Shown here piece after piece: positions 1-14,158 of a stretch of DNA of 14,158 nucleotides (position 1 is the stretch's first letter; each line of letters starts with the position of its first letter). The position numbers and the translations under genes were made by a program. The stretch spans positions 1 through 14,158 of the forward strand of contig JANNWY010000027.1 in NCBI GenBank assembly GCA_031409335.1. The letters are read 5' to 3'. The notes beneath the pieces were generated by a model. It saw only the letters and a program-made list of their open reading frames with translations. It searched no databases and was not told the origin of the DNA. The DNA is from Chthoniobacteraceae bacterium (lineage in GTDB: Bacteria > Verrucomicrobiota > Verrucomicrobiia > Chthoniobacterales > Chthoniobacteraceae).

Positions 1-140
1 GCATGGGTGCGAGTTGTGGACGGAAGGCTGGGAAGTCGGATTGGCGTGTTGACATGCAACATGTTCTCCCAGAACACGTTGCATGTAAACAATATAAATG
101 CCTGAGCGCGTTTGTTTTACGCACTAATTGAGCGCCATTA
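1..140 (-). mobile_element. Probable end of an IS4-family insertion sequence (terminal inverted repeat at 123-140; element continues beyond the left edge)
   Basis: Minus strand 140->123 reads TAATGGCGCTCAATTAGT, 13/18 identical to the E. coli IS4 end as I recall it (TAATGCCGATCAGTTAAG). Kinase-like coding sequence starts right after position 140. Segment ~80-130 is AT-rich compared with the window. A minus-strand ATG at 4..2 could start a transposase running out of the window. No transposase is visible. Confidence 0.55.
47..91. repeat. 21-bp inverted repeat with 3-nt loop inside the putative IS end
   Basis: TGTTGACATGCAACATGTTCT (47-67), CCC, AGAACACGTTGCATGTAAACA (71-91): 19/21 complementary. 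Confidence 0.9.
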
Positions 141-331
141 GACTCCATGTGTCCATCACCGACAACGGCGTGGGGTGGCATCCCGACAGCGCCTCCGCCG
201 GACACGGCCTCGGCAATATGCGCGAACGTGCCAGCATGATGGGCGCAACACTTCACCTTTCTTCCAAACCCGGCATCGGCACCACCGTCCTGCTCGACGT
301 TGCTGCGAACAGTCGCTGGCACCGCTCCTGA
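141..331 (+). pseudogene. C-terminal HATPase_c fragment of a NarX/DesK-type sensor histidine kinase, 5'-truncated
   Basis: Translation LHVSITDNGVG...GHGLGNMRERASMMGATLHLSSKPGIGTTV contains the G1 (DxGxG) and G2 (GxGL) boxes and the terminal GT strand. An in-frame TAA at 125-127 removes the H-box, N-box and sensor. It ends 3 nt before a NarL-type regulator. Confidence 0.85.
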
Positions 332-334
332 ACT

Positions 335-1006
335 ATGGCCACCAATTCCAAATCTGACTCGCTGATCCGCGTCTGGATCGCCGAAGACCACGCCACTTAC
401 CGGCGCAGTCTGGAACGTCTCTGCACAAAGGATCGCGGCCTCGCTCCGGCCCGCGCTCTTTCCAACGGCGAAACGATGCTCGCCGCCCTCAAGCACGCGG
501 GCGCCGATGATTCTCCCGAAGTCATGCTGCTCGATGTCGGACTGCCGGGGCGCAGTGGACTCGACATCATCAAAGACATCCACCGCCACGCACCGCACTG
601 CCGCATCGTCATCCTCACCGTGTTCGAGGATGAGGCGAAGATTTGCGATGCCATCCGCTCCGGAGCCAGCGGGTATCTTTTGAAAACAGCGAGTGCCGAA
701 GTCGTCGCGGAAGCCATCCTCGAAGCCGCCAACGGAGGCTCCCCGATGTCGCCCAGCGTCGCCAGCCGCGTCGTTTCGCTGCTGGCAAAGTTGATGAAGC
801 CCATGCCGCAGAAAGTCGCGCTCTCGCCGCGGGAAAAAGAGCTCCTCACGCTCATGGTCGAAGGCTTGACTGCCAAGGAAATCGCCGACCGAATGAGCGT
901 CAGCATCCATACCACCGGCACGCACACCAAGAATCTCTTCACCAAACTCGAAGTCCACAGTCGCGCCGCCGCCGTCGCACGGGCGCTCCGAGATGAACTC
1001 GTATGA
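335..1006 (+). CDS. NarL/FixJ-family DNA-binding response regulator (REC + LuxR HTH)
   Basis: Receiver motifs IAEDH, LLDVGLPG (phospho-acceptor Asp), ILTVF and GYLLK. LuxR HTH LSPREKELLTLMVEGLTAKEIADRMSVSIHT...KLEVHSRAAAV. Confidence 0.95.
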   Translation: MATNSKSDSLIRVWIAEDHATYRRSLERLCTKDRGLAPARALSNGETMLAALKHAGADDSPEVMLLDVGLPGRSGLDIIKDIHRHAPHCRIVILTVFEDEAKICDAIRSGASGYLLKTASAEVVAEAILEAANGGSPMSPSVASRVVSLLAKLMKPMPQKVALSPREKELLTLMVEGLTAKEIADRMSVSIHTTGTHTKNLFTKLEVHSRAAAVARALRDELV

Positions 1007-1010
1007 AGGG

Positions 1011-1101
1011 GGGACGCTGTTTCACGGTTTCCACAGCGACGCATCTTTGAACTGCTGGCCAAGACCAACACGAATGAGAGCGCGGCCTGCAACGGCGTCC
1101 C
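1011..1101. repeat. 91-bp segment bounded by 14-bp imperfect inverted repeats (MITE-like remnant or terminator-like structure) between convergent genes
   Basis: GGGACGCTGTTTCA (1011-1024) versus TGCAACGGCGTCCC (1088-1101): 12/14 complementary. An internal alternative stem CGCTGT(1015-1020)/ACAGCG(1033-1038) is also present. Confidence 0.4.
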
Positions 1102-1138
1102 GAAGTCGAATGGAATACCGAACGCCTTCACTCCTCCC

Positions 1139-3421
1139 TCAATTGCGGAAGCCTTTTTCAGTGCCGGAGCGTTTCACTTTGGATTCTTGAATGGTGCCGG
1201 GCTTCCAATCTTGCGCCATCCGCACGTCGGCGGCCACGTCATCGGTTTGCTTGGGGATGTCCACTATGCCCGCACGGTTGTGGAGCACGGGCTGGATGGA
1301 TTGGCGGGTGTAGGCGGTGGAATAGTTTTTCCAATGACCGAGCGCGGCTTCGAGGTACTGCACGGCGGAGGTCTGTTGTGGCACGTCGCCGGTTTTGTCG
1401 AAGAGCGCGAGGTCGCAGGCACCGCGAATCTTCGCCGCGTAGTAAAGACCGAGATGGGACATGGCTTCGATGTCACCGAGCGTGGCGGCGTATTCTCTCG
1501 CGCTGGCGGCGGGAGTGATGTTGGCCCGCCGGAGTTCGGGCAGGGCGGCGAGTGCCCCGGTGGCATTGGAGTGCAGAGTGGCGGCGATTTCCTGCGGAGT
1601 GACGCCAGCGGGCATCTGCTTGGCGAGCAGGCCAGTGCGCCACTCGATGATGTTGAGCACACCCGCGCCGGGCATCGTGCCGCCTTCCATGAAGTGGCGC
1701 ACGGTGTAGAAGCCGGTTTTTCTCCGACACGCTTCAGGGAACCATTTCAAGTCGATGTCGCCCCAGAAGAATCGTGTGATGTCGGGAAACGTCTTCGAGG
1801 CATCGGCCCACGCGGCGGTGAGTTTCGGAACATCAGCACCCGCGAAGCGCGCAGCGGTGAGACGCTCGAACGTAGTAGCGGAGAGGTCAGGCTCGTAAGC
1901 GAGGCGTCCCCACAACGCGAAGGACAGCCATTGCTTTTGCATCACGGTCTGGCGCGGCGCGCCGGCGTCTTTGGTCAGGAAGTCGCGACCCCACACATAA
2001 CCATCCGGGCCCATGTAGAAGCCAGCGATCTTGTCCTCGCTGGGAATGGCTTTGATGAAGGCGCGGGCGTAATCCACGTCAGCCCAGCGGAAGCTGTAGA
2101 TGTCGTCATTGCGCACGGTGAGCCAACTGCGGAGCTTGGGGCTGAGCTCAGGGAGGAGCGGCTTGATCATCGCTGGCGCCGGCACGGAGTACATGTGCGC
2201 AACGGCGTATTTGAAGCTGACATCGAGAGTGCAGGGCAGTTCGGCGAACTCCTTTTTGATCTCACTCAGTCCTGTCATGTGGAAACGGTGAATGAGCCGG
2301 AACTTCCGCTCCGGCGTGTCTTTCAGCCCGTCGCGGATGCCCTCGCCATAGGTTTTCCAGAGCCACTTTTCTTTGGAGACATCCTTGAAGTCATCCTCCT
2401 TCATGGCCTCTCCCGCCGTGATGCCAAAGCCAGCGAGCAGCGGATAGGTCGTGATGGTTTCGCGGACGCTGGCGCGGAAATACTCGATCGTGCGCGGCGC
2501 AGTCTTGTCACTGGTGATGCCGTCCTTGCCTTCCGCTCCGTGGAGAAAGACGTTCCATGTGAACCAATACAGATCAATGCCGCGGTCTTTGCCGAGCTGC
2601 ATGACCGCGCGCCAGAACGCGATTTTTTCAGCGATGGTAATCCGCTTCACGACCTCGTGGTTGGCCAGCATCTTGGGGCGCACGAAGTCATTCCCCTGCG
2701 GATCAAAATCGGCACCGAGTTTCTCCTTGGTGCGCCAGACATCATCCAGCGCCACCTGCGGAAACTCCGGCACTTTCACGATGCTGGGGAAAGGATGGAG
2801 CGACCAGAGCGAGATCACGTTGTAGCGATGCCGGGCCATGTCGTCGAAAGTCTCGCGCCAGAAATCCATGCTCCACATTTCCGGGATATTTGCCTGCGCC
2901 GCATCCGAGGGTTCGGAATATGTCGGCGTGCGCAGATCGAGCGGGATGTTGAACTTGATGCCGCGCTGCGCGATGTGCGGCGTGTGGTCGGAGTCCTTCA
3001 ACGAATCGAGCGTGCCCGTGCGAATCGCCTCCGCCACATCCAGCCCGCCATACATGGCACCGGCGGCATCGGATCCGAACACGCGGATATTGGTGCCCTC
3101 ACGGGTGATGCGATAGCTTTGGGGGGCGGGGGCTTTGGCGTCCTTCTCGATGCTGAGAGTGATTTGTGCCTCGGTGGGTCTGGCGGCAGCCTCACGGCGA
3201 ATCTCTGCTTCTGCAAACTTGCCGGGTTCTCCGGTGGAGGGGTCGTTGGTCAGATTGAGGCTGGCGGCCAAAGCATGGCCGACGAAAAGATGGGCGGCAA
3301 AAAATGAGAGGAGGATTTTGGCTGGTGAAAGATGGCCGGAAAAAAATGAATACAGGCTCTGATTTTTTACCGAGAATTTTTTACCGGCTATAGCCAAGGC
3401 TGATGAGCGTGATGTGATCAT
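1139..3421 (-). CDS. Secreted glycoside-hydrolase-like protein (GH20/GH67-type N-terminal domain plus probable TIM-barrel domain); family not assignable
   Basis: 760-aa ORF with a signal-peptide-like N-terminus ending HALA|A. The segment PQSYRITREGTNIRVFGSDAAGAMYGGLDVAE...PHIAQRG matches the beta-hexosaminidase/alpha-glucuronidase N-terminal domain pattern. It is followed by FDDMARHRYNVISLW, typical of GH20/67/115-like barrels. ATG is 10 nt after the upstream stop. Confidence 0.75.
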   Translation of the reverse strand: MITSRSSALAIAGKKFSVKNQSLYSFFSGHLSPAKILLSFFAAHLFVGHALAASLNLTNDPSTGEPGKFAEAEIRREAAARPTEAQITLSIEKDAKAPAPQSYRITREGTNIRVFGSDAAGAMYGGLDVAEAIRTGTLDSLKDSDHTPHIAQRGIKFNIPLDLRTPTYSEPSDAAQANIPEMWSMDFWRETFDDMARHRYNVISLWSLHPFPSIVKVPEFPQVALDDVWRTKEKLGADFDPQGNDFVRPKMLANHEVVKRITIAEKIAFWRAVMQLGKDRGIDLYWFTWNVFLHGAEGKDGITSDKTAPRTIEYFRASVRETITTYPLLAGFGITAGEAMKEDDFKDVSKEKWLWKTYGEGIRDGLKDTPERKFRLIHRFHMTGLSEIKKEFAELPCTLDVSFKYAVAHMYSVPAPAMIKPLLPELSPKLRSWLTVRNDDIYSFRWADVDYARAFIKAIPSEDKIAGFYMGPDGYVWGRDFLTKDAGAPRQTVMQKQWLSFALWGRLAYEPDLSATTFERLTAARFAGADVPKLTAAWADASKTFPDITRFFWGDIDLKWFPEACRRKTGFYTVRHFMEGGTMPGAGVLNIIEWRTGLLAKQMPAGVTPQEIAATLHSNATGALAALPELRRANITPAASAREYAATLGDIEAMSHLGLYYAAKIRGACDLALFDKTGDVPQQTSAVQYLEAALGHWKNYSTAYTRQSIQPVLHNRAGIVDIPKQTDDVAADVRMAQDWKPGTIQESKVKRSGTEKGFRN
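3277..3389. repeat. A-tract/T-tract palindromic repeat (two direct units plus one inverted unit) within the 5' coding region of 1139..3421
   Basis: Units GGCCGACGAAAAGATGGGCGGCAAAAAAT (3277-3305) and GGCTGGTGAAAGATGGCCGGAAAAAAAT (3320-3347). Inverted unit ATTTTTTACCGAGAATTTTTTACCGG (3362-3387). The first unit is 26/29 identical to 7576-7604. Confidence 0.85.
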
Positions 3422-3431
3422 GTTGATGGTG

Positions 3432-4985
3432 TTATTGGGATGGTGCGTCGGTTCTGAAGGGGGCAGCGGGTAGATCTTGGCGATTGAAGAGGTTCACGTC
3501 GGGCACCTGAGCCCAGCCGAAGCGGACGGCCTTCGGAGCGGCGACCTTCTCGGATGACACGACGACCTTGTCACCTGCGATCATGGCATTGGCGGGCATG
3601 AACTTTCCATTGGCACCCGCAATGGTGAACCCTTTGAGTGTATCGCCCTTGGCCATGAGACCATCACCGATGTGTGTGAAAGAAATCACGGCGCGTTGTC
3701 CCTCAATGCTCATACTTTTGAAGACGGGGCCGGAGTATTCGATTTGCTCTCCATAGCTGAGGGCGCGGGCTGCGAGGGCGAGGCGCTCGCCCACTGGTTG
3801 CTTGCGAGTGGGATGGATGTTTTCCGCATTGCCCACGTCCGTGGTGACGACCATGGCGGTGTGCGGTGTTGCTTGCCAGATGCGTGCCTGCGCCTCGCGA
3901 AAGGCTGGGTGCGTGTCCCGGTACGGGGCCAATTGGACGAAGAGAAAGGGTAACTCGGGCCTCCACACTCGCCGCCAATCCGAGATCAGCGCGGGGAGCA
4001 GTTTTTCATACGCAGCGGCCTGGCCGGAATTTGATTCGCCCTGATACCAGACTGCGCCACGGATGGCAAAAGGCTCCAGCGGACCGATCATGCCATTGTG
4101 CAAGGCGCTGGGGCAGTCGTGGCAACGCTGTTTCGGCATCTTGGGTTCGGGCGGTACCGGCACGCCTTGGGCTTTGGCCGCTCTGACTGCTTGCGGGTGG
4201 ACTTCATCACGCTGATGCTGGAACTCTCGATAAGTCGTGGCGATGTTCTTGAATTCAGCGGGTGACACGTTTGCCCACTTTTCGATCAGAGCACCTGATT
4301 CGCCAGTCGCCAAGAGCGTTTCGGAGCGCATCCATGACTCAATCCGGGTGCCGCCGACTGAGCTGACGAGCAATCCGACCGGCACTCCGACTTTCTGCAC
4401 GAGGTCTCTGCCGAAGTAATAGGCCACTGCCGAGCACTCGGCGACTGTCGCCGGCGATGTCGGCATCCATGCGCCCGTTGCGTCTCCACATTTTTTTTGG
4501 TCAAACTGATGATCCACCGTGAAAAAACGCAGATGAGGGTGCTCCGACAGGGCGATTTCCGTGGCGGCATTTTCGACGCTCTTCATCCGAAAGTGCATGT
4601 TCGACTGCCCGGAGCAGAGCCAGACATCACCCACAAGGACATCGCTGATTTTGAATTTTCGATTCTCGATACTGGACTGAACGGCAAGCTCGCGTCCCTG
4701 GGCAGAGGCGGGCATCGGATCGAGTTTTAGTATCCAATTGCCGTTCGCGTCGGCAGTGGTTGCTTTGTTCTGGGTTGCGAAGGAAACGGTGAGTTGCTCA
4801 TTTGGATTTGCCGAACCCCAAATCGGCACGGTGGCATCACGCTGAAGCACGATATGATCGGTGAAGAGGCCTGCAAGCTTGAGATCGCCCTGGACGCGGA
4901 TGCGGGAACTTTGCGCGGCATCCTCGCCCAAAGCCATCGCGTGAGCGGCAAACACCCAACTGAAGAATGCAATGCGTGTGCGCAT
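3432..4985 (-). CDS. Sialate O-acetylesterase family (SASA, SGNH-type) carbohydrate esterase, secreted
   Basis: Motifs LFTDHIVLQR, GDVWLCSGQSNM (catalytic Ser block), GGTRIESW, GAVWYQGESN, NIHP and LFNRQDLPAAPFRTD. N-terminal signal peptide. The start overlaps the upstream stop (TAATG at 4987-4983). Confidence 0.93.
   Translation of the reverse strand: MRTRIAFFSWVFAAHAMALGEDAAQSSRIRVQGDLKLAGLFTDHIVLQRDATVPIWGSANPNEQLTVSFATQNKATTADANGNWILKLDPMPASAQGRELAVQSSIENRKFKISDVLVGDVWLCSGQSNMHFRMKSVENAATEIALSEHPHLRFFTVDHQFDQKKCGDATGAWMPTSPATVAECSAVAYYFGRDLVQKVGVPVGLLVSSVGGTRIESWMRSETLLATGESGALIEKWANVSPAEFKNIATTYREFQHQRDEVHPQAVRAAKAQGVPVPPEPKMPKQRCHDCPSALHNGMIGPLEPFAIRGAVWYQGESNSGQAAAYEKLLPALISDWRRVWRPELPFLFVQLAPYRDTHPAFREAQARIWQATPHTAMVVTTDVGNAENIHPTRKQPVGERLALAARALSYGEQIEYSGPVFKSMSIEGQRAVISFTHIGDGLMAKGDTLKGFTIAGANGKFMPANAMIAGDKVVVSSEKVAAPKAVRFGWAQVPDVNLFNRQDLPAAPFRTDAPSQ
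4647..4681. repeat. Degenerate heptamer tandem array inside the esterase CDS (encodes QSSIENRKFKI)
   Basis: Plus strand reads GATTTTG AATTTTC GATTCTC GATACTG GACTGAA: 7-nt periodicity in an AT-rich patch of a GC-rich gene. Confidence 0.55.
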
Positions 4986-7684
4986 TATTTTTGGAAGGCT
5001 TTGTGTTTTGAATCCCCGCCCGAGAGCAGATAGGCCATCAGGTCCATCAACTCCTCGCGGTTCAAGCCCGAGATCATTCCCGGAGGCATGATGGATACTT
5101 GGGAGAACTCGATGCCTTCCACCTTATCCGCCGGAGCTTTGGTGATCTGGTTCAAATCAAAAGGGTTCGAGGCCACGCCCACTTCCTGGTCATTCCGGAA
5201 AATCAGACGGCCATAGAGCGGGTCGCCGTCTTTAAGTTTCACGATGCTGGCCATGTATTGTTCGGAAATGGACGCGCTGGGTTCGCAGATGGCTACGAGG
5301 ATGTCGCGGATGGAGTAGCGGCTGCCCAGTGCGCCGAGGTCGGGGCCGGAGTGACCGCCTTCGCCGCCGACGCGATGGCAGGCGATGCACAGTCCGGCGG
5401 AAAACATCTTTTTGCCGTTCTCGAAATCCCGGCCGCGAAGCTCCGATTCAAACAGCTTCGTCGCTGTCTCGACGGTCCACGCTTCACCCGGACCCTTGGG
5501 CTTTGGCAGTTTGGAAAGATCGAATGCGGGGAAGTCACCCAGCAACCCAACCATCAGCTCGACATCCTGTGTCTCAAGCTGGCCGATGGCATCCTTGCGA
5601 ATCGCCCGGATGTATCCGGCAAAGCTTTTGCCGCCGTCCTTTGCCAAGACCTCGTTCAGCCAGCCGAAGAAGTATTTTCGGTCTTCAATCGTCCACCCAC
5701 TGCGCACGCGACGCAGGCAATACGTGTAGTGGATGTTCCGAATGTTGGGAGTGTTCGCCATCATCTTCAATATCGCCGCGCCATACTCGTGACGCCCGAG
5801 CATTGCCTTGTCGTAGTCCACCGTCGCGGTGCGGGTGGCTTTCATCAGCTCGATGGTTTTCCGCACGACCGTCGGAGCGTCGAGCGAGGCCAGCACCCGG
5901 CACAACTCGGCGTTCACGGTGTCGTCCTTCGAAGGGTAATGAGCATCCAGCTTGGCGATGACGGCCGATGCTTTCTCCCCGACAGGCTGGCCCATGCGCA
6001 TGAAACAGAGCGCATAGGCACGGAGCAGCGCCAGTTGGTCTTCCCGCTCCAGCGAGCCAAAAGGCACCTCGCCAAGTTTGTCGAGAAGCCGAGCGGATTC
6101 GGATAAGTCGCCATGGCGACTCAGCGCGATGCCCGCATAAATCACGGCCCGTGGATTGCGCTCCGCGAAGACCTTCTCGCGCCACAGCGCCACGTCTTGG
6201 TTCTCGACGGCGACGCGCGCGGCATAGCGGATGTTGCGGTCCGCGTGCGCGAGATGCGGCCAAGCCTTCGCCACCGCATCCGCGCTGCCTTCGCCACGAA
6301 CGTGGAATTTCTCCAGCGAGTGACGCAAGGCCCGGAGTTCGCTGTTGGGATGTGGCACAGCCGTCTCGGCTGTGTGGCCATTGGGCGTCCCGCCCGATGC
6401 AACAGGCGGGACACCTGTTGGCCCCACAGGCAGGATGCCTGTGCCACGTTCGCCCGTGTGGCGGATTCGATAAAGCCGCGATGCCGTCGTGCGGCCACCG
6501 GTGAGGAAATACATCGAGCCATCAGGCCCGAAGCGCATCGCCGCGATGTTCAGCGGACTGCCGTGCAGAAACTCCCTCTTCGTGCCGGTGTAAGTAGAAC
6601 CGCTTTCCTGCATCTCCACGGTGAAAATTGTGCCGAAGGTCCAATCGCAAACGAACAGCCTGTCTTGAAACTCCGCCGGGAAATTTGAGTGATGCCCGAA
6701 GCTGATGGCCGTCGGTGAACCCGGTCCCATGTCGAGCACCGAGCCGAGGCTGTCGGCGAAATAGTCGAGCCACACACCGGTGTTCGCCCGCCAGCCAAAC
6801 TCCGCGCCGCTGGTGATGTGATTGATCCGCGTGGGCCGATACCACGGGACGCCGACATCGAACTCCATGTCGGAATCATAAGTGAACAGCTCGCCCTCGC
6901 GATTCAGCGCGATGTCCACGGAGTTGCGGAAACCTGAAGCGATCATTGTCCAGTCCTTGCCGTCGGGCGAAATCCGGCACACCCAACCGCCCGGTGGCCT
7001 GAGCCCCACCGCGTGGCCCGAAGGATCGGGAATGACCGGGTGGAGCGTGTCCTCCCGCCACACCGGCGGCTGCATGGAAGTCGTTCCCTTTGGCACGCGG
7101 GTGAAATTTCCACTCACCAAATACAACCCCTTGCCGTCGGCGGTCGGGATGATGGAGTGGGCGGAGTGCTCATATCCCATGTCTAATTTCTGGAGCAGCG
7201 TAAACTCGTCAAACTGGTCGTCCCCATCCGTGTCCCGAATGCGATAAAACCCCCGCATGTTCGACATGTAGAGACTGTCGAATGCGTAAAGAAAACCCAG
7301 CGCCCCGCCGACCTTGCGTTTCCCCCAATCCACCGGCTCATAAGGAAAACCCGGCAGGCTCTCGACTTTGATTGCCGCCCCCCCGGCAGGCAGCGTCACG
7401 CGGAACGCGCCCTTGTCATCCTGATCGGAAACGATGAGGCGGCCCTTCGGATCAAAAGCCATCGCCACCCACGAGCCTTGGGATTTCGGCACCTCGTAAA
7501 GCAACTCAGCGTCGAAGCCTGGTCGGAGGGAGAGTCCACTATCCCTATCCAGAGACAGAGGCGCGTTATCAGGTTGGCCGGCAAAAAGATGGGCGGTAAA
7601 AAATACGGAAATTAGAAGTCCCCATCTTTTACCGAACATTTTTTTGCCGGATAAAAAGTTAGCGGATAGTGGTGCAGGTGGCAT
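4985..7684 (-). CDS. PVC-type heme-binding protein: beta-propeller (membrane-bound dehydrogenase-like) domain, HEAT-like helical region and C-terminal cytochrome c (CxxCH)
   Basis: Propeller-like motifs WVAMAFDPKGRLIVS, GFRNSVDIALNREGELFTYDSDME and MRFGPDGSMYF. HEAT-like DRNIRYAARVAVE. C-terminal RDFENGKKMF...CIACHR...GPDL...SIMPPGM...DLMAYL resembles the Pirellula/Verrucomicrobium heme-binding domain. The track start 7831 overlaps the sulfatase, so ATG 7684 (or 7639) is preferred. Confidence 0.88.
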   Translation of the reverse strand: MPPAPLSANFLSGKKMFGKRWGLLISVFFTAHLFAGQPDNAPLSLDRDSGLSLRPGFDAELLYEVPKSQGSWVAMAFDPKGRLIVSDQDDKGAFRVTLPAGGAAIKVESLPGFPYEPVDWGKRKVGGALGFLYAFDSLYMSNMRGFYRIRDTDGDDQFDEFTLLQKLDMGYEHSAHSIIPTADGKGLYLVSGNFTRVPKGTTSMQPPVWREDTLHPVIPDPSGHAVGLRPPGGWVCRISPDGKDWTMIASGFRNSVDIALNREGELFTYDSDMEFDVGVPWYRPTRINHITSGAEFGWRANTGVWLDYFADSLGSVLDMGPGSPTAISFGHHSNFPAEFQDRLFVCDWTFGTIFTVEMQESGSTYTGTKREFLHGSPLNIAAMRFGPDGSMYFLTGGRTTASRLYRIRHTGERGTGILPVGPTGVPPVASGGTPNGHTAETAVPHPNSELRALRHSLEKFHVRGEGSADAVAKAWPHLAHADRNIRYAARVAVENQDVALWREKVFAERNPRAVIYAGIALSRHGDLSESARLLDKLGEVPFGSLEREDQLALLRAYALCFMRMGQPVGEKASAVIAKLDAHYPSKDDTVNAELCRVLASLDAPTVVRKTIELMKATRTATVDYDKAMLGRHEYGAAILKMMANTPNIRNIHYTYCLRRVRSGWTIEDRKYFFGWLNEVLAKDGGKSFAGYIRAIRKDAIGQLETQDVELMVGLLGDFPAFDLSKLPKPKGPGEAWTVETATKLFESELRGRDFENGKKMFSAGLCIACHRVGGEGGHSGPDLGALGSRYSIRDILVAICEPSASISEQYMASIVKLKDGDPLYGRLIFRNDQEVGVASNPFDLNQITKAPADKVEGIEFSQVSIMPPGMISGLNREELMDLMAYLLSGGDSKHKAFQK
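6352..6447. repeat. 96-bp composite REP-like element (four hairpin units forming one long palindrome, GTGG ends) in frame within the heme protein gene
   Basis: GTGGCACAGCCGTCTCGGCTGTG (6352-6374) and CACAGGCAGGATGCCTGTGCCAC (6425-6447) are inverted copies. The inner pair is GGCCATTGGGCGTCCCGCCCGATG / CAACAGGCGGGACACCTGTTGGCC. Length is divisible by 3. Confidence 0.9.
7576..7669. repeat. Second copy of the A-tract/T-tract palindrome, within the 5' coding region of the heme protein gene
   Basis: CCGGCAAAAAGATGGGCGGTAAAAAAT (7578-7604) pairs with ATCTTTTACCGAACATTTTTTTGCCGG (7624-7650) at 23/27 with a 19-nt loop. A partial further unit CCGGATAAAAAGTTAGCGGATA follows from 7647. Confidence 0.88.
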
Positions 7685-7731
7685 GACTGTGAGTGGTTGA
7701 GACTGAATTGATGTTGGCGTGGAGTTGCGAC

Positions 7732-9042
7732 TCATTTTCCCAAAGTATCGAAAGCTGTCTGCAATGCTTTGCGGGCAGCGGCTTCCTTTTCTGGCTCTTG
7801 GTTTTGGTTGGGCTTGGACGACTCCTCCCATAGTTGGACGACGCGACGCAGTTGGTTTTTGTTATCCAGCATGTAGTCACGATTTCTCACTTGGCGGTCT
7901 TCGGCATTCTGAATGTGAATCCATTCCCGAGGCTGGCCGGGTTTCCCGAGAAGCTGCGGGGCGAATGAGCGTCCGTGGATGCTCTGCTCGGGTAGTTTGG
8001 CCCCGGTGAGTTCGCAGATAGTGGGGAAGATGTCGGAGAGATCGACGAGACCCTCGCAGGTGCCGCCGGGCTGGATGCGCCCCGGCCAGCGCACGAGAAG
8101 CGGGACGTGGGTGCCGCGGTCGGTCATCGTGCCTTTGCCTCCAGCGATCTTCTTGCCGTCGCCCCAAGTATTCACGAGGTCACGGTCAGTGCCGTTGTCA
8201 GCGAGGAAAAGCACGATGGTGTTTTCGGCGATGCCGAGGTCATCGAGGGACTGGAGCATCGCGCCGATTTGCTTGTCGAGGTAGGCGAGCATATCCGGGA
8301 AAAATCTCGGGTCGCCCTTGTGACCGGCCTCGGGTGCCCGGTAAGTCTTGTCCTTGCTGTCCGGCGTAGGCTCCCACGGGTAATGCGGCAGGCAGGTCGC
8401 GTAGTGGGCGAAGAAGGGTGTTTTGCTTTTCGCGTTGGCTTTGATGAAGTCGAGATAGACTTCGAGGTCCACGTCCGGGCCGTATCGGTCTTTGAGTTCG
8501 TCGGCGATGATGCGCCCGTCGCGCATCAAATATGGGTTCCAGTAGCGCGTGGTCTTCTGGCCCTGCTCATCAAAGATGCCCCACGTCTGGCAATGGTCGA
8601 AGCCAAATTCCCGGATGGTGTTGTGCTTGTGCTCCAGGGCCACATGCCACTTGCCGACGAGCTGCGTGGCGTAGCCGTGCTGCCGGAGCTGGCGCACGAA
8701 GCTCGGCTGCGAAGGCCGCAGGTAAATGTTCTCCTGGCTCTTGCTGTGCAGCACGACTTTCAGTCCGTTTTGAAAAGGATACCGCCCTGTGAGTAACGTG
8801 CCCCGCGAGGGCGAGCAAAACGGATTCGAGAAACAATGCGTGAACCTCATGCCCTCCTTCGCAAGCCGGTCGAGGTTCGGTGTCTTATGCGAGGTGCCGC
8901 CATAGGCGGAAAGGCATTCCAAGCCGAGATCATCGGCAAGGATGAGGAGGACGTTGGGTTTTGCGGAAGCAAGGGAAGTGAGGGCGAAGAAGCACAAGGC
9001 AACCCATGCGGCGCGTAGAGATGTCGGTCCGCCGCGTTTCAT
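7732..9042 (-). CDS. Cys-type (formylglycine-dependent, S1) sulfatase, secreted
   Basis: Motifs KPNVLLILADDLG, CSPSRGTLLTG (CxPxR), GKWH, PHYP, ADNG and GGKG. The start is set at ATG 9042, which overlaps the upstream TGA (ATGA) and gives the signal peptide MKRGGPTSLRAAWVALCFFALTSLASA. Confidence 0.95.
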   Translation of the reverse strand: MKRGGPTSLRAAWVALCFFALTSLASAKPNVLLILADDLGLECLSAYGGTSHKTPNLDRLAKEGMRFTHCFSNPFCSPSRGTLLTGRYPFQNGLKVVLHSKSQENIYLRPSQPSFVRQLRQHGYATQLVGKWHVALEHKHNTIREFGFDHCQTWGIFDEQGQKTTRYWNPYLMRDGRIIADELKDRYGPDVDLEVYLDFIKANAKSKTPFFAHYATCLPHYPWEPTPDSKDKTYRAPEAGHKGDPRFFPDMLAYLDKQIGAMLQSLDDLGIAENTIVLFLADNGTDRDLVNTWGDGKKIAGGKGTMTDRGTHVPLLVRWPGRIQPGGTCEGLVDLSDIFPTICELTGAKLPEQSIHGRSFAPQLLGKPGQPREWIHIQNAEDRQVRNRDYMLDNKNQLRRVVQLWEESSKPNQNQEPEKEAAARKALQTAFDTLGK

Positions 9043-10382
9043 TTTTTTGCGAGTGAATTTGCCCACTGCGCGTGTGCTTTGAGCAGTTCCGCAGCGCGCT
9101 CTGATTCGCGGGCGATGAGGTTTTCAGTTTCGCCGCGGTCGTTTTGCAGATTCACGAGTGAGACCGGTTTGCGGCGGTCGCCAGTCAGCTTCCACGGCCC
9201 TCTGCGAATCGCCCAGTCGTCTCCAGACTGCCAGTGGAGGTCGCGTGGCGCAGAAGGGTGGGTGCCTTTGAAAATGGGCGCGATGTCCGTGCCATCGAAG
9301 ACCCGGTCGGCTGGCAGACTCGCGCCTGCGAGCTTTGCGAAGGTAGGCAGCAAATCCATGGTCATGAGTGGCGCATCGCTGGTCGCTCCCGCGGGGATCG
9401 CTCCCGGCCACGAGGCGATGAAAGGCACGCGATGCCCGCCTTCATACAGCGTGTCCTTTTTACCGCGCAGGTTGGCGTTCGCCGCGAAGCCCCGAGGAGC
9501 CGCCGGGCCGTTGTCGGAGCAGAAAATCACGAGCGTGTTGGATTCGAGTTGATGCTTGCGCAACTCCGCGACGACTGTGCCGACTGATTCGTCCAAGGTG
9601 CCGATCATCTCCTTATAGGTCTCCACCGGTGACTTCTTGCTACGCAGATCGCGGCCTTGCAGCGGGTTGTGCGGCGTTCCGTGCGCGAGGAAGAGAAAGA
9701 ACGGCGTGTTCTTGCTCCGCGCGATAAAGTCGGTGGCGTATCGCGTCAGTAAGTCCGTGGAGTAGCCCGCTTCGTTTTCGATGGTGCGGTTGTTCCACCA
9801 ATCCAGCTCCCTTGTGCCGTAGCCCGCAACGTGCGTGTGGTAGTCCACGTTGCCACCCATAAACCCGCGAAACTCGTCGAAGCCATATTCCATAGGGTGA
9901 AATTTGTGGTCGTAGCCAAGGTGCCATTTGCCGACGAGGGAAGTGCGGTATCCGGCCTGCCTCAGCAATGCTGGCAGCGTCAGGTCCGTTTTGGAAATTC
10001 CCCACGCCCACCTTTGCACAGGGTTCTTTTTGCGCTGTTCGCGAAAGACCGGCGAAAGCTCCTCGTCGGCGACCTGTGCGCAGCGCTGCTGGTAACGCCC
10101 GGTGAGTAGCGCGGCCCGAGTCGGGGAGCAAAGGGCGCCATTTCCGTGGAAGTCGGTGAACCTCATGCCGCCAGCGGCGAGGCGGTCGATCTGGGGCGTT
10201 TTGACTTCTACGTTGCCGTAACAACCGAGGGAGCCGTAGCCCAAATCATCCGCAAGGATGAGGACGATGTTGGGCTTCCGTGTTTCGGCGGCGATGGATA
10301 CGCCCAGGGTGAGCGCGAGGATGGCAAAGAGCCGTGCCGCAATGAATATTCGTCGGAGCCACTTTGATAACTTCGCTCTCAC
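9039..10382 (-). CDS. Cys-type (S1) arylsulfatase-like sulfatase, secreted
   Basis: Motifs KPNIVLILADDLGYG, CSPTRAALLTG, GKWHLG, PHNP, SDNG and LRGKKDTLYEGGHRVP. The GTG start overlaps the upstream TGA (GTGA). Signal peptide present. Confidence 0.95.
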   Translation of the reverse strand: MRAKLSKWLRRIFIAARLFAILALTLGVSIAAETRKPNIVLILADDLGYGSLGCYGNVEVKTPQIDRLAAGGMRFTDFHGNGALCSPTRAALLTGRYQQRCAQVADEELSPVFREQRKKNPVQRWAWGISKTDLTLPALLRQAGYRTSLVGKWHLGYDHKFHPMEYGFDEFRGFMGGNVDYHTHVAGYGTRELDWWNNRTIENEAGYSTDLLTRYATDFIARSKNTPFFLFLAHGTPHNPLQGRDLRSKKSPVETYKEMIGTLDESVGTVVAELRKHQLESNTLVIFCSDNGPAAPRGFAANANLRGKKDTLYEGGHRVPFIASWPGAIPAGATSDAPLMTMDLLPTFAKLAGASLPADRVFDGTDIAPIFKGTHPSAPRDLHWQSGDDWAIRRGPWKLTGDRRKPVSLVNLQNDRGETENLIARESERAAELLKAHAQWANSLAKK

Positions 10383-12736
10383 AGCCGGGCGTGCATGAGG
10401 ATAAACTCAACCAGCTCGGGGCACTCGAAGAACGAGGGCGCAATTTCGTGGCCTCCGCCGGGAATGATTTTCACAGCGCAGGTGCCGCCGGCGGATTCGT
10501 AGCGTTCTTTGAGCAGCTTGGTGTTGTCGTTGTAGGGCACCGTCCCATCCTTGTCGCCGTGGACGGAAAACATCGGCACTTTTTGCGCAGCGAGAGCGGC
10601 AAGGTTGTCGATAGGGTTGAACTCGCCAATCCGGGCGAGCAGGGCTTCCTCGGTCAAGGCGAAGTCGGCGAGGGTGTCCTTTTTCGAGGATTTCAGCGGG
10701 TAGCTTGCGAGGTTGCAGACGGGGTAGATGCCTGCCCATGCCTGCACTTTATCGGGGTTCCGAAACGCCCACGCGAGGGTCATCATTCCGCCACGACTTT
10801 GGCCGAGCAGGATGGGCTTTGATGAGTAGCCGCGTTTTACCATTTCATCGTAGAAAGGCGTGAACTTGGCGGTGCTCCCCGGCGCGCCGCGCACTTCGCC
10901 GAGGTCGAATCCGGCGACGGCAATGCCTGCCTGCATGAAGGCGTCGAAATACGCTTTGTGCTTCACGATGATGAAGTCGCCTTTGACGATAGGCGCATAC
11001 CAAATCCAAGGCTTGCCGTTGGCTGGCTGGGGCGCGGCATAAACGAACGCATTGTTGCCCTCGAGTTCGAAGATGTCGGCTTTCGCGGGGGCAGGCTTTT
11101 TCACCGCAGGCGGTCGCTTCCATGACTCGGGCCGGACGATTTGCTTGGCGGCTTCGAGTTTCTCCCGCAGGGCTTCGTAGGGGAGGTCTTGCACGCTCAC
11201 GCTTTTGTCGATGGCTAGGCCAGCGGCGATGGCGGCGCTTTGCGAGAGCGCCATGAAGACGGGTTCCATGCGGATGGAGCCGTGGGCGACGTGGGAGGCG
11301 GCAAGGCAGATGGGGGAGAAAAGGTTTTCGCACTCGCCCTTCTTCGGGATGATCGAGCGATAGGAAATGCCATACGGCTTGGGCGGCACGCGCCAGATGA
11401 CGCCTTCGTTTTGCACCTTGCCGTTGTCGGTGACGATGTGCTGCACGCAGTGCGAGTCCATGCCAAATGAGCCGAGCGCGACGGGGTCGGGGGCGCTGCG
11501 AGTTCCGACGCAGTCGAGCTGCGTCATGACGTAGTCGGTCCCCATGCGGCGGGCTTCGCGGATGTAGATCATCCACGGCCAACCGCCGTTGTCGGTGAAC
11601 TCATCCTTTGGCAGACCAAAGGCCGCTGTCTTCTGGCGGATTTTTTCCGGCACGCGCGGGCTGTTCGACATCGTCCACAGAAAGCCGCGGATGTAAGTTT
11701 CGTGCGCTTTTTCAATCTCGCGGCGGCGCTCGTAGTTGGCCTCGGGGTAGTCATAGTTTGCGCCGACATAGTCGGAGCCGACGGCGTGCATGTTGTTCCA
11801 ATCGACCTTCTTGCCCGGTCCCTCCAGCGGCTCGACGAGCGCGGGCAGACGCGTGTCGCCCGCATCGAAGTTGCGCAGCAACAGTTCGTGATCGATCTCG
11901 CGGTAGCCCGGCGGTTTTTCGATGGGGATGCGGTTCTCCGGATTCGTCGTGAGACAGACGCGGTAGTTGTAGGCCTGAATCTTTTTGTCGCCCTGACCGT
12001 TCGTGAGTCCTTCGATTTTATTGATGTGCGGGAGCAGCCCGCTGCTCGGGTCGCCGGGCTTCACGTAGGGGTCCACCTCTTTCACGAAATGATCCTTGTC
12101 CTTTTGTCCATAGTGGACGCGCGGGTTGGTGTCTCCGCGCCGCACGCCAGCGAGGTCCTCGCCGTATTGACTCTCCGGCTCACGCCCGACAGTAAAAGTC
12201 ACACCCGCCGCCGCCATCAAGTCGCCGACGTAAGTCGCGTCGATGAACATTTTTCCGCTGTAGGTCTTGCCGCTCAGCGTCGTGATGGCCGTGATGCGCT
12301 TGCCCTCCATCGTCACGCCCTTTCCGGAAATGCGGTCGAGCTTTTCGTTGTAAACCACGGTGACACCCGCAGCGGCGATCATCTTCTCAAACACCTGCTT
12401 GCCGACATGCGGCTCGAAACTGCGGACGAAATCCTTGTCGTAAGCCTTCGCGACGCCCGCATAAAACTCGGACGCAATCCCGCCAAACGTGCCCTGTTTG
12501 CCGAGGAAATCCGTCGCCCCGAGTCCACTCGCACTCATGCCACCGGGGAAGCCCGTGGGATTCACCCAGATGACCGAACGCCCCTCGCGCTTGGCAGAAA
12601 TCGCCGCAACGACCGCCCCGGACGAATCGCCATACACCACGACATCATGCAACGGGGCGGGTGAGTGGGACCTGCCGCTGGCATTCAGCGAAGACAATGT
12701 GAGACCGCACAGAATCAGGAGGATGGAGTATTTCAT
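10379..12736 (-). CDS. Secreted FAD-dependent oxidoreductase (FAD_oxidored/PF12831-like) fused to a C-terminal alpha/beta-hydrolase
   Basis: Signal peptide, then Rossmann start HDVVVYGDSSGAVVAAISA and family motifs GGMSASGLG, FIDATYVGDLMAAAGV, IQAYNYRVCLT, YIREARRM, DSH and SHVAHGSIRMEPVFM. After a Pro/Lys linker comes a hydrolase domain with GQSRGG (Ser), HGDKD (Asp) and GGGH (His). Confidence 0.88.
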   Translation of the reverse strand: MKYSILLILCGLTLSSLNASGRSHSPAPLHDVVVYGDSSGAVVAAISAKREGRSVIWVNPTGFPGGMSASGLGATDFLGKQGTFGGIASEFYAGVAKAYDKDFVRSFEPHVGKQVFEKMIAAAGVTVVYNEKLDRISGKGVTMEGKRITAITTLSGKTYSGKMFIDATYVGDLMAAAGVTFTVGREPESQYGEDLAGVRRGDTNPRVHYGQKDKDHFVKEVDPYVKPGDPSSGLLPHINKIEGLTNGQGDKKIQAYNYRVCLTTNPENRIPIEKPPGYREIDHELLLRNFDAGDTRLPALVEPLEGPGKKVDWNNMHAVGSDYVGANYDYPEANYERRREIEKAHETYIRGFLWTMSNSPRVPEKIRQKTAAFGLPKDEFTDNGGWPWMIYIREARRMGTDYVMTQLDCVGTRSAPDPVALGSFGMDSHCVQHIVTDNGKVQNEGVIWRVPPKPYGISYRSIIPKKGECENLFSPICLAASHVAHGSIRMEPVFMALSQSAAIAAGLAIDKSVSVQDLPYEALREKLEAAKQIVRPESWKRPPAVKKPAPAKADIFELEGNNAFVYAAPQPANGKPWIWYAPIVKGDFIIVKHKAYFDAFMQAGIAVAGFDLGEVRGAPGSTAKFTPFYDEMVKRGYSSKPILLGQSRGGMMTLAWAFRNPDKVQAWAGIYPVCNLASYPLKSSKKDTLADFALTEEALLARIGEFNPIDNLAALAAQKVPMFSVHGDKDGTVPYNDNTKLLKERYESAGGTCAVKIIPGGGHEIAPSFFECPELVEFILMHARL

Positions 12737-12781
12737 TGGATAGAATTGCTACGAAATCAGTTGTTGAACGCCGCACCGTTT

Positions 12782-12873
12782 GGAGGACTGCAGAGACAGC
12801 TTTTCACATTACATCCTCTGCGGTCTTCCCGTCTCTGCAGATCAGCGGTTGCCTAAAAGTTTGTTTTAGCAAC
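12782..12873. repeat. Intergenic GCAGAG-type palindromic repeat cluster plus an adjacent hairpin, upstream of the FAD oxidoreductase gene
   Basis: GGAGGACTGCAGAG (12782-12795) pairs with CTCTGCGGTCTTCC (12816-12829) at 12/14. CTGCAGAGAC (12788-12797) pairs perfectly with GTCTCTGCAG (12831-12840). GTTGCCTAAAA/TTTTAGCAAC forms a hairpin at 12848-12873. Confidence 0.7.
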
Positions 12874-12888
12874 GGCATCACGAAGAGT

Positions 12889-13007
12889 TCAACGGATTCT
12901 GAACAGCTCGCTGGTCACCACGGCTTCGATGAGCGAGCGCAAGCCGTGTCGATGCGGCGGCCGCAGGCGCAGGAGAGCAGCGCCGGGATAGTTCGATAGA
13001 GCTTCAT
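12889..13007 (-). pseudogene. Remnant of a probable DUF1592/DUF1588/DUF1585-type PVC protein gene with a large internal deletion
   Basis: ATG 13007 follows an A/C-rich leader and reads MKLYRTIPALLSCAC, like a signal-peptide start. In another frame 12948-12889 reads HGLRSLIEAVVTSELFRIR*, resembling the DUF1585 C-terminus as I recall it. Confidence 0.5.
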
Positions 13008-13115
13008 GGTAGCGTGGTTTGTCGTTGGGTTTGTGGTTTGATGGATCGACTTCGAGGAAAGCACCTCCGGGTCGCAGTGTGTTTGCCCAGTTGAATCCAT
13101 CCGATCGCACGGCGA

Positions 13116-14158
13116 CTACTTCAGATTAGCCGCGGCTCGATTGGTTTTAATGGTCGGGTCGGGCTCGCCATCTTTTTCTTCTTTGTCGCCTTGGCTTTTT
13201 TTGGAGCCGACTACACCTGGCACAAAGGAGGCAGGATACAAAGCCGCCAGCCGCGCTTTCTGGGAAAGAATCTCGGGATCTTTCGAAGCGGCGAGATTGG
13301 TCCACTGCATCGGGTCGCGTTGCATATCGTAGAGCTCTTCTGTTCCCTCCTTGTAGCGAATGAAATACCAGCGCTCGTCGCGCACGGAGGCGTTGCCTGC
13401 GCCCTCGATGGTGATGGACGGGTAAGGCCAGGGCAGCTTCGGATCGCGCAGCAGCGGGGCGATGCTCCGGCCGTCGATTTCCGCTTTGGCCGGCAAACCG
13501 CACAAGTCAATCAGCGTCGGATAAAGATCCATCAGGTTCACCATGCGTGAACAATCCTGCCGCGACTTCATCCCCGGCACGCGGATGGTGAGCGGCAGAC
13601 GGGTGGATTCGGCCCAGAGCGTGGCTTTGCGGAAGCGCAGCTTCTCGCCCAGATGCCAGCCGTGGTCGCCCCAGATGACGACGATGGTGTTGTCGGCATA
13701 CTTGCTTTTTTCCAGCGCATCCAGCACCTGCCCCACGCAATCATCCGCATGGCTGGAGGCGGCCAGATAGGCCTGCGCCGCGCGCTTGAACAAGTTCGTG
13801 TCCTGCTGCACCCAATTAAAATCATCGCTGGGCTTGAATTTGGCTTTGCCCTTGGCATCCACAATATCACCGAGGTCATCGAGGCGGAACTCCGGAATCT
13901 TGATGCTCTCCAGCGGAAAACGGTCGAAGTATTCTTGCGGCACGTACCAGGGCAGATGCGGTTTGGAAATGCCCAGCGCGAGGAAGAATGGCTTTTCCGA
14001 TGGCTTGGACAGTTGCGCCAACGCCCATTGAGCCGCCTTCCAATCCTTGCTTTCTTCCTTGGGGCCCTTGGTCGGTCCCCATGAAAAGTCCACGCCTTCA
14101 CCATCGCCACTATCGTTCCCCTCGCCCTTCGCCGGGCCGAAGGACGCGGGCTTGCCGT
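13116..14158 (-). CDS. Sulfatase (iduronate-2-sulfatase/choline-sulfatase-like), C-terminal part; 5' end lies outside the window
   Basis: Motifs KPFFLALGISKPHLPW, DNTIVVIWGDHGWHLGEK, KATLWAESTRLPL, DLYPTLIDLCGL and EELYDMQRDP. The frame stays open from 14093 to the window edge. The CxPxR motif is not in view. Confidence 0.9.
   Translation of the reverse strand, partial: GKPASFGPAKGEGNDSGDGEGVDFSWGPTKGPKEESKDWKAAQWALAQLSKPSEKPFFLALGISKPHLPWYVPQEYFDRFPLESIKIPEFRLDDLGDIVDAKGKAKFKPSDDFNWVQQDTNLFKRAAQAYLAASSHADDCVGQVLDALEKSKYADNTIVVIWGDHGWHLGEKLRFRKATLWAESTRLPLTIRVPGMKSRQDCSRMVNLMDLYPTLIDLCGLPAKAEIDGRSIAPLLRDPKLPWPYPSITIEGAGNASVRDERWYFIRYKEGTEELYDMQRDPMQWTNLAASKDPEILSQKARLAALYPASFVPGVVGSKKSQGDKEEKDGEPDPTIKTNRAAANLK

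Follow-up and report, generated by a model that had tools for sequence, protein, structure and literature searches.

How does one DNA palindrome come to stand at the start of two unrelated genes for secreted proteins, and does it supply their export signals? The question is raised by the window (the whole 14,158-nt stretch of Chthoniobacteraceae DNA analysed here), in which both copies of the palindrome lie at the 5' ends of long minus-strand open reading frames. We consider it probable that the palindrome, which borders a nuclease cassette, has been fused in frame to unrelated genes and serves them as a Sec signal peptide that replaces the native one. The argument uses the following features of the window:

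1139..3421, minus strand: gene A, a 760-aa glycoside-hydrolase-like protein, not assigned to a family, with a predicted 52-aa signal peptide from the ATG at 3421
3270..3320, minus strand: second loop and T-rich arm of copy A (T-arm at 3277-3305), encoding ILLSFFAAHLFVG-HA
3321..3388, minus strand: first palindrome of copy A, with the A-rich arm at 3362-3388, a 14-nt loop and the T-rich arm at 3321-3347
4985..7684, minus strand: gene B, a PVC-type heme-binding CxxCH protein of 899 aa from the ATG at 7684, with a predicted 35-aa signal peptide
7576..7604, minus strand: T-rich arm of copy B, encoding FFTAHLFAG, the end of the h-region and a predicted cleavage site after Ala
7605..7623, minus strand: loop of copy B, 19 nt, which holds the arms in one frame; it encodes WGLLISV, the likely core of the h-region, apparently under selection
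7624..7650, minus strand: A-rich arm of copy B, encoding the basic segment GKKMFGKR, the likely n-region
7651..7728, minus strand: 3' remnant of a GxxExxY-type nuclease gene, with its stop codon at 7659-7661 and the likely start of gene B at 7682-7684

A first-pass annotation, made from the window alone, had reported that positions 3277-3305 and 7576-7604 are identical at 26 of 29 bases, and our comparison of the window DNA reproduced this; its translations of the arms agree with the window ORFs, and genes A and B are indeed non-homologous, with no family common to both. It had also assigned one inverted arm to each copy. This holds for copy B, in which 23 of 27 positions pair between the arms at 7578-7604 and 7624-7650, but copy A (3277-3388) has a third, middle arm that had been missed: the arm at 3362-3387 pairs at 19 of 26 positions with this middle arm (3322-3347), and at only 17 of 26 with 3280-3305. 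The copy B hairpin (7576-7650) folds strongly on either strand (z = -4.7 and -5.5; no shuffle out of 200 equals it), while copy A folds less well (z = -2.7 and -1.7). The location of the repeats in the first ~50 codons is correct when gene A is read from the ATG at 3421 and gene B from that at 7684; from the longest-ORF start of gene B, at 7831, however, the arms fall in codons 62-85. Unitigs of two runs (X1 and X2, which come from a single study and may be the source sample itself) bridge both copies with zero letter differences, which speaks against an assembly chimera there at the unitig level. An Rfam scan of the window gave no match at the gathering score.

Gene B matches TIGR02603 above and TIGR02604 below the cut-off, together with a Cytochrom_C match, and has 120 homologues at 64-87% identity among the matches listed. 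Heme of the c type is attached outside the cytoplasm, so that a c-type cytochrome acquires it only after export; a functional gene B would thus require a signal. No in-frame start codon occurs between its T-rich arm and codon 110, which lies inside the conserved domain. Gene A had no match in Pfam and a weak one, far below the cut-off, to an alpha-galacturonidase model, with 119 homologues among the matches listed. Its predicted signal runs to 52 aa, which is long, and translation from the in-frame TTG that forms codon 51 could produce a version of the protein without a signal. The residues before the predicted cleavage sites, read by eye, are A-L-A in gene A (-3/-1 both Ala) and L-F-A in gene B (Ala at -1, Leu at -3), and the placement of cleavage in the T-rich arm of copy B matches the mature starts of its homologues.

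The repeat goes beyond chance resemblance, since BLAST finds seven full copies on three contigs of the 7.9-Mb genome, and an exact pattern finds 49 loci in 19 other genomes, labelled Verrucomicrobiota or Planctomycetota, and 54 loci in metagenomes. The unit is a hairpin of 73 bp with arms of 27 nt, and so has the terminal inverted repeats of a MITE. Two of the seven genomic copies precede nuclease genes, and the other five are fused in frame to secreted-type proteins: gene A, gene B, a sulfatase, a DUF1592 cytochrome and a 3-keto-disaccharide hydrolase. The first-pass annotation had proposed a search of the genome and its relatives, and what that search returned is this repeated occurrence at the start of unrelated proteins of secreted type (five of the seven copies here). 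In related lake and sediment bacteria, the in-frame palindrome also starts several genes; the fusion at locus L046 belongs to a sixth protein family, and with the relatives included the fusions extend over at least six unrelated families. A single contig of genome G335 carries six palindromes at gene junctions within 17 kb (three fused, two intergenic and one before a nuclease gene). Other palindrome families of the genome studied here are almost entirely intergenic.

At the protein level, longer proteins searched with a profile yielded 59 matches, which include 21 proteins of at least 250 aa with the motif within residues 13-30; one of these 21 has a charged loop residue, and the remaining matches are mainly short shadow or fragment ORFs. 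The same is true of the 24 matches, of 28-287 aa, obtained from 1.84 billion cluster representatives, because full-length carriers are represented there by relatives with other signals; many palindrome copies thus yield no useful translation product. A DNA search of 40 relatives gave matches in only two. One match, in genome G017, proved to be a single T-arm-like stretch inside an ordinary signal peptide and was left out of the counts. A sister pattern run on 301 genomes of the phylum matched two of them, as another variant located in repeat-rich stretches, where no long reading frame was seen.

What, then, is the source of the palindrome? The first-pass annotation had pictured a free-standing repeat resembling the Rickettsia palindromic elements; it is instead the border repeat of a cassette that carries a 261-aa GxxExxY (PF13366) nuclease gene. 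Two 261-aa GxxExxY genes are present in the genome, each with the palindrome on both sides; they score 55.9 and 58.3 bits against PF13366 (cut-off 22) and also match TIGR04256, and the other two PF13366 genes of the genome are bracketed by different palindromes. Among the loci found there are 12 distinct complete cassettes, all of 261 aa and 78-97% identical, with the catalytic motif D...ExK in 12 of 12 and QxxxY in 11 of 12. They precede at least five kinds of gene, the targets being two DUF1592 cytochrome types, a 3-keto-disaccharide hydrolase, another cytochrome, a gene-A orthologue and malate synthase G. Because near-identical cassettes stand before unrelated genes, the cassette is probably mobile, its varied neighbours being the one line of evidence for this; no direct repeat indicating a target-site duplication was found in the 12-nt flanks of 27 copies, of which old ones may have lost theirs. 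The downstream palindrome is fused directly to the next gene in eight of the 12 cassettes, and after tandem relic copies in two more. In the two that precede malate synthase G, a cytoplasmic enzyme, it is closed by in-frame stops. Palindromes on the other side, before the nuclease gene, have loops of 12-15 nt in nine of the ten listed and of 16 nt in one, and no such fusion was seen among them.

The window itself holds no whole cassette, only the 3' remnant of a nuclease gene (7651-7728) upstream of gene B, whose local alignment score of 48 was reached by none of 1000 shuffles. Upstream of gene A, local alignment detected no nuclease remnant (71 of 1000 shuffles were as good). The first palindrome of copy A resembles those that precede nuclease genes, and its second loop and T-rich arm (3270..3320) match the 3' half of the L111 cassette, which precedes a family-A gene, in a 52-nt alignment with one 3-nt in-frame gap. 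The combination of a nuclease-type first palindrome with an L111-like loop and T-arm makes it likely that copy A as a whole is a collapsed cassette that lost its nuclease gene.

Comparison with homologues indicates what the fusions have displaced. The element aligns with the position of the native signal, directly before the mature domain, and in unrelated targets the junctions sit at the cleavage site. Of the homologues listed, none of 120 for gene B and 2 of 119 for gene A have its peptide, and most of the others have ordinary signal-like N-termini that end where the T-rich arm ends. The alignment of orthologues suggested in the first-pass annotation supports its idea: for either window gene, the native signals of most homologues are unrelated to the element, and the repeat lies in frame where they have signal peptides. 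The three gene-A carriers do not group together and require three changes on a tree of 26 rows, 19 of 45 rows having been removed by an anchor-motif or length filter. Unfused states are also seen. At L045 and L076 an intergenic palindrome precedes a gene-B orthologue that has its native signal, and the orientation of the loop is inverted between these two orthologous sites; a DUF1592 gene that has a native signal is preceded by repeat arms at L004 and L063, and at L070 the repeat likewise precedes a native signal. In fused alleles, the native signal is absent.

The loop of the fused copies shows the signature that selection on the encoded peptide would leave. For this comparison, 170 orientation rows yielded 92 with a 19-nt loop, corresponding to 46 palindromes; these were grouped by hand and given one reading each, one copy cut by a contig end was dropped, and for unfused copies the pyrimidine-rich reading was chosen, which favours the null. 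The loop was disrupted by a stop, a Pro or a polar or charged residue in none of 15 fused copies but in 23 of 30 unfused ones (0/12 versus 17/21 when distinct peptides are counted); among the tandem relics alone, 9 of 15 loops were disrupted and 6 were still intact. All 75 second codon positions in the fused loops are T or C, while positions 1 and 3 contain 16 and 32 purines. When neutral substitution was simulated at the observed numbers, a mean of 10 of 14 distinct loops were disrupted, and 0 of 5000 runs left them all undisrupted. The Fisher p value (5e-7) and the other p values for the loop overstate the significance, because the copies share ancestry. Stop-bearing copies retain a fairly hydrophobic loop in the fused frame. 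Eight of the stop-bearing copies fall into one group and may represent a single event.

The fused N-termini run from the basic segment GKKMxGKR to WGLL..FF, that is, from an n-region to an h-region, and a WGLL-like loop start is common across targets. Their best 10-residue hydropathy, in a segment that includes a His, is 1.7-2.3, compared with a median of 2.5 (5-95% range 1.9-3.1) for the native signals of 111 gene-B and 104 gene-A homologues measured among those listed, which places the fused h-region towards the weak end of what native signals show. Read on the opposite strand, these 15 copies score no more than 0.0-1.3.

These results alter the anatomy that the first-pass annotation had drawn. 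It had treated the shared orientation, with the A-rich arm first, as evidence, but any inverted repeat reads in that order on either strand, so the order is uninformative. Its argument from AAA (Lys) and TTT (Phe) explains how the palindrome was pre-adapted, but since that order is the same on both strands, it is the loop that decides the working reading. The T-rich arm had been taken for the hydrophobic segment; the arms alone give no h-region, and this arm contributes the end of the h-region and the cleavage region. Nor does it keep to one frame in every fusion: those at L019, L034 and L062 have a 17-nt loop, and their T-rich arm is read in a different frame and precedes a native h-region. 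The further suggestion of a role as a 5' mRNA hairpin is weakened, as the hairpin appears dispensable: in five proteins (P0295-P0297, P0302 and P0304, represented by protein sequences only) the hydrophobic part is kept, and the basic arm is decayed or deleted in frame.

Translation likely starts at an ATG upstream of the hairpin, in the tail of the nuclease gene. All 15 fused copies, compared with 7 of 30 unfused ones, have an open in-frame ATG at most 20 codons ahead of the hairpin, and where a nuclease tail is present this ATG falls among the final codons of that tail and precedes the arm by 12 codons, a position that may allow translational coupling. For gene B, the predicted accessibility (unpaired) is 0.68 at the upstream ATG versus 0.24 at the ATG in the arm. 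Gene A and L111 have no ATG in the arm, and P0302 and P0304 have lost the in-arm ATG by deletion while retaining the hydrophobic part. Gene callers frequently choose the ATG inside the hairpin.

We propose that capture proceeds as follows. Cassettes and lone repeats occupy the junctions of co-directional genes. Where the product of the downstream gene is secreted, the native signal would be dropped through a short deletion or by recombination, and the T-rich arm joined to the mature part at the cleavage site, a step that we infer from the before-and-after alleles. Translation would then begin at the ATG 12 codons upstream of the hairpin, in the last codons of the nuclease where these remain; the basic residues would come from the A-rich arm, the hydrophobic core from the loop and the cleavage region from the T-rich arm, and the product would be exported by Sec. 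Purifying selection would subsequently keep the loop hydrophobic, in keeping with the signature observed there. Later loss of the nuclease gene would leave a tail remnant, as at gene B, or a collapsed scar, as at gene A, and the basic arm may also be lost, as it has been in some carriers. Such capture is most likely a passive co-option that happened several times; a role of the nuclease itself in driving the recombination is conjectural. The first-pass idea of a mobile repeat serving as a portable export signal is thus upheld by the fusions, the replaced signals and the loop constraint, but both the donor and the anatomy differ from those it had described.

Could the signal instead be an adaptation of the cassette, whose built-in start codon and signal peptide let it land on the 5' ends of secreted-protein genes in operons without inactivating them? 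Ten of the 12 complete cassettes do lead into a fused gene, either at once or by way of tandem copies, everything is brought into a single frame by the 19-nt loop together with the ATG of the nuclease tail, the junctions coincide with cleavage sites in unrelated targets, and the hydrophobic loops of stop-bearing copies would fit as well. However, the cassette also stands before a cytoplasmic enzyme with its frame closed, the palindromes before the nuclease, with loops of 12-15 nt (one of 16), show no such fusion, survivor bias yields the same picture, and our searches turned up no recent insertion matched by a clean empty site; we regard this explanation as unlikely. We are also doubtful, if a shade less so, of the proposition that GxxExxY cassettes are undescribed mobile elements of operon junctions whose 3' end evolved as a portable start codon and signal peptide, and which home into signal-peptide DNA, stay harmless by swapping signals, much as inteins and introns stay harmless, and are a major source of signal peptides in PVC bacteria.

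It is more improbable that a single founding fusion was spread by gene conversion or module shuffling between repeats, with the nuclease uninvolved. The WGLL-like loop start common to the targets would agree with this, as would the clustering of copies (six in 17 kb in G335, three contigs here), the loop inversion between L045 and L076, which reveals recombination between arms, and the sulfatase and L046 fusions, which have no significant nuclease remnant. Yet intact cassettes lie directly before at least four different fused targets and a tail remnant lies before gene B, so that the nuclease gene appears to have travelled with the signal in most cases; moreover, founder spread would alter the route and not the function. 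Very improbable, finally, is a palindrome that acts only as a 5' UTR or intergenic hairpin, in mRNA stability or processing, its in-frame reading being an artefact of gene calling because the true starts lie downstream or the proteins are dead. Di Nocera et al. warn that REPs placed inside genes at the N-terminus may for the most part be misannotated (PMC3733652, in the part available), and the strong fold, the TTG at codon 51 of gene A and the repeats that precede native signals in L045, L076 and L070 all suit such a role. It is difficult to reconcile, though, with a codon-position-specific constraint in the unpaired loop, with the lack of a downstream start before the conserved domain in gene B, with fused alleles that have no native signal, and with a peptide that outlasts its basic arm in five proteins. 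We therefore retain passive co-option of the cassette border as the preferred reading.

The significance of this reading lies in how bacteria gain whole signal peptides, here from a named donor. A survey of Enterobacterales reports, in its available part, gains of whole signals with no transposable element near them (PMC5952966). Intermediates are visible here (an intergenic repeat with a native signal, a fused allele and a cassette scar), capture has recurred in unrelated families, and the malate synthase G cassettes form a built-in negative control. The palindromic borders also give a testable substrate for a nuclease family: PF13366 (PDDEXK_3) has its function listed as unknown in the accessible portion of PMC3424549, and GxxExxY is mentioned beside a reverse transcriptase in the accessible portion of a preprint (bioRxiv 10.1101/2021.01.26.428298). 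In mostly open literature, taken as main texts, we found no paper on palindromes flanking GxxExxY genes, on their donation of signal peptides or on this repeat; lists of intragenic repeats in supplements (e.g. PMC3733652 file 3) could bear on novelty. Judged from sequence comparisons, the strongest points appear to be the repeated replacement across unrelated families, the visible intermediates and the codon-level constraint.

Among known systems, described here from the available parts of the reports, several share some of these traits. Rickettsia palindromic elements are likewise translated in frame within unrelated proteins, but they are insertions of 105-146 bp described as roughly neutral additions (PMC2229807); the palindrome here replaces a functional segment at a fixed position, a comparison made by description between elements that differ in length and host. 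REP/REPIN-RAYT systems and the TIR-flanked TIRYT also comprise a nuclease- or transposase-type gene bracketed by palindromes, with palindromes also alone between genes (PMC3733652). In contrast, the partner here is a GxxExxY PD-(D/E)XK enzyme and not an HUH tyrosine transposase, the arm ends carry neither a GTAG nor a CGTC tag, and the copy number is low, at seven in the genome. Unlike the MITEs RU-2, ERIC and NEMIS, the palindrome does not share its ends with a transposase-bearing IS, its partner PF13366 being no known transposase. Thus, on target duplication, end tags and partner enzyme, it belongs neither to the MITEs nor to REP-RAYT. The role itself, of which the first-pass annotation knew no description, has a precedent: Delihas (2007) found that RU-2 (YPAL) of Yersinia forms part of the predicted signal of YPO1552, whose homologues have unrelated signals (PMC2759123, PMC2229807), so that a bacterial repeat acting in a signal peptide was already known (PMC2759123). 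RU-2 is 168 bp long, has target duplications of 3-26 bp and does this mainly at one locus (PMC2759123, PMC2229807), whereas the palindrome here has 73 bp and no visible duplication, provides nearly the whole signal in at least six unrelated families, goes together with a gene for a PD-(D/E)XK nuclease and bears the marks of selection on its peptide.

Repeats encode N-terminal segments of secreted-looking proteins beyond the fusions to the 73-bp element, the border repeat of the GxxExxY nuclease cassette. In the genome that holds the window (G000), two additional repeat families code for h-region or N-terminal segments in long open reading frames whose products look secreted:

C111:30424 and C111:35965, + strand: repeat-encoded segments IFLSLIFLSS and IFLSSIFLSS
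C30:32195, + strand: repeat-encoded segment MICDHLRL

Repeat-like leaders of a similar kind were also found in P0027 and P0028, two homologues of gene B, the heme-binding CxxCH protein of the window. At a paralogous DUF1552-DUF1592 junction (G000:C30:797-922), the palindrome belongs to a family other than the element; its arms enclose the start codon and h-region, and the cleavage region (SLCVSA-PLRE) is read from its T-arm. The native signals of L004 and L063, two loci with repeat arms before a DUF1592 gene, still show a vestige of that palindrome.

At six loci (L059, L061, L047, L071, L080 and L119), units of ∼169 bp, each combining a nuclease tail with the palindrome and the opening codons of the DUF1592 gene, are amplified in tandem. 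Stops or Pro are frequent in the non-terminal units, and the arrays also appear as many short called open reading frames. At L070:626-698 (P0254), the palindrome lies 3′ of the nuclease tail and in frame with the next gene, with the native signal peptide retained downstream, a possible pre-deletion intermediate.

Within the window, the sulfatase at the contig end (13116-14158) shares 87% identity, across 234 aa, with the element-starting sulfatase on C126; its own N-terminus falls off the contig, where a further copy of the element may lie. A near-perfect 21-bp inverted repeat, its arms separated by a 3-nt loop, lies close to the window start (47-91) and may serve as a binding site for a regulator. 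Gene B contains an imperfect 48-bp inverted repeat (6352-6447) coding for a Pro/Gly/Thr-rich linker; at this position, other contigs in sequencing run X2 carry a shorter, different sequence. At 10379-12736, an FAD-dependent oxidoreductase is fused to an alpha/beta hydrolase domain, and the N-terminus of the fusion is signal-like.

Genome-wide, G000 carries two abundant palindrome families, with 31 and 27 arm matches, nearly all of them intergenic as judged by eye; in this almost wholly intergenic placement they contrast with the nuclease-cassette element.
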